Source of the DNA: an uncultured delta proteobacterium
GTDB lineage: Bacteria; Desulfobacterota; BSN033; UBA1163
Direction of reading: 5' to 3'
Length of the DNA: 64,000 nt
NCBI GenBank assembly: GCA_963826305.1
Contig: CAWGWZ010000001.1
Location: forward strand, 19,577-83,576
Shown here in pieces: positions 1 to 64,000 of the stretch. Below the pieces are notes generated by a model, which did no database searches, was not told the DNA's origin, and saw only the letters and a list, made by a program, of their open reading frames with translations. Within the stretch, counting starts at the first letter, position 1. Each line of letters opens with the position of its first letter. A program made the translations under genes and the position numbers.

Positions 1-1002
1 ATTATTCTGACCGCGCAAAGGGTTCACACCCGTGCTCATTCGACCGATATTTCCAGTCAACATAGCTAAATTGGCAAGAGAGAGAACATTGTCCGTTCCC
101 GTTGTATGTTGCGTAATCCCCATCGCATAAACAATGGCACCTCTTTCAGCCTTTGCAAAAATCTCCGCGATCTCCCTCAAATCGGCCTGAGAAATCCCGG
201 TAATCTCCTCGACCTTTTCAGGAGGATACTTCTCTACCTCCTCCTTCAGGCTCTCGAGTCCCTCTGTGCGGGTCTCAATAAATTTCTTATCTTCCAGACC
301 CTGCTTAAGAATGATGTGCATCAGGCCATTGATCCATGCGACATCCGTCCCCAATCGCTGGCGAACAAAGACATCGGCATAACGGGCGATCTGTGTCCTT
401 CTCGGATCGACAACGATCAACTTCGCGCCCTTCTCCTTTGCTTTCAGGATATAGCTTGCCACGAGTGGATGGGCCTCCGTCGTATTCGACCCGGTAATGA
501 GAATGCAGTCTGAATCTTCCAACTCCGGCACTGCATTGGTCATGGCCCCGCTTCCAAATGATTTGGCTAGACCAGCCACTGTGGAGGCGTGTCAGAGACG
601 GGCGCAGTGATCCACATTATTTGTCCCAACAACCGTCCTCATCCATTTCTGGAAAAGATAGTTCTCCTCGTTCGTACACTTGGCCGAGGTCAAGCCTGCG
701 ATGCTGTCCGGTCCGTATTCCTTCCTAATCTTTCTGAGGCGAGAAGTGACTTCATCAAAAGCCTCTTCCCAAGAAATCTTTTTCAGCGAACCATCGTTTC
801 TCAGGAGAGGCTCTTTCAGCCTTCCCTGGTCATGGATGAATTCGTGGGCATTCCAGCCTTTTATGCAGAGGGCCCCCCTATTGACGGGATGGTCCTTTTG
901 TGGAAGGGTCCCCACCACCTCTCCATCCAGAACCTCCAGAAGAAGGCCACACCCGCACCCGCAATAAGTACAGGTCGTTAAAACGGTCTCATAACTCAAC
1001 AT
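1..1002 (-). CDS. fdhA: Formate dehydrogenase alpha subunit (Mo/W-bisPGD), selenocysteine-containing; runs off the left edge
   Basis: N-terminal CTYCGCGC...C Fe-S motif. NVDHCARL-TGA(592-594)-HASTVAGLAKSFGSGAM matches the Fdh active-site CARL(U/C)H motif, and the frame stays open past the TGA. Confidence 0.95.
564..578 (-). promoter_or_regulatory. SECIS-like hairpin of fdhA
   Basis: TGGCT-GGTCT-AGCCA stem-loop 13 nt after the UGA; the loop resembles the E. coli fdhF SECIS apical loop. Confidence 0.7.
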
Positions 1003-1020
1003 GCTCTACCTAAGACTACT

Positions 1021-1079
1021 CAGGTCAAGGTTAAGGTTCAGGTTAAGAAAATCTCAACCTCAACCTCAGCCTCAACCTT
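1021..1079. repeat. Inverted hexamer tandem repeat (AGGTYM)n...(CAACCT)n
   Basis: caggtcaaggttaaggttcaggtt followed by ctcaacctcaacctcagcctcaacctt; the two arms are complementary. Confidence 0.8.
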
Positions 1080-1093
1080 GAGAAGTTCTCATC

Positions 1094-1900
1094 CTACTTT
1101 CCAGTTCCCGGCAGCTCATAGCTCCCGTCCCCTAAAAACTCCAAGGGACCTTTCAAGTCCTTATCTTCTCCGGGTGTATAACCGAAGAGGTCCTTCACCG
1201 ACTTTCGAACCTTTCGATAAAGCTTTCTCACTGGGATTCCCATGGGACAGACCTCCTCACAGAGGCCACAATCGATGCAACGGTCTGCCATGTGAAAGGC
1301 CTTGTGAAGATGGAAAATGGGAATTTCAGGAGGCATCCCGCCGGGTCTAATCAGAAGGGGATCCTCCAGAGTACAGGTAGGGCAGAAGCAGGCGGGACAG
1401 ACATTCCGGCATCCGTAGCACTTAATGCACTTCCCAAATTGCTTCATCCAATACTGCAAGCGTTCTTCCTCTGGAAGGCCCTCAATCTCCGCAATATCAA
1501 AGAGATCGTCCACCGGTTTGGCCAGATCACCGTCTTCCACCTCAGAAGGGTAGGGCCGATCGCAGCGACACCGTCTCGCCAACTCTTGACTGCAAACGAT
1601 TCCGATTGCCCTAACTTTTTCAGAGGGGAGCTGATGATTTTTGAAAAGTTCGATGAGGGATCGTTCCTCACATCCCCGAACCACAATTCCCATGACCTCA
1701 TTGGAATGTTTCTTCGATATCTCAACAAGAATCTTGGTAAGGGGATATCGGTTTGTCTCATCGATAACCCAATCCTTCAGATCCATGGGATGGGTGAAGA
1801 GATAAGGAAGGGAATGGCCATGACTGAGTCTCAGGCCTAATATCCCTGAGACAATGTCCTGGTCCAGCATTCTTGACATCTTCTCTTTTGTTTTCTCCAT
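1094..1900 (-). CDS. FdhB/Flx-like 2x[4Fe-4S] ferredoxin-domain subunit
   Basis: CIKCYGCRNVCPACFC and CIDCGLCEEVCP motifs plus RGCEERS; lies between mvhD and fdhA. Confidence 0.85.
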   Translation of the reverse strand: MEKTKEKMSRMLDQDIVSGILGLRLSHGHSLPYLFTHPMDLKDWVIDETNRYPLTKILVEISKKHSNEVMGIVVRGCEERSLIELFKNHQLPSEKVRAIGIVCSQELARRCRCDRPYPSEVEDGDLAKPVDDLFDIAEIEGLPEEERLQYWMKQFGKCIKCYGCRNVCPACFCPTCTLEDPLLIRPGGMPPEIPIFHLHKAFHMADRCIDCGLCEEVCPMGIPVRKLYRKVRKSVKDLFGYTPGEDKDLKGPLEFLGDGSYELPGTGK

Positions 1901-1908
1901 CTGTTTTC

Positions 1909-2376
1909 CTACGGCAGTGCGACGATGGGTTCTGTCGCTTTCCGGGCTTGCCTCTCCCGCGACACCTCCCTCAAGGGAGAAGGGCCAAGTTGGGTGATCT
2001 CCCGTGTGAATTCACTGACAGCATTGGCAAATTTCCCACTCTCAGAAGTCGCAATCCATTCAAGCCTCAATCGTTTGGGGGAAATGCCGACGAATCCGAG
2101 CAGATCTTTCATCACGGCTATCCTCTTGGCCGTGATGTAGTTGCCTTTTCCGTAATGGCAGCTCCCAATGTGGCACCCGGCGACGAATACACCGTCGGCC
2201 CCTTGTTGAAAGGCTTTAAGGATAAAATGGGGAGATACTCTCCCACTGCACATAACGCGAATAGGAAGGACGTTTGCCGCATACTTCAGCCTTGCCGAAC
2301 CAGCAAGATCAGCACCGGCATAGCTTCACCAGTGGCAGCAAAAGGCTATGATAATTGGTTTAAAGACTTCAGACAT
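1909..2376 (-). CDS. mvhD: MvhD/FlpD [2Fe-2S] subunit, selenocysteine-containing
   Basis: ATG at 2376 gives MSEVFKPIIIAFCCHW-TGA(2326-2328)-SYAGADLAG...RVMCSGRV...GCHIGSCHY. The TGA sits at the conserved CxxC/U-SY Cys. Hairpin CTTGCT-GGTTC-GGCAAG at 2291-2307. Confidence 0.93.
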
Positions 2377-2464
2377 GATTCAGCAAATTTACTAACAATC
2401 TCTTATGGTTAAACATAATATATAATTACTATAGGATTACTATAATATAACCTTTACTCTCTCC

Positions 2465-2852
2465 TTATGCAAGGATTCTTACAAAATTCCCAACCGGATT
2501 TCTATTGTCATGGTTGCCCCGCGTGATCAGAAACCATGTTTCACTCAGGAGCGGATCGGCCGGTTCAAAGAACTGCTTTATCCAGACCGACTGCCCGGCA
2601 CTGCTGGAGGGCACTGCATCGCCGGTCGTCAGGACGAAGGCTGGATCGCATGTCGCTGCAGCGGCCGAGGCGACCCGATCGTGGACCGCTGGATTGCTCT
2701 GGCTATCTCTGTAGACCAAAAAGGTGAAGGCTGCATCAGCGCCCGCAGGTTGGCAAGGAGCTCTGCGGTCAGCCTTGCAATATTGCAAGCTTTGGTGGCT
2801 TTTCGGATAGTTGCTTCGCAGACAGACCGGTTTTTAAAAGGACCTTGCAGAA
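2465..2852 (-). pseudogene. Metallophosphoesterase (purple-acid-phosphatase-like) gene fragment bounded by imperfect inverted repeats
   Basis: FLVYRDSQ...VLTTGDAV...RGNHD resembles the DxH/GD/GNH motifs, truncated at both ends. Ends ttatgcaaggattcttacaaaa and tttttaaaaggaccttgcagaa are about 15/22 complementary. Confidence 0.55.
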
Positions 2853-2856
2853 CTAG

Positions 2857-3097
2857 CAGGGTGCTGAAAAAGTCACTTTTTCAGGCTGATCAAAAATGCC
2901 CAGATGCAAGTTGAGTTTTACGAAATCCCGCTTGCGGGGGCGCCCGAAATCCTGAGGAGTGAGGCGTACTTGGAGTACGCCGCAACGACGAAGGATGAGG
3001 GGTGGCGTCGCGACGAATAAGGAGCGACTTCTTGCCACGCCGCCAAGACGGTGAGGCGGCCGGATAACGCCGCAGATGGGCGTTTTTCAGCACCCTG
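2857..3097. mobile_element. MITE (241 bp), copy 1; IS5-like ends
   Basis: TIRs CAGGGTGCTGAAAAA/TTTTTCAGCACCCTG, CTAG on both sides (2853-2856, 3098-3101); near-identical copy at 16107-16377. Confidence 0.9.
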
Positions 3098-4180
3098 CTA
3101 GTGTAATATTACAATAACGGCTTTACAATGAGACACTTTCTCCAAGATCGAATCGACGTTTTTGGTCCAGACAAAGGGTTTGGGATTTTCGTTGTTCAGC
3201 CGAATATACTCCTCGATGGCAGCCACCAAGTCCGGCACGCTGCGGAAGACGCCTCGACGGATACGCTTGCGTGTGATCTCTCCGAACCATCTCTCCACCA
3301 AGTTCAGCCAAGACGAACTTGTCGGCGTAAAGTGAAGATGGAAGCGGGGATGCTTTTCCAACCAGGCTTTGACCTTGGGATGTTTGTGCGTTCCGTAGTT
3401 ATCGAGAATCATATGGATAGCCAGCCCCTTGGGGGTTTCTCGGTCGATCTGTCGAAGGAAATGCCGGAACTCTACGTTCCGGTGTCTCGGAAAACAGGTG
3501 CCGATGACCTTGCCTTCCAGCACGTTCAACGCCGCGAACAGACAGGTGGTTCCGTTGCGCTTGTAGTCGTGGGTCATCGTCCCGCAGCGTCCTTTTTTCA
3601 TCGGCAACCCAGGCTGCGTCCTATCCAGCGCCTGCACCTGCGACTTCTCGTCCACGCACAGCACCACTGCCTTGTCAGGCGGGTTCAGGTACACCCCCAC
3701 CACGTCCGTCAACTTCTCGACAAAGCGCTTGTCCTTCGAGAGCTTGAATCCTTCCACGCGGTGCGGCTGCAATCCGTGCGCGTCCCAAATCCGGAATATC
3801 GTGGCGTTGCTGACTCCCGTGGCCTTGGCCATTGTCCGCGTGGACCAGTGAGTCGCATCCTTGGGCACCGTGTGCAGGGTCGCCTCAATGATCGCCTTGA
3901 CCTTTTCGGCGGGAAGGGCGCGCGAACTGAGCCCGTGGGGCGCATCTTCCGCCAGTCCATCGGAACCTCGTTCCTCGAACCGCTGTCGCCACTGCACGAC
4001 CGTCGGACGACTAGTCTTCAGTGTTTTGGCAATGACCCTATTGGGCAGACCCTGGGCTGCCAACAGGCAAATGCGCGCACGCAGCACAGTCCTTTGGGGG
4101 CTGGTCTTTGCCCGAACCCAGGCTTCTAACGTCGTGCGCTGCTCGTTCGTCATCTGCAATCTTTCGGCTGGCTTCCACAT
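3098..4180 (-). CDS. IS630-family transposase
   Basis: HTH N-terminus; VDEKSQVQAL, DYKRNGT, ILDNYGTHK and SWLNLVERWF DDE motifs. Confidence 0.95.
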   Translation of the reverse strand: MWKPAERLQMTNEQRTTLEAWVRAKTSPQRTVLRARICLLAAQGLPNRVIAKTLKTSRPTVVQWRQRFEERGSDGLAEDAPHGLSSRALPAEKVKAIIEATLHTVPKDATHWSTRTMAKATGVSNATIFRIWDAHGLQPHRVEGFKLSKDKRFVEKLTDVVGVYLNPPDKAVVLCVDEKSQVQALDRTQPGLPMKKGRCGTMTHDYKRNGTTCLFAALNVLEGKVIGTCFPRHRNVEFRHFLRQIDRETPKGLAIHMILDNYGTHKHPKVKAWLEKHPRFHLHFTPTSSSWLNLVERWFGEITRKRIRRGVFRSVPDLVAAIEEYIRLNNENPKPFVWTKNVDSILEKVSHCKAVIVILH

Positions 4181-4237
4181 GAAGCCAACTGTAGCACATA
4201 TCTGGCATATTGTAAAGATATTATTGTAACACTACAC
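3101..4237 (-). mobile_element. IS630-family insertion sequence
   Basis: TIRs gtgtaatattacaataa / ttattgtaacactacac (15/17), TA duplication at 3099-3100 and 4238-4239, intact transposase inside. Confidence 0.93.
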
Positions 4238-4285
4238 TAGTCTAAAAAGTAAGGTGGAAAAGGTGGAGAGCGGTCAACCCTACCG

Positions 4286-4672
4286 TCAGGCAGTGTATGG
4301 TGGTTTTCGTCCAATGCCCACTAAGAAATTTCTCAACCTATTCATGTTCTCTGGAGAGAGGTCTACAAATCTTACTCCAGTCCGATAATCCCACGTCCGA
4401 TCCTTCCTCACATGAGGATCCATCCAGACCACCTGGCCGGACATCTCAAGGGTACTTAATTCAGAATGAGAAGGAAGAAATAGTTTCAATGCCAGACGTT
4501 GACCAATCCCCATTTCCTCTGGAAGGTAGACAAGTAATCCACCTTCACTGACATTGGCAGCTCGAGCGTATTTGAATAATAAGTTGGTTTTACTGTACTT
4601 AACTGGCAAATCGACATTGGCTCTGGGATGTTTTCTTTTTTCTAAAGGCAGGTTTTCCCCCACTGACTGCAT
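4286..4672 (-). CDS. PilZ domain-containing protein
   Basis: EKRKHPR (RxxxR) and NVSEGG (D/NxSxxG) motifs, GVRF near the C-terminus; start taken at the internal ATG. Confidence 0.85.
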   Translation of the reverse strand: MQSVGENLPLEKRKHPRANVDLPVKYSKTNLLFKYARAANVSEGGLLVYLPEEMGIGQRLALKLFLPSHSELSTLEMSGQVVWMDPHVRKDRTWDYRTGVRFVDLSPENMNRLRNFLVGIGRKPPYTA

Positions 4673-5013
4673 CGAATTGCCCCCATCTGATTTTATTGGA
4701 TTTACCGCCAGCAAAAAATATGCCAGAAGGAGGTAAACCATATTGGGTTTTGTAACTGGCTGGAGTTTAAAGCCGGATTTAAATTTTAGATAGAAGTTTG
4801 GATTGGAATATTTCCTAACAGGAGGTAAAATATTTTCAAGGTCAGAACTTTTTTGTCAATTTGTTATCTTGATTTCACACCAAGCGTCAGACCTGCTGAT
4901 TGACAAAACGCCCCTTGCTAAACGACCGCTGAGTACCATACAATGAGACCCATCCCGGGGGCTGAAAATAGGGAAGATGTGATCATGCAGAACCTGACTT
5001 CAGATAGGAGAAT

Positions 5014-6825
5014 ATGAAGATGGCATCCAAATTTTTCAGCGAAAGGAATTTGAGGTTTTTACTTTATGAGGTTTTTGATGTCGTGTCGCTTACCCAATAC
5101 GATTACTATAAAGAATACGATGGCAAAACGCTTGATATGGTCTTGAAAGCAGCGATGGAGCTGGCCCAGGGTCTTCTTTGGACCAGCTTCCAGGAAATGG
5201 ACAAGAATCCACCGGAATTGGTTGATGATCAGATTAAGGTTCATCCCTCGGTTAAACAGTTTTTAAACGAATCCGGTGAAGGGGGCTGGATTGGTGACGA
5301 TATACCTTTTGAGTGGGGAGGGCAGCAGCTTCCTCAAATGATCACAATGGGGTGCAGATTCATTTTTTGCGCAGCCAATTATTCCGCTGCTGCGTATTCT
5401 GGTTTGACTTCGGGAGCCGCCCGTCTCATTCTAAACTTTGGAAAAGAGGAGATGAAGAAGACCTATCTTCCCAAGATGCTTGCCGGAAAGTGGCAGGGAA
5501 CCATGGCCTTAACTGAACCCGAAGCGGGGAGTTCACTCTCCGACATTACGACGATAGCTGAACCTACGGGTAACGGTTACTATAAAATCAGAGGGCAAAA
5601 AGTATTTATATCGGCTGGAGACCACGACGCGGTTGAAAATGTGGTTCATCTCATGTTGGCAAAGATCAAAGGCGCCCCTGCGGGTGTAAAAGGAATTTCT
5701 CTTTTCGTTGTACCCAAAAAGCGGATTGACGAGAGTGGCCAATTGGTTTTGAATGATGTGGTCACCTCCGGAATTTTTCACAAGTTAGGTTATAGAGGAT
5801 GTCCCATTGCCCAACTCAGTATGGGGGACAACGACGACTGCCGAGGCTACCTGGTGGGTGAACCCAATAAAGGGCTCCTTCACATGTTTCAGATGATGAA
5901 CGAGGCACGAATCGGAGTAGGAGCAGGGGCTGCGGCCATTGCTTCGGCTGCCTATTACGCTGCCTTAGAGTACGCAAAAACGCGACTTCAGGGTAGAAAA
6001 TTGTCAACCAAGGATCCCTCTCTACCTCAAGTTCCTATCATCGAACACCCTGACGTGAAGCGTATGTTGCTTTTTCAACGTTCCATTACAGAAGGGTCTC
6101 TCGCTTTGCTGACACAATGCGGGAAATATGCCGATCTCACAATCGCCCTCGCTGGAGAAGAAAAGGCAAAGAACGAGTTGTTGTTAGACCTCTTAACCCC
6201 GGTTGCTAAAAGCTATCCATCGGAAATGGGTCTGCTTTCGATCAGTGCGGGTTTACAGTGCCTGGGGGGATCGGGTTATTGTGATGACTATCCTTTAGAA
6301 CAATATTATCGAGACGCACGAATTCATCCGATCCATGAGGGCACCACGGGTATACATGGATTAGACCTTCTTGGTCGAAAAGTCATGATGAGAGATGGGA
6401 AAGCCTACAAACTCTACCTCGAAGAAGTGCAAGGAACAATTCGTGGAGCGGAAAAAATTGAGGAGCTTGAATCCTATGCGCAGAAACTCAAAGAATCGTT
6501 GGAAGTGCTCCAAAAAGTTACCATCCATCTGATGGATGTGGAGAAAAAAGAGACTCCTGAAATCTTTTTGGCTGACGCGACCCTCTACTTAGAGTTCTTT
6601 GGAATCATCTGTGTAGCCTGGCAATGGCTTGTCCAGGCCACCGCTGTGGCGAAAGCTTTGAGAAATAGCCCGAGCGGGGCAGAGGCAAACTTCTATAACG
6701 GTAAGTTTTTTGCCTTCCGCTATTTCTTTGAGTATGAACTTCCGAAGATTCAAGGCTTGGCCGAACGGTTGATGAATACCGACGGATTGACTGTTGAAAT
6801 AAAGCCTGACTTCTTTTCCGACTGA
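5014..6825 (+). CDS. Acyl-CoA dehydrogenase (long C-terminal type)
   Basis: GTMALTEPEAGS, GQKVFIS, HKLG, MMNEAR, GGSGY...IHEGT motifs. Confidence 0.95.
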   Translation: MKMASKFFSERNLRFLLYEVFDVVSLTQYDYYKEYDGKTLDMVLKAAMELAQGLLWTSFQEMDKNPPELVDDQIKVHPSVKQFLNESGEGGWIGDDIPFEWGGQQLPQMITMGCRFIFCAANYSAAAYSGLTSGAARLILNFGKEEMKKTYLPKMLAGKWQGTMALTEPEAGSSLSDITTIAEPTGNGYYKIRGQKVFISAGDHDAVENVVHLMLAKIKGAPAGVKGISLFVVPKKRIDESGQLVLNDVVTSGIFHKLGYRGCPIAQLSMGDNDDCRGYLVGEPNKGLLHMFQMMNEARIGVGAGAAAIASAAYYAALEYAKTRLQGRKLSTKDPSLPQVPIIEHPDVKRMLLFQRSITEGSLALLTQCGKYADLTIALAGEEKAKNELLLDLLTPVAKSYPSEMGLLSISAGLQCLGGSGYCDDYPLEQYYRDARIHPIHEGTTGIHGLDLLGRKVMMRDGKAYKLYLEEVQGTIRGAEKIEELESYAQKLKESLEVLQKVTIHLMDVEKKETPEIFLADATLYLEFFGIICVAWQWLVQATAVAKALRNSPSGAEANFYNGKFFAFRYFFEYELPKIQGLAERLMNTDGLTVEIKPDFFSD

Positions 6826-7020
6826 CAAGGAATATATCGGGGCCAGCCCTTGAAATGGCGCATTTCAGCCGCCATGCCTTTTGAAAAGGCTCGGTCGAAG
6901 GACCGGGCCTTTATCATTTTTAGAGGAGGCAAGTAACCTTGTTTGTTGAAAGGGGGATGATTATTATTTGAATAAGGATATTGCAATGAATTCGATATTT
7001 ATTCAAAGGAGGTGTTAAAG

Positions 7021-7206
7021 ATGAAAAAAAGCCTTAGCTGTAGGGACACAGGTGCGGATTGTGATTTTGTCATCTGTGCTAAAACAGAGGATGAAATCTT
7101 TAAGAAAGCGAGAAAACATGCCAAAAAAGAGCATAGTATGAAGGAGATTCCAAAGGAACTATATGACAAGGCACGTTCAGCGATTCGCGAGGTAGAACAT
7201 TGTTAA
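7021..7206 (+). CDS. DUF1059 family small metal-binding protein
   Basis: LSCRDTGADCDF...H...H pattern; GGAGG RBS. Confidence 0.85.
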   Translation: MKKSLSCRDTGADCDFVICAKTEDEIFKKARKHAKKEHSMKEIPKELYDKARSAIREVEHC

Positions 7207-7213
7207 CATCTGG

Positions 7214-7250
7214 AGAAGCCACCTGAGATCATCTCGGGCGGCTTCTTTTT
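7214..7250 (+). terminator. Rho-independent terminator
   Basis: AGAAGCCACCTGAG...CTCGGGCGGCTTCT followed by a T-run. Confidence 0.7.
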
Positions 7251-7524
7251 ATAACCCTGCTCGTTTCTCGCAGTTTTGATTCGCACTATTTTGGCGATTG
7301 GCCCAAAAAAGGGAAATGGATTATAATAAATAAAGGAAAGGAGAACAAAGGTAGCCCATAGAGGATTATATAAAAAAATTGAGAGATGGAAATTTCCCAT
7401 AGAGAGGGGGTAGGCTAAAAGCCCGTCCCCCAAGACGATCAGAAACCCGCTGGAGTTTCGAAAAAGAAACTCAAATCAAAGGATGATATAAAAAGTCTGC
7501 TTTTGAAAAAGTGGGTTTCTACAT

Positions 7525-7559
7525 AAAAAAGAAAGCTAACCATTGAGGTTAGCTTTTTT
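7525..7559. terminator. Bidirectional terminator-like hairpin
   Basis: A-run, AAGCTAACC-ATTGA-GGTTAGCTT, T-run. Confidence 0.6.
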
Positions 7560-7695
7560 ATTCTTCCCCGGGCTGTTTCCTCATTATTTTAATCACACCA
7601 ATCTCTGTGGATCTGATCCCGGAGGTCTTTCGGGATGTCCCTCGGGTCAATGATAACGTCCTCTGTCAGGGCAACTTACCCTCTCGGGGCATTCC

Positions 7696-8136
7696 TTAAT
7701 CCCATTTAGAAACCCAGTTTGAAATCATCTGGGTGAGTTTCTTCTTTTGGACCTCATTCAACCCATTCTGAAAGTCGAGCATGAGATCGAAGGCCCGGTT
7801 GATCCGCTGGGTCTCATCTCGAAACGCCCCTTGAAGGAGGGAGGTCATCTTATGGATGTCCGGGTTTTCTTTCATCCCTTCCTCTTTAATCTTCATCAAG
7901 GCTTCCTTCTTTTCAATTCGGCCTTCCTGGAAGTTCTTCCGGATGTCCAGTTTGAGCCGTTCCAGCTGAATTTTCTGATCCCCACTGAGGTCGAGCTTTG
8001 CTGCTGTCTTATCCACCATTTTGATGAAAACCCGTTCGGCTTTCCACAGGATGTCCATTCTGGGGTGGCATCCGACAAATGAAACTGCCAGAAAGATCAC
8101 CATTAAAAAACAGATTGGATATCGATTTAATTTCAT
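7696..8136 (-). CDS. Spy/CpxP-like helical lipoprotein
   Basis: Lipobox FVGC; LDLSGDQK and LNEVQKKKL resemble LTxxQ repeats. Confidence 0.65.
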   Translation of the reverse strand: MKLNRYPICFLMVIFLAVSFVGCHPRMDILWKAERVFIKMVDKTAAKLDLSGDQKIQLERLKLDIRKNFQEGRIEKKEALMKIKEEGMKENPDIHKMTSLLQGAFRDETQRINRAFDLMLDFQNGLNEVQKKKLTQMISNWVSKWD

Positions 8137-8547
8137 CTTTTTTCTCCTTTCTCTTCTTATTTTAAGATATCACGTGAGGCCCTTTCCATCCCCAAAATCA
8201 TCTTCTATCTCACGGTAACAGATATTGTTGTAGAAAGTGAATAAGTTGAATCATGCATTTTATCGAGAAAAATACAGTATCGGATGTTAGGCGGTGGGCT
8301 CCTTCTTTGACGTTTTGCCAGCGGAGATTCCAAATTGAATCTTGCCTGTATGGAGAGGGTAGGTCTTACCCTGCAGTCGTTTGGAAGCCTCCTTTAAAAA
8401 TTTTTATTGCCTTATCTATCTAATTTTGATAATTTCTTATCGAAGCCGGAGCGATCCCCCCACTCGCTTTCTTCTTTCTGATTGGCAAGAATGGTTTGGA
8501 TGTGTTATTTTGAGTCTTCAAAAAATAACTCAATAAGGAGGGAGATT

Positions 8548-9264
8548 ATGAAGAAGATTGTTTTGACAGTCATTTTGAGTTTGACCCTTTTTACTATCTC
8601 TCAGGCTTTGGCCCAAGAGAAACCGAGACTTGGTGTTTTAAGATTTACGAACGAAACGAGTGCTGGATGGTGGGGCGGCAATGTGGGTCGGGAGCTTCAA
8701 GATATGCTGGCTTCCGAACTGGTGAGTACAAAAGCCTTTCAAGTCTTGGAGAGAAAAGAACTGGATGCTGTGCTCGGAGAGCAAGACTTAGGGGCTTCCG
8801 GGAGGGTAGATAAGAAGACAGCAGCACAAATAGGAAAGATTAAAGGAGCCAAATACTTAGTCGCATCCACCGTCTCTGCATTTGAAGAAGGCACCAGTGG
8901 ACAAGGGGGAAGAATCGCGATAGGGGGAATATCGCTTGGAGGAAAAAAAGAGAGGGCCTATATGGCCGTTGATCTAAAAGTCATCGATACAACGACAGGG
9001 GAGATTGTCGATGCAAGAACCGTAGAGGCAACCTCCGAATCGAAGGCTGCTGATGTGGGATTCCACGCACCGTTTGTTTCCGGAGGTCTTGGAAAACAGG
9101 AGAAAACTCCAACGGGAAAAGCGATCAGGGCCTGTGTCATAGAAATTGCCGAATATTTAGAATGTTCTCTGGTCAAAGGAAAGAATAATGAATGTATGCA
9201 AGAATATGATGCCAAGGAAAGCAAGAGAAAGGAGAAAACGAAGAAGTCTATCAAGTTGGAATAA
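8548..9264 (+). CDS. CsgG/HfaB family exported protein
   Basis: Signal peptide; FQVLERKELDAVLGEQDL and VDLKVIDTTTGEIV motifs. Confidence 0.85.
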   Translation: MKKIVLTVILSLTLFTISQALAQEKPRLGVLRFTNETSAGWWGGNVGRELQDMLASELVSTKAFQVLERKELDAVLGEQDLGASGRVDKKTAAQIGKIKGAKYLVASTVSAFEEGTSGQGGRIAIGGISLGGKKERAYMAVDLKVIDTTTGEIVDARTVEATSESKAADVGFHAPFVSGGLGKQEKTPTGKAIRACVIEIAEYLECSLVKGKNNECMQEYDAKESKRKEKTKKSIKLE

Positions 9265-9305
9265 GCCAACAAATGTGAATAAGCATGGACTGTTTCAAAT
9301 AAGAA

Positions 9306-9337
9306 GACCCGTCTCTATTTCCCGAGACGGGTTTTTT
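9306..9337 (+). terminator. Rho-independent terminator
   Basis: ACCCGTCTC...GAGACGGGT followed by a T-run. Confidence 0.75.
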
Positions 9338-9476
9338 ATTCTCGCTCCATGCATTCAAAAATCAGGAAAATCTGCGTAACCAAGAGAGTGTGATGGAGCT
9401 TCTCAGGGCTCTCTTTTTAATATCTTGACAAAAAGCCTGTGGAGGTATAGTAAAATGGACTCAGGAGGTCAAAGCC

Positions 9477-10571
9477 ATGGAAATGATAGATGTCTTCAGG
9501 GCTGCATTCCAAAGGGGGGCGTCTGATATCCATATCGTCGTGGGTCAACCGCCACTGGTCAGAATCCGCGGATCCATTGAGAAGCTGCCTGGCTTTCCAA
9601 ATCTTACAGCCGAAGACACAAAGAGACTCATCTACAGCATGCTTTACGAGGACCAGATCGCACGCTTCGAAGAGAGGCTGGAGCTCGATTCGTCGTATCA
9701 TGTCCCTGGCTTGAGCCGATTCAGGGTAAACGTCCTCCTCCAGAAAAATGGAGTGGAAGCGGTGATGAGGCTGATCCCTTCAAAGGTACCGAGCCCGAAA
9801 GATCTGAGACTCTCCGATGGGATCCTTGCCCTCACGAAGCTTCCGAGGGGGCTCGTTCTGGTCACAGGGCCGACCGGCTGTGGAAAGTCCACCACCCTCG
9901 CATGCCTGATCGACATCATCAATCAAGAGAGAAAAGAGCATATCCTCACCGTCGAAGATCCGATTGAGTTTGTCTATGAGATGAAAAACTGCATTGTGAG
10001 ACAGAGGGAGGTGGGCTCCCAGACCCATTCATTTCTGGAGGCGCTGAAACATGCCTTGCGGCAGGACCCTGACGTGATACTCGTCGGCGAGATGAGAGAT
10101 CTGGAAACGATCTCACTCGCCATCACCGCTGCGGAAACCGGACACTTGGTATTCGGGACACTTCACACCCAGGATGCTCCCCAGACGGTTGACCGGATGA
10201 CGGATGTCTTCCCCCCACATCAGCAACAGCAGGTAAGGGTTCAACTCAGTGTTACCCTGAAGGCGGTCATCTGCCAGCAATTGCTTCCGGTTGTGGGTGG
10301 AAAAGGGAGGGTCGCTGCAAGGGAGGTGATGATCGTTACCCCTGCCATTGCAAACCTGATCCGGGAGGGCAAGACGCATCAGATTTACAGCGCCATCGAG
10401 ACCGGCGGAAAATACGGCATGGTCACCCTCGAGTCATCACTCGCCGAGCTGGTAAAAGAGAGGCTCATCACAGTTCAAGAGGCACTGTCCAAGGCGAATA
10501 ACCCTCAGTCTTTGTTGACCAAGGTGGGGGCGTCTGGAGTGGCGCCTGCAGCGGGGGGAAGGACCATATGA
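9477..10571 (+). CDS. pilT: Type IV pilus retraction ATPase PilT
   Basis: ASDIHI, GPTGCGKST, EDPIE, LRQDPDVILVGEMRD, GHLVFGTLHT, AIANLIRE. Confidence 0.93.
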   Translation: MEMIDVFRAAFQRGASDIHIVVGQPPLVRIRGSIEKLPGFPNLTAEDTKRLIYSMLYEDQIARFEERLELDSSYHVPGLSRFRVNVLLQKNGVEAVMRLIPSKVPSPKDLRLSDGILALTKLPRGLVLVTGPTGCGKSTTLACLIDIINQERKEHILTVEDPIEFVYEMKNCIVRQREVGSQTHSFLEALKHALRQDPDVILVGEMRDLETISLAITAAETGHLVFGTLHTQDAPQTVDRMTDVFPPHQQQQVRVQLSVTLKAVICQQLLPVVGGKGRVAAREVMIVTPAIANLIREGKTHQIYSAIETGGKYGMVTLESSLAELVKERLITVQEALSKANNPQSLLTKVGASGVAPAAGGRTI

Positions 10572-11698
10572 ATATCGATGACTATTTCAGGTTCCTTGTA
10601 CAGAGAGGGGGATCCGACCTCCACCTGAAGGTCGGCCGGCCGCCCCTGATGAGGATAAAGGGAGAACTTCTTCCAACCGAATATCCAGTGATCGGGAAAG
10701 AGGAGATGAAGAAGCTCCTCCTTCCAATGCTCACAGAGATGCAGATAAAGAAACTCGAAAATGAGCGTGAGATCGATTTTTCCTACCTTGTTGAGGGCCT
10801 GGCGAGGTTTCGGGGCAATCTATTCCATCAGATGGGATACCTCGGAGCGGTCTTCAGGGTGATCCCGGTTGAGATAAAGACGATCGATGAGCTCAACCTT
10901 CCGCAGGTACTCAAGGAGTTAATATTTAGGAATCAAGGCGTCATCCTCGTCACGGGGCCAACCGGTAGCGGCAAATCGACCACGCTGGCTGCCATGATCG
11001 ACTACCTCAATATGAACCGCTCGGACCACATCATCACGATCGAGGACCCTGTTGAATTCGTCCATCGAGACAAGAAATGTGTGATCAATCAGAGAGAGGT
11101 CGGATTTGATACGCGCTCCTTTGCCGAGGCACTGAAACGTGCCTTGAGACAGGACCCCGATGTGATCCTCGTCGGGGAGATGAGAGACCCTGAGACCATC
11201 TCCATCGCGATGACTGCGGCAGAGACAGGCCACTTGGTCTTCAGCACCCTCCATACAAACGATGCAAAACAGTCCATCGATCGAATTATTGATACATTTT
11301 CTCCCGAGCAGCAGCATCAGGTACGGATGCAGCTCGCCATGACACTCTGTGCCATCGTCTCGCAGAGGTTGATAAAGAAATCGGATGGTTCGGGCAGGGT
11401 GGCGGTCATCGAGGTGATGATCAACACGCCGACGATAAGAAAGATGATCGAGGAAGGAAGGATCGGGGCCATTGACAAAGCGATCCATGACTCGGCATCG
11501 CTCTATAAGATGCAGACCATGAATCAGCACCTCTTCCAACTTGTAAAGGAAGGGATCATTACGCAGGAGGGTGCTCTTAGTATCAGCAATAATCCGAACG
11601 ACCTGAGGATCATGTTTCAAACACAGATGCCAGGGCCACCCCCTACATCCACACCGCCCAAACCATCCGGGCTCGAGGGAAGATATGGAAAGTTTTGA
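10568..11698 (+). CDS. Second PilT/PilU-family retraction ATPase
   Basis: Same Walker, Asp and His boxes; the AIRNLIRE motif is degenerate (TIRKMIEE); ATGA overlap with pilT. Confidence 0.9.
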   Translation: MNIDDYFRFLVQRGGSDLHLKVGRPPLMRIKGELLPTEYPVIGKEEMKKLLLPMLTEMQIKKLENEREIDFSYLVEGLARFRGNLFHQMGYLGAVFRVIPVEIKTIDELNLPQVLKELIFRNQGVILVTGPTGSGKSTTLAAMIDYLNMNRSDHIITIEDPVEFVHRDKKCVINQREVGFDTRSFAEALKRALRQDPDVILVGEMRDPETISIAMTAAETGHLVFSTLHTNDAKQSIDRIIDTFSPEQQHQVRMQLAMTLCAIVSQRLIKKSDGSGRVAVIEVMINTPTIRKMIEEGRIGAIDKAIHDSASLYKMQTMNQHLFQLVKEGIITQEGALSISNNPNDLRIMFQTQMPGPPPTSTPPKPSGLEGRYGKF

Positions 11699-12629
11699 GG
11701 AGCTCCGCCTGCTGCCACTGTTTTCCGGTATTCCGGAGGAGATCCTTCCCTCCATTTCAGGGATGTTGAAGGAAGAGAAGGTTAAGGCCGGCCACCTTGT
11801 CATCAAGGAGGGCGATCCTGCAGACTTCTTCTACGTTCTCCGATCCGGCGAGATGGAGGTGCGAAAGACCATCGACAGGGAATCCGGTAAACATAAGACG
11901 CTCGCTATACTCGAAGAGGGGGATATCTTCGGCGAGATGGCTATCTTCGGCGAAGAAGTGAGGGCTGCCGACGTCGTCACGGTCAGGGATTCCCTGCTCT
12001 GGAGAATAGATTTTAAAGACTTCTTAAATCTCCTCAACAACGATCCCGGGATCGGGCTTCAACTCCTCAAAGCAATGATCTCCATCCTTACCTTACGGTT
12101 GAAGGCTACAAATCAGGAACTTGCAACCCTCTACGAGGTGAGTCGGATTATCTCCTCAACCCGGCAGATGGAAGACCTGACGGGTATGGTCTTTGAACAG
12201 GTGATGAGGGATGTAGAGCCAGCAAAGGCAGGCTTTATAGCCGTTTGGAACAGGTTCAATGAAGAGTTCGATATTCACCACTCCCTCAACCTTCCGAAGG
12301 AAGAACACCTTCTGATGGGTGACCCGCTGATCGTCGAGCTCCGTGAAAAGATGTCGCCTGTGATGGTAAGGGAGATCTCGGAAATGCCGGATCTGGAAGG
12401 AAAATTCTACACGGGACTCTCGATGCTCGTTTCACCCATGGTTTACAACACCGACCTGATCGGACTCATCGCCCTCATCCATCCTTCAAAGAAGAAGGCC
12501 TTCAGCTACAGTCAGATGGTCCTCCTCTCCGATGTCTGCACCCATCTCGCCTCCGCCCTGAAGAATCTCGAAAAAGAGCAGGAAGATCTATTGAGGAACA
12601 GACTCTCTCAGAAAAAGGTTTATTACTAA
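11685..12629 (+). CDS. Cyclic-nucleotide-binding + GAF domain protein
   Basis: LFSG...EGDPAD...FGEMAIFGEEVRAADV cNMP cassette; coiled linker; SMLVSPM...IGLIAL...FS GAF pattern. Confidence 0.85.
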   Translation: MESFEELRLLPLFSGIPEEILPSISGMLKEEKVKAGHLVIKEGDPADFFYVLRSGEMEVRKTIDRESGKHKTLAILEEGDIFGEMAIFGEEVRAADVVTVRDSLLWRIDFKDFLNLLNNDPGIGLQLLKAMISILTLRLKATNQELATLYEVSRIISSTRQMEDLTGMVFEQVMRDVEPAKAGFIAVWNRFNEEFDIHHSLNLPKEEHLLMGDPLIVELREKMSPVMVREISEMPDLEGKFYTGLSMLVSPMVYNTDLIGLIALIHPSKKKAFSYSQMVLLSDVCTHLASALKNLEKEQEDLLRNRLSQKKVYY

Positions 12630-12748
12630 TGTAAACCTTACCGTTGCAATGAAACATTAAAACAGACTCGGCGGGGACACTGTAAGAGCCTTGTAGCGGA
12701 ACCTTTTGAATATCAAGCACTACTGTCCACCAACTTTGCTGGAGTTCA

Positions 12749-12843
12749 CCCCGTTAGAAATAATCCCCCGCTGCTCTGCAGCGGGGTTCGTTCTTAGAAT
12801 AATTCCGGCAGGGTTTAATGCCCCGCTGGAATTTCTAACGGGG
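12749..12843 (-). mobile_element. CCCCGTTAGAAA-family MITE, long form
   Basis: TIRs CCCCGTTAGAAAT/ATTTCTAACGGGG, flanked by TTCA on both sides; related copies at 32531, 39558, 42706 and 53962. Confidence 0.85.
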
Positions 12844-13165
12844 TTCACTCTTGGTGAAATCCTCTATGACCCATTCCATTCCAATAAAACCCGCATTACA
12901 AGGGTCTGGAAGTGTTCCCGGCGGGTCTGCTTAATCCAACTGTAAGGTAAATCCATTAAATACCTTGTAAGGCGATTCAGGGCTGCTGAATGCCCGGCGC
13001 AGGCAAGGCTAAAGTAATATCCGAATTCGAAAGTGACATGGGTAAAAAGAAAGCGGAGATTCTGCCGAGAAATCCCCCACCTCAGATTACAGATATCTTG
13101 ACAAAATGCTTATAAGATGTTCCTCCTTTGGACCCAAAACCACAAACTTCAGCCCAGGAAGGGGT

Positions 13166-14065
13166 TCATGTTGAGGCCGATTTAACGTCCGATACGTCCA
13201 CTGGAGCGGGCCTCTCCTCCCTTTGCCAGGGCATCAGCCTTCGTTCGATGGCCTGCAAGCCGCTCGTGAAGAGGGCACCGAGGATCATGATGATCACCAA
13301 CCCTGCAAACATGTTCTCGGTCAGGAGAGTCTGCCAGGAAAACCAGATGAGATACCCCAAACCGTACTTTGCAGCCACAAATTCGGCAGCGATGATGACG
13401 ATCAGCGCAGTGCCCAGGCTGAGCCTCAGCCCGGCAAAAATGATCGGCAACGCCCCTGGGATGATGACATGCCAGAACATCTGCCACCGATTGGCGCCAT
13501 AGTTTCGTCCGGCCTCTAAGAAGATGGGCTCGATGTCACGAACGCCGGCAGTGGTATTGATCAACACCAAAAAGAAGGAAGCGATGCCCACGATGACGAT
13601 CTTGCTCATCTCGCCGACGCCGAAGACGAGCATCACCAGGGGGAGGATGGCGATCTTGGGGAGGACATAGACCGCTGAGATGACCGGATCGCAGGAGACC
13701 CGGATCGTCCGGTTCATCCCCATGACCACACCCAGGACGACGCCTGGTATCGCGCCAAAAAAGAATCCGGCGAAGATACGAAAGAGACTCACCCAGAGGT
13801 GTCCCACCTCGAACAGCTTTTGAACCCCAGCCCAATCCCCGGCCATCACCCGCCCTGGCAGAAGCCAGAATGGACCCAACAACTCACCTTTGGCTGTTAG
13901 ATTCCAAAGGGCCAAAGCCACCGTGGAGGGTGCAGGGAAGAAGCGTGCGTCAAGCCACTCCAGCCTCACGGCTGCTTCCCACAAGGCCAACAGAAAGAGG
14001 GGAAAACCGATCGAGAGGAGACGTTCCCGTGTCCCAATGTCCAGACGCTTGCCCAATCGTTTCAT
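13166..14065 (-). CDS. NitT/TauT-family ABC transporter permease
   Basis: Multiple TM segments; EAGRNYGA (EAA loop), PKIAILP. Confidence 0.92.
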   Translation of the reverse strand: MKRLGKRLDIGTRERLLSIGFPLFLLALWEAAVRLEWLDARFFPAPSTVALALWNLTAKGELLGPFWLLPGRVMAGDWAGVQKLFEVGHLWVSLFRIFAGFFFGAIPGVVLGVVMGMNRTIRVSCDPVISAVYVLPKIAILPLVMLVFGVGEMSKIVIVGIASFFLVLINTTAGVRDIEPIFLEAGRNYGANRWQMFWHVIIPGALPIIFAGLRLSLGTALIVIIAAEFVAAKYGLGYLIWFSWQTLLTENMFAGLVIIMILGALFTSGLQAIERRLMPWQREERPAPVDVSDVKSAST

Positions 14066-14841
14066 CGTTGTTGCTCCATCGCCCTCTGCACCTCTCCTTG
14101 CAGGTCTTGCCAGACCGCAAAGGTCAACTGTCCGAACTCTGGCATGCCAATCAAGGAAAGGCTACGAGGACGCTCAAAGGGTATCACGAACTCGCTCTTA
14201 TTGGTCCCTGGATGAGCGGTCATTAAGACCACCCGGTCTCCCAAAAAGACGGACTCTTCAATGCTGTGCGTGATGTAGACGACGGTCTTCCGGAAGCCTT
14301 CCCAAAGACGGACCAGTTCCTCCTGGAGCACCGCCCGGTTTTGGGCATCCAGGGCTCCCAAAGGTTCGTCCATCAGCAGGATCTCCGGGTTATTCGCAAA
14401 GGCTCGCGCAATGCCCACGCGCTGTTTCATACCACCCGAGAGCTGGTGAGGATAGGCCTCTGCAAACTTGATCAGTCCCACTTTCCTCACCCACTCGAGG
14501 GCAATCTCTCTCCGCTCATCCCGAGGGACTCCCCGCATCTGCAGTCCAAAAGCGACATTGTCAATCACTGTCTTCCAAGGAAAGATCGCATACTCCTGGA
14601 AAACAATGCTCTGAAGGGGAACGCCATCCTTTCCAGGGGACAGCGTCACTTCTCCGGATGTGGGAGTAACCAATCCACCAAGAATGCGCAGGAAGGTGGA
14701 TTTGCCACAGCCAGACGGTCCCACGATGCAGACAAACTCCCCTTCCTCCACATTTAGACTGAAGCTGCGCAAGGCATACATCGGTCCTTTCCGGGACGGG
14801 AAAAGCTTTGTCACGTTGCTGGCTTTGATCTTAACGGCCAT
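14062..14841 (-). CDS. NitT/TauT-family ABC transporter ATP-binding protein
   Basis: GPSGCGKST, LSGGMKQR, LLMDEP. Confidence 0.95.
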   Translation of the reverse strand: MAVKIKASNVTKLFPSRKGPMYALRSFSLNVEEGEFVCIVGPSGCGKSTFLRILGGLVTPTSGEVTLSPGKDGVPLQSIVFQEYAIFPWKTVIDNVAFGLQMRGVPRDERREIALEWVRKVGLIKFAEAYPHQLSGGMKQRVGIARAFANNPEILLMDEPLGALDAQNRAVLQEELVRLWEGFRKTVVYITHSIEESVFLGDRVVLMTAHPGTNKSEFVIPFERPRSLSLIGMPEFGQLTFAVWQDLQGEVQRAMEQQR

Positions 14842-14877
14842 AATACTCTCTCCTTAGGCGGATGAATTGACCTCCCC

Positions 14878-15900
14878 TCAGGGTTTGAACGGGCCAAGAA
14901 TCTTCACGGCGTTCTCAACAAACGACGGATTGGCCATATTGCCCTCAGGAATCTCTATGGTGTAATGGGTCCAACCTGCCCAGCGGAAAACCTCCTCCAT
15001 ATTCTTGATGCTGTCGATGTAGACTTTCAGGTCGGGGTCGTATGTCTGGGGTCTTCCCTTCCGGATGGCCTGTTCGGTAGAGGTCACATATTTCAGGTAA
15101 GCCTTCATATTTTCCGGATGAAGGTACTTATCGCCCTGCATGGCCCGGGACCCCTTGACCAGAGCGATCATGAAGCGTTTTGCGACATCGGTCCGTTCCT
15201 TGATGAATTTCCCAGAGTACATGAAGACCGTGGTCATTGCCCCAGGGGCTGTATCTTGAGCCAAGAGAGCCCCTTTCCCTCCAGCAATGATCTGATCCGA
15301 GTAGGGCGGACCCACCAGGGCGGCATCCACGGCCCCCTTTTCAAATGCCAGCAGCATGTCTGGATTGGCCAGGTTAACGGTCTCGATATCCTTGATCATC
15401 AATCCCGCTTCCTTGAGTGCCTTGGCCACGAAGTAAGCCCCGGTCGTCCCCTCGCCTCCGGCGATCGCGACCTTCCTGCCCTTAAGGTCAGCAATCGATT
15501 TGACCTGACCAGAATCTTTCAGATCTTTACGGACGATGATGATCGTTGGGCCTCCTTTTTGAGGCTGTAGGGCTGCTGAGGCGACGATGCGGAGGTCGAA
15601 TCCCTTATTGAACGCATTGAACGTGGCAGCTGTGATTCCGACCCCTCCGGCGTCCAGCGTCCCTTGGGCCAGAAAGGCCATGGCCTCAGTCCCAGAAGCG
15701 ACCTTCTGCATCTCCACTTCGATATTTTGTTCTTTCAAGAAACCACGTTCGATCGCCACATAGAGAGGGGCGAAGTTCATGATGGCCACGTAGGCCGTCT
15801 TCACCTTTTCGGATGCAGCGGGTGCGGCCCTCGGGTCCGCGACCGATGAGAACAGGGTGAAGGCAAGGGCGATAATGAGGATAGCGCTCTTTCGGTTCAT
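14878..15900 (-). CDS. NitT/TauT-family ABC transporter substrate-binding protein (NMT1/SsuA-like)
   Basis: Signal peptide; DLKGRKVA motif; in an operon with the ATPase and permease. Confidence 0.9.
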   Translation of the reverse strand: MNRKSAILIIALAFTLFSSVADPRAAPAASEKVKTAYVAIMNFAPLYVAIERGFLKEQNIEVEMQKVASGTEAMAFLAQGTLDAGGVGITAATFNAFNKGFDLRIVASAALQPQKGGPTIIIVRKDLKDSGQVKSIADLKGRKVAIAGGEGTTGAYFVAKALKEAGLMIKDIETVNLANPDMLLAFEKGAVDAALVGPPYSDQIIAGGKGALLAQDTAPGAMTTVFMYSGKFIKERTDVAKRFMIALVKGSRAMQGDKYLHPENMKAYLKYVTSTEQAIRKGRPQTYDPDLKVYIDSIKNMEEVFRWAGWTHYTIEIPEGNMANPSFVENAVKILGPFKP

Positions 15901-16106
15901 CTCTATTCTCCCTTCCGACAAAAGAATGTCCCTGAAGAAAAATCACCCAAGACCGTTACCTCCAGACCGCAAGAGAGAACCCCGAATGGAAAAAGACGCC
16001 CGTTCTCATTTTCAAGATCTCTCCTCTTGCAGAAACAAATATTCTCCTCCTGTCTCCAGTCCTAAAATAGCATGCAAACCAACGTCCTGCAATTGCTGAA
16101 GTCTAT

Positions 16107-16377
16107 CAGGGTGCTGAAAAAGTCACTTTTTCAGGCTGATCAAAAATGCCCCTGCCTGTGCCGAGGCTTCGGCAGGCAGGCAGATGCAAGTTGAGCTATG
16201 CGAAATCCCGCTTGCGGGGGCGCTCGAAATCCTGAGGAGTGAGGCGTACTTGGAGTACGCCGCAACGACGAAGGATGAGGGGTGGCGTCGCGACGAATAA
16301 GGAGCGACTTCTTGCCACGCCGCCAAGACGGTGAGGCGGCCGGATAACGCCGCAGATGGGCGTTTTTCAGCAGCCTG
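16107..16377. mobile_element. MITE copy 2 (271 bp) with a nested 30-bp hairpin insertion
   Basis: Near-identical to 2857-3097; CTAT direct repeats at 16103-16106 and 16378-16381; extra 30 bp at 16151-16180. Confidence 0.9.
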
Positions 16378-16561
16378 CTATTCCGTCGGCGAAGACCGAA
16401 CTGAAAGGTAAGACCGTATGGTCACCGTATCCTCAGGGCTTGACTTTGGGCAATTAGTTTGGCAATGTAAAACGAAAAGGATGAAGGTGAAGGTCTTCGA
16501 TGACTCGTCTGCTTTTCTCTAAAAAAATGGTGCAACATCTAAGGTCATGAGGAGGGGAAAG

Positions 16562-17140
16562 ATGAAGGTATTGGGAGTTCTGGGAAGTCCGCGATTGGGT
16601 GGAAATAGCGATATCCTTTTGGAGCAGGCCCTCGCAGGAGCCAGGGACGCAGGAGCGGAGGTGGAGAAAATCGTCCTGTTCAAAAAGAAGATCTCCGGAT
16701 GTTTGGACTGCGGGAAATGCAACAAAACGGGCATCTGCGCAATCAAAGACGACATGTTGGAGATTCACAAGAAGATCCTGGAGGCAGATACCATCCTCCA
16801 CAGCGTGCCCGTCTACTTCTGGGGCATGACCGCTCAGATGAAGGCCTATCTGGACCGCTGGTGCACTTTCTTTAATGCGGAGTGGCGCTTGCACAAAGAA
16901 TATTCTCCAAAAATGAAAGGGAAGAAGATCGGCTTGATCACGGTCTGCGGAGACCCGGATGTTTCGACAGCCGATCCCATCGTCCATAGCTTCAAAAATA
17001 CTTCCCAGGTCGCCAGCCTCAACTGGATCGGTGCGGTGAAGGCCTCAGCCTCTGCAAAAGGGGAGATTGCCAAAAATGAGGCTGCCAAAAAAGAGGCTTA
17101 TAACCTGGGCAAGAAAGGAGCGACAATCCAAAAAAAATGA
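16562..17140 (+). CDS. Iron-sulfur flavoprotein / flavodoxin family (NADPH-dependent FMN reductase)
   Basis: GSPRLGGNS; CLDCGKC...C; PVYFWG...KAYLDR. Confidence 0.92.
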   Translation: MKVLGVLGSPRLGGNSDILLEQALAGARDAGAEVEKIVLFKKKISGCLDCGKCNKTGICAIKDDMLEIHKKILEADTILHSVPVYFWGMTAQMKAYLDRWCTFFNAEWRLHKEYSPKMKGKKIGLITVCGDPDVSTADPIVHSFKNTSQVASLNWIGAVKASASAKGEIAKNEAAKKEAYNLGKKGATIQKK

Positions 17141-17186
17141 GACGGGCCCCTTTCCTCTTTGGAGGCTCGGTGCTAAATTTAGACGG

Positions 17187-17981
17187 ATGATTGATTATTC
17201 TATCCTCGACCAACATTCCTTATTAGCTTTCATTTTTTATCCTCGTAAGGATTTCACCTTCTGCCCGGGGAATGCCTTCGACCTGTCTGTCGCCGTGGGG
17301 GACCATGTTTCGATTTCGTGCCGTTTTTACATGGGTCATCACGAATGGCCATGGATCTTATTTTTCCATGGGAATGGTGAGGTAGTGAGCGATTATGATG
17401 AGATATCTCCTTCTTATCATCAAAAGAGGCTCAACTTAGCCGTTGCCGATTACAGGGGATATGGAGCCAGCAGCGGTATTCCGACCCTCACTGCTCTCAT
17501 TCAGGATTCCCATCTCATCCTTAAAGAAGTGAGAGAGGAGCTATCGAGAAGAAATCTTAGAAGCGATCTGTGGGTCATGGGAAGGTCTCTGGGAAGTATC
17601 TCTGCCCTGGAGCTGGCCTACCAACATCAAGAGATGATAAAGGGGCTCATTATAGAGAGTGGTTTTCCCAGTGTCGTGCGGATCATTACTCATCTTGGTA
17701 TGCCTGCCCGTGGTATTGATTTGAAAAAGATTGATCAGGGGTGTCTGGAGAGGATCAAAAAGATATTGGTTCCCACCCTGATCATTCATGGCGAGCACGA
17801 TATGCTCGTCCCTCTCGAAAATGCGAGAGATATATATGAGCACCTTGGAACCCAGGAGAAAGAACTCCTCGTCATCCCTTCGGCTACCCATAATGACATT
17901 ATGCTGGTTGGCTTCAAGGACTATTTCAAAGCTCTTCAGCGATTCATTGAGAGGACAGAATCGATCAAGAGGGTGGGATGA
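17187..17981 (+). CDS. Alpha/beta hydrolase
   Basis: FHGNGE, DYRGYG, GRSLG nucleophile elbow, HGEHD, HND. Confidence 0.9.
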   Translation: MIDYSILDQHSLLAFIFYPRKDFTFCPGNAFDLSVAVGDHVSISCRFYMGHHEWPWILFFHGNGEVVSDYDEISPSYHQKRLNLAVADYRGYGASSGIPTLTALIQDSHLILKEVREELSRRNLRSDLWVMGRSLGSISALELAYQHQEMIKGLIIESGFPSVVRIITHLGMPARGIDLKKIDQGCLERIKKILVPTLIIHGEHDMLVPLENARDIYEHLGTQEKELLVIPSATHNDIMLVGFKDYFKALQRFIERTESIKRVG

Positions 17982-18053
17982 TTGCTACCCGGTACCAGAT
18001 CAGCCCCCGGGCGACTGTGGCGGATGCATTGTGAACCTTAACATCGCATTGAA

Positions 18054-18259
18054 AAGGCAGTTGGGCGTGCTTCCAAACCTTTACAATGCGGGTTCTGGGC
18101 ATGTTTTATGGGTAACATGCGATGTCACCCAAGGTGACTTTCGCAATATGCTGGGCGACGGAGGAGCGGAACGTTTAAAGGTGCCGCCCTGCCTTCGTCC
18201 CGCAAGGCGGGACTACGCGCAGGCAGGTGTAAAGGTTCTCCAGCACACCCAACTGCCTT
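18054..18259. mobile_element. MITE-like element with about 30-bp imperfect TIRs and a nested 40-bp hairpin
   Basis: aaggcagttgggcgtgct...aacctttaca / tgtaaaggtt...agcacacccaactgcctt; CCTGCC..GCAGGCAGG unit at 18188-18227. Confidence 0.7.
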
Positions 18260-18337
18260 ACGGAACGTTTTTTATCAACTGGCAGGGGTGAAGATACTGG
18301 AATCATAGACCAAGAATTGTAGGAGGGTGTCTACACG

Positions 18338-19126
18338 ATGCGAATCAAGGCGAAAGGTATCCAGATGAATTATGAGCTCTCCGGGAAAAAGGGAGCTCCA
18401 GTGGTGGTTCTCAGCCATTCCCTGGGATGCAGTCTGACAATATGGGAGCCTCAGATGGACTCCTTAAACCTCCATTTTCAGGTGCTCCGTTACGACATCC
18501 GGGGCCACGGCCGCAGCGACGCGACACCGGGGGCATATACCCTTGAGCTGTTGGGGGAGGATGTCATTGGATTATTGGATGCGCTGAATATTGATCAAGT
18601 GCACTTTGTGGGGCTCTCCGTGGGCGGGATGATCGGTCAGTACCTCGCCCTTAATCATCTCCGTCGTCTCAAAAGCTTCGCTTTATGCGATACGGCTGCT
18701 GTGATTCCAGCGGACGCCCAACCTATATGGCAAGAGCGGATCGATGCAGCACGGGAGAAAGGCATGCAGTCTTCTGTGGACCAAACGATGGAGCGCTGGT
18801 TTACTCCATCCTTCCTCAGCCTGAACTCACCAAAGGTCGCTGCCATCCGTAAGGAATTCCTGGCCACGCCAGTGGAAGGTTACATCGGCTGCATGGAAGC
18901 GATCAGGAAGCTCAATTACCTGGACCGACTCTCGATGATCAAATTGCCTACCCTGATCATGGTGGGGGAAGACGATCCTGGAACGCCGGTGTCAGCTTCG
19001 GAAGCCATGCACAAGCGTATACCCGACTCAAGGTTGGTAGTACTTCGGTCTGCTCGTCACCTTTCCAACGTGGAGCAACCCGATGCCTTCAACGCTGCTT
19101 TGATAAAATTTCTAAAAGATCTCTGA
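18338..19126 (+). CDS. pcaD: 3-oxoadipate enol-lactonase
   Basis: SHSLG, YDIRGHGRS, GLSVGG, WQERI...ERWFT, HLSNVEQP. Confidence 0.85.
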   Translation: MRIKAKGIQMNYELSGKKGAPVVVLSHSLGCSLTIWEPQMDSLNLHFQVLRYDIRGHGRSDATPGAYTLELLGEDVIGLLDALNIDQVHFVGLSVGGMIGQYLALNHLRRLKSFALCDTAAVIPADAQPIWQERIDAAREKGMQSSVDQTMERWFTPSFLSLNSPKVAAIRKEFLATPVEGYIGCMEAIRKLNYLDRLSMIKLPTLIMVGEDDPGTPVSASEAMHKRIPDSRLVVLRSARHLSNVEQPDAFNAALIKFLKDL

Positions 19127-19148
19127 TTTCCTATTTCAAAAGAAGGCT

Positions 19149-19319
19149 CTACTCTTTCTTTTCCAACCTCGAGTCCTTCGTTTCCTCCTCGGTGACATCG
19201 GGTAACTCAGTTAGGTACTTGCAGAGAGGCAGCTTCTGAAAAATTTCTTCTTCTGGTTTATAAATGGTTAGGCTTAGGGTTTCTTTCTCACTGACGGGTG
19301 ATTCCTTCTTCTCTTTCAT
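19149..19319 (-). CDS. Small charged hypothetical protein (56 aa)
   Basis: Open frame MKEKKESPVSEKETLSLTIYKPEEEIFQKLPLCKYLTELPDVTEEETKDSRLEKKE fills the intergenic gap; below the ORF-track size cutoff. Confidence 0.45.
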   Translation of the reverse strand: MKEKKESPVSEKETLSLTIYKPEEEIFQKLPLCKYLTELPDVTEEETKDSRLEKKE

Positions 19320-19417
19320 ACCATCATCTTACCCATCTGTTGGACTTCGATTCAACTATTTATTTCCTCACTCAATTCATTTCAAGCAGTCGCCTCAGTA
19401 TCAGGTCATGGGACACC

Positions 19418-20044
19418 CTAACTCCCTTTGGATAGCTCAATGGCCTTCTCAAAAGATCTGTCCATATCTGGGAGATGGGTTATCTCAGGAACCACCTGGA
19501 TATAGCGCACAATACCCTGTTTGTCTACGATGACCACAGAGCGTCCCAAAAGCATCAACCCTTCTGTCAAGAGTCCTGTAGCGCGTCCAAAATCCCCTTG
19601 CTTGTAATCAGATAAGTATTGTAGGTTTGTCAGTTTTGCCTCCTTGGCAAAGCGTTTTTGGGCAAATGGCGTATCGCGGCTGATGACAACGCGTTTGACA
19701 CTCTGGGGCAGGATATTGCCCTTATCCACGAGGTAATGTGTCTGTTCTTCGCAGACTGGGGTGTCGAGAGATGGCACAATACTGAGAAAGAGAATGGACC
19801 CCCTCTCCTTCGACAAATCCACCCCTTCCATGGTCATCGCATTCACAAGCTCAACGGATGGCAAAGGTTTTCCGACGGATAAGGGAGAACCAATGAGCTT
19901 AATAGGATTTCCTCTAAAACTTACCTGTGTTCCAGGCTGCACCGTTGCTTGATCGAATGGAATTTTTGGCTGAACCGTGGCACAGCCAAGGATCAGAAAC
20001 ATCAAGGAAGATAGAAGAATCATATGCTCCTTTCTTAAATTCAT
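19418..20044 (-). CDS. tpx: Thiol peroxidase (Tpx-like), lipoprotein
   Basis: Lipobox ILGC; VPSLDTPVC, ISRDTPFAQKRF. Confidence 0.85.
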   Translation of the reverse strand: MNLRKEHMILLSSLMFLILGCATVQPKIPFDQATVQPGTQVSFRGNPIKLIGSPLSVGKPLPSVELVNAMTMEGVDLSKERGSILFLSIVPSLDTPVCEEQTHYLVDKGNILPQSVKRVVISRDTPFAQKRFAKEAKLTNLQYLSDYKQGDFGRATGLLTEGLMLLGRSVVIVDKQGIVRYIQVVPEITHLPDMDRSFEKAIELSKGS

Positions 20045-20157
20045 ATAAACCCCTCCTTTAACGGCACAATCAAATAGAACAAATAGAACCTCCGATCTTT
20101 ATATAATCATCCTACCCATGGAATTCAATAAGTCTAAGGGTGAAGCATGTGCCCACC

Positions 20158-21402
20158 TCACACCTCAAAAATTTCTTCCTCAAGGGGAGTAAGGATCTCA
20201 CAGCCGTTCTCGGTAACAACCACCGTGTTCTCAAATCCTGCTGAACCCTCTCCGGGGAAGACGATCTTGGGCTCCACAGCGAAAGTCATCCCCTTCTCCA
20301 AAGGATAGGGTTGACCTTGAGCCAGGAAGGGAACTTCGTTGAGCTCCAAGCCGATGCCGTGGCCGATGAAATGGGTCTGGAGTCCTGGTGGCCCCAGGTA
20401 ACTCTCCCTGTAACCCAGTCTCTCTGCCAGGCGAAGGGTCTTGAAGAAAATGGCCTCGCAGTCTGCACCCGGCCGAACCTCATCGAGCACGGCATCATGA
20501 ATCTCCCTACAGACGCTGTAAGCGTCAACAAATTTCTGTCCCATCTTCCCCATGGAAAACATCCGGGTCTGGTCCACCTGGTAGCCATGGTAACACGTTC
20601 CAAAGTCGACCAGGATCGGCTCATGGGCTCTCATGACCCGGAGGCTTGCTCCAACGGGAAAGGCTGGCGAGAGCCCCAGTCCTCCCATCGGGGAATCCGA
20701 CTGGCTCACGATGCCCCCACTCGGACCGCTCAGCACATGCCAGGTGTAAGCCTCGTAGTTAAGTGACCTAACCCTGAGAAGCCCCTCGTGGCCGAACCTT
20801 TTTGCAGCAGCTTCCAGGAGACCACCAAACTGGATCTCGGTCATCCCCTCTTCGAGGATCTTTCTGCCCTCCTGATAAACCTTCCTTCCGATCTCGCCAG
20901 CCGCCCTCATGAGATCGATCTCGAAAGGGGATTTTATTTTGCGTGTATTTCGGAGGACCGGGGAAGCGTCTACAAACTTCGCACCTTGAAAGAGATCCTG
21001 GTACCTGAAGTAATCTCTCACAGGGAGGACGTCGAGCTCCAGGCCTAAACGATTCGGGAGCTTGCCAAAATGAGTCTGAATCAACGAAGGCAACTCACGG
21101 ATCGATTTCAGTGTGACAACTTCATTAAGGGGCGACTCCACTTTGGCCCGCTCTAATTCCCTCCTGATCATGAGCAGCGGCTTTCCTTCTGAAGGTAGAA
21201 AAAGAAGACCATCCTGGGTGGTCCCGGAAAGATAGTAAAAGTCCATCTTCTGAATCACGAGCAACGCCTCTATCTCTTCCTTTTCCATACCCTTTCTCAC
21301 CCGTTTCAGCCGGTCCTCTATCTCCTCCTGCGGCGTATACCGGAAACCCAGGGATTTGCTCAATTCCCGCAATTCATTTCTCACCCAGTCATTGTGATTC
21401 AT
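20158..21402 (-). CDS. Xaa-Pro aminopeptidase family (M24)
   Basis: IKSPFEI, VDFG...DQTR, GHGIGLE, AVEPK, GFEN. Confidence 0.92.
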   Translation of the reverse strand: MNHNDWVRNELRELSKSLGFRYTPQEEIEDRLKRVRKGMEKEEIEALLVIQKMDFYYLSGTTQDGLLFLPSEGKPLLMIRRELERAKVESPLNEVVTLKSIRELPSLIQTHFGKLPNRLGLELDVLPVRDYFRYQDLFQGAKFVDASPVLRNTRKIKSPFEIDLMRAAGEIGRKVYQEGRKILEEGMTEIQFGGLLEAAAKRFGHEGLLRVRSLNYEAYTWHVLSGPSGGIVSQSDSPMGGLGLSPAFPVGASLRVMRAHEPILVDFGTCYHGYQVDQTRMFSMGKMGQKFVDAYSVCREIHDAVLDEVRPGADCEAIFFKTLRLAERLGYRESYLGPPGLQTHFIGHGIGLELNEVPFLAQGQPYPLEKGMTFAVEPKIVFPGEGSAGFENTVVVTENGCEILTPLEEEIFEV

Positions 21403-21519
21403 CCTCGCTCCCTTCTTATCACTCTGTATCGAGAAGTATTATAACCAATATCTTTTCATGAGGAAATCGAACCTAAAAGTCTTGAAGTCCTTGGCTGGAA
21501 AAAGTTACAATTTTTTTTC

Positions 21520-22449
21520 ATGAAACGATACGTCTCGATTGATCTGTTGAAGAATCTCCTCCGGAATAGGAATTTTGTATTGATTTCGTCCCTGGTAATC
21601 GGTCTCATCTGGGGAAAGGGGGCTCGATGGACGGAACCAATGACCCTGCCTGTTCTGGCTATTGTTATGACCCTCTCGACGATGAGTGTTCCTGGGAGTA
21701 TTTTCCGTCCTTTTAGGAATCTTCTCCTTCCGGCAATGGTTGGGATAATCATGAACTATTTTGTCCTTGGACCTGCCCTGCTCGGCCTTAATGCTATTTT
21801 GATATCCGATGAAGCTCTCCGATTGGGTTTTGTCCTCATTGCTGCAGTGCCTCCTGCTGTAGCCGTCATCCCTTTCACATTCTTTTTGAAAGGTGATGAA
21901 ACCCTCTCTCTCATAGGAACGACTGGGGCGTATCTGGGGGCTTTGATCATCATGCCGTGCAGCGCCCTCATCTTTCTTGGTCCGGGGCTGGTTGATCCTA
22001 TGAGATTGCTCGTCATCCTGATTGAACTCATCCTTTTCCCTCTGGTCGCTTCTCGCATCCTTGTCAGAATCGGGATCGCCTCTCGTCTCGATTCGATCAA
22101 AGGAGCCATTACGAATTGGAGTTTTTTTCTCCTGACCTACACGATTGTAGGACTGAATCGCGACCTGATCCTGGGTCAACCCCTCTCTCTTCTTCCAGTC
22201 ATTCTTATTGCTCTGGCAAGCACATTCTTGTTAGGATGGGCGATTGAAAAAATAGGAGTCGTTCTTCATCTTCCCCCAAAGGTATTGACCAGTCTTGTCC
22301 TCCTTGGTACCCTTAAGAACTACGGTCTGGCAGGCGGCCTGGCATTGGCCCTCTTCGGCAAGAAGACCTCAGTACCGGCAACCGTGTCAGCCGTTTTCAT
22401 GATCGTTTACATCATCTGGCTCGAGTTGAAGCTAAGGACAACTCGTTAA
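21520..22449 (+). CDS. Bile acid:sodium symporter-like membrane protein
   Basis: About 9-10 TM segments; AAVPPA and KNYGLA motifs. Confidence 0.75.
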   Translation: MKRYVSIDLLKNLLRNRNFVLISSLVIGLIWGKGARWTEPMTLPVLAIVMTLSTMSVPGSIFRPFRNLLLPAMVGIIMNYFVLGPALLGLNAILISDEALRLGFVLIAAVPPAVAVIPFTFFLKGDETLSLIGTTGAYLGALIIMPCSALIFLGPGLVDPMRLLVILIELILFPLVASRILVRIGIASRLDSIKGAITNWSFFLLTYTIVGLNRDLILGQPLSLLPVILIALASTFLLGWAIEKIGVVLHLPPKVLTSLVLLGTLKNYGLAGGLALALFGKKTSVPATVSAVFMIVYIIWLELKLRTTR

Positions 22450-22547
22450 ACAAAAATGAAAGATTCAGAAGAGCGGATTTAAGAAGCTGGCTCAATGGAT
22501 GTCTGAATCCAAATATCTTGTCTTCTTTGCTGGTGCGGACATCAGTT

Positions 22548-22680
22548 CTGTTAAGCATGGCAAAAAAAACAAAAAAGTGAGAGAGATCGTCGATCTTGGC
22601 AGAGTGATGGCTGCCCTAATAGAATACAAAAAATCAGAAGCTTCCATTGGAAGGGTTGCTCGAATAGGTGAAGTCTCAGT
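22548..22680 (+). pseudogene. Degenerate, internally deleted copy of the UPF0175 antitoxin gene
   Basis: ctgttaagcatggcaaaaaaaac matches the start of 23728, then jumps to KKVREIVDLGRVM...KKSEASI. Confidence 0.8.
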
Positions 22681-23190
22681 GAGGGCATGGGTGTTGGGAG
22701 ATTAGGGATATTCGCGAACATCGGCATTTGATGATGTGCCTCCAGGCACAATTTTCAATTGAAGCAAAAGGATCTAAGGCGAGAGAATAGAAGAATCGGA
22801 GTTGGGGTGAGGAACGCAGAAGAGAAAAATGGCAAATGCGAAGAAGACATTTTGCCAGTTGGCTGTAAGTCTGACGAAGCGGCAGATTTGAAGAAGCATC
22901 TTACAATGCTTTAGAACCTACGCTCCACCCCCTGCTGAACGAACAGTTAAAGGAGAATTTAAACAAGAAAGGAAAGAGAAAATACTTTATTACGATTGCT
23001 TGACCCTCATTGTCCTATGATGGAAATGTCTCAAAGCTCAGATGTCAACGTTGCCAAACGGATCAATTGGAGAGTATCCGAAACAGCTCCTTGAGCGTTT
23101 TGGATCGAAACTGCCCAAACTAAGATGAGAGCAGAGGCCTCTCACCCCTTGGTGTATTTTTGATAGTTGCCCAGGCCCGTCTTTATTTGT

Positions 23191-23219
23191 TTGACAATGT
23201 CATACAATTGTCATATAAA
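23191..23219 (+). promoter_or_regulatory. Sigma70 promoter with TGTCATA direct repeats (probable TA autorepression operator)
   Basis: TTGACA-17 nt-TATAAA; ATG 7 nt after the -10 box with no RBS. Confidence 0.7.
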
Positions 23220-23225
23220 AATAAC

Positions 23226-23762
23226 ATGATCTTGTGTGATGCATCCACTTTAATCCTGCTGGCAAAGATAGAGATGCTCGATACTTTTCTTGCAGATGTT
23301 GGCAGAAAAGTGGCGATCCCTGAAAAGGTCAAAGAAGAGGTACTCACGGGTTCGAGCCCGAATGGTCCCATGGTAGCAAAACTGGTTCAAGACAGGCGAA
23401 TTGAGGTTTTGAAGATAAAAGACAGGAAACTCGTAAGAAGGCTCATGGAGGACTTCAATATTGATGAAGGGGAAGCGGAGATGTTAACGCTTGCCATTCA
23501 AGAAAAAGCATTGCTTGTCGCCACGGATGATAAGAACGCAATCAAAGCGTGCAAGATCATGAAATTGGACTTCACAACAGCCATTGCCATTTTGGTACGG
23601 GCCTGTGAGAAGGGTCTGATCCAGGCAGATGAAGCCTTTTTCAAGTTACAGAAACTCCAATCCTTTGCGAGATATAACAAGACAATTATCGAGACTGCAA
23701 GAAATCAGATAGAAGGAGCTGTTAAGTATGGCAAAAAAAACGATAAGCATACGAATGGATGA
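23226..23762 (+). CDS. PIN-domain toxin (DUF3368-like)
   Basis: ILCDASTLI, DEGEAE, VATDD acidic PIN residues. Confidence 0.85.
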   Translation: MILCDASTLILLAKIEMLDTFLADVGRKVAIPEKVKEEVLTGSSPNGPMVAKLVQDRRIEVLKIKDRKLVRRLMEDFNIDEGEAEMLTLAIQEKALLVATDDKNAIKACKIMKLDFTTAIAILVRACEKGLIQADEAFFKLQKLQSFARYNKTIIETARNQIEGAVKYGKKNDKHTNG

Positions 23763-24027
23763 TGAGGATTACCGCTTCCTATCAGTTTTGGCCAAAGAAG
23801 AACGGGAAAATATTTCTAAAAAGGTGAGAGAGCTCGTCGATCTTGGCAGGGTGATGCTTGCCATAGAAAAATATAAGAAATCAGAAGCTTCTATCGAAAG
23901 GGCCGCTCGAATAGCTGGAGTCTCCGTCTCAAAGATGATGGATATACTTCATGAGCACAATGTTGAAATGAATCTTCAGCACGAGGATTATCTAAGAGGA
24001 TTGGACTCTCTCCGGAAGACTTGGTGA
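23728..24027 (+). CDS. UPF0175-family antitoxin with RHH-like N-terminus
   Basis: KTISIRMDDE; SIERAARIAGVS; overlaps the PIN gene. Confidence 0.85.
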   Translation: MAKKTISIRMDDEDYRFLSVLAKEERENISKKVRELVDLGRVMLAIEKYKKSEASIERAARIAGVSVSKMMDILHEHNVEMNLQHEDYLRGLDSLRKTW

Positions 24028-24028
24028 A

Positions 24029-24138
24029 CGCCGTTAGAAAGGAGTCGGATTGACTGTAGAACCGATACCCCACCACGGGAGGAACTCAAGTTTCATTTAT
24101 ATCATCCACACAATGAATAGCGGGGCTTTCTAATGGGG
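24029..24138. mobile_element. Divergent CCGTTAGAAA-family MITE
   Basis: cgccgttagaaag ... ctttctaatgggg flanked by TGAA on both sides. Confidence 0.6.
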
Positions 24139-24329
24139 TGAAGAACGAGAGGGAGCCGATCAGAGATCTTGCAATCCACACCTTTGATCCGCATTTTAAA
24201 GAGCAGGGATTTAATATATTGTAAATGGGGACACATCCCTTTTTTAATAGGAAGCTCAATACGTGAAATACTGAACCTTTAGGCAGACCCATAATCCGTC
24301 ATCACTAATCAAAAACCCTGCAATTTCCT

Positions 24330-24620
24330 TGTCATGCTGAAACCTGTGCTGAACTCGTTTCAGCCTTTTTTCAGCATCTCTTATTAACACGAACGCATTA
24401 AATCATTTAACGTAGTGTAGCCCTTTATCCCGGCAGAGAAGTGATTATAGGCTCGGGATGTCGCCCATCAGCGTTAGCGCATAATCATTGACCCTTGGTC
24501 ATGGCTCCATGGGCGCAGAAAGATTGGGCACAAGGCCCTTCACTACAAATTATTTATTGCGTTCGCATTAGTCATAAACCTTAGACCCTGAACTTGATTC
24601 AGGCCAGGGCTCAGGGCAAC
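24330..24620. repeat. Nested REP/MITE stack
   Basis: Outer TGTCATGCTGAA..TTCAGCATCT and AGACCCTGAA..TCAGGG palindromes; inner IR taacacgaacgcattaaat/atttattgcgttcgcatta (24385-24570); innermost GTAGTG/CACTAC. Confidence 0.7.
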
Positions 24621-24752
24621 AATTATGGATTATGATAAACCCGGTATCATTTCTTTATCTGTGATATAATTCAAAGCAAAGATCGAATCTGCGGGGAAAG
24701 GGCCTTTGGAGTTTTGCGGAGGGCAATCCAACAAAGGGTGAGGAGGTGCAAC

Positions 24753-25748
24753 ATGAGACGAACATGCATGGTGGTTATTCTTGCTGTTCTTACTGCTTTG
24801 GCCGGCCCTGTATACGCCGATCAAAGCGCAGAAAAGATACTCGAAGCCATTGTTAAAATCCGGGCGATTATCCCGGCCGATGCACACACGGCCCGGACAC
24901 TCGGGACAGAGCGCGAAGGGAATGGGGTGGTCATTGATTCAAAGGGTCATATTCTTACGATCGGCTACCTCATCGTTGAAGCCGAGGACATCCAGGTATT
25001 TCCGGCGGAAGGCAAAGCCGTCAAGGCCACCTTCGTGGGTTATGACTACAAAACAGGCTTTGGTCTTTTGCGAACAGAAGAACCTCTCGGTGTACCGCCC
25101 ATGAAGCTGGGTCAATCCTCAGAAGTCAAAGAAGGGGATCCGGTTCTGGTCGCTGGCTATGGAGGCGGAGACTCGGCGCAAGCCGCACGGGTCATTAGCC
25201 GCAAGGAATTTGCAGGCTACTGGGAGTATCTTCTCGAGGATGCCATCTTCACTACGCCTCCCTATGCCAATTATGGCGGAGCCGCGCTGGTAGGCCGTGA
25301 AGGTCAACTCCTGGGTATCGGATCCCTCTTCACTCAGATCGTGATCCAGGGTTTCGGCTCAATTCCATGCAACCTATTTGTCCCAATCGATCATCTCAAG
25401 CCAATCCTGTCTGACCTGATCGCCAAAGGCCGTTCCCGTGAGGCGCCACGACCTTGGCTGGGCGTCAACGTGGAAGAGGCACACGAACGGGTTTTCGTCA
25501 TTCAGGTGACACCGAAAGGGCCCGCTGAAGAAGCGGGTTTGAAACCGGGAGACATTATTCTCACAGTAGACGGAAAGGCAGTGAATGGCCTCGCTGATTT
25601 TTACCGTAAGGTTTGGGCCCTTGGCAATGCTGGGGTCGATGTCCCTCTCAGTGTCCTTCAGGGAATCCGGATCCGTGACATAAAGGTGCGCTCCATTGAC
25701 CGCTACCAGTTTCTCCGACTCAAGCCCCAAAAAGCTATTTCTCTCTAA
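24753..25748 (+). CDS. S1C (HtrA-like) trypsin-fold + PDZ protein, probably catalytically inactive
   Basis: Signal peptide; GNGVVIDSKGHILT; RPWLGV...GPAEEAGLKPGDII PDZ; triad positions substituted. Confidence 0.85.
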   Translation: MRRTCMVVILAVLTALAGPVYADQSAEKILEAIVKIRAIIPADAHTARTLGTEREGNGVVIDSKGHILTIGYLIVEAEDIQVFPAEGKAVKATFVGYDYKTGFGLLRTEEPLGVPPMKLGQSSEVKEGDPVLVAGYGGGDSAQAARVISRKEFAGYWEYLLEDAIFTTPPYANYGGAALVGREGQLLGIGSLFTQIVIQGFGSIPCNLFVPIDHLKPILSDLIAKGRSREAPRPWLGVNVEEAHERVFVIQVTPKGPAEEAGLKPGDIILTVDGKAVNGLADFYRKVWALGNAGVDVPLSVLQGIRIRDIKVRSIDRYQFLRLKPQKAISL

Positions 25749-25786
25749 AAGTAGGACGATGAAGGACGGTAAGGAAATTCTATTGG

Positions 25787-26407
25787 TCAGATTCGCTTTT
25801 TAACATGGTTGGTTTTTAGGAATTGTTCGAGAACCTCGTAGGGCTGAGCGCCCACGACCGCCTGTTGATCGATCACAAAGGTTGGGACTGCTGTGATGCC
25901 CATTGCATGGGCACGGGACCAATCGGAATCAACGGCTTCCCTGAAGGCTCTCGATTCCAAGACTCGTCTTGCCTCTTTGTCAGGGAGCCCCACCGATTTC
26001 GCCAGAAGAACCATCTCCTCGGCTTTACCGATGTTTTTACCATCAACGAAATAGGCTCGAAAAACGGCTTCGTGAAACTGATCTCCCTTGCCTTTCGATT
26101 CTGCCCACTTGGCTAACTCCTGAGCCAGGCGGCTGTTATATGTCTTTTTTCGCTCGCCCAGAGGCAGGCCTAATTCATGCGCCACCTGCTTTAAACGCGA
26201 CATCACTTTTCCGATGTCGACGGAACGACCTGCAAAAAGTTCCTCCAATGTCAGTCCATCTTCCGGTGTTTCGGGATGGAGAGGAAAAGCCGTCCACCGA
26301 ATTTCAATCTCATAATTCTTGCGCAACCCATCAATACGCACGGTACTGAAATAGCACCAGGGTCAAACATAATCGGAGAATATTTCCAAAATCGCAGGTT
26401 CGGTCAT
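25787..26407 (-). CDS. DsbA/FrnE-family thioredoxin-fold protein with UxxC selenocysteine motif
   Basis: ATG at 26407 gives MTEPAILEIFSDYV-TGA(26363-26365)-PWCYF, i.e. SDxxCPWC with U; C-terminal GITAVPTF; hairpin at 26331-26349. Confidence 0.92.
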
Positions 26408-26463
26408 GGCTTTCTCCCTTCAAACTTATTTCAGTCACTCTATGTCATTTAATCCGGGGTTGG

Positions 26464-27069
26464 CTACTTTTTCATCAACACCCATAATCCGCCGTCGGAG
26501 ATGACTTCAACTTTTCCTTTCACATTGCTCTTCTGGATGTCTCTCCGTAACTGTTCTCCATTGACCTCCATCTTACCGATCTTGAGGTTGAGATCTCGTG
26601 ATTTTTTTCCGATATCTTTAATCACGGTATCAGCGGTGAATTTCCCGAATCCTCCGCCGATGAAGGCAATGCCGTCCGTCCTCAGAACCCGATAGATTCC
26701 TGGAAAGTTGACTTCAAACAAGGAAGGGAAGAAAAAAGCTCCCCGAAAGATGGCGAGATCGATGCTATCTTCTTTCACCCCCGTCAAGGAAGGATCCGTC
26801 TCAATGATCTTGATTCTCTCCCCAAGCCTTCGATCTTTTGCTTCTTCACAAAAGAAATTCCCCATTCCTGGCGGGAAGGTCGCGATTAAAAAAGAACTGC
26901 CGATATTCTTTTGCTGCAAGGTAAATATGACTCCACAAAAAGGTCCAATTTCGAGAATGTCTCCGTCTTGACGGCCGTAGAGTTCCTGAATCTGTTGTGA
27001 TAGATAGGGGTAAACGGGGTTCCAGAGGCGATCAATTTCTTGAATAAGATTCAAATCTATGGGGATCAT
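26464..27069 (-). CDS. Class I SAM-dependent methyltransferase-like protein
   Basis: ILEIGPFCG; SIDLAIFRGAFFF; YRVLRTDG. Confidence 0.7.
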   Translation of the reverse strand: MIPIDLNLIQEIDRLWNPVYPYLSQQIQELYGRQDGDILEIGPFCGVIFTLQQKNIGSSFLIATFPPGMGNFFCEEAKDRRLGERIKIIETDPSLTGVKEDSIDLAIFRGAFFFPSLFEVNFPGIYRVLRTDGIAFIGGGFGKFTADTVIKDIGKKSRDLNLKIGKMEVNGEQLRRDIQKSNVKGKVEVISDGGLWVLMKK

Positions 27070-27274
27070 ATCATCACAGCGATAAAGCAAATGGCTCTCT
27101 GTGCAATATAAATGATTTTAAGAAATTGTCAATTTTTGAAAGAACCAAGCCACCATGATTCCTCGATTTCACAAATGTTATTAAGAAATTTGATGACATC
27201 GGTTTGAGTGGAGCCTGCTCTTCATCAAAATGAATCAGTGGCCAAGAAGAGTTCCCTGAATTATAATAACTTTT

Positions 27275-28384
27275 ATGCCTTACCAATTTATACTTTTTAT
27301 TACGAGTATTCAATCTATACTCTTTTTAGCACACTGGCTTTTGTACAAAACGCTGGTGCGTTTTTTAGTGCATTCAAATCCGACCGTTCTATTGACCCTG
27401 AAAATTGCCTTGAGTTTATTATCCGTAAGTCTTGTTTCGGTCTCTTTCCTCGCCTTCCGTTATTCGAACATCTTGGTGCGGCTCCTCTACACGGTTGCTG
27501 CATCCTGGTTGGGAATTTTGTACTTTCTCGTTTTAGTATCATCCCTTTCCTGGCTTGTATACGTATTCGCTAAACTCCTTCACCTTTCCTTGGACCAGAG
27601 AATACTGACAGAAATATTGTTCGGTGCGGCCATACTGGCAAGCCTCTATGGAGTCATCAACTCAGGGATGATCCGCATTACCCGCATTAACCTGGAACTT
27701 CCTCATTTACCTCCTCAATGGCGAGGAAAGACGGCTGTCTGGGTGAGCGATACGCATTTAGGCCAGGTGAGGAATTACAATTTTGCCAAGCATATTGCCG
27801 CAATGGTCCAAGATTTACATCCGGATATCCTTTTCATCGGTGGGGACCTATATGATGGCGTGGCTGGTGATCTGGATAAAATGATAGAACCCTTTTCCCG
27901 GATCTCCGCTCCGCAGGGTGCCTATTTTATTACCGGGAACCATGAGGAATTTTCTGATAATACCAGGTACCTCCAGGCAGTCAGACACGCGGGGATACGG
28001 GTATTAAATAACGAAATGATCAACCTAAATGGTCTGCAGATCATAGGGGTCGATTACAGGGATTCGAGAAATGAACACCAATTTAGAATGATCCTGAGGC
28101 AAATGGGCATAGACCGAGATCAGCCCAGTATCTTGTTGAAACACGCCCCTCAAAATTTGCAGGTCGCGAAGGAGGAGGGAATTTCGTTACAGCTTTCAGG
28201 ACACACTCACCAGGGTCAGGTTTTCCTTTTTAAATGGATCACGTCTCGTGTTTATCACGGCTACGATTATGGATTAAAATGGTTTGGTGGCTTATTGGTC
28301 TATACCTCCAGCGGGGCGGGCACGTGGGGTCCTCCGATGCGAGTGGATACCAACCCGGAGATTGTGGTCATAAGGCTTCAATAA
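27275..28384 (+). CDS. Membrane-anchored metallophosphoesterase (YkuE-like)
   Basis: N-terminal TMs; SDTHLG, GDLYD, GNHE, LKH, SGHTHQGQ. Confidence 0.92.
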   Translation: MPYQFILFITSIQSILFLAHWLLYKTLVRFLVHSNPTVLLTLKIALSLLSVSLVSVSFLAFRYSNILVRLLYTVAASWLGILYFLVLVSSLSWLVYVFAKLLHLSLDQRILTEILFGAAILASLYGVINSGMIRITRINLELPHLPPQWRGKTAVWVSDTHLGQVRNYNFAKHIAAMVQDLHPDILFIGGDLYDGVAGDLDKMIEPFSRISAPQGAYFITGNHEEFSDNTRYLQAVRHAGIRVLNNEMINLNGLQIIGVDYRDSRNEHQFRMILRQMGIDRDQPSILLKHAPQNLQVAKEEGISLQLSGHTHQGQVFLFKWITSRVYHGYDYGLKWFGGLLVYTSSGAGTWGPPMRVDTNPEIVVIRLQ

Positions 28385-28507
28385 AAAAGGTGGAAAACGT
28401 CATACTTCTTAACTCTCCTCGGTTTGAAAGTGACCTGGATTTGTTTTATATACTGCCCAAGTGGGGTTTTCAAGATAAACAGTCCTTTTACTATCTCTGA
28501 AAAGATG

Positions 28508-28573
28508 TTCTGACGCGGCGACAGATTGGTCGCCGTTTTGATATCGGGAAGAATTGTTTCCCGACAGTCAGGA
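28508..28573 (+). ncRNA. Candidate three-way-junction leader RNA
   Basis: P1 TTCTGAC/GTCAGGA encloses P2 GCGGCGAC/GTCGCCGT and P3 TCGGGAA/TTCCCGA. Confidence 0.4.
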
Positions 28574-28607
28574 GAGGAGAATTTAATTTATGAAAGGAGG
28601 TGAAGAG

Positions 28608-28922
28608 ATGCGTTTAATCAAATTCGTTTTAACTCTACTTATTGCAGTAGCATTTGCAGGCAGCGCCTTTGCTGTTTCCTCAGGGAAAACGGTTGAATAT
28701 GCGGATGGATCTGCTGGCAAGGTCATATTTGACGGCAAAATACATGCAGAAAAGGGTTTGAAATGCACCGACTGCCATTCAAAGATCTTTCCGATGAAAA
28801 AGGGGGCAACGATCACAATGGCAGATATGAACGCCGGCAAGTACTGCGGCACGTGCCATGACGGCGGGAAGGCTTTCAAATCAAGCGATCCAGCGAATTG
28901 TGGAAGATGCCATAAGAAATAG
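28608..28922 (+). CDS. Periplasmic triheme cytochrome c (c7-like)
   Basis: Signal peptide; CTDCH, CGTCH, CGRCH; GGAGGTG RBS. Confidence 0.92.
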   Translation: MRLIKFVLTLLIAVAFAGSAFAVSSGKTVEYADGSAGKVIFDGKIHAEKGLKCTDCHSKIFPMKKGATITMADMNAGKYCGTCHDGGKAFKSSDPANCGRCHKK

Positions 28923-28937
28923 GATGGCTGAAACGCC

Positions 28938-28968
28938 AAAAGCCCCCGAAAATTTCGGGGGCTTTTTT
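28938..28968 (+). terminator. Rho-independent terminator
   Basis: AGCCCCCGAA-AAT-TTCGGGGGCT followed by a T-run. Confidence 0.85.
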
Positions 28969-28991
28969 ATTAATGAGAAGGATATTAGCCC

Positions 28992-29696
28992 ATGGACAAG
29001 GACCTAAACGAAAAGATAGAAATCTTTGCCAAGCTATTATATCAGTCTCGCTACCCCGTTTTCTTCACAGGAGCCGGGATCAGTACAGAATCAGGTCTCC
29101 CTGATTTTAGGGGACCGGATGGAATGTGGACCCGTCAGGAGAAAGGCCTTGCACCAAAACCCGTCAGCAGGCCATGGGATTCCTTCGAGCCAAATAGCGG
29201 CCACCTCGCCATCGTTGAGCTCCAGAAGATTGGAAAGCTAAAATTCTTGATTTCGCAGAATGTGGATAATCTCCATCTGAAATCAGGAATCCCGCCTGAT
29301 CTGCTCGCAGAATTGCACGGGAACATCACAAAGCTTCGATGCAAGGGGTGTGGAAATACCGTTGATCGCTCAACAGCCAAAACGATCTGTCAGTGCGGTG
29401 GGACATTGACCTCCAGCGTTGTTAATTTTGGTCAGGCCCTTCCGGAGAAGGATCTCATCTTATCTTTTGATCATTCAAGAAAGAGCGATCTTTTTGTCGT
29501 GGTCGGTTCCAGTCTTGTTGTAACACCGGCCGCTGACATGCCAGAAGAGGCTCTTCGTTCTGGTGCAAAGCTTGTCATCATCAATGAGGGCAAAACACCT
29601 TTTGACGTTCATGCCCATCTGAGATTCTACGAAAAGGTCGGCGAGGTGCTGCCCAGAGCGATGGAGCGACTAAAAATATTGATGGGCCTTGAATAG
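28992..29696 (+). CDS. Sir2/CobB-family NAD-dependent deacylase
   Basis: GAGISTESGLPDFRG, SQNVDNLH, ELHG, Zn-binding Cys pairs, GSSL. Confidence 0.92.
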   Translation: MDKDLNEKIEIFAKLLYQSRYPVFFTGAGISTESGLPDFRGPDGMWTRQEKGLAPKPVSRPWDSFEPNSGHLAIVELQKIGKLKFLISQNVDNLHLKSGIPPDLLAELHGNITKLRCKGCGNTVDRSTAKTICQCGGTLTSSVVNFGQALPEKDLILSFDHSRKSDLFVVVGSSLVVTPAADMPEEALRSGAKLVIINEGKTPFDVHAHLRFYEKVGEVLPRAMERLKILMGLE

Positions 29697-30066
29697 AAAA
29701 CAAAAAGGTCAAGTTTTAGTGTAAAGGTTAACAGTTTTTACGCCTTGTCAATAATCATGATAGTTGTATTTGGCCATGACTTCCTTCTCTGAAAAGGGGA
29801 TATGAACCATCCTCCTCACGGAGGACGTATTAGCAGATACCATACGATTGGTTATTAGTAAATGAGCTATTTTCAGGGGAAGTCATGATTTTTAAATCTT
29901 GTCATCAAATAGAACACTTCAAGCAGTCATCGGTAAAATAAAATTTCATATTAGGATCACGAGGCATAGAAAATAATTCTTATTGAAGTTTCAATCCAAA
30001 ATTAGTAGACTTTTATCAAACCATAGGGTTTTAAACCAACCTCCCAGCTAACCTTCGGGAGATTCC

Positions 30067-31971
30067 ATGACTACACAAGAAATAAAACGCAAGCTCACAG
30101 CCATCCTGAGTGCAGATGTCAAAGGTTACAGCCGCCTCATGGGGAAAGATGAGGTTGGAACCATCCAAACCCTCAACACTTACAAAGAGGTGATGGCTGG
30201 CCTCATTCAGCATCACCATGGCCGGGTGGTGGATGCCCCAGGGGATAACCTTCTGGCTGAGTTTGCGAGTGTGGTGGATACGGTTCAATGTGCGGTAGAA
30301 ATTCAGAAAGAACTCAAAGTCCGAAATGACAAGTTGCCTCTAAACCGCAGGATGGAGTTTCGCATCGGGATTAATCTTGGGGACGTGGTCGAGGAGGAAG
30401 ATAAGATCTTTGGAGATGGGGTAAACATTGCAGCTCGAATGGAGAGTTTGGCTGAAGGAGGGGGTATCCGTATTTCTGGAATCGTCTATGACCAGGTAAA
30501 GAACAAGCTGACCTTGAGATATGAATTCGTTGGGAAGCACGCTGTAAAAAACATCGCAGACCCCGTACGGGTATACCGGGTACTGATGGAACCCGAAACA
30601 TCGGTTTCGGCAGTGAGTAGATGGAAAAGAGTGGGGTTCAATTATTGGAAACGGATACATCCTGTTTTTAAAGTTCTCATAGCATTGGTGGCAGCGGCCA
30701 ACGTCGTTTGGCAGTTCTACCCACACCTGCGTCCTTCTCGGCCACCCGTTGAGGGAGTTTCCAAAGAAAAAATGGTTCTCTCCTTACCAGATAAGCCCTC
30801 CATTGCCGTGCTGCCATTCGTCAACATGAGCGGGGACCCAAAGCAGGAGTTCTTCAGCGAAGGGATCACCGAGGACATCATCACAGCCCTTTCCAAGGTA
30901 CCCATGCTGTTTGTAATTGCCCGTAATTCGACGTTCACCTACAAGGGAAAACCGGTGAAGGTCAAGCAGATAAGTGAAGAACTGGGGGTTCAGTACGTAC
31001 TGGAGGAAAGTGTCCAGAGGTCTGCTGACCGCCTTCGGATCACAGCCCAGTTGATCGATGCACTTACAGGGCATCACATTTTGGCCGAGCGCTACGATCG
31101 TGATCTGAAAGACATCTTTGCGCTGCAGGATGAGGTTACACGCAACATACTTACGGCTATGCAAGTGAAAATTACGGAGGGAGAGCAAGCCCTGCATCGC
31201 GACAAGGGGCTACGAAATCTCAATTGCTATTTGAAGTTGTTGGAAGGGAAAAATTACTCGGATCGCTTCGATATCGAGGGCAACAACTTGGCCCGGCGGA
31301 TGGGAGAAGAGGCTCTTGTTATGTGCCCAGAGTCTTCATCAGCTTATGATCTCCTGGCTACTACCCACATGATGGATTACTGGCTTGGCTCTGGCAAGTC
31401 CCCTCGGGAGTCTCTTGAGAAAGCTATTGAACTGGCACAAAAGGCCATTGCACTGGATGGTACCTATGCTCAGCCCCACGGTTTGTTGAGCTTCCTCTAT
31501 TCCATAAAGAGAGAGCACGAGAAGGCGCTTGCCGAGGGGGAACGGGCTGTGGCTCTTGATCCTAACGGGGCGGATGTTCATGCATGGTATGCCATGAGTC
31601 TGAGCTTTGCAGGGAGGCCGGAAGAAGCCATTCCATTGTTTCAAAAAGCAATCCGACTCAACCCTTTCGGTCCGACCTGGTACTTTTTTAACCTCGGGAA
31701 TGCCCTCGGGAATACGAGACGGTTTGAGGAGGCAGTCTTGGCATATAAGAAGGCGCTTCAGCGCTCTCCTGATAATTTACTCGCTCATGTTCTCTTGGCC
31801 ACTACATACAGTATGATGGGCCGTGAGAAGGAGGCCCGCGCCGAAGCTGCAGAAGTTCTTAGGATAAATCCAAAGTTCTCCCTGGATTACTTTGTAAAGA
31901 CCCTTCCATACAAGGATCAAAAAGTAATAAATAACCTTATTGACGGTTTGCGCAAAGCGGGCCTGAAGTGA
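30067..31971 (+). CDS. Class III adenylate/guanylate cyclase with TolB-like and TPR domains
   Basis: ADVKGYS, GDNLLAEF, FRIGINLGDV, GDGVNIAAR, PSIAVLPF, TPR repeats. Confidence 0.93.
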   Translation: MTTQEIKRKLTAILSADVKGYSRLMGKDEVGTIQTLNTYKEVMAGLIQHHHGRVVDAPGDNLLAEFASVVDTVQCAVEIQKELKVRNDKLPLNRRMEFRIGINLGDVVEEEDKIFGDGVNIAARMESLAEGGGIRISGIVYDQVKNKLTLRYEFVGKHAVKNIADPVRVYRVLMEPETSVSAVSRWKRVGFNYWKRIHPVFKVLIALVAAANVVWQFYPHLRPSRPPVEGVSKEKMVLSLPDKPSIAVLPFVNMSGDPKQEFFSEGITEDIITALSKVPMLFVIARNSTFTYKGKPVKVKQISEELGVQYVLEESVQRSADRLRITAQLIDALTGHHILAERYDRDLKDIFALQDEVTRNILTAMQVKITEGEQALHRDKGLRNLNCYLKLLEGKNYSDRFDIEGNNLARRMGEEALVMCPESSSAYDLLATTHMMDYWLGSGKSPRESLEKAIELAQKAIALDGTYAQPHGLLSFLYSIKREHEKALAEGERAVALDPNGADVHAWYAMSLSFAGRPEEAIPLFQKAIRLNPFGPTWYFFNLGNALGNTRRFEEAVLAYKKALQRSPDNLLAHVLLATTYSMMGREKEARAEAAEVLRINPKFSLDYFVKTLPYKDQKVINNLIDGLRKAGLK

Positions 31972-32530
31972 GACTTAGGAAGTTTCCGCAGGGGACTGGC
32001 AAAGATAAAGGTATTCAAGGCAGTGGTAAAGGTCCGGGAATCGCGAAATGCAATGCGATATTGCTAGGCAAGAGCTAACCCTACCCTAGGATAACGGGAA
32101 CTTCTGAGTTTAAGGAATGCGCAACCAAATGCTAACTCAGAAAGGCAGGGACATTTTGGCTGCCTTTTTTGATATCTATATATTGTGGTTAAGGTATTTG
32201 GGTAAAAAGTATAGATATCCGCTATAGATGCGCACTCTTCGATACCTCGGAAAAGTTACGATTTGATATTCATATATCAATTTAAACTGTCCAAAAGAAG
32301 GCCGGAAATTCGATTACTCAGGAGGCATGATGCACTCTTTCATCACTCAATAATTGTTGATTGTTGGGCTTTGGAATATTTGAAGGTGGGTAGGTGTAGT
32401 CGCCAGCTCTACCGGACATTCGAGTATGAATCTTTTGCTATCGCAACAAGCCCCGGTATAATCGCTTCAACTTGTTCAGACATTTCGGATGGAGCAATCT
32501 CTTTCCCCCCTCCCATTTGATAAGAGTAAA

Positions 32531-32570
32531 CCCCGTTAGAAATTCCAGCGGGGCATTATTTCTAACGGGG
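32531..32570 (+). mobile_element. CCCCGTTAGAAA-family MITE, 40-bp short form
   Basis: GAG-TAAA|ccccgttagaaattccagcggggcattatttctaacgggg|TAAA. Confidence 0.85.
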
Positions 32571-32822
32571 TAAATTCGTGGATGGCGATGTCCTTGGCGA
32601 ATTCCCTAATCAAAAGACCTTTCTCTTTTCTGTGCTCTCTGATATAATCCGTAAAGGTTTTGGGGCTCTTGGGGTAGGACGGGTTGAAGTTCAGCTGGCT
32701 CTGGGCTTCGAGAAGGAGTAAGCTGGTGAGGGACCCGGAAGGAAAACGCCCGCAGGGCAGAGGATTTCTTTCAGGAATTGTCTTTCCAGGGTGTCCGGTC
32801 GAGAAGAGGAGGTGAAAGGGCG

Positions 32823-33050
32823 ATGATAAAGTTTTTGTTCGGAGTGATCGTTGGCATTCTCATCTTCTTTTTCTTCCTCTGGTTCGGGGGTGGGAAGACC
32901 GTGAAGAAGATCGGAGAGGGTTTAACAGATACCGGCAAGAAGATGGAGGTCTTGGAAGAGACGATCAAGAAGGAAAAGGAAGATGTGGGCAAGGGATTGC
33001 AAAAGAAATTCTTTAAAGAGGAGAAGGAGTTCCAGAAGAAAAGTCAATAA
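32823..33050 (+). CDS. Small single-TM hypothetical protein
   Basis: GGAGGTG RBS; hydrophobic N-terminus with a Lys/Glu-rich tail. Confidence 0.7.
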   Translation: MIKFLFGVIVGILIFFFFLWFGGGKTVKKIGEGLTDTGKKMEVLEETIKKEKEDVGKGLQKKFFKEEKEFQKKSQ

Positions 33051-33322
33051 CTGATCGAGAAGTCCTCAAATTCGCCAGTATAATCCTCCCAAGTGGTATA
33101 GACCCTTGTCACCCTTGCCTCAGATGGACCTCGATGGCACCATTGGATGACCTTCTCAACTTTGTCCTTATCCCCTTCAAAGACGGCCTCGACACGACCA
33201 TCCCTGCGATTTTTGACCCAGCCATTGACTCCCAGTCTAAGAGCCGTCTCTTGAGTATGGGAGCGGAAGAAGACCCCCTGGACCCTTCCTTCAACGATCA
33301 CGTGTCCCCTCACCCTTTCCAT
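33044..33322 (-). CDS. acyP: Acylphosphatase
   Basis: GRVQGVFFR, GWVKNRRDGRVE. Confidence 0.95.
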   Translation of the reverse strand: MERVRGHVIVEGRVQGVFFRSHTQETALRLGVNGWVKNRRDGRVEAVFEGDKDKVEKVIQWCHRGPSEARVTRVYTTWEDYTGEFEDFSISY

Positions 33323-33467
33323 ATCGTTTCAAAAATTATCATAGGATCTTCTCAAAATCAATGATGAAATCAAATCCAAAGAACAAATTTGACTTGAAAA
33401 GATGGAGTTGAATCGATTAGAATTTTATTTGTTTTATTTTTACTGAAAGGGCGAATGGTTTCAGGGG

Positions 33468-36400
33468 ATGAAGAGACTCTATCTGGGCATCGATGTCGGT
33501 TCTGTGAGTGCTAATACCGTCATCATGGATGATCATCAGGAGGTGTTGGAGGAGCATTACACCCGAATCAAGGGCCAGCCTCTCCAAACTGTTCAGAAGA
33601 TATTGGAAGAGATCCTCCGACGGATCCCAATCGAACAGTTCCAGACGATTTCTTTTACAGGGATCGGAGGAAAACTTCTTTCAGAAATCTTGGGCGGGAA
33701 TTTCGTCAACGAGATTATTGCCCAGGCAAAGGCCGTTCAACATCTTTATCCCGAGGTCAGGACGATCATCGATATCGGGGGAGAGGACTCCAAACTCATC
33801 GTCGTTGAGGAGGAAGGAGGTCATCTCAAGATCAGCGACTTCTCAATGAATACCCTCTGCGCTGCCGGCACTGGATCCTTTCTGGATCAGCAGGCCAGCC
33901 GGCTGGGTCTGACGATTGAGGAATTTGGAGAGCTTGCCCTGAAATCAACGAACCCACCCCGCATTGCAGGACGGTGCAGCGTCTTCGCAAAATCGGATAT
34001 GATCCATCTGCAACAGATCGCCACACCGGATTACGACATCGTCGCTGGCCTCTGCTATGCCCTGGCAAGAAATTTCAAGAGCAACATCGGCAAGGGAAAG
34101 ACCTTTGTGAAGCCCATCTCCTTCCAAGGGGGTGTGGCGGCCAATGTGGGGATGCGAAGAGCCTTCATGGATGTCTTGGAGCTTTCCAACGGAGAGCTCA
34201 TCATCCCAAAATATTTTACTTCGATGGGAGCCATCGGCGCTATATGGGTGACGCACGAAAACAAAGAGAGCAAAAAGGGCTGGGCCGGCCTCAGCCGCCT
34301 GAACCAATATCTCCAAGAACATCAGGAAGAACAGACTACATTAAAGCGCCTCTGTCTCTCCTCCCGTCATCTCATTTCACCCCCACCGCAGCCCTCCCCC
34401 GTCAAGGGGGAGGGGAATAAGCTTGGTGTAGCAAGGGGAGAGAAGCCCGAGGCTTATCTCGGATTGGATGTGGGCTCGATCAGCACCAATCTGGTCGTGA
34501 TCGACCGCGAAAAGAGGGTTCTCTCCAAGCGATATCTGATGACCGCTGGACGACCTATCGAGGCGGTTCGCATCGGCCTTCAGGAGATTGGTGAGGAGAT
34601 TGGGGACCGGGTGGAGATCAAAGGGGTCGGAACGACCGGTTCCGGCCGTTACCTCACTGCAGATTTCGTCGGAGCGGATCTGGTGCGGAATGAAATTACC
34701 GCTCAGGCCACTGCAGCGGTTCACATCGACCCGGGCGTCGATACGATCTTTGAAATCGGAGGACAGGACTCAAAATATATCAGCCTCGACAATGGTGTGG
34801 TGGTTGATTTCGAGATGAACAAGGTTTGCGCGGCAGGGACCGGTTCTTTTCTGGAAGAGCAGGCTGAGAAACTGGATATTTCTATTAAGGAAGAATTTGG
34901 CGGACTTGCCCTCTCCGCCGCGGAGCCGGTGAGGATGGGCGAGCGGTGTACGGTATTCATCGAGTCCGATCTGGTCCATCACCAACAGAGGGGTGCCAAA
35001 AAGGATGACCTGGTTGCTGGGCTGAGTTACTCGATTGTTCAGAATTACCTTAACCGGGTGGTCGGAGACCGCCGGATCGGGACCCAAATCTTCTTCCAGG
35101 GTGGAACCGCTTTCAATAAAGGAGTGGTCGCTGCCTTTGAAAAGGTTCTCGATAAGGAGATCATCGTTCCTGAAAATCACGATGTGACAGGCGCGATCGG
35201 GGTCGCCATTTTGGCCTTGGAGGAGCGGACCTGGGAGAGATCAAGTTTCAAAGGATTTGACTTGAGCCAGCGCCGGTATGAACAATCCTCCTTTGAATGC
35301 AAGGGTTGTCCCAATCTCTGCCTCATCCGAAAAGTAAGCGTGGAAGGAGAGAAACCCCTCTTTTATGGAAGCCGATGTGAGAAGTACGATGTCATTAAAC
35401 GGACGAAGGGGTCAGACGTACCTGACCTCTTTAGTGAAAGGGAGAAGATGCTTTTTGCTCCCTATGAAGGGGAGGAGCAGCTTCCTCAAAATGCCCCGGA
35501 GATTGGGGTACCCAGGATTCTTTATTTTCACGAGATGTTTCCTTTCTGGAGAGCATTCTTTACGGAACTGGGTTATCGCGTCATTCTTTCCGATGCGACG
35601 AACAAGGAACTGATTCGAAAAGGGGTGGAGAATGTTGTCTCGGAAACCTGTTTCCCTGTTAAAGTGAGCCATGGCCATGTCCTCAACCTTTTAGAAAAAG
35701 GTGTAAAGAAGATCTTTCTGCCGAGCATCGTCAACCTCAAACCTTCCCACCCGGAAATCCCAAATACCTCTGCTTGTCCTTATGCACAATCCTTCCCCTA
35801 TGCTGTTCCTTCGTCCATCGATTTCAAGAGGAAGGATGTGAAGATCCTTCAGCCTATCCTCCACTTGGGTTTTGGGAGAGAATATTTAGAGAAGGAACTG
35901 ATCCAGTTTGGTGAATCACTCCACCGAGGATCCAAGCGAATGAAGAAGGCGCTGGAGAAGGCCGAAAGATTCCAGGCCCAGTTTTATCAATCCCTACTCC
36001 ATCGTGGAAAAGAGGTTTTGGATCGGGTTGACCCCAACGATAAGGTCATGGTGATCGTGGGGAGGCCTTACAACTCCTGTGACTCAGCGGTGAACCTTGA
36101 GATTCCAAAAAAACTGCGAGATTTAGGGGTGCTGGCCATTCCCATGGACTTTCTTCCTCTGGAATCTGTTGCACCTTCTGAAGAGATTCGGGAGATGTAT
36201 TGGCGATACGGCCAGAGGATCTTGGCCGCTGGAAAGATCATCAAAAAAGATCCCAGACTTTATGCGGTCTATATTACTAATTTTGGTTGCGGCCCGGATT
36301 CTTTCATCACCCATTTCTTCAGGGATTTATCCAAAGGGAAGCCCTATCTCCAATTGGAAATCGATGAGCACAGCGCGGATGCAGGGGCCATCACACGATG

Positions 36401-37679
36401 CGAAGCCTTCTTAGATAGCTTGAAAAATGTGGAGGTGAAACCGGTTCCCTCTTTGAGAAGAGAGAAGGCAAAGACCGACCGAACCAAAAAGATTTACATT
36501 CCCTATATGTGTGATCATTCCTTTGCTGTCGCAGCGGCTTTCAAGGCTTGTGGCGTAGACGCCGATGTCTTCCCTGAATCGGACGAAGAAACGCTTTATT
36601 GGGGAAGAAAACTCACCTCAGGCAAAGAATGTTATCCCTGTATCCTGACCACGGGCGATATGGTCAAGTTGGTGAAGGATCCTCATTTTGATCACCAGCG
36701 GGCCGCCTTCTTCATGCCCTCTGGTAATGGACCTTGCCGGTTTGGACAATACCATCGCTTTCATCGCCTCGTTCTGGATGACTTGGGTTTTCACCATGTC
36801 CCCATCTACTCGCCCAATCAGGATGAAACGCTTTATAGTGACCTGGGCATCATGGGTTCTCAATTCACCCGCTTGGGGTGGCAGGGAATTGTCGCGGTGG
36901 ACCTCTTGATGAAAAAACTCTTGGAGACCCGGCCCTACGAGAAGGAGAAGGGGAAAACGGATCAGGTCTATCAGGAGTCTTTAAACAGAGTCTGCGAAGC
37001 GATCCTCAAGGGAGACGATTTGGAAGAAGCTCTTCAGAAGAGCATCGAGGATTTCAATCAGATTGAGGTGGATGGACTGGGAACAAAGCCCCTGATTGGA
37101 ATTGTCGGAGAGATCTTTGTTCGGCTCAACCGGTTTGCCAATGAGAACGTCATCCGAAAGATCGAACAGTTTGGAGGAGAGGCATGGATCGCCCCTCTGA
37201 CGGAATGGATTCTCTATGTCAACACCATTGCCAAAAAGAGGAGTCTCAAAAATAGATCCTTTTCGAATCTTTTAAAAGTTTTTTTTACAGACTATTATCA
37301 GAAGAAGGACGAACACCATTTAGAGGAAGTATTTAAACACCACCTCAGAAACTTTGGTGAGCCAAAAACCAAATCCATTTTCAGAAATGCCAAGCCTTAT
37401 TTGGATTCCTCCTTTGAAGGAGAAGCGATCCTCTCCGTTGGAAAGACGATCGATTTTGCCAAAAGGGGCGCCAGTGGAATTGTCAATATCATGCCATTTA
37501 CTTGCATGCCTGGGACGATTGTGAGCACCTTACTTAAACGATATCGAGAAGAAAATAGTAATATCCCCATCCTCAACATGGCTTATGATGGGCAGGAGCA
37601 AACCAACACATTAACCCGCCTTGAAGCCTTCATGTATCAAGCCAAGGAATTCCAAAACAGAAAGAATAAGGCAATTTAA
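33468..37679 (+). CDS. CoA-substrate-specific enzyme activase (two BadF/BadG/BcrA/BcrD domains + DUF2229)
   Basis: GIDVGS/GLDVGS twice, DIGGEDSK/EIGGQDSK, CAAGTGSFL twice, CFPVKV, CGPDS, CRFGQY, PFTCMP. Confidence 0.92.
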   Translation: MKRLYLGIDVGSVSANTVIMDDHQEVLEEHYTRIKGQPLQTVQKILEEILRRIPIEQFQTISFTGIGGKLLSEILGGNFVNEIIAQAKAVQHLYPEVRTIIDIGGEDSKLIVVEEEGGHLKISDFSMNTLCAAGTGSFLDQQASRLGLTIEEFGELALKSTNPPRIAGRCSVFAKSDMIHLQQIATPDYDIVAGLCYALARNFKSNIGKGKTFVKPISFQGGVAANVGMRRAFMDVLELSNGELIIPKYFTSMGAIGAIWVTHENKESKKGWAGLSRLNQYLQEHQEEQTTLKRLCLSSRHLISPPPQPSPVKGEGNKLGVARGEKPEAYLGLDVGSISTNLVVIDREKRVLSKRYLMTAGRPIEAVRIGLQEIGEEIGDRVEIKGVGTTGSGRYLTADFVGADLVRNEITAQATAAVHIDPGVDTIFEIGGQDSKYISLDNGVVVDFEMNKVCAAGTGSFLEEQAEKLDISIKEEFGGLALSAAEPVRMGERCTVFIESDLVHHQQRGAKKDDLVAGLSYSIVQNYLNRVVGDRRIGTQIFFQGGTAFNKGVVAAFEKVLDKEIIVPENHDVTGAIGVAILALEERTWERSSFKGFDLSQRRYEQSSFECKGCPNLCLIRKVSVEGEKPLFYGSRCEKYDVIKRTKGSDVPDLFSEREKMLFAPYEGEEQLPQNAPEIGVPRILYFHEMFPFWRAFFTELGYRVILSDATNKELIRKGVENVVSETCFPVKVSHGHVLNLLEKGVKKIFLPSIVNLKPSHPEIPNTSACPYAQSFPYAVPSSIDFKRKDVKILQPILHLGFGREYLEKELIQFGESLHRGSKRMKKALEKAERFQAQFYQSLLHRGKEVLDRVDPNDKVMVIVGRPYNSCDSAVNLEIPKKLRDLGVLAIPMDFLPLESVAPSEEIREMYWRYGQRILAAGKIIKKDPRLYAVYITNFGCGPDSFITHFFRDLSKGKPYLQLEIDEHSADAGAITRCEAFLDSLKNVEVKPVPSLRREKAKTDRTKKIYIPYMCDHSFAVAAAFKACGVDADVFPESDEETLYWGRKLTSGKECYPCILTTGDMVKLVKDPHFDHQRAAFFMPSGNGPCRFGQYHRFHRLVLDDLGFHHVPIYSPNQDETLYSDLGIMGSQFTRLGWQGIVAVDLLMKKLLETRPYEKEKGKTDQVYQESLNRVCEAILKGDDLEEALQKSIEDFNQIEVDGLGTKPLIGIVGEIFVRLNRFANENVIRKIEQFGGEAWIAPLTEWILYVNTIAKKRSLKNRSFSNLLKVFFTDYYQKKDEHHLEEVFKHHLRNFGEPKTKSIFRNAKPYLDSSFEGEAILSVGKTIDFAKRGASGIVNIMPFTCMPGTIVSTLLKRYREENSNIPILNMAYDGQEQTNTLTRLEAFMYQAKEFQNRKNKAI
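34377..34416. repeat. In-frame palindromic repeat inside the activase interdomain linker
   Basis: CCCTCCCCC-GTCAA-GGGGGAGGG perfect 9-bp stem encoding SPPPQPSPVKGEG. Confidence 0.7.
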
Positions 37680-37740
37680 CTCCTCGAAATTTAAGGATAT
37701 TTATTTTTTATCCACTTTGTTAAAAAAATCACTTTTTTTA

Positions 37741-37770
37741 TTGACTTTTTTAAAAGGGGAATGATATAAG
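37741..37770 (+). promoter_or_regulatory. Sigma70-like promoter
   Basis: TTGACT-18 nt-TATAAG with an extended -10 TG. Confidence 0.5.
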
Positions 37771-37804
37771 GTGAATCAGTATTACCAATATAAGATCTCG
37801 AAAT

Positions 37805-38107
37805 ATGAAATGGATTCAATTTGTACTGATTCTTTTTTTACTTCCGGGTCTTCCTCTGTTTCAAATGGACCAGGCCATTGATATTGGTTGGTTAGTTTGC
37901 GAAAACTCCCTTGTTACAAAATCAGAAATGAATGATCCTTCTATCGAACAGAATTTATGGTTCGACTTAGAACCTCCATCTTATTTTTTCAATCAAGTTA
38001 AATTTTTCTTTCAATTGAAGAACCCTTTATCTGTTTTACTTTCCTATTTTCAGGGGACCTCTCCTTTCTGGAGACCTCCTCCTGACTTTTATCCTTCCTC
38101 GTCTTGA
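37805..38107 (+). CDS. Leader ORF with signal-like N-terminus and C-terminal RPPP motif (candidate arrest peptide)
   Basis: MKWIQFVLILFLLPGLPLF...SPFWRPPPDFYPSSS; directly upstream of oadG-oadB. Confidence 0.65.
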   Translation: MKWIQFVLILFLLPGLPLFQMDQAIDIGWLVCENSLVTKSEMNDPSIEQNLWFDLEPPSYFFNQVKFFFQLKNPLSVLLSYFQGTSPFWRPPPDFYPSSS

Positions 38108-38174
38108 TCACCCTTTAAAAGGGAAGGGGTTCCAGATTTAAATGAGGACCTTTCCATACATTATCAGGAGGTAA

Positions 38175-38315
38175 ATGGATATGAAGATGGATAATTGGAC
38201 ATTCGGAATTTCAATGATCGTCGTTGGAATGGGAGGAACACTCCTGACACTCTGGATCTTGAGCCTGTGCATGAGTGTTCTAAAAAAGTTCTTCCCTTAT
38301 AGAAAAGAAGAATAG
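38175..38315 (+). CDS. oadG: OadG/GcdD-like small membrane subunit of a Na+-translocating decarboxylase
   Basis: 46 aa MDMKMDNWTFGISMIVVGMGGTLLTLWILSLCMSVLKKFFPYRKEE; AGGAGG RBS; precedes the beta subunit; absent from the ORF track. Confidence 0.8.
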   Translation: MDMKMDNWTFGISMIVVGMGGTLLTLWILSLCMSVLKKFFPYRKEE

Positions 38316-38345
38316 GGCAAGTACGCAAAAAAGGAGGGATCAAAC

Positions 38346-39485
38346 ATGTTAGATGCGATTTTAGGCGGATTGAATGGACTCATTGCGGGATTTGTCAGTC
38401 TCCATTGGTCTAATCCGGTCATGATTATAGTAGGACTCATTCTCCTTTATTTAGGTATCAAGAAAGATTTTGAGCCATTACTCCTTGTGCCCATAGGGTT
38501 TGGGTGCATCCTGGTTAATATTCCATTGGCTGGGCTTATGGAGGAAGGAGGCTTTCTCAAAATCATCTATGATGCAGGTGTCTTAACGGAGGTATTTCCT
38601 CTTCTCATATTTGTCGGGATTGGTGCGATGACCGATTTTGGCCCTCTTCTGGAGAATCCGAAGATTTTCCTACTTGGAGCGGCAGGACAATTTGGGATTT
38701 TTCTAACTTTGGCATTAGCATTGGCTTTAGGTTTTACAAAGTTGGAAGCTGTCTCCATCGGGATCATCGGTGCCTGCGATGGCCCGACTGCGATTTATGT
38801 CACCTCTAAGTATGCTCCTCACCTCTTAGGTGCCGTCTCCGTAGCCGCCTATTCCTATATGTCTTTGGTCCCTGTTTTTCAGCCTCCTATTATGAAGCTT
38901 CTCACCACTAAGAAAGAAAGGATGATCAATATGGGGGTCGTTAGAAAGTCGGCTTCAAAAACGACGAAGATCCTCTTTCCCTTAGTGGTTACAGTCATAG
39001 GAGGCCTCATCGCACCCAAAGGGTTGATCCTTTTGGGAACGATTATGTTGGGAAATCTCATGAAGGAGTGCGGGGTCGTGAGCCGACTCACCAAGGCTTC
39101 TGAAAATGAAATTGCAAACATTGTTACTCTCCTTTTGGGAATCTCCATCGGAGCGACCATGGATGGCAAGGTGTTTATAACACCCCAGACACTGATCATC
39201 CTGGCACTGGGATTTTTGGCCATCTGCCTCGATACAGCCTGTGGTGTTTTGTTTGGAAAAGTGATGAATTTTTTATCAGGCGGCAAGATTAATCCTCTCA
39301 TCGGAGCAGCCGGGATTTCAGCCTATCCGATGTCAGCAAGAGTGGTCCAAAAGGAAGGCCAAAAATATAATCCCAAAAATTATCTCCTGATGCATGCCAT
39401 GGGATCCAACACCGGTGGCCAAGTTGGTTCTGTAATGGCCGCAGCGGTCATGCTCTCGATTCTGAAAGGCATGGGGATCATCTGA
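38346..39485 (+). CDS. oadB: Sodium ion-translocating decarboxylase beta subunit (OadB/GcdB/MmdB)
   Basis: EPLLLVPIGFG, GAMTDFGPL, GIIGACDGPT, AAYSYMSLVP, NPLIGAAG. Confidence 0.95.
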   Translation: MLDAILGGLNGLIAGFVSLHWSNPVMIIVGLILLYLGIKKDFEPLLLVPIGFGCILVNIPLAGLMEEGGFLKIIYDAGVLTEVFPLLIFVGIGAMTDFGPLLENPKIFLLGAAGQFGIFLTLALALALGFTKLEAVSIGIIGACDGPTAIYVTSKYAPHLLGAVSVAAYSYMSLVPVFQPPIMKLLTTKKERMINMGVVRKSASKTTKILFPLVVTVIGGLIAPKGLILLGTIMLGNLMKECGVVSRLTKASENEIANIVTLLLGISIGATMDGKVFITPQTLIILALGFLAICLDTACGVLFGKVMNFLSGGKINPLIGAAGISAYPMSARVVQKEGQKYNPKNYLLMHAMGSNTGGQVGSVMAAAVMLSILKGMGII

Positions 39486-39557
39486 TTTTGATTGTGGAAC
39501 GCAAAAAACGAAGGGCGGGGGGTAATCTTCCCGCTCTTTTTATTCTAAAGGAGTAAA

Positions 39558-39680
39558 CCCCGTTAGAAATTCCAGCGGGGCACTCGCCGCGCAAGCGCTG
39601 GCGCAGCGGGTTAAACCCCGCCGGAATTATTCTAAAATCTAACCCCGCTGCAGAGCAGCGGGGCATTATTTCTAACGGGG
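39558..39680 (+). mobile_element. CCCCGTTAGAAA-family MITE, long form with an extra 28-bp hairpin
   Basis: Same as the reverse complement of 12749-12843 plus ctcgccgcgcaagcgctggcgcagcggg; TAAA flanks. Confidence 0.85.
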
Positions 39681-39793
39681 TAAAGTAGATCTGGTTAAAA
39701 GGCTTGTGTGATGGGTTAAAATGAAAGCATAGTGGTTGTAATAGGAGTCAATTTAGTCCAATTCGGAACGAAATGGGGGATAGTGGCGAATAA

Positions 39794-40681
39794 ATGCATT
39801 TTGACCTGAGTTTAATTTACATAATTGTCCAGGTCATCTTTTTAGAGGGCATCCTTTCCATTGATAATGCGGCTGTCCTGGGTGCCATGGTGTCTGTGCT
39901 TCCGGCAAAAGACAGGGTTCCCTGGCCAGGCCCTCTCAAATTCCTTGGAACTCCAGTTCACCGCATCCTGGGCGGGCAACGATCTGCTGCTCTTAAGGTG
40001 GGACTCCTGGGTGCTTATCTTGGCCGTGGTCTCATGCTTGTCATGGCCAATTTTGTCATCCACAACCACTATCTTAAAATTTTGGGTGCGGCCTATTTAA
40101 TCAAACTCGCCTTTGAGAATCTGGGTGAAGCAGAAGCTGGCGAGGAGGATCAGGTCAGAGCCAAGAGAATGGAGGGCAAAACCTTTTGGAGCGTGGTCAT
40201 AGCCGTGGAGTTAGCCGATCTGGCCTTTTCCCTTGACAACGTGGTGGCTGTGGTCGCACTCTCTAATAACCTGTACATCGTGATGTTTGGCGTGTTTATG
40301 GGCATCCTCACCATGCGCTTCGCAGCAGGCATATTTACGTGGATGATCCTCAGAGAGCCCATTCTCAAACCAGCGGCTTACCTGGTAGTCTTCAATATCG
40401 GCGCGGAGTTGCTGCTGGATGAGTTTCTGGGGATAGAGGTTGGTGCCGGGCTGAAATTCGTGATCTCTGCCGGAACCCTGATCCTGTTCGTGGTTTATGC
40501 TCGCCTCAAGCCCTTGCATGTCTTTCAGCCCGTCTTCGATTGGGTGGGAGTGGGAATGGCCAATATCAACGAGCTTTTTGATTGGGCTTTGGTACCTGTA
40601 GTCCTCGTCATTAAGATTTTATTCAAAGGGATTTTCTTTGTTTTACGTCCCATCATCAATCTCTTCAATCCCAATCGGTAA
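39794..40681 (+). CDS. TerC-family membrane protein
   Basis: LEGILSIDNAAV, ELADLAFSLDNV, GILTMRF. Confidence 0.9.
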   Translation: MHFDLSLIYIIVQVIFLEGILSIDNAAVLGAMVSVLPAKDRVPWPGPLKFLGTPVHRILGGQRSAALKVGLLGAYLGRGLMLVMANFVIHNHYLKILGAAYLIKLAFENLGEAEAGEEDQVRAKRMEGKTFWSVVIAVELADLAFSLDNVVAVVALSNNLYIVMFGVFMGILTMRFAAGIFTWMILREPILKPAAYLVVFNIGAELLLDEFLGIEVGAGLKFVISAGTLILFVVYARLKPLHVFQPVFDWVGVGMANINELFDWALVPVVLVIKILFKGIFFVLRPIINLFNPNR

Positions 40682-40879
40682 TTGTATCACAGGAAGACCG
40701 GGTGGCTTTCGGCAAAGATCGGCATGAAAAGAGAAAAGGAGCAGATAAACGATAGCCCACTTGCAACATATTTGTTTTCTGTTCTAATGACCTTCAAATG
40801 ATCCCTCTCGAATCCTTCTTGAGAGGGCTTTTTATTCTCTTGTGAATTTCTCGTTAATTTTTTAAGATAATATCCAAAA

Positions 40880-41118
40880 GCCTAAATCCAAATCTCAAAA
40901 TCCCTGCCTCTGTCCCGCAAGGAGGGACTTCGCGCAGGCAGGCAAATGTCAAATGAATGTCAAGTGAAAGAAGTACATGGAAGAATGGAATGATGGAACA
41001 TTGGAATATTGGGTTGGAAAAAAAAGAATCCTTCCTTTTACGCATCATTCCATCTTTCCAACATTCCATTACTCCAGAATGATCTTTATTAGATTTTGAA
41101 CTTTGGCATTTGACATTT
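40880..41118. repeat. Nested inverted 7-mer/8-mer tandem repeats with an inserted 40-bp hairpin
   Basis: (AAATNYC)n arm vs (TTTGRCA)n arm; (TGGAANNN)4 vs (NNNTTCCA)4; CCTGCC..GCAGGCAGG at 40903-40942. Confidence 0.75.
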
Positions 41119-41141
41119 CGGATTTAAGTCAGGGGGTTTGC

Positions 41142-41642
41142 ATGAAGAAACCTTTGGTTGGAATTCTGATGGGAAGTGAGAGTGATCTGCCGGTCATGGA
41201 AAGGGCGGCAGAAGTTTTAAAAGAGATGGGAGTTCCCTATGAAATGGAAATCAGCTCAGCCCATCGACTGCCTGATAAGACGGTCCGTTATGCCAAGGCT
41301 GCGAGAAAGCGTGGGATTGAAGTATTGATTGCAGGGGCAGGGATGGCTGCCCATCTTGCAGGGGTTCTGGCCAGCCATACCACTCTCCCTGTCATCGGGG
41401 TCCCAATAAAATCGGGGGCGCTCAATGGTGCGGACGCCCTCTACTCCACTGTCCAAATGCCTCCTGGAGTTCCCGTCGCAACGGTAGGAATTGATGGAGC
41501 AAAGAATGCAGCCTACCTGGCCTGTGAAATCCTTTCTATCAAATATCCCGAGATCGCCAAGAAATTAATGGATTTCAGATCCAAGATGAGAAAATCTTTG
41601 GAGGAGAAATCGAAAGCCTTAAAGCAAAGAAAAGCACGATGA
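41142..41642 (+). CDS. purE: N5-CAIR mutase
   Basis: [33 protein letters not shown]. Confidence 0.97.
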
Positions 41643-42637
41643 AAGATGTGGAAGCGATCCTTCATGCTGCAGAGATCATCAAACGCGGAGGGATCGTTGC
41701 CTTTCCAACAGAGACGGTTTATGGTTTGGGAGCGGATGCCTTTAATCCCCTTGCTGTGGCTCGGGTCTTTGAGGCCAAGAGAAGGCCCTATTTCGACCCG
41801 TTGATCGTCCATGTCGTCAATCCAGCCGATGTGGAGAAGCTGGTCAAACAAATTCCATCGAATGCCAAAAAATTGATAGAAAGATTCTGGCCTGGGCCGC
41901 TGACGGTTGTTCTTTTAAAGAGAGAGGAGGTCCCTGATATTGTAACGGCCGGCCTTCCATCAGTTGCCATCCGGATGCCGAAGCATGAAATGGCATTGAG
42001 TTTAATCAAGCTGGCGGATTGCCCTATTGCCGCACCGAGTGCCAATCTCTTTGGCTATTCAAGCCCGACCACGGCTGAGCACGTTCGCGAACAACTGGGT
42101 GCCCAGATTGATCTCATTCTGGATGGAGGACCCTGTGAGGTAGGAGTGGAGTCCACCATTGTCTCTTTTTTAGAACGGAAGCCTAAGTTGTTAAGACCTG
42201 GCGGGGTGTCGCTCGAAGAAATCGAATCCATCATTGGAAACGTGGAGGTTAGTCCGACCGAAGAAACCAGGCCCTCTGCTCCGGGCATGCTGCCAAGACA
42301 TTATGCACCACGAACGCCGATCATACTCGATCGGCATGAGCGAAATTTCAGTTCGTATCAAGACGGGAAGATTGGATTCCTTGCCTTTCGGGAACCTGAG
42401 AGGTCTTCAAAGATGGATCACATCGAAGTTCTTTCAAAAAGGGGGGACCTCAGAGAAGCGGCGGCAAACCTCTTTGCAGCCATCCGGCGCTTGGATGCTT
42501 TAAACCTGGACTTGATTGTGGCCGAGCCTGTCCCTGAAGTTGGATTGGGGCGGGCGATCATGGATCGCCTCCGCCGAGCCAGCCGCAATCCCCGGGCTCG
42601 CCTCCCCCGGCGGGAGGGGATTCACCCTGTTAGATAG
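41639..42637 (+). CDS. sua5: L-threonylcarbamoyladenylate synthase (Sua5, YrdC + SUA5 domains)
   Basis: [39 protein letters not shown]. Confidence 0.95.
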
Positions 42638-42688
42638 AAGATTTCTTGAATAACAAGGCTGAATAGACAACCTTATCTAACAGGGTGA
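42622..42688. repeat. MITE-like inverted repeat overlapping the sua5 stop codon
   Basis: ttcaccctgttagata ... tatctaacagggtgaa perfect 16-bp IR. Confidence 0.75.
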
Positions 42689-42705
42689 AGGGGAGGGGGA
42701 GTAAA

Positions 42706-42744
42706 CCCCGTTAGAAATCCAGCGGGGCATTATTTCTAACGGGG
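42706..42744 (+). mobile_element. CCCCGTTAGAAA-family MITE, short form
   Basis: GAG-TAAA|core|TAAA; one T shorter than the 32531 copy. Confidence 0.85.
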
Positions 42745-42762
42745 TAAAGTGGAGAATGAGGT

Positions 42763-43329
42763 ATGATTCCGATGAGAAAAATCATCTTGAGTAGTTTATT
42801 CTTCCTTTTGCTTTCCACTGTCTGCCTTTCTTATTCCTTCGGATTGCCGGCAGAGGATGTTCAATTAGTAACCGACGCCCAATACTTTCAGGTTGCACAG
42901 AAGATGATGCAGGAGGCCGAGACATCGATTCAGGTGATGATGTTTGAGATGGGATACTATGATGAATATTCTAATACCCCTTCCAATTTACTCATCAAAG
43001 GGTTGATCAATGCCAAGAAGAGGGGGGTGAAGGTCGAGGTGATCTTAGAAGTCAGAGAGGGAGAGGATCGGACGACCAAGCGAAATCGCCATACCGGAAA
43101 GATTCTCACGGAAGGGGGTGTGGAAGTGATTTATGATTCACCCTCTAAAACCACCCACGCTAAATTAATGGTTGTGGATCGACATCTCACCCTTTTGGGG
43201 AGCACAAACTGGACCTACTATGCCCTGACCAGCAATAACGAAGTCTCCGTCCTCATTCGATCGAAAGAGTTGGCCAAAGAACTGATCGATTATTTTAATC
43301 GAGTGAAGGCAACGGGCAGCAAAAAATAG
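42763..43329 (+). CDS. Exported phospholipase D-like (single HKD) protein
   Basis: Signal peptide; HAKLMVVD...GSTNW. Confidence 0.88.
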   Translation: MIPMRKIILSSLFFLLLSTVCLSYSFGLPAEDVQLVTDAQYFQVAQKMMQEAETSIQVMMFEMGYYDEYSNTPSNLLIKGLINAKKRGVKVEVILEVREGEDRTTKRNRHTGKILTEGGVEVIYDSPSKTTHAKLMVVDRHLTLLGSTNWTYYALTSNNEVSVLIRSKELAKELIDYFNRVKATGSKK

Positions 43330-43341
43330 ATTTCTGAAAGG

Positions 43342-43462
43342 AATGTCAAATGCCAAAGTTCCAAGTTCAAAAGAATCCCAAATTTCAAAAGATATTTGTT
43401 CGTAAAATCAATTAAAATTCGGATTTTGACATTTATTTGACATTTGAAATTTGTTTTTTGAC
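43342..43462. repeat. Inverted 7-mer tandem repeat
   Basis: aatgtcaaatgccaaagttccaagttcaaa ... ttttgacatttatttgacatttgaaattt. Confidence 0.65.
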
Positions 43463-43476
43463 GTTGATGATTGATT

Positions 43477-44247
43477 ATGCTGATCGATTCTCATTCTCAT
43501 TTGGAGATGCCGGAGTTTAATAGGGATCTGGAGCAGGTGATTCAAAGGGCGAAGGAATCGGATGTCGGGTATATCTTCACCGTCGGAACAGAAAAGAAGG
43601 ATTGGAGGAGGGCCCTTGAAATTGCCAATTCAAATGCTTCGATCTATGCCATTCTGGGCGTCCATCCCCACAACGCAAAGGAGATTGATGATCAAACCTA
43701 TTCAACCTTGAGGGAACTCTGCCGGGAGAAGAAAGTGAAGGCCTACGGCGAAATCGGCCTGGACTTCTTCAGAAACCTCTCTCCACGGGATGTCCAGTTG
43801 AAGAGATTTCGAGAGCAAATCGGCTTGGCCAAGGAACTGCGGCTCCCCATCGTGGTCCATGATCGGGAGGCCCATCAGGAAACGCTGGAGATTTTGAAAT
43901 CTGAAAAGGCAGAGGAATGTGGAGGGATCATCCACTGTTTCTCCGGGGATTACGAGATGGCGAGAGAATGCATCGATATGGGATTCTACCTCTCTGTCCC
44001 TGGAAGTATTACCTTTAAGAATGCGGAGAGATTTCAGGAACTCATCAAGAGACTTCCATTGGAATCTCTTTTGGTAGAGACGGACGCTCCCTTTTTGGCG
44101 CCCGTTCCCTTTCGAGGAAAGAGGAATGAGCCAAGTTATGTTCGATATACGGCGCAAAAAGTGGCGGAGATCAAAAAGGCATCTTTTGAAAAGGTGTGCG
44201 AGGTCACGACAAGGAATACGCTCCGGGCTTATCATTTGATGAAATGA
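43477..44247 (+). CDS. tatD: TatD-family hydrolase
   Basis: DSHSH, GVHPH, GEIGLD, HDRE, HCFSG, ETDAPFLAP. Confidence 0.95.
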   Translation: MLIDSHSHLEMPEFNRDLEQVIQRAKESDVGYIFTVGTEKKDWRRALEIANSNASIYAILGVHPHNAKEIDDQTYSTLRELCREKKVKAYGEIGLDFFRNLSPRDVQLKRFREQIGLAKELRLPIVVHDREAHQETLEILKSEKAEECGGIIHCFSGDYEMARECIDMGFYLSVPGSITFKNAERFQELIKRLPLESLLVETDAPFLAPVPFRGKRNEPSYVRYTAQKVAEIKKASFEKVCEVTTRNTLRAYHLMK

Positions 44248-44289
44248 TGAAAGGGGAAGAGGAAATACTCAATAGGGACGAGGTTTGAG

Positions 44290-44877
44290 ATGAGACATTG
44301 TGGAAAGGATTTCATTGATGAAATGCGGGAAATCCTCTCTTCAAGAGAAAGGAGGGTGATTGAGAATCCCCCCTTTTCCCATGCGGCAGTGCTTGTCCCA
44401 CTTTTTCAGAAAGGCGAGGTTTGTCATCTCCTCTTCACCAAGAGATCCGATCAGGTCAAGTATCACAAAGGCGAAATCTCTTTTCCTGGTGGGGTCGTTG
44501 ACGAAGAAGATTCGGAATTGGAGAAGACAGCACTCCGGGAAGCCTTTGAGGAGATCGGGCTTAAAGAGAGTGATGTTCAGATCATCGGGGTATTGGATGA
44601 CATTACGACCATTACCGAATTTATCGTCACCCCAATTGTTGGCCTCTTTCCCTATCCTTATCCTTTCAAGGTAAGCGAGATAGAGATTGCAGAATTGATC
44701 GAAGTCCCTCTCTCATCTTTGCTCGATAAAGGCTGTCTCAGTGAAACGGAGATCCTCCGGGGTGATCGGGAGGAAGTTGTCTATGCCTTTCAATATGGGA
44801 AACATATTATCTGGGGCGCAACTGCCCGGATACTGAAACAGTTTTTGGACTTGATTCCATCCAAAAAAGGAAGTTGA
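44290..44877 (+). CDS. CoA pyrophosphatase (Nudix)
   Basis: AAVLVP, HKGEISFPGG...ALREAFEEIG, IWGATA. Confidence 0.93.
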   Translation: MRHCGKDFIDEMREILSSRERRVIENPPFSHAAVLVPLFQKGEVCHLLFTKRSDQVKYHKGEISFPGGVVDEEDSELEKTALREAFEEIGLKESDVQIIGVLDDITTITEFIVTPIVGLFPYPYPFKVSEIEIAELIEVPLSSLLDKGCLSETEILRGDREEVVYAFQYGKHIIWGATARILKQFLDLIPSKKGS

Positions 44878-44936
44878 AACTCCCCCTCGACTCATTCTTA
44901 TATATTAGGACTGAATACCGTTTTATTGTGTTCCAC

Positions 44937-45500
44937 ATGGAGAAATTCTGGATGAATCCGTTTGAAAAGTGGGCGGAGCATGAATACAGTAAGAAAAAGC
45001 GGATGATAGCAGTGATTCTCGGAGGCATTATTTTTTGGATCGTCATCCCATTGTTTATCATCATTGCCTCATCCCACATGGATCAGTGGCTTCGCCTTCC
45101 AAAATTTCGTTGCGGACTAACAAACCCTCTCATCGGTTCGCCATTGATTGTCATCGGTTGGCTATTCGCTAATTGGACGGTAAAGGTCCAGTATTCAATT
45201 GGAAAAGGAACTCCGATTCCTCTCATGGCGACCCAAAAATTGGTTATTAAAGGGCCTTACACTTACTGCCGAAACCCGATGGCTTTGGGAACAACCCTCT
45301 TTTATCTCGGGGTCGCCATCTGGCTGGGTTCCTTTTCCGCTATTGGCTTAGGTTTGGTCTATCCGGTGGGGATATTGATCTACATTAAACGAATCGAAGA
45401 AAAAGAATTGGAGGAGCGATTCGGGCCAGAATATTTAGAATATAAGAAGAGAACCCCTTTTTTGATACCTCGATTCTGGAAGAGGGTTGAAGGCCAATGA
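44937..45500 (+). CDS. Isoprenylcysteine carboxyl methyltransferase / PEMT-family membrane protein
   Basis: GKGTP, GPYTYCRNPM, EEKELEERFG.EYLEYK. Confidence 0.88.
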   Translation: MEKFWMNPFEKWAEHEYSKKKRMIAVILGGIIFWIVIPLFIIIASSHMDQWLRLPKFRCGLTNPLIGSPLIVIGWLFANWTVKVQYSIGKGTPIPLMATQKLVIKGPYTYCRNPMALGTTLFYLGVAIWLGSFSAIGLGLVYPVGILIYIKRIEEKELEERFGPEYLEYKKRTPFLIPRFWKRVEGQ

Positions 45501-45624
45501 TCCAGAAAGAAAGAATAAAGGCTCTCAATAAAAAGAAATGAAAAAAGGAGCTTACGTCCTTTATTGGAAATTCGACATAGATGAATATGTGAAGATGGTG
45601 AACAAGTTAAATTACAATCATTAA
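45497..45624 (+). pseudogene. Collapsed relic resembling class II CPD photolyase (N- and C-termini only)
   Basis: MIQKERIKALNKK/EMKKGAYVLYW fused to KFDIDEYVKMV, with one frameshift; resembles the start (..YVLYWM) and end (RKFD..Y) of class II photolyases. Confidence 0.6.
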
Positions 45625-45701
45625 ACAGTCTTCTTAATTTGCATTATGATGGGGTCGCTACTATATTTAAAGTTAGGTTAATAATATAAGGAGGTAGAAA
45701 G

Positions 45702-46088
45702 ATGAAACTGAGCGAATATTTTGAAAAGACCAAAGGTCAGGGGATTATTGCAACTTCAGATTCAAAAGGAAGAGTGGGTACCGCTGTCTATGGAAGACCT
45801 CATTTCATTAATGAAAAAACCGTAGCCTTTATCATGGCAGATCGTTTAATGCATAAGAATCTTCAATCAAATCCCTATGCCTCCTATCTTTTCATGGAAT
45901 CCAAGGAAAGATATGTTGGCAAGAGACTTTATCTAACAAAAATTAAGGAAGAAAAGGATAAAGCCCTCATTGACAAGATCCGTCGAAAAGAGAGCTGCCC
46001 GGCTTATACGGTTTATAAAGATCAAATCAAATACCTCGTCTATTTTCGTGTTGATAAGGTTCTACCCCTGCTCGGAGATAAAAAATAG
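45702..46088 (+). CDS. Pyridoxamine 5'-phosphate oxidase family FMN-binding protein
   Basis: IATSDSKG, YGRPH, NLQSNPYASYLF, GKRLYL. Confidence 0.85.
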   Translation: MKLSEYFEKTKGQGIIATSDSKGRVGTAVYGRPHFINEKTVAFIMADRLMHKNLQSNPYASYLFMESKERYVGKRLYLTKIKEEKDKALIDKIRRKESCPAYTVYKDQIKYLVYFRVDKVLPLLGDKK

Positions 46089-46148
46089 AGAAGATGTAGA
46101 ACTGGCCACGGTCTTAAGCTTTCCAGACCGGACGACAGAGGTGTAACG

Positions 46149-47057
46149 ATGAAAATTCTTATCACGGGGGGAACTGGATTTGTAGGAACCCAGCTCACAT
46201 CCCGTTTAATCCAGGATGGCAATGAAGTGACGATCCTGACACGGTCTGGAAAAGGATCAGAGAAGGGTTCTACTGGAATTTCGTATTTGCAGGGAGATCC
46301 CACACGGAAAGGTCCCTGGCAGGAAGCAATTAAGGACCACGACGCCATCATCAATCTTGCAGGTGCCTCAATTTTCAGCAAGTGGACAGAGGAACACAAG
46401 AAAGCGATCAGGGAAACTCGTGTCAGCACCACTCAAAATATCGTCGAAGGAATACCACCCCATCCCGAAAAAAAGATCACTCTCTTTAGCACCTCTGCGG
46501 TTGGCTACTATGGTTTCTGTGGGGATGAAGAGCTTTCTGAGAACTCTCCTCCGGGAAATGACTTTTTAGCCCGGATTGCTTTGGAATGGGAAGGGGAAGC
46601 CCTCAAGGCCAGAGGAAAAGGCGCTCGGGTGGTTATCACCCGATTCGGCATCGTCATGGGAGAAAAAGGGGGAGCTCTCAGCCAGATGATTCCTCTCTTC
46701 AAGAAATATATCGGAGGCCCGATCGGGAGCGGAAGGCAGTGGTTCTCCTGGGTTCACATTAAAGACCTTGCCGAAGCCTTTGTTTTTCTGATCAAACATC
46801 CAGAGATTCCAGGTCCGGTCAACGTATGCTCTCCGAATCCGGTGAGGAATAAAGATTTGGCAAAGGCTCTTGGAAAAGCCCTTCACCGGCCTTCCTTTCT
46901 TCCTGCCCCAGGGTTCATGGTGAAATTGGTTCTGGGAGAATTTGGTTCGGTCATCCTTGAAGGACAGAGGGTCATCCCGCGAAAGCTACTGGATAGCGGT
47001 TTTCGCTTTCAATATCTTGACATTGAAAAGGCCTTGCAAAGCATCGTAGGGCAATAA
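46149..47057 (+). CDS. TIGR01777-family NAD-dependent epimerase-like oxidoreductase
   Basis: ITGGTGFVG, INLAGA, SAVGYYG, GSGRQWFSWVH. Confidence 0.93.
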   Translation: MKILITGGTGFVGTQLTSRLIQDGNEVTILTRSGKGSEKGSTGISYLQGDPTRKGPWQEAIKDHDAIINLAGASIFSKWTEEHKKAIRETRVSTTQNIVEGIPPHPEKKITLFSTSAVGYYGFCGDEELSENSPPGNDFLARIALEWEGEALKARGKGARVVITRFGIVMGEKGGALSQMIPLFKKYIGGPIGSGRQWFSWVHIKDLAEAFVFLIKHPEIPGPVNVCSPNPVRNKDLAKALGKALHRPSFLPAPGFMVKLVLGEFGSVILEGQRVIPRKLLDSGFRFQYLDIEKALQSIVGQ

Positions 47058-47140
47058 GCCTTTATCTCTCCCACGGCATAGCATCCCAATTCAAAAATTG
47101 GTGGACAGCTTCCTCTGCTATACTATAACCGTCGCGCGCT

Positions 47141-47224
47141 GGGGTCGAATCTTTATCCTTGACTAATTTGCCTTATCGTCTTCTAAGAAAATTAATTCCA
47201 AAAGTGAAGGATAAAGATCTTCCC
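47141..47224. repeat. Inverted-repeat element at the R-M locus boundary
   Basis: ggggtcgaatctttatccttgac ... gtgaaggataaagatcttccc. Confidence 0.55.
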
Positions 47225-47280
47225 ATTTCACTCTATTTCTATATCCAACGCAACGCCCAAATGAAGACGGGAAGACACCT

Positions 47281-48153
47281 TCATACTGCCAAATCAAAAG
47301 GGAGATCGCTGATATCCCGAAGGCGTCGCCCATCAATCATCCCTGTCAACATCTCCAATTGATCTTCGCTTCCCACCTCTTGAACGGCCTCTCGTAATTC
47401 GGGGAGAGCAAAATGATATACACAGTCAAGATCTCCCGTTCCTAAGGCTAAGGAGGCTATTCTTGTTGGTAAGGGCTCTGCAGTAACTGCCACAATATGA
47501 GGGGTATTGCCTTTGCGGTTCCGAATTAAGTTCAATGCTTCCGTCCTGATATTCTGCGCCCTATCACTTCGCATGGTCCATTTGCAGGAAATGGTAGAGT
47601 GCAAGATCAGATTTGAGGCAGGCCGGTTCGAGGATCTCAATGGCGTGTACTGGCAAAGCGGTTCACCCACGCCAACTACTTTTGTGGTTTGGTTAATCTC
47701 ACTGTCCGCAACGGGGTACCTTCCAACTGTAATATCAGGAGTGACGAGGTAATCTCCTCCCAAGGCGGCTGCAAATTCTGTTTTTTCTTGAAGCATGCGC
47801 TGCAGATTGGCAACATGCTCATATTGGTCAAAGTGCGAGATACTTTGGTTGATAGCGAATAGCCATTTCCCTGGACGAAGATGGATCAAAAGTTTAAATG
47901 AATCTTTGAGGAAATCTTTTGTAATTTGTTCAAAGAGAATGCCTGCAGTTTGGCCAGGAGGTGCTTTTTTGGCAAGTGGGTAGTTAAGACGATCAGTGAT
48001 TTTCAACGCGATGGCAACACTTGTTTTGCTGCCACTATCTGCAAAATTTGGAATTCCTTTTCTTATGAATATAATTTTTTTGCAAAGATTTCGATGATAG
48101 TTGTCACGAAGACGCGCAATAAACATGTCTTTCCTCTTTTGCCCCGTTCGCAA
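47281..48153 (-). CDS. NgoMIV-family type II restriction endonuclease
   Basis: DYLVTPD, SCKWTMRSDRAQN, EALNLIRNRKG, AEPLPTRIASLALGTGDLDCVYH. Confidence 0.9.
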   Translation of the reverse strand: MRTGQKRKDMFIARLRDNYHRNLCKKIIFIRKGIPNFADSGSKTSVAIALKITDRLNYPLAKKAPPGQTAGILFEQITKDFLKDSFKLLIHLRPGKWLFAINQSISHFDQYEHVANLQRMLQEKTEFAAALGGDYLVTPDITVGRYPVADSEINQTTKVVGVGEPLCQYTPLRSSNRPASNLILHSTISCKWTMRSDRAQNIRTEALNLIRNRKGNTPHIVAVTAEPLPTRIASLALGTGDLDCVYHFALPELREAVQEVGSEDQLEMLTGMIDGRRLRDISDLPFDLAV

Positions 48154-48154
48154 T

Positions 48155-49585
48155 TTATGTCGAATTGCATTGGGACCTTGGTTTAAAGAGGCCGATCACA
48201 TATTCCTCGTGGATCCGATTTTCGATCGGTGACCCGTGCTTTTTACCAAAACGGGCGGGCATCATTCTCTTATTTCTGTCCATGGCCCGTCGAGTTACCC
48301 CAACCACATCGAAACCCAATGTTGCACCGATATCGGCAACGCAAAGATGAGTCTGAGTATCTATACCTCGCATTTTTGATATGCCCACAACAACGATGGC
48401 AGCGGAGTCATCGCGTAGGACACGAAACGCTTCAGAAAGCATAACCTTCATCTCAATGAAGTATTTTTGTAGAATCGCTCCTTTTTTCTGATCATGTTGC
48501 TGTAATTCGTAAACAATCCTTTGTGGCCGATCAGGCAATTCATCCTGCTGCATATGTTCAATATGCTCGGAACCAATATACCCTGCGCGCAACCTTGACA
48601 ATTCCGATATGGAATTGCCAAGCCATACAAGTGAGAATTTGTGGGCGCGCATGTAATCTATGGCATTCGCATAAGGGGGAGAAGTGACGATAAGATCAAT
48701 AACTCCATTTGCAATTGGCATCGAGCGGGCGTCCCCTGCAATGATAGATGCTACGCCACCACTTGCCTTCAATCCCTCCACACTCTTAAGATTCTTTTGG
48801 AGTCGAGACGAGAACTGTTCTAATGCATTCTTAGCGATTTTTGCTTTGTCCAGATGAGGACGGCTATGCGCTAAATCGCGTGCCATCGAGACACCACCAG
48901 ATTTCGTAACAATGATTGACGACAGCGTTAACTCAAAAAAGCGACGGATCGGCTCATCTGCGACACTTTGAATAGCGAGCACCAAAGCCATCAGTTCGCG
49001 TTGCGTGCGGGGTGAAAACCAATAATTGACAAAAGTTCTTGTCTTCTCATCAAAAAAATCGGAGAGACTCCGCTCAATTCTTTCTTTTTCTGATGGATAA
49101 TGGTGAGCTTTCTGGAGAACTTTGTTAATAGTATCCTGAATGTTGTTTAGATTTGCAGTCCTGGTTTTCGCATAGCCTAACCGCAGAGCTAAAGGATCAA
49201 TGTCAATACCGATGCCTCGCCTCCCTTCCAGCAATGCCTCGACAAGTGTCGTCCCTGATCCCATCATGGGGTCAAGGACAATATCGCCGGGACTAGTCAA
49301 ACCCCGTATAAAAACGCGAGGCAACTGAGGAGGGAATTTTGCCGCAAACGAATGGAGATCATGGGAGGCATAGCCGCTATCCTCACCGTGGAAATTCAAT
49401 TCGCCTTTAAGGAGCGCCTTCAATCTTTCTCTTTTATCAAGTACTTGCTGAAGATGAATCAAGATGTCGGGAGAAGGTGATTCCGAGGGCTTGGAAGCAA
49501 ACAGCCGAAGTTGTCTGTTGGATGTTTGTCGTATTCTGTCCCCAGTACTCTGAGAGGCCAAGTTTATTCCCCTATGAAATGACAA
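48155..49585 (-). CDS. Amino-DNA methyltransferase (alpha motif order; probably N4-cytosine)
   Basis: VLDPMMGSGTT (motif I) precedes IVTSPPY (motif IV); start codon uncertain. Confidence 0.88.
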   Translation of the reverse strand: MSFHRGINLASQSTGDRIRQTSNRQLRLFASKPSESPSPDILIHLQQVLDKRERLKALLKGELNFHGEDSGYASHDLHSFAAKFPPQLPRVFIRGLTSPGDIVLDPMMGSGTTLVEALLEGRRGIGIDIDPLALRLGYAKTRTANLNNIQDTINKVLQKAHHYPSEKERIERSLSDFFDEKTRTFVNYWFSPRTQRELMALVLAIQSVADEPIRRFFELTLSSIIVTKSGGVSMARDLAHSRPHLDKAKIAKNALEQFSSRLQKNLKSVEGLKASGGVASIIAGDARSMPIANGVIDLIVTSPPYANAIDYMRAHKFSLVWLGNSISELSRLRAGYIGSEHIEHMQQDELPDRPQRIVYELQQHDQKKGAILQKYFIEMKVMLSEAFRVLRDDSAAIVVVGISKMRGIDTQTHLCVADIGATLGFDVVGVTRRAMDRNKRMMPARFGKKHGSPIENRIHEEYVIGLFKPRSQCNST

Positions 49586-49710
49586 AGTTCCTATGATTCG
49601 TTGAGCAATATTTTATGGTCTTGGGGGAGGAATTTCAAGAGATTTATTTCCTGTTGTTTAAACGCAGTATTTTCGGCACCTTACCACTTTTTTCTTTAAT
49701 CAGCCATCTT

Positions 49711-50658
49711 TCAAACATGGTCCCTCAACTGAAGTTCCAAGGGATGAGGGTTCAAATAGACCTGTTGTTTGAGATAAGGCTGGTCGTACTTTCGAACGTA
49801 ATGATTGATGAGAGTAATGGGTACGACCAAAGGAATGTAACCCTCCCGATAATGATCAATCACCTCAAGTAACTCCTGTTTTTCGTCAGAAGATAACTGT
49901 TCCTTGAAATAACCCACCATGTGCATCAGTACATTCGTATTCCTCTTGGCGGTGGTCTTCAGCTCCAGGGATTCCATAAGAAGAATCTGGTATCGCTGGT
50001 AAAGCTGTTTAAATGGGAGGTCTTTGGCCTGGGCCACGAGCTTTCCCATTGCCTGATAATGCTTTGGGCTATGGGAGAGAATCAACAATTTATGTTTTGT
50101 ATGGAAGTCCACTACATTTCCCCGGCTCTCTCTTTTTCCTAATACCTCTCGCCACCTTCTTAAAGTGAAGATCCTCTCGATGAAATTCTCACGGAGTTCT
50201 GGATCATGAAGGCGTCCTTCATCCTCAACAGGAAGGAGTGGAAAGTGGTTCACAAAAATTCTTGCAAATATTCCCACTCCCTTTTTGACCGGCATCCCCT
50301 TTTCATTATAGACCCTGATCCGTTCCATGCCACTGCTTGGCGAATTGCTCTTGAAGATAAAGCCACAGAGGCATTCTTTTTCCAGTTCAGCAACCCGCTT
50401 TTGTGCCCACTTGACCATGCGATCCGTCATATCATGTTTGGTACGAGTCTTTACTAAACGGGGAGAGTCTGGATCTCCTCCGAGGTGCATGGCTTCCCTC
50501 GGAACGGAGAGACCGCATTCCACTTCAGGGCAGACAGGGACATATTCCACATATTGTCCCAGGGTATCAGTTAGAAACCGATCCAGCTTATGACCACCGT
50601 CATAACGGACATTCTCACCAAGCAAACAGGTGCTTATGCCCAGTTTGATTTTTTCCAT
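49711..50658 (-). CDS. DUF523 (2-thiouracil desulfurase-like) + DUF1722 (YbgA) protein
   Basis: STCLLGENVRYDGGH, CPEVECGLSVPRE, SPSSG, VEDEGRL, FHTKHK. Confidence 0.92.
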   Translation of the reverse strand: MEKIKLGISTCLLGENVRYDGGHKLDRFLTDTLGQYVEYVPVCPEVECGLSVPREAMHLGGDPDSPRLVKTRTKHDMTDRMVKWAQKRVAELEKECLCGFIFKSNSPSSGMERIRVYNEKGMPVKKGVGIFARIFVNHFPLLPVEDEGRLHDPELRENFIERIFTLRRWREVLGKRESRGNVVDFHTKHKLLILSHSPKHYQAMGKLVAQAKDLPFKQLYQRYQILLMESLELKTTAKRNTNVLMHMVGYFKEQLSSDEKQELLEVIDHYREGYIPLVVPITLINHYVRKYDQPYLKQQVYLNPHPLELQLRDHV

Positions 50659-50886
50659 TGATTTCTCTCTTTATTAACATAGATTTAATTCTGAAACCAA
50701 ATGTTGGAAAAAATATATACTTTGAGATTTATCTATCTGCTACTTCCCTTTGAAGAATAGCCAGTAGGAATATAAATTTCATTCAAGATCAAAAGTTAGT
50801 TGACATTTGATTAACAACAAGATATTAATATTCACTAAAATTAACCTAAACTATAATATTTTCTAATTTAAATAAGTTAGGGTTAA

Positions 50887-52194
50887 ATGCCTGGGAAAAT
50901 TTCTTCGGGAATTGGTTACTTAGATCATCTCTTGGGTTTTCTCAAAACCGGTGATAATGTCATCTGGGAGGTCGATGCCGGCACTTATATCGAAATATTT
51001 CTTCTACGATTTATTGAACATACCTTGAAGAATGGATATAAAGTCGTCTATGTCAGTTTCAATGTGTCTCCTTCTACAATCACGAAGCGTTTGAATTACC
51101 TCCCCAACTTAGAGAATCTAACCATCTTGGACTGTTTTACCTCTGGAAAGGGAAACAGTGATCCCCTCTTCACCCAATTCTATGAAAAGAGGAAGGAAGG
51201 ATTTGTGGGGAGTGTGATCAAGGTTGAAAGCCCCAAGGACCATTCCCAATTTCGTGTCGCGATGGATCGGATTGAGATTGAGAAGGGGGCGGGCGTTCGA
51301 TATGTTTTCGATAGCCTGACAGGGATGCAGGATATCTGGGGAGATGAAAATGTCACTTATAAATTCTTCACCTACTCCTGCCCCAGGCTCTACGATCTTC
51401 AGACCGTTGCCTACTGGGTTTTGGAGAAGGAGGCGCACACTCCATCCTTTAAAGCCAATCTGAGGCACATCACGCAGGTGGCGATCGAACTCGATAAGAA
51501 GAATGGTGAGCTCTTTTTTAAAGTGATTAAGAGCGAGGGCAGGTTTTCAAGAGCCGCCTTTCTTCCGAAGCATTATGAGGTGTGGGATCAGGAAGTAATA
51601 TTTCCTTCTATTGGGGGCAGAAGGCCCAGTAACCTGGGCGATAAACTGAGGACGTTGAGGAAAAAATTGGGTATGACACAGAAGGAATTGACTGAGCGGG
51701 TGGACCTCACCCCGAGCTTTATTTCTCAGTTGGAGAAGAATGTGATCAGTCCCTCCCTCGATTCTCTTCTAAAATTGAGCGAAAAGTTGAATACCCAACC
51801 TATCTACTTTTTGATGGATGCAGAGAGCGGCCCGTTGCAGAAGATGGTGATTAAACCGGGCGAGAGGCAGGATATTCATCTTCAGGATATGAAGGTCACC
51901 GATGTGAAAGCTCAACTTCTCGTCTCTGATGTGCTCAACCGCAGGATGGAACCTTATATTTTGACACTGAAAGAGGGTGCCACAGTTACTGGCCATTTTT
52001 ACAGTCATAAAGGGGACGAATTCGCCTATGTGATGGAAGGAGAATTGGAAGTTGAAATTCAAGATGAAAAGCAGGTGCTGAGAGAGGGGGACAGCCTTTA
52101 TATAGAGTCGATCGTTCCATCAAGGTGGGTCAATATCGGTAAGGGCGACGCCGTTCTTTTATGGGTTTTGAGTCCTCCACGAGGAAACTGGTGA
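50887..52194 (+). CDS. XRE-HTH/cupin transcriptional regulator with an N-terminal degenerate KaiC/RAD55-like domain
   Basis: SSGIGYLDHLL..GDNVIW, YVFDSL; LRKKLGMTQKEL..SFISQLEKN..SPS HTH; HKGDEFAYVMEG cupin. Confidence 0.85.
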   Translation: MPGKISSGIGYLDHLLGFLKTGDNVIWEVDAGTYIEIFLLRFIEHTLKNGYKVVYVSFNVSPSTITKRLNYLPNLENLTILDCFTSGKGNSDPLFTQFYEKRKEGFVGSVIKVESPKDHSQFRVAMDRIEIEKGAGVRYVFDSLTGMQDIWGDENVTYKFFTYSCPRLYDLQTVAYWVLEKEAHTPSFKANLRHITQVAIELDKKNGELFFKVIKSEGRFSRAAFLPKHYEVWDQEVIFPSIGGRRPSNLGDKLRTLRKKLGMTQKELTERVDLTPSFISQLEKNVISPSLDSLLKLSEKLNTQPIYFLMDAESGPLQKMVIKPGERQDIHLQDMKVTDVKAQLLVSDVLNRRMEPYILTLKEGATVTGHFYSHKGDEFAYVMEGELEVEIQDEKQVLREGDSLYIESIVPSRWVNIGKGDAVLLWVLSPPRGNW

Positions 52195-52293
52195 AATTAA
52201 GCAAGAATTAAGACAATTATTTTTTGGGAAAATAAATTAAGTAACATATAGAGTAATGGGGTCACCCTTTGAAAGGCTGACCCCTAATTCTTC

Positions 52294-52848
52294 CTACAAT
52301 TTCTTTGCGGTCAAAATCTTTTCTGCAGCGATGACCATATTTCTATATTTTTCATGGATCAGACTTCTATCGAACTCCCATTCCTCTTTCAACATCGCCT
52401 CTTTTTCAGCCTCCGTGAAATAATCCATGCAGGGAATGAAGAAATGCTTATCCTCTTTTTCGATATGCTTGGGATAGAATTCTATCAAAGTTTTGATGGA
52501 ATCCGTGATGGCTGATAGGGCCTCTTGATTGCCCTGAACATACCTCGCGTTTGCCTCCACCAGTCTTCCTGTCACTTTTCTTGCCCACCGGTGTTCCTCA
52601 ACCAATTCGCCCATGGTGCGCTTGTGCTCATCCCTGAGCTTCTTCCCTCCAAGGTCCCGGAACAGAATATCTTCTTCTTTCCCATGATGACATCGATCAG
52701 CATAGGTGCGGATAAAATCAACAGCCATCCCGATGAATTCAGGATCGACTTTCTTCTCCTTCCCAATGAGGAGAAGTTCTTCCTTCATCACATCGATCAT
52801 TCGTTCGATGAGTCTGTGTTCAATCATCAAAGGGGCAATCGGCATCAT
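52294..52848 (-). CDS. Hemerythrin (HHE) domain protein
   Basis: EHRLI, HHGKEEDILF, EEH, HIEKED. Confidence 0.9.
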   Translation of the reverse strand: MMPIAPLMIEHRLIERMIDVMKEELLLIGKEKKVDPEFIGMAVDFIRTYADRCHHGKEEDILFRDLGGKKLRDEHKRTMGELVEEHRWARKVTGRLVEANARYVQGNQEALSAITDSIKTLIEFYPKHIEKEDKHFFIPCMDYFTEAEKEAMLKEEWEFDRSLIHEKYRNMVIAAEKILTAKKL

Positions 52849-52872
52849 CTGATAAACTCCTCCTCTTCTAAT

Positions 52873-53880
52873 TCAAAGGTCATCTTTCACTGACACCTGC
52901 GAAGGCTTTTTTCGGTCGGGCGGAGGGACCTCTGGAAAGGACCGGGGGTTTAGAAACTCCACAGGAAAGTCCTTTTGAACCCAGGCATTAAGACCTCCGG
53001 CAAGAGGCCGGACCTGTTTAATCCCCCGCTGCTTCAATAAAAGTGCCGCCCGGGCGCTTGAAGCCTCATTGGGTCAGGTGCAAAACAGGATGATCTCACG
53101 GTCACGGGGTATCTTGTGATGTTGCTTCTCCAGCTCTTCGATGGAGAGGTGAAAAGAACCAGGAATGGTACGGGGCTCCATCTCAAATTCAAGGGCATCA
53201 CGCAGATCTAAAATCAAAATGTCTTCACCCCCATCCAGTTTCTGCTTCACTTCTTCAGGAGTGATCCGTGCGATAGATAGCTGGCGGAGAAACCGCTTGC
53301 GCTGGATATATTTCCATAAAATATAAACTCCTAACCCTACTGGAACAATGAGCCCTATCCAAGGCCCCACACCACGGGTTTTAATCACATGCTCTTCGAT
53401 CTCATGGCCAAACTGGTAGCCCAATAAAGTAAAAACACTTACCCAGATAAAGGCCCCGAGACCATCAAAGAAAAGGAAGCGAAGAAGACGCATGCGAAGG
53501 ATTCCTGCCAGAGGTGGGCCCATCGCGTTCATCCCAGGAATGAATTTAGCTACAAGAAGCGAGGGAGCACCGTAGCGGGCAAAGATCACTTTTGTGTGAT
53601 GCACACAGGAATCGGGATCGAGAGAAATGCGGCAGAGCAAGGTTAGGACTTTACTGCCACGAAAGCGCCCCATGTGAAACCAGAAAAAGTCACTGAGCAA
53701 TGCAGCCGCAACTCCGGCACCGAAGACCATGATAAAATTTAATCGTCCAATTCCAGCAAGGGCTCCGGCTGCCACCAACATGGGAGCAGCCGGAATCGGC
53801 AAGCCCAGTTGTTCAAAAAGAACCCAAAAAAAGAGCACCGTATATCCGTTTTGGATTAAGAACTGAATCGTCTCATTCAT
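52873..53880 (-). CDS. DedA/VTT-rhodanese fusion with a CxU selenocysteine motif
   Basis: ILFCT-TGA(53074-53076)-PNEASSARAALLLKQRGIKQVRPLAGGLNAW...FPVE completes the rhodanese domain; hairpin at 53031-53064. Confidence 0.88.
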
Positions 53881-53961
53881 GGTTTGATTCCGGAAGAAAA
53901 CCGTTAACTTTAATTATATATAGACAGGGTTCAGAAATAACAAACAAAACATTTGAGTAAA

Positions 53962-54001
53962 CCCCGTTAGAAATTCCAGCGGGGCATTATTTCTAACGGG
54001 G
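53962..54001 (+). mobile_element. CCCCGTTAGAAA-family MITE, short form
   Basis: Identical to 32531-32570 with GAGTAAA/TAAA flanks. Confidence 0.85.
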
Positions 54002-54109
54002 TAAAGTGGCATCGGATTCTGGGGGAGAAAATGGATGGAAAAGGATTTTTTGAACCAAAAGTTGGTGACGAAAGTCCGAGTGGGAAAGATCATCTTCAAC
54101 GTCGAATCC

Positions 54110-56275
54110 CTAACCTTTTTTGTCCCCCACTCCGAGAAAGGCCTTTTTAATTCGTTCCGGAGTCATGGGAAGCTCGAACAGCCTCGCTCCTGTCGCATCG
54201 AAAATGGCGTTGGCAATGACCCCTCCCGTGCAGACAATGGGCGGCTCTCCACCACCTGCCGGAGGAATTCCAGGGTTCTCAATCAGCACAGTCTCAATCT
54301 TTGGCAGCCACGAGAAGCGAGGGATCTCATAGGTATCAAAGTTGCGGTCAAGGATTTCGCCGCCGTTGAATCGGACTTCTTCACTCAATGTGTACCCCAG
54401 CCCCATCGTAAGGCATCCCTCCATCTGCATCTTTGCTCCTTCAGGATTGATCGCAAGGCCCATATCCTGAGCACAGACGACTCGTTTTACCCGAACCCTT
54501 CCACTTTCTCGATCCACATCCACTTCGGCCATTGTGGCGACATACGCACCTACGTCCATTCCGCAGGCCAAACCAAAACCGCGACCGCTCGGGGCCGGTG
54601 AGGCTCTCCACTCAAATTTCTCGGCGGCAGTTTTAAGGACTTTAATCATCCTATTATCGTTCAAGTTTTTCAACCGGAACTCCAGCGGGTCCATCGCCAC
54701 CTTTGCAGCCATGATGTCGATATGGGACTCTCTTGCAAAGGTATTCGTGTTATTTCCCGGCGCCCGCCAGGGTCCTGTGCCGAAGGGGTGAGCACCCGGA
54801 GTGCCGGAATAATGCCCATGGGAGAGTTCCCGATGATGGGGGATATCATAAAACTGCTCTGCACCCCTCGGTCCTCCAAAATAGACATCGTAATTCCAAT
54901 AAGCGATTTGATTCGTCTCCGTCACTCCAGATCTAATTTTGACGATGGCTGCAGGCCGGAAGGTGTCGTGGAAGAACTCTTCTTGCCGGTTCCAGGCAAC
55001 CTGAACAGGTTTTCCAACCAGTTTTGCAAGGCGTGCGGCCTCAACGACCTGCCTGTTCTGACTTTTTCCGCCAAATCCGCCTCCCAGAAAGGGAGCGATG
55101 ATTCTGACTCTTTCAGAGGGAATCCCCAGTGCCTGAGCTACTTCCTCTTTGGCACCGAAAGGTCTCTGGGTCGATGCCCAGACCGTCACCCGATCTTTCT
55201 CGATTTTGGCAAGAGCAGTGTGGGTCTCGATCGTTGCATGCGCGACATAATGATTCAGATAGGTTGCTTCGAAAGCTTCCTGGGCAGCTCTTTCTCCCTC
55301 CTTGATGTTCCCCCCTTGCGTAACCACTTCTCCTCCTGGAGCAACATCTAAAAGATGTTTGAAGATCGTCTGGGGATCAACTTTCGCCTCCGGCAAATCA
55401 AACTCGGCTTTGATTTTGGATAAGGCCTTTTCAGCCCCGTCAGGGTATGGATGAAGAACCGCGATCAAATCTCGATCCCGAATGATCCGGATCTCTCTAT
55501 CATTTTGAAGAGCCGATGTATCCACGCTTCTCAACTTGGCCCCATGAACCGGCGGCCTCAAAATCTTCGCATAGTACATACCGGGTACTCGAATATCTCC
55601 GGCAAATTGAGCCTTTCCGGTAACCTTTGCCAAAGCATCTTTACGCGAAGCCGGTTTGCCGACGATCGTAAACTCTGAAATATCCTTTACTGGCGGTTTT
55701 TTCGGCAGATGCTTTTCAATTGACTTGCCCTTTGCGAGCTCGACGTAGCTGACCCGCTTTCTATTATTATTTTTATCCATCACAACGCCATCTTTAACGA
55801 TCAGTCGGTTCTCATTCAAATGGAGATGCTTTGAGGCCAGACCGATTAATATCGCCCTTGCCTCGGCAGCCGCTTCTCTTAAAGGAGACCCGAAGAACCG
55901 GGTGCTCCGCGACCCGAACGTTCCCATGTCCCAAGGGCAGAGGTCAGTATCACCCATGACCATATTCACTGTATCGAACGGCACGTCGAGTTCGTCAGCG
56001 AGCATCTGTGCAAGGGATGTCACAATGCCTTGTCCCATTTCGACTTTACCCGTGAAGCAGGTCACCCGGCCGTCAGCTCCAATCCTGAGGAAGGCATTAA
56101 AATCAGTTGGCAGATCCTGGTAACCCGGTTGCCTTCGCTCCTGGGCTGTCAATTCCCCATAGGAAAAGAAGATGACGATTCCTCCACCCACGGCCTTGAG
56201 GAATTCGCGTCGGCTAATAGAAAACGAGCCCTTTCTTTCTTTCCGCTCCAGGTCGGGCGATTTGTCCTCTTTCAT
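54110..56275 (-). CDS. Xanthine dehydrogenase family molybdopterin subunit (IorB-like)
   Basis: Tat-like SRREFLK; GKVEMGQG, GGGFGGK, WRAPG, GGGEP, PMTPERI. Confidence 0.92.
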   Translation of the reverse strand: MKEDKSPDLERKERKGSFSISRREFLKAVGGGIVIFFSYGELTAQERRQPGYQDLPTDFNAFLRIGADGRVTCFTGKVEMGQGIVTSLAQMLADELDVPFDTVNMVMGDTDLCPWDMGTFGSRSTRFFGSPLREAAAEARAILIGLASKHLHLNENRLIVKDGVVMDKNNNRKRVSYVELAKGKSIEKHLPKKPPVKDISEFTIVGKPASRKDALAKVTGKAQFAGDIRVPGMYYAKILRPPVHGAKLRSVDTSALQNDREIRIIRDRDLIAVLHPYPDGAEKALSKIKAEFDLPEAKVDPQTIFKHLLDVAPGGEVVTQGGNIKEGERAAQEAFEATYLNHYVAHATIETHTALAKIEKDRVTVWASTQRPFGAKEEVAQALGIPSERVRIIAPFLGGGFGGKSQNRQVVEAARLAKLVGKPVQVAWNRQEEFFHDTFRPAAIVKIRSGVTETNQIAYWNYDVYFGGPRGAEQFYDIPHHRELSHGHYSGTPGAHPFGTGPWRAPGNNTNTFARESHIDIMAAKVAMDPLEFRLKNLNDNRMIKVLKTAAEKFEWRASPAPSGRGFGLACGMDVGAYVATMAEVDVDRESGRVRVKRVVCAQDMGLAINPEGAKMQMEGCLTMGLGYTLSEEVRFNGGEILDRNFDTYEIPRFSWLPKIETVLIENPGIPPAGGGEPPIVCTGGVIANAIFDATGARLFELPMTPERIKKAFLGVGDKKG

Positions 56276-56759
56276 CCTTTTCTCCCCCCTCTCATCTCTT
56301 TCGCCGCACTCTGAATGGCTTGGACGATCCGAACATGTGCTCCACAACGGCACAGGTTATCATTCATGCCCTCGATAATCTCTGCCTCCGTAGGCTGGGG
56401 TTTTTCCAACAATAGACTATAGGCGTTCAAGATCATCCCTGGGGTACAAAAACCGCATTGGAGGGCATCATGGTCCATGAAGGCTTTTTGCAGAGGGTGA
56501 AACGTCCATTCATAGCTAAGCCTTCAATGGTTACAATTTCCTTTCCGTTGATCTCTTTCACAGAAACCTGACAGGAGCGAGCTGCCCTGTTGTTGATGAG
56601 AACGGTGCAGGCTCCGCAGATGCCCTCTCCGCAGCCGTATTTCGGTCCGGTGAGACCAAGATCTGACCTTAGGACCCACAAAAGCCTTCGTTCTCCATCC
56701 ACTTTCAACTCCAAGGGCCTATCATTGAGCTTAAACTTTATGGTATCGATCATGTCCAT
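56272..56759 (-). pseudogene. (2Fe-2S)-binding small subunit (IorA/CoxS-like), frameshifted near 56500
   Basis: GCGEGICGAC and QCGFCTPG...LCRC lie in two frames; one added base restores GRxHPLQKAF. Confidence 0.85.
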
Positions 56760-57187
56760 GAGTCTCCCTTCTCAACTTCGTCTAAGCTTCAAATTAACAC
56801 AAAGGACTTTGATGCTCAAACCAATAATCAACGTTGTCAAGGGAAAGGGAGATCGAGGTGGGTGGAAAGAATTTTATGGAAGACCTCTTTTTCTAACGGG
56901 ATGTGTGCCTATGAAAAACCTATCAAAAAAAGAGAAAGGCACGGCCGAGAAAATTTGGAACATAAGAGCGGCGGGGAAGGACGGGGCGGTTAGAATATGA
57001 TAATATTTAACAGGCCAGACTTTTTGTCGGTGACACACTGATAAAAAAGGGGACAGCTTAATTTTTTCCGTCCCCTTCTCTTCTATATTCTCCTATCTTT
57101 GATCGCTGCCAGAACCCTTTCCGGGGTGAACCGTTCCGAATTGGTCAAATGAGACCTCCGTTCGTGCTCATTTCACCAGATTGCTCT

Positions 57188-57697
57188 TCATAATCCGCAC
57201 TTCTTAAACTCTTTTGCAAGGTCCACATAGGTGCGGCTTCCTATTACTATCCGCTCCAATTCTTGATCACTGAGAGCCCTTACGATTTTCACTGGAATTC
57301 CCACAGCCAGAGATCCTGAAGGAACTTTAAAATGATCCTTCACCATCGAATAGGCACCGATCATGCAGAAATCCTCAATTTCCGATTGATTGTTCAGTAC
57401 GGCATGCATTCCAATCAATACGTTGTCCCCGATTCTGGCACAGTGGACCATCGACCCATGAGCGATCGTCACATTGTTTCCTATCGTTACATCCGAAAAT
57501 CCGGCATGAACAACACAATTATCTTGGATGTTACTGCTGGATCCGATTCGGATTCGGAATCGATCCGCTCTCAAGACTGCTCCGGGCCAGATACCTGAGT
57601 TCTCCCCAATTTCCACATCTCCGACCACATAAGCCGCCTCACTCACGAAGGCCGAATCAGCGATCTTCGGCTTTTTCCCTCCCAATTCTCTAATCAT
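57188..57697 (-). CDS. Gamma-carbonic anhydrase family hexapeptide-repeat protein
   Basis: GDVEIG..WPGAVLRAD, NIQDNCVVH, TIAHG..VH. Confidence 0.92.
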   Translation of the reverse strand: MIRELGGKKPKIADSAFVSEAAYVVGDVEIGENSGIWPGAVLRADRFRIRIGSSSNIQDNCVVHAGFSDVTIGNNVTIAHGSMVHCARIGDNVLIGMHAVLNNQSEIEDFCMIGAYSMVKDHFKVPSGSLAVGIPVKIVRALSDQELERIVIGSRTYVDLAKEFKKCGL

Positions 57698-57877
57698 GAT
57701 AGAGAACCCTCCATTCCGTATGCCAAAAAGAGAAAAAGGAAATGATTGCTCTAACTTCCTCCTCTAACCATCTTTTGTATCATACACAAAAAATTCTATT
57801 AATCAAAGCGAGGTTAAAAAATCGATGAATCTTCAGGTGGCATGAGTAGAAAGTGACGAACCAAAAATATTCACCCT

Positions 57878-57893
57878 TTTGACCTAAGTCAAA
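57878..57893. promoter_or_regulatory. Crp/FNR-family palindrome upstream of hcp
   Basis: TTTGAC-CTAA-GTCAAA, with TATTAT at 57915-57920 consistent with class II (-41.5) spacing. Confidence 0.65.
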
Positions 57894-58010
57894 CACAAAT
57901 TGATCTTTTAATATTATTATTTGTATAATTAGATCGCCGACGAACGATATTGGTAAATGTATTTCAGGGCTGGCGATCAAAAAAGATCTCATTCAAAAGG
58001 AGGGGAGACG

Positions 58011-59642
58011 ATGTTTTGTTATCAGTGTGAACAGACGGCGAAAGGTGAGGGATGCACAAAGGTTGGGGTTTGTGGCAAGGAATCGGACGTTGCGAGCCTT
58101 CAGGACCTTCTGATCTATAGCCTTAAAGGGCTGGCTATTTATGCGGTGGAGGGCCGAAGGGTTGGAGTGGTTGACCCGGAGATCAATGATTTTACGTGTA
58201 AGGCCATATTCTCTACGCTCACAAATGTCAATTTTGATCCGGATCGATTTGTTCAATTGATCCACCGCTGTGTGGCTTTAAGGGAAAACCTTAAAGAAAA
58301 GGTGAAGGCTGCCAAGGGAAAAGTCGATTTTCAAGAGGGCCCTGCTGTCTCTAAACCCGCGACCAGCTTAGAGGGACTCGTCAAACAGGGAGAGGCCGTT
58401 GGACTCAAATCGGATCCAGGTATCGATCCTGATATCCTTTCTCTTCAGCACATCCTGATTTTTGGAATAAAGGGTGTGGCCGCCTATGCGGATCACGCTC
58501 AAATTCTTGGCCAGAAGGATGATAAGGTTTACGCCTTTATCCATGAGGGATTGGCTGCGACCCTGAGGAAAGACTTGACCCTGAACGACTGGGTGGGACT
58601 GGTTCTAAAGTGCGGAGAGATTAATCTGAGGACCATGGAACTTCTTGACGCAGGCAATACAGGAGCTTATGGCCATCCTGTTCCTACAAAGGTTCCTCTG
58701 GGAGCTAAGAAAGGAAAGGCCATCCTGGTCTCTGGGCATGATCTGAAGGATCTGGAGGAACTTCTCAAACAGACCGAGGGTAAAGGCATTTACGTCTATA
58801 CCCATGGAGAGATGCTTCCGGCCCACGGCTATCCGGGTTTAAAAAAATACCCTCATTTCTATGGTCATTACGGGACGGCCTGGCAGAATCAGATCCGAGA
58901 ATTCACCGATTTTCCTGGGGCCACCTTGATGACCACGAACTGTCTCCAGAAGCCAAGGGATTCCTACAAGGGCAGTATCTTCACCAGCGGCATTGCGGGA
59001 TGGCCTGGCGTCACCCACATTTCGGACAGAAACTTCAAACCCGTGATCGACAGGGCCTTGGCCATGCCGGGTTTTCAAGAAGACAAGAATGGTCGGTCTG
59101 TCATGGTCGGCTTTGCAAGAAACACCGTGATGAGCGTTGCGGCCAAGGTCGTCGAGGCGGTGAAAGGGAAGGCCATCCGCCACTTCTTCCTCGTGGGCGG
59201 ATGTGATGGCGCCAAGGCTGGCCGGAATTATTACACCGAGTTTGTGGAAAAAGTTCCTAAGGACTGCGTTGTTCTTACCCTGGCATGCGGTAAGTTCCGT
59301 TTCTTCGATAAGGACCTGGGGGATATCGGAGGCATCCAAAGGCTCTTAGACGTAGGCCAGTGCAACGACGCCTACTCAGCGGTCCAGATCGCCTTAGCCT
59401 TGTCAAAGGCTTTCAACGTGGGAATCAACGAACTGCCTCTCTCTTTGATCCTCTCCTGGTATGAACAGAAGGCAGTGGCTATTCTTCTCACCCTCCTCTC
59501 CCTGGGTGTAAAGAATATTAAGCTCGGGCCATCCCTTCCGGCTTTTGTTTCACCGAATGTACTAAAGGTGTTGGTGGATAATTTCAATATTCACCCTATC
59601 TCCACACCCGATCAGGATCTCAAGGCGATATTGGGGAATTAA
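58011..59642 (+). CDS. hcp: Hybrid cluster protein (hydroxylamine reductase)
   Basis: MFCYQCEQT..GC...GVCGK, SGHDL, THGEM, GCDG, GQCND, SWYEQKA. Confidence 0.97.
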   Translation: MFCYQCEQTAKGEGCTKVGVCGKESDVASLQDLLIYSLKGLAIYAVEGRRVGVVDPEINDFTCKAIFSTLTNVNFDPDRFVQLIHRCVALRENLKEKVKAAKGKVDFQEGPAVSKPATSLEGLVKQGEAVGLKSDPGIDPDILSLQHILIFGIKGVAAYADHAQILGQKDDKVYAFIHEGLAATLRKDLTLNDWVGLVLKCGEINLRTMELLDAGNTGAYGHPVPTKVPLGAKKGKAILVSGHDLKDLEELLKQTEGKGIYVYTHGEMLPAHGYPGLKKYPHFYGHYGTAWQNQIREFTDFPGATLMTTNCLQKPRDSYKGSIFTSGIAGWPGVTHISDRNFKPVIDRALAMPGFQEDKNGRSVMVGFARNTVMSVAAKVVEAVKGKAIRHFFLVGGCDGAKAGRNYYTEFVEKVPKDCVVLTLACGKFRFFDKDLGDIGGIQRLLDVGQCNDAYSAVQIALALSKAFNVGINELPLSLILSWYEQKAVAILLTLLSLGVKNIKLGPSLPAFVSPNVLKVLVDNFNIHPISTPDQDLKAILGN

Positions 59643-59672
59643 AGCACAGCCTTTCAAATCCCTCCCCTTTGG

Positions 59673-59914
59673 GAGACTGTGTCGTAATCAACGAGAAACC
59701 ACTTCCGCTGCAATACGGAACAGACGGCCGGGTGACGAAGCTTTAGGGCGGGAACCTTTCATTGGTCAGCCTCTGGGCTCCAGACCCATGAAAAGAATCC
59801 AATTTCTAAGAAGGCCAATTACCCATAACTTTAAACAACCGCATTCTAAAGCTGAGGAACCTGATTGTCTGTTCCGCCGGAATCTACCTTCCGTCATGAT
59901 TACGACACAATCTC
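59673..59914. mobile_element. MITE-like element (242 bp)
   Basis: TIRs GAGACTGTGTCGTAATCA / TGATTACGACACAATCTC (17/18); splits a CCCCTTT..AAAGGGG palindrome. Confidence 0.75.
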
Positions 59915-59974
59915 TTTGCTAAAGGGGGAGGAGGAGTTAATTCTTAATGAAGGGGAGAGATGTCAGAACCTCTC

Positions 59975-60760
59975 TCAATATAATGCTGCTTCTGGATGCC
60001 ATTTCAAGGCCTTCCGTCTCAGCCAAAGGAAGATTCGGTCAAAGAGAAGTCCGAGACCTGATATCGTCCCGATCGCTACAAACATAATCTCAGACCTGAA
60101 AACCCTTGAGGAGGACATCATCAGGTGACCCAGACCTTCGGCGCTTGCGATCATCTCGGATAGAAAAACCACGATTAAAGAAACGATCAACCCAAGGCGA
60201 AAACCCATGAAGATATGCGGAAGTGAGAAGGGAAGGATGATTTTCCAGAGTATCTTCCGCTTTTTTGTTCCCATCGATTCAGCTGACCAGATCAGCTTCC
60301 GTTCTACGAGAAGTGCCCCGCTAAATGTCGCCATGACGATGGGAAAGAACGCCTCGATGAAGATCAGGGCGATCTTGGAGAAATGGAGTACGCCGAAGAA
60401 GATGATCAGTACAGGATAAATTCCAATTTTGGGAATGGGAAAACCGAGGCTTATGAGGGGTTCCAGAGATGAGCGGACAAAAGCAAACCGCGCCATCATG
60501 ATTCCTAAGGGCACACCGACGAGGGTCGCTAAGCCAAGGCCGATCCACATACGGAACATCGTTTGACCCGTGTGGTAGAGAAGTTTCCCAAAGAAGAGAA
60601 GCTCGAAAAAGCGGACCACTATTTTTGAAACAGGTGGCAGGAGAACGGGATGAACAAACCCCGATCGACTGATGGCCTCCCAGACGAACAATATTAGAAA
60701 AACAGAATAATATTGGGAAAAAGCTTTTTTCATCGGAAGAAAGATACCTTTTTTCTTCAT
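59975..60760 (-). CDS. NitT/TauT ABC transporter permease
   Basis: TM segments; PIPKIGIYP, SAESMG, GLGH. Confidence 0.9.
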   Translation of the reverse strand: MKKKGIFLPMKKAFSQYYSVFLILFVWEAISRSGFVHPVLLPPVSKIVVRFFELLFFGKLLYHTGQTMFRMWIGLGLATLVGVPLGIMMARFAFVRSSLEPLISLGFPIPKIGIYPVLIIFFGVLHFSKIALIFIEAFFPIVMATFSGALLVERKLIWSAESMGTKKRKILWKIILPFSLPHIFMGFRLGLIVSLIVVFLSEMIASAEGLGHLMMSSSRVFRSEIMFVAIGTISGLGLLFDRIFLWLRRKALKWHPEAALY

Positions 60761-60766
60761 CGACGT

Positions 60767-61516
60767 TTAAACCCAAATCAGAACTTTCCTCATGACCAGA
60801 GAGAAGATGACGTCAAGAAAAAGCCCGATCCCTGAGATAATAATGAGTACAGAGTAAGTCATTTCATAGAGCCCCATCTCCAAAGAGTTGAAGAGGTAAT
60901 ATCCGAGGCCAGATTGCCTTGCGATCATTTCAGAACCGAGAACAACGATCAAGGAGATTGCGAGGGCCATCCGGATTCCTGAAAAGATGGTAGGAAGAGA
61001 AGCGGGCAGAATGATCCGGAAGAGGACTGCCCTTTCCCCTATCCCCATTGCCCTTGCACTCCAGATGAGGGAGGTTTCAACCCCCTGCGCACCATGATAA
61101 GCGCTGATCACCAAAGGGATGAAACAACCGATGACGATCACCGTCACTTTTGGAAGATCCCCTGCACCCATCCATAACATCAGGATCGGGATCATGGCGG
61201 CTTTGGGCACTGGATAGGTGAGAGTCAGAAGTGGATCAAGAAAATTGTAAAGGCGTTTTGACCTGGCCATATAGATTCCGATGGGAATGGACAAGATCAA
61301 GCTGATAGAGAACCCGATGGCCCATCGGTAGGATGAGGCGAGCAGGTGTTTCGAGAATTCTTTTGAAGCCACGAGTTGGCATGAACCGTAGAGGGACGTT
61401 GTAAAGGGAGGAAGAATCTCGGAAGAGATCACTCCTGCCCTGGAAAGTCCCTCCCAGAGGACAAAAAGAATGACGGGAGAGAGAACGGTGTAAAGGATTC
61501 TATTCTCTTTGAGCAT
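60767..61516 (-). CDS. NitT/TauT ABC transporter permease
   Basis: TM segments; PVPKAAMIP, SARAMG, GLGY. Confidence 0.9.
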   Translation of the reverse strand: MLKENRILYTVLSPVILFVLWEGLSRAGVISSEILPPFTTSLYGSCQLVASKEFSKHLLASSYRWAIGFSISLILSIPIGIYMARSKRLYNFLDPLLTLTYPVPKAAMIPILMLWMGAGDLPKVTVIVIGCFIPLVISAYHGAQGVETSLIWSARAMGIGERAVLFRIILPASLPTIFSGIRMALAISLIVVLGSEMIARQSGLGYYLFNSLEMGLYEMTYSVLIIISGIGLFLDVIFSLVMRKVLIWV

Positions 61517-61595
61517 CTCTCAATTTGATTGAATTCTTCTCATTCTCAAAGACGCCCTCTCCAAAATATAGGGCGGTCCGATTCCTCATTGAATA

Positions 61596-62378
61596 TCAGA
61601 AACCCTTCACCTCTCTTTCGACAGCTTTCCAGAGATAGCTGATCAGTTTGATATACTGCCCTCGAGACACCTCTTCCTCCCGAATTCTGGGCCTGGGGAT
61701 ATCGATCGGAAGGATCTCCTTAATTTTCCCTGGTCTGTGTGAGAACACAGCAATGCGGTCTGAGAGGTGGACAGCCTCTTCAATGCTGTGAGTGACGAAG
61801 AGGACTGTTTTTCGAGTCTCATCCCATATCCTGAGCAGTTCATCCTGCATGAAGACCCGAGTCTGAGCGTCGAGGGAACCAAAAGGTTCGTCCATCAGCA
61901 AGATATCTGGATTGCAGGCAAGGGTGCGTGCAATGGCCACCCGCTGCTTCATCCCTCCGGATAGTTCTTTGGGATAAAGGTTTTCCATCCCCTGGAGGCT
62001 TGTCATCTTAATATATTTGGATGCAATGGCAAGTCTCTCTTCTCTCACGATCTTTCTTTGTTCAAGGCCATAGAGGATATTCTGAATCACCGTCTTCCAG
62101 GGAAACAGGGCGAACTCCTGGAATACAATTCCCCGATCAATGCCTGGCGAGATAACCTCCTTCCTATCGACGAAAATCTTCCCTCCCGAAGGAGGGATGA
62201 ACCCTCCGATGATATAAAGGAGCGTGCTCTTGCCGCAGCCACTCGGTCCGACGAGGGAGAAAAATTCACCCTCATTCACCTCCAAATCTATTCCGGCAAG
62301 AGCCTCCACATCCCGGCCTTCTTTGCCAGACTTGTAAATTTTCGAGATGTCCTGGACCACAAGCTTTGCCATCTTCAC
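61596..62378 (-). CDS. NitT/TauT ABC transporter ATP-binding protein
   Basis: GPSGCGKST, LSGGMKQR, LLMDEPF. Confidence 0.95.
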   Translation of the reverse strand: MKMAKLVVQDISKIYKSGKEGRDVEALAGIDLEVNEGEFFSLVGPSGCGKSTLLYIIGGFIPPSGGKIFVDRKEVISPGIDRGIVFQEFALFPWKTVIQNILYGLEQRKIVREERLAIASKYIKMTSLQGMENLYPKELSGGMKQRVAIARTLACNPDILLMDEPFGSLDAQTRVFMQDELLRIWDETRKTVLFVTHSIEEAVHLSDRIAVFSHRPGKIKEILPIDIPRPRIREEEVSRGQYIKLISYLWKAVEREVKGF

Positions 62379-62381
62379 CTC

Positions 62382-63371
62382 TTAGGGAACCGCACTGGGC
62401 AAAAACTTGGGCAAGTAATAATTCTTCACATCGAGCCTCTTCGATATCGCCTTTGCCGTCTCATAAAAAAAGTCCCAGTTCTTCTGCATGGTCTCGAAGT
62501 CAGGCTCGCCGATGGGGTCGTGGTAAAAGTCATCCTTTGTCAGAAGGAACTTGTTAAGAAGATCAAGAGGAAGTTTGGTCACCTCGGAGGTAATCTTCCG
62601 AACCTCTTCAGGGTTCTCGTGGATGAATTTGGATGCAATTTTCCAATCTTCAAGGAATGCCTTCACGACCTCAGGATTCTTCTCAATAAACTTGGTCTGA
62701 AATACGTTGATTAACTGGACAAATTTAGGCTGGATGTCCCCTAAGCGAAAAAGAGGCCTGACCCCACCCTTTTCCATGGCTCTAAATAGAAAAGGCTGGG
62801 GAAAGGCACCGCACTGGATATCCCCTCTCCTCAGGGTGGCCTCCATCAGACCAAAAGATATTTCAAAAATCTTCACATCCCTTTCAGGATCAAGTCCGGC
62901 TCTCCGGAGTATGGCTCGTTGAATATGGTCGAGGCTCGCCCCATAGACGTTTACACCAATGCTTTTCCCTTTCAGGTCTTTGACCGTGTTGATTCCGGAA
63001 TTGTCTAAAACAAGCCAGGTGCTTGTAAAGTTCGGAGAGACCTCCATGATGATCCCTCCTGTGACCTTGACGTCTAAGCCGACTTTATCAATGGACTCCG
63101 CCAGGCTTAATGCGGCAAGGGTGGCTGCATCAAGGCCTCCGGCTGCCAGTGCTGTCGCTTGGGGGGCTGTCCCTGCAAATTGAAACCATTCAAGGGTATA
63201 GACCTTCCCATAATGTCTTAAAATTTGGGGCCTCTTCATCATCACATATTTCACTTCCTCGGCAGGAATGCCCCAACCCATTCTGATATTCACGGGGGCA
63301 GCATGGACAATCCCTCCATAGACAACGATCACAAATAAAATCATCATCCATCTAAGAAAATGTTTTTTCAC
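62382..63371 (-). CDS. NitT/TauT ABC transporter substrate-binding protein
   Basis: Signal peptide; DLKGKSIGVN; operon context. Confidence 0.9.
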   Translation of the reverse strand: MKKHFLRWMMILFVIVVYGGIVHAAPVNIRMGWGIPAEEVKYVMMKRPQILRHYGKVYTLEWFQFAGTAPQATALAAGGLDAATLAALSLAESIDKVGLDVKVTGGIIMEVSPNFTSTWLVLDNSGINTVKDLKGKSIGVNVYGASLDHIQRAILRRAGLDPERDVKIFEISFGLMEATLRRGDIQCGAFPQPFLFRAMEKGGVRPLFRLGDIQPKFVQLINVFQTKFIEKNPEVVKAFLEDWKIASKFIHENPEEVRKITSEVTKLPLDLLNKFLLTKDDFYHDPIGEPDFETMQKNWDFFYETAKAISKRLDVKNYYLPKFLPSAVP

Positions 63372-63388
63372 AGCCTATTCCTCCTTTC

Positions 63389-64000
63389 TTAAAATCCTTC
63401 GTTTAAGATTCCCCTCAATTTTTCAACGGAGTATTGAGAAAGGCCAAGCGATTTAAGGGTCCTCCCAGTCTCCATGAGATCTGCCCCGGCGACAACTCCT
63501 GCAAGAGTGATGAGTGACCGAGCAATAGGGACATCCACCCCAATATAATCGGCCACAGAAATGAGAAAGGCCAAACCGCAAGCGATATCCTCTGTGACAT
63601 ACCGATGTTTGAAGTCAATCTTTTCGTGCCACAGCCGGCTCTCCATCAATAACTTCTTCGCAATCCTAGGATACATCCACTCATTCGGCCTTGTCTCATC
63701 GTAATAATCTTCCAATGGATAGTGGTTTGGCTGAAACCCTAATGCCTTTCTCACAGAGATTCTTTCCTCATCAAGAAGCGCGATCGTCCTCCTGATCCCC
63801 GGAGTGGTCCCTTCATTATGAATGTCATAGGGTACGGGATTCTCAATCGGACCTGTATTCAACACCATTAGAGGAGGATGGAGAATGGGGCCCGCGTTCA
63901 TAAGGGCACCGGATAATGCATTTTCTACGGGATGGACAGAAGGGAATACGGCCCTGATTTTATCAATGGCTTCTTCTGTCTTTTTGGCTGGGAAAATACC
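63389..64000 (-). CDS. NAD/NADP octopine/nopaline (opine) dehydrogenase family, 5'-truncated by the window
   Basis: LMNAGPILHPP, LDEERI, HRYVTEDIACGL, GRTLKSLGL. Confidence 0.85.
   Translation of the reverse strand, partial: GIFPAKKTEEAIDKIRAVFPSVHPVENALSGALMNAGPILHPPLMVLNTGPIENPVPYDIHNEGTTPGIRRTIALLDEERISVRKALGFQPNHYPLEDYYDETRPNEWMYPRIAKKLLMESRLWHEKIDFKHRYVTEDIACGLAFLISVADYIGVDVPIARSLITLAGVVAGADLMETGRTLKSLGLSQYSVEKLRGILNEGF

Follow-up and report, generated by a model that had tools for sequence, protein, structure and literature searches.

A conserved RxPP leader gene ahead of oadG-oadB in Syntrophaceae-like genomes, a probable new family of ribosome arrest peptides

Introduction

Does the short reading frame that stands in front of two membrane-subunit genes of a Na+-translocating decarboxylase, in the genome of an uncultured delta proteobacterium, control their production through the very ribosome that translates it? 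RAPP-like arrest leaders were first tied to the Sec and YidC machineries and have recently been extended to metal-homeostasis, redox-folding and sigma-factor genes. The locus considered here lies in a window of 64,000 nucleotides (the whole stretch of contig CAWGWZ010000001.1 that was analysed), for which the initial annotation had proposed an arrest peptide ending in RPPP and a stem, opened by the stalled ribosome, that masks the Shine-Dalgarno sequence (SD) of oadG. Of this arrest-switch idea, the conserved leader, its hydrophobic N-terminus, the near-invariant R-x-P-P, the free tail behind it and the downstream oadG-oadB pair have all stood up to comparison with related genomes, but the SD-pairing switch has not. 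The leader is likely to represent a further family of RxPP arrest leaders; with a C-terminal motif known for halting ribosomes, it probably serves as an inbuilt sensor by which production of the pump is adjusted. Coordinates of the features discussed are collected in Table 1.

Table 1. Features of the leader-oadG-oadB locus, in positions of the window.
Feature	Coordinates	Strand	Details
Conserved 19-nt A/T-rich element just 5' of the -35 hexamer	37714..37732	+	Near-identical in 15/16 diverse leader loci
Promoter-like site	37741..37770	+	TTGACT (37741-46), 18-nt gap to TATAAG hexamer, extended -10-like TGATATAAG (37762-70); conserved across loci
Leader gene, 100 aa, candidate RxPP-type arrest peptide	37805..38107	+	Stop TGA 38105-07
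Predicted N-terminal hydrophobic signal or anchor, residues 1-24	37805..37876	+	Column conservation 85-98%
Candidate arrest module, residues 84-93 (G-T-S-P-F-W-R-P-P-P)	38054..38083	+	Best-conserved block, dN/dS 0.10
Octamer CCTCCTGA inside the Pro-Pro-Asp codons, proposed anti-SD	38078..38085	+	Exact reverse complement of TCAGGAGG (38164-71)
Tail of variable sequence, with the stop codon	38084..38107	+	dN/dS 0.51 vs 0.10 for the core
Conserved intergenic hairpin	38122..38155	+	Covariance model, compensatory changes
oadG Shine-Dalgarno AGGAGG	38166..38171	+	GGAGG invariant in 72/72 aligned sequences
oadG-related small membrane subunit, 44 aa from ATG 38181	38181..38315	+	NCBIfam NF040909 OadG_rel_small, 58.5 bits vs cut-off 25
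oadB/gcdB-type beta subunit, Na+-translocating decarboxylase	38346..39485	+	Pfam OAD_beta 6.3e-151, TIGR01109
Terminator-like hairpin closing the three-gene unit, putative	39510..39539	+	13-pair stem, then T-rich tail

A conserved leader gene tied to oadG-oadB

The names given to the downstream genes proved correct, as the matches to NF040909, OAD_beta and TIGR01109 all lie above their cut-offs: OadB scores 502.8 bits with OAD_beta (cut-off 31.6) and 450 with TIGR01109 (cut-off 190.6), and the match of OadG to Pfam OAD_gamma (4e-4) falls below the cut-off of that family. The first ATG of oadG, at 38175, lies 67 nt past the leader stop, with alternative starts at 38181 and 38187, and it is 38181 rather than 38175 that has the better spacing to the SD. 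The host genome holds oadB in single copy (one match in G000), and its carboxyltransferase genes are carried on contigs other than that of oadG-oadB. By these family matches the pair qualifies as the membrane module of a Na+-translocating decarboxylase, with oxaloacetate, glutaconyl-CoA and methylmalonyl-CoA all candidate substrates.

The 100-codon frame with a hydrophobic N-terminus is present where the initial annotation had placed it, and protein searching recovered 218 homologues at E<=0.01, a search of 1.84 billion representatives gave 32 clusters at 50% identity, and the gene is confined to Syntrophaceae-like genomes. No Pfam family matched at E<=0.1, NCBIfam was likewise without a match, and a profile of the family returned zero matches among PDB sequences. 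Substitution patterns indicate purifying selection along its length, with dN/dS of 0.18 for residues 1-24, 0.34 for residues 25-75 and 0.17 for residues 76-93 (dS 0.65-0.77), and a range of 0.10-0.34 over the leader up to the end of the motif. Judged by codon evolution the leader is a genuine gene, and the same data support its being translated and conserved. A clear SD for the leader itself was not seen upstream of its start. One further match, in genome G008 (residues 14-77, with two TAG codons inside), was set aside as a fragment or chance remnant; it is on another contig than the oadB of that genome and has no oadG nearby.

Across the 90 loci gathered, oadG-oadB follows the leader directly in 88, whilst the contigs of the remaining two break off too early to tell, 10 and 54 nt past its stop. 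The distance from leader stop to oadG start is 56-98 nt in 86 of the 88 loci that reach oadG, always on the same strand, and gene order thus shows a strict association of the leader with the pair. The reverse does not hold: among 18 family genomes with an orthologous oadB, the leader is present in seven and was not found in ten (the eighteenth, G022, which has a second, paralogous beta-subunit gene, was left out of this count). Eight of the ten leaderless genomes keep the same activase-oadG-oadB order, and OadB of leaderless close relatives is 83-88% identical. In these genomes the distribution of the leader is patchy, as has been reported for arrest peptides.

At its N-terminus the leader has Lys2, then about 15 hydrophobic residues (the stretch spans residues 4-19), and then a conserved F-Q-x-D-Q-A. 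AlphaFold2 (AF2) models the segment as a helix (pLDDT 83, then 71), the sole confident part of an otherwise low-confidence model (pLDDT 59, pTM 0.21). The segment is a putative export or insertion signal. The middle of the leader, about 50 residues, is moderately conserved and includes, outside the motif, the conserved residues D26, W29, C32, E33, K39, K72 and N73, of which C32 is the single conserved cysteine.

The RxPP module and its tail

The translated C-terminus reads SPFW-RPPP-DFYPSSS, as had been claimed, with the motif at residues 90-93 of 100, seven residues before the end, encoded in the window by AGA (38072-74), CCT (38075-77), CCT (38078-80) and CCT (38081-83) and followed by GAC (38084-86). 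As the 90 loci were gathered by N-terminal patterns only, the C-terminal motif lay outside the selection; it is RPPP in 86 of them, RPPT in two, and RSPP and KPPP in one each. A second sample, of 26 intact divergent representatives, gave RPPP in 22, RSPP in two, and RAPP and KPPP in one each; over the whole family, RAPP is found in P0094 and P0124. Column identity among 77 distinct leaders is 100% at F88, R90 and P92 and 98% at P91 and P93, and the family consensus of the module can be written G-[T/S]-S-P-F-W-R-[P/A/S]-P-P. The Arg is present in 89/90 loci and in 25/26 intact representatives; Lys takes its place in two members, L004 (which also has an in-frame stop) and P0135, and Thr occupies the predicted A-site position in two loci, L049 and L066. 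RxPP is scarce in the long ORFs of the host genome (RPPP 6, RAPP 0, RGPP 2 and RSPP 3, against APPP 40 and AAPP 15). Going by the homologues, the column conservation and the substitution rates, both the ORF and the motif exceed by far what chance would give.

Conservation ends abruptly with the last proline. Residue 94 is the least conserved column of the leader, its major residue reaching 31%, and the length of the tail varies from one to about 50 residues. By the substitution rates, no other part of the leader is as constrained as the motif, and the tail is unconstrained. Two stop-loss variants (L043 and L069) extend the leader ORF until it overlaps the start of oadG, which is itself normal.

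A conserved hairpin between leader and oadG

The imperfect hairpin that had been pointed out between the leader and oadG is present, and it is conserved as well. Its 5' arm (38122-31) is purine-rich and SD-like and its 3' arm (38146-55) pyrimidine-rich and anti-SD-like; the oadG SD is excluded, the 3' arm ending 10 nt before it. As MAFFT misregistered the hairpin between subgroups, a covariance model (R1) was built instead, which matched 55 of 72 leader loci and none of the ten leaderless loci. Paired letters fill 88% of the cells in the resulting alignment, and changes on both sides are seen at 8 of 10 pairs. The covariation score of 0.261 compares with 0.200 +/- 0.013 in shuffles, none of 500 reaching 0.261, and with 0.08-0.145 when the hairpin is slid along the alignment. 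The mean folding z of the 72 sequences is -1.59. A ribosome stalled at 38078-83 would be expected to have its 3' edge about 29 nt short of the hairpin.

A likely arrest peptide

Taking these features together, the reading that we favour, at a probability of about 0.65, is that the leader is a RAPP-like (RxPP) arrest peptide heading the leader-oadG-oadB unit. In RAPP-like arrest peptides the Arg is described as essential and irreplaceable (ApcA, ApdA, ApdP and SecM), whilst x is small: Ala or Gly, and also Ser, Pro or Asp (PMC12992588). The same paper reports that the Ala of RAPP can be replaced in ApdA and ApdP by Gly, Ser or Pro, that ApdP A132P arrests at near wild-type strength in B. subtilis, and that with Pro at x the arrest is only partial for ApdA and, in E. 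coli, for ApdP. The geometry of the RAP/P stall is attributed to the Arg side chain and the backbone of x (PMC10951233). The substitutions that the present family admits at x (P, A and S) fall among those that keep arrest in ApdA and ApdP, which supports the arrest reading.

In outline, the ribosome would pause at the RxPP module. Codons past the stall point would be irrelevant to arrest, which would explain the drift of the tail. By analogy with SecM, MifM, VemP, ApdA/ApdP and CruR, how long the ribosome pauses would be determined by the fate of the N-terminal part that has emerged, for instance its export, insertion or folding outside the cell, and expression of the pump subunits encoded downstream would be governed by that pause. 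As to coupling, our best guess is that the paused ribosome shifts the pairing choices of the intergenic hairpin, whose arms mimic SD and anti-SD; alternatively it may shield the transcript from Rho, as in CruR. We infer stalling, its register, its release by export and the sign of regulation, the register from ApdA/ApdP (PMC10951233). Some observations run counter to the arrest reading. The middle of the leader is under purifying selection and may have a function of its own; a few members carry Lys for Arg, or Thr at the A-site position; Pro at x weakens arrest in some of the ApdA and ApdP tests; EF-P normally helps ribosomes through three prolines; the leader is without a clear SD; and the aligned loci showed no conserved SD-masking structure for a ribosome at the stall site to open, the conserved hairpin starting past its expected edge.

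Relation to known arrest leaders

MifM has about 95 residues, and the leader is close to it in size, sharing with SecM and MifM an N-terminal localisation signal (here predicted), a C-terminal arrest point (here a candidate) and a downstream SD in a structured region. Unlike the present case, those leaders regulate Sec or YidC through an SD-sequestering stem whose 5' arm is at the stall site; such a stem was not found here in silico, and the genes downstream encode decarboxylase subunits rather than protein-localisation machinery.

A close parallel is with the RAPP/RGPP leaders of a 2025 survey in EMBO J (PMC12992588), seven of which were validated in Streptomyces lividans. In common with the leaders described there, the present one has fewer than 300 residues, a predicted N-terminal signal or transmembrane segment and R-x-P-P near the C-terminus; it lies directly 5' of a gene unrelated to protein localisation, is restricted to one lineage, has a near-invariant Arg and carries at x a residue (Pro or Ser) of the experimentally tolerated set. 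Unlike the survey, which extracted RAPP and RGPP only, the natural core here is RPPP and the targets would be Na+-translocating decarboxylase subunits. The word 'decarboxylase' has no occurrence in the main text of PMC12992588. In keeping with the initial annotation, no leader or arrest peptide for oadG/oadB or any Na+-translocating decarboxylase was found in the literature, although the family could be among the gene groups listed in PMC12992588 (Fig. 4, Appendix Fig. S2) or in PMC10987492 (Supplementary Data).

Three further systems share features with the leader. ApdA and ApdP are RAPP arrest peptides encoded upstream of secDF (Sakiyama 2021; Morici 2024, PMC10951233). They combine a signal peptide (here predicted) with a C-terminal R-x-P-P in which the residues N-terminal of the motif are family-specific, here S-P-F-W; there is no similarity outside the motif, the target here is not Sec, and x is Pro rather than Ala. 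VemP of Vibrio alginolyticus is an exported leader whose arrest reports Na+-dependent Sec activity and induces membrane proteins through an intergenic stem-loop (PMC7793623). It is the nearest precedent for a link between nascent-chain arrest and Na+ energetics, although it acts on SecD2/F2 and has an unrelated arrest motif; here a Na+ pump would be the target, and the SD lies outside the hairpin. In Bordetella pertussis, CruR (DUF2946) responds to copper by way of a CXXC and acts by Rho-dependent termination (PMC9426467). It too is a uORF heading a non-Sec operon, one that ends in RAPP; its arrest sustains expression of the genes behind it, and it is the nascent protein that detects the signal. 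Unlike CruR, the leader lacks DUF2946 (no Pfam match at E<=0.1) and CXXC, and has one conserved Cys.

Alternative explanations

The most direct coupling, of the SecM kind and as initially annotated, would be for CCUCCUGA in the Pro-Pro-Asp codons to pair with UCAGGAGG and hide the oadG SD until a stalled ribosome frees it. The exact complement of 8 nt is present in the window as described, and the geometry fits, in that the anti-SD would lie inside the stalled ribosome; six of its eight letters follow, however, from two CCT Pro codons opposite a consensus SD. Eight contiguous Watson-Crick pairs occur in only one of 74 distinct family sequences, the window itself, and at least six occur in 15 of 74 (20%), fewer than the 28% of a control that draws the three Pro codons anew according to background usage. 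More favourable to the switch are the 56 of 74 sequences with at least five contiguous pairs (51% in a synonymous-resampling control) and the 52 of 74 with CCUCC (49% expected), but this excess at five pairs may stem from shared ancestry, and the remaining 22 keep leader and motif without CCUCC. When codon usage was tested for selection on CCU at the Pro codons, the small excess proved inseparable from shared ancestry. The dS of the motif core (0.77) is as high as elsewhere, giving no sign of nucleotide-level constraint, and the Pro codons vary synonymously while the SD is invariant. The complement is real, yet as a conserved feature of these sequences it is no more than chance. Comparison of the loci showed no covarying anti-SD/SD pairing: RNAalifold on 72 sequences found nine weak pairs, none covarying, at a consensus energy of -2.9 kcal/mol, although in favour of the switch this weak consensus does join the Pro codons to the SD by a long-range CC.CC:GG.GG contact. 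Folding of 38050-38200 gave a minimum free energy structure (z -1.06) in which the octamer pairs upstream with 38050-57, lending the proposed stem no support. The ensemble probability of the SD pairing with the RPPP codons is about 0.00 in the window (L001) and 0.04 on average, and the SD is unpaired with probability 0.13 in the real sequences and 0.15 once the part upstream is shuffled. No specific masking signal was found when SD accessibility was compared with that under shuffled upstream sequence and with that of the oadB SD, and the predictions have GGAGG paired wherever its surroundings are rich in pyrimidines. Constraining the fold with the footprint of a stalled ribosome frees the SD in 6/75 sequences. 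With its pairing confined at full length to one sequence, free of covariation and no more masking than shuffled controls, the Pro-Pro-Asp/SD switch appears improbable.

Equally improbable, in our estimation, is that regulation by arrest is absent and the gene product is simply a functional small protein, exported or membrane-bound, such as one that assists or assembles the membrane module of the decarboxylase, with RPPP as a motif of its mature form. Purifying selection over the whole ORF, including the body, the conserved residues outside the motif and the adjacency to two membrane-subunit genes all suit such a protein, and RAPP-like motifs in ordinary proteins are mostly without stalling (PMC10987492). 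Against it, close relatives with the same gene order and a highly similar OadB dispense with the leader; freedom of sequence and length directly after the motif would be unusual for a structural C-terminal motif; the motif with its allowed substitutions matches an experimentally defined arrest motif that proteomes avoid (PMC12992588); and there is no confident AF2 fold past the N-terminal helix and no Pfam, NCBIfam or PDB relative. A small-protein role and an arrest role are, moreover, mutually compatible. A different kind of leader altogether, for which proline-codon leaders such as mgtP are the model, would be a polyproline attenuator in which the three Pro codons respond to EF-P activity or to how much charged tRNA-Pro is available, with no part for nascent-chain export. 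The window does have three successive Pro codons with Asp behind them, EF-P-dependent pausing is classically seen at PPP and PPD, and the excess of C over G (skew 0.13-0.165) in the leader's final 100 nt would fit a read-out through Rho, although this skew is mild and lies inside the translated leader, so that it hints at a Rho site only as a possibility. A sensor that counts codons, however, needs neither an invariant Arg nor a conserved S-P-F-W, and has no use for a signal sequence and a 90-residue conserved body; Ala or Ser at x (RAPP, RSPP) breaks the triple proline; and arrest of the RAPP type reportedly resists EF-P (PMC12992588). We regard the attenuator as very improbable.

Possible links to sodium energetics

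Syntrophic anaerobes live close to the thermodynamic limit. If the arrest reading is true, an RPPP leader before a Na+-translocating decarboxylase module would carry the arrest principle into their core energy conservation. A more specific version, which we consider speculative and on balance unlikely, makes the leader a nascent-chain gauge of membrane energisation, its export depending on Na+ or ion-motive force: a drop in the force would slow export, prolong the RPPP arrest and raise production of the OadG/OadB Na+ pump. Were that so, an energy-starved syntroph would steady its sodium gradient by translational feedback with no dedicated sensor protein, and the leader would be the first arrest peptide to control a primary bioenergetic ion pump, applying VemP-like logic to the pump instead of SecDF. 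Within the cultured relatives, a glutaconyl-CoA decarboxylase of the same enzyme family has been reported for Syntrophus aciditrophicus (PMC7145394).

Triple-proline runs are normally helped through by EF-P, and the leader offers a concrete and easily cloned test case of whether natural RPPP cores stall ribosomes despite it, of what an exported domain of 65 residues can sense, and of how arrest might be coupled to a downstream gene by means other than an SD-masking stem. Its roughly 90 natural variants amount to a ready mutational scan of the motif.

Transcription signals around the unit

From the promoter-like site in front of the leader and the terminator-like hairpin behind oadB, we infer that leader, oadG and oadB form a three-gene unit with its own start and end. 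The putative promoter was missed by a consensus scan because the last base of its -10 hexamer is G. An Rfam scan of 37500-38500 returned nothing but a chance miRNA match (E 0.73). In RNA run X20, short contigs from relatives cover parts of oadB only, and a second RNA run gave no contig on the locus. Some joints in DNA runs jump past the leader region, but their flanks are short (21-54 nt, 85% likeness) and they were not counted as evidence. The 19-nt A/T-rich element upstream, from which locus L058 deviates at several positions, may serve as an UP element or as the binding place of a regulator; FVKKITFLL, a translation artefact of this element, recurs 5' of oadG in the leaderless loci L099, L100 and L106.

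A conserved RxPP leader ahead of oadG-oadB

Comparative evidence gives good support to the 100-aa ORF ahead of oadG-oadB being an arrest leader (at a probability of roughly 0.65). As the RxPP arrest class is already known, the ORF would be a new member of that class, distinguished by RPPP as its natural core, by a downstream target new to the class and by the lack of a stem masking the Shine-Dalgarno (SD). The initial annotation had proposed an arrest-peptide switch in which a stalled ribosome frees the oadG SD from pairing with the leader's Pro-Pro-Asp codons; the arrest leader stands up to comparison, whereas the proline-codon stem does not. Its coordinates all match the window sequence on re-reading, and its gene names are correct: the small downstream ORF scores 58.5 bits, where the cut-off is 25, on NCBIfam NF040909 (OadG-related small transporter subunit), and a 379-aa ORF is recognised by both Pfam OAD_beta (6e-151) and TIGR01109.

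Features of the leader-oadG-oadB region (positions in the window)
Feature	Position	Strand	Remarks
BcrAD/BadFG-type activase fusion, 1403 aa	33468-37679		upstream of oadGB unit; two BcrAD/BadFG ATPase domains and DUF2229 (CoA-enzyme activase type)
A/T-rich element, 19 nt	37714-37732		a short way upstream of the -35 hexamer
Promoter-like site	37741-70	+	conserved in related loci; absent from consensus-scan list
Leader ORF, 100 aa	37805-38107	+	Lys then ~15 hydrophobic residues at N-terminus; stop 38105-07
Leader Arg codon	38072-74
Three leader Pro codons	38075-83		each CCT
Octamer in Pro-Pro-Asp codons	38078-85	+	exact reverse complement of 38164-71
Hairpin 5' arm	38122-31	+	purine-rich, SD-like
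Hairpin 3' arm	38146-55	+	pyrimidine-rich, anti-SD-like; ends 10 nt ahead of SD
oadG SD (AGGAGG)	38166-71	+	inside 38164-71
Terminator-like hairpin	39510-39	+	13-pair stem with T-rich tail

Leader, oadG and oadB appear to form a unit bounded by its own promoter-like site and terminator-like hairpin, within which SD spacing makes ATG 38181 a more likely oadG start than 38175. oadB is single-copy in the window's genome and the carboxyltransferase genes lie on other contigs. The activase fusion sits directly 5' of the unit, always so in the window's family. The A/T-rich element is near-identical across diverse leader loci and also lies 5' of oadG in relatives without the leader; it may serve as an UP element or as a shared regulator site. 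No SD is recognisable ahead of the leader's own ATG (37790-37804); the 15-20 nt directly before that ATG are conserved in many loci.

Conservation of the motif and of the reading frame

The window's leader ends in S-P-F-W-R-P-P-P-D-F-Y-P-S-S-S. Metagenome loci were picked by two N-terminal peptide patterns, and their C-termini are therefore an unbiased sample. Of 91 loci examined (L001-L007 and L011-L094), one ends before the motif; the 90 scored carry R-P-P-P (86), R-P-P-T (2), R-S-P-P (1) or K-P-P-P (1). Among 32 divergent leader representatives, six are truncated or frame-shifted and the 26 intact ones read RPPP (22), RSPP (2), RAPP (1) and KPPP (1). R-A-P-P is seen in homologues P0094 and P0124. 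In 88 of the 90 loci oadG follows the leader directly; the remaining two contigs stop 10 and 54 nt past the leader stop.

Across 77 distinct leaders, column conservation peaks at G84-P93, where F88, R90 and P92 reach 100% and P87, P91 and P93 97-98%, and has its minimum for the whole leader (31%) at residue 94, beyond which tails run from one to about 50 residues. Pairwise comparison of 77 distinct coding sequences gives residues 1-24, 25-75 and 76-93 a dN/dS of 0.18, 0.34 and 0.17 respectively (motif-bearing core 0.10, tail 0.51), with dS at 0.65-0.77 along the whole length, which shows selection acting on a translated frame. AlphaFold2 (AF2) yields the N-terminal helix as its sole confident part. 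The middle, with conserved D26, W29, C32, E33, K39, K72 and N73, seems from this constraint to exceed a mere spacer. Long ORFs of the window's genome contain RPPP 6 times, RAPP 0, RGPP 2 and RSPP 3, versus 40 for APPP and 15 for AAPP.

One point against the arrest reading is that EF-P ordinarily resolves a triple proline. According to Fujiwara et al. 2025 (PMC12992588), RAPP-like motifs are depleted in proteomes and cluster close to the C-terminus in small secretory or membrane proteins; their Arg is irreplaceable, while the second position fully tolerates Gly and partly Ser, Asp and Pro, ApdP A132P being near wild type in B. subtilis. As recounted there, R-x-P-P with G, A, S or P at x had already emerged from random-library screens. 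Morici et al. (PMC10951233) have the Arg side chain buried in a 23S rRNA pocket and give x backbone contacts only. The leader's variation (x = P, A or S, Arg near-invariant, both later prolines retained) is what this mechanism predicts. No description of the leader was found in the literature, supplementary lists being outside the search scope.

Individual loci depart from the pattern. In L004 (G014:C329) an in-frame stop replaces a conserved Gln just past the signal sequence and K-P-P-P replaces R-P-P-P, with oadG and oadB intact; the copy resembles a leader in decay, unless it reflects misassembly, the MAG having 8% contamination. Two metagenome contigs of separate data sets, L043 and L069, have lost the leader stop codon, and the ORF extends about 35 codons through hairpin and SD to a TAA overlapping oadG codons 3-4, where a ribosome escaping arrest would terminate at the oadG start.

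A narrow and patchily distributed family

Of 220 candidates from a word-indexed search, 218 qualified as leader homologues at E<=0.01, and not one of these has a Pfam domain or an informative name; a profile search found only 32 leader clusters in 1.84 billion cluster representatives, and Pfam, NCBIfam and PDB sequences held no relative. The titles of leader-bearing named genome records refer to Syntrophaceae, Thermodesulfobacteriota or 'delta proteobacterium' MAGs, and full-length copies are confined to the window's own family among the 41 related genomes searched. The leader is a real, narrow gene family. Its distribution is patchy: of 18 family genomes with orthologous oadB (83-100% identity), seven carry it, ten have no leader-like ORF upstream (activase-oadG-oadB order being the same in eight of these) and one was not evaluated. 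Loci L098-L112 (genomes G018, G015, G003, G016, G017, G004, G008 and G007) share that order, with OadB 83-88% identical, and lack both the leader and a match to the intergenic hairpin model, so that the two were apparently gained, or lost, as a pair.

How arrest might reach oadG

Pairing of the Pro-Pro-Asp codons with the SD fails on comparison. The SD pentamer is invariant in 72/72 aligned sequences, and the Pro codons vary synonymously (first CCC 56, CCT 14; second CCT 45, CCA 12, CCG 10, CCC 7; third mixed), with dS of the core the same as elsewhere in the leader. CCUCC occurs in 52/74 sequences versus 49% expected, and the 22 without it still retain leader and motif. The 8-bp helix forms in 1/74; at least six pairs are available in 20% of the 74 versus 28% in a synonymous-resampling control, and at least five in 76% versus 51%; common descent of the sequences could account for that excess. 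Among the 72 aligned sequences RNAalifold reports no pair that covaries. By partition function, pairing between SD and RPPP codons has a mean probability of 0.04; the window's sequence gives 0.00. When a footprint the size of a stalled ribosome is held unpaired, SD accessibility goes from 0.12 to 0.18 and only 6/75 sequences gain more than 0.3, and predicted masking equals that with upstream sequence shuffled (0.13 versus 0.15). A switch specific to these codons is thus quite improbable.

The further imperfect hairpin initially noted is present as a conserved element of the intergenic RNA: a covariance model built on 26 sequences matches 55/72 leader loci and 0/10 leaderless ones. Folded singly, the intergenic sequences average z = -1.59, with 29/72 below -2. 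In an alignment fitted to the model's structure, 88% of cells are paired, two-sided changes occur at 8/10 pairs, and covariation scores 0.261, a value that none of 500 shuffles attains (0.200 +/- 0.013); sliding the partners gives 0.08-0.145. With 38078-80 in its P site, a stalled ribosome is expected to extend as far as about 38093 on the mRNA and hence cannot melt the hairpin directly.

Coupling might run in either of two ways. The leader's pyrimidine-rich end, the hairpin arms and the SD may compete three ways: unless a paused ribosome stood in the way, Pro codons and tail would sequester the SD-like 5' arm, and the 3' arm, anti-SD-like and thereby released, would then mask the true SD. Alternatively, read-out might be Rho-dependent, following CruR (PMC9426467); a C>G skew of 0.13-0.165 across the leader's final 100 nt is compatible with this. 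The closest precedent for tying leader arrest to Na+ energetics is VemP, whose arrest reports activity of Na+-driven SecDF and induces a paralogue via an intergenic stem-loop (PMC7793623). That the leader reports ion-motive-force-dependent export back to the Na+ pump is attractive, purely inferential and, on present indications, unlikely.

A second candidate arrest leader lies elsewhere in the window's genome (G000:C22:384078-384395, - strand): this ORF of 105 aa contains a TM-like segment and a stretch rich in His and Cys, and at its end N-R-A-P-P is followed by a single last residue. The gene for a signal-peptide protein of 487 aa lies about 125 nt 3' of it, with genes for a ZnuA-like binding protein and an ABC transporter next in line, an arrangement resembling metal-related RAPP uORFs in the literature.
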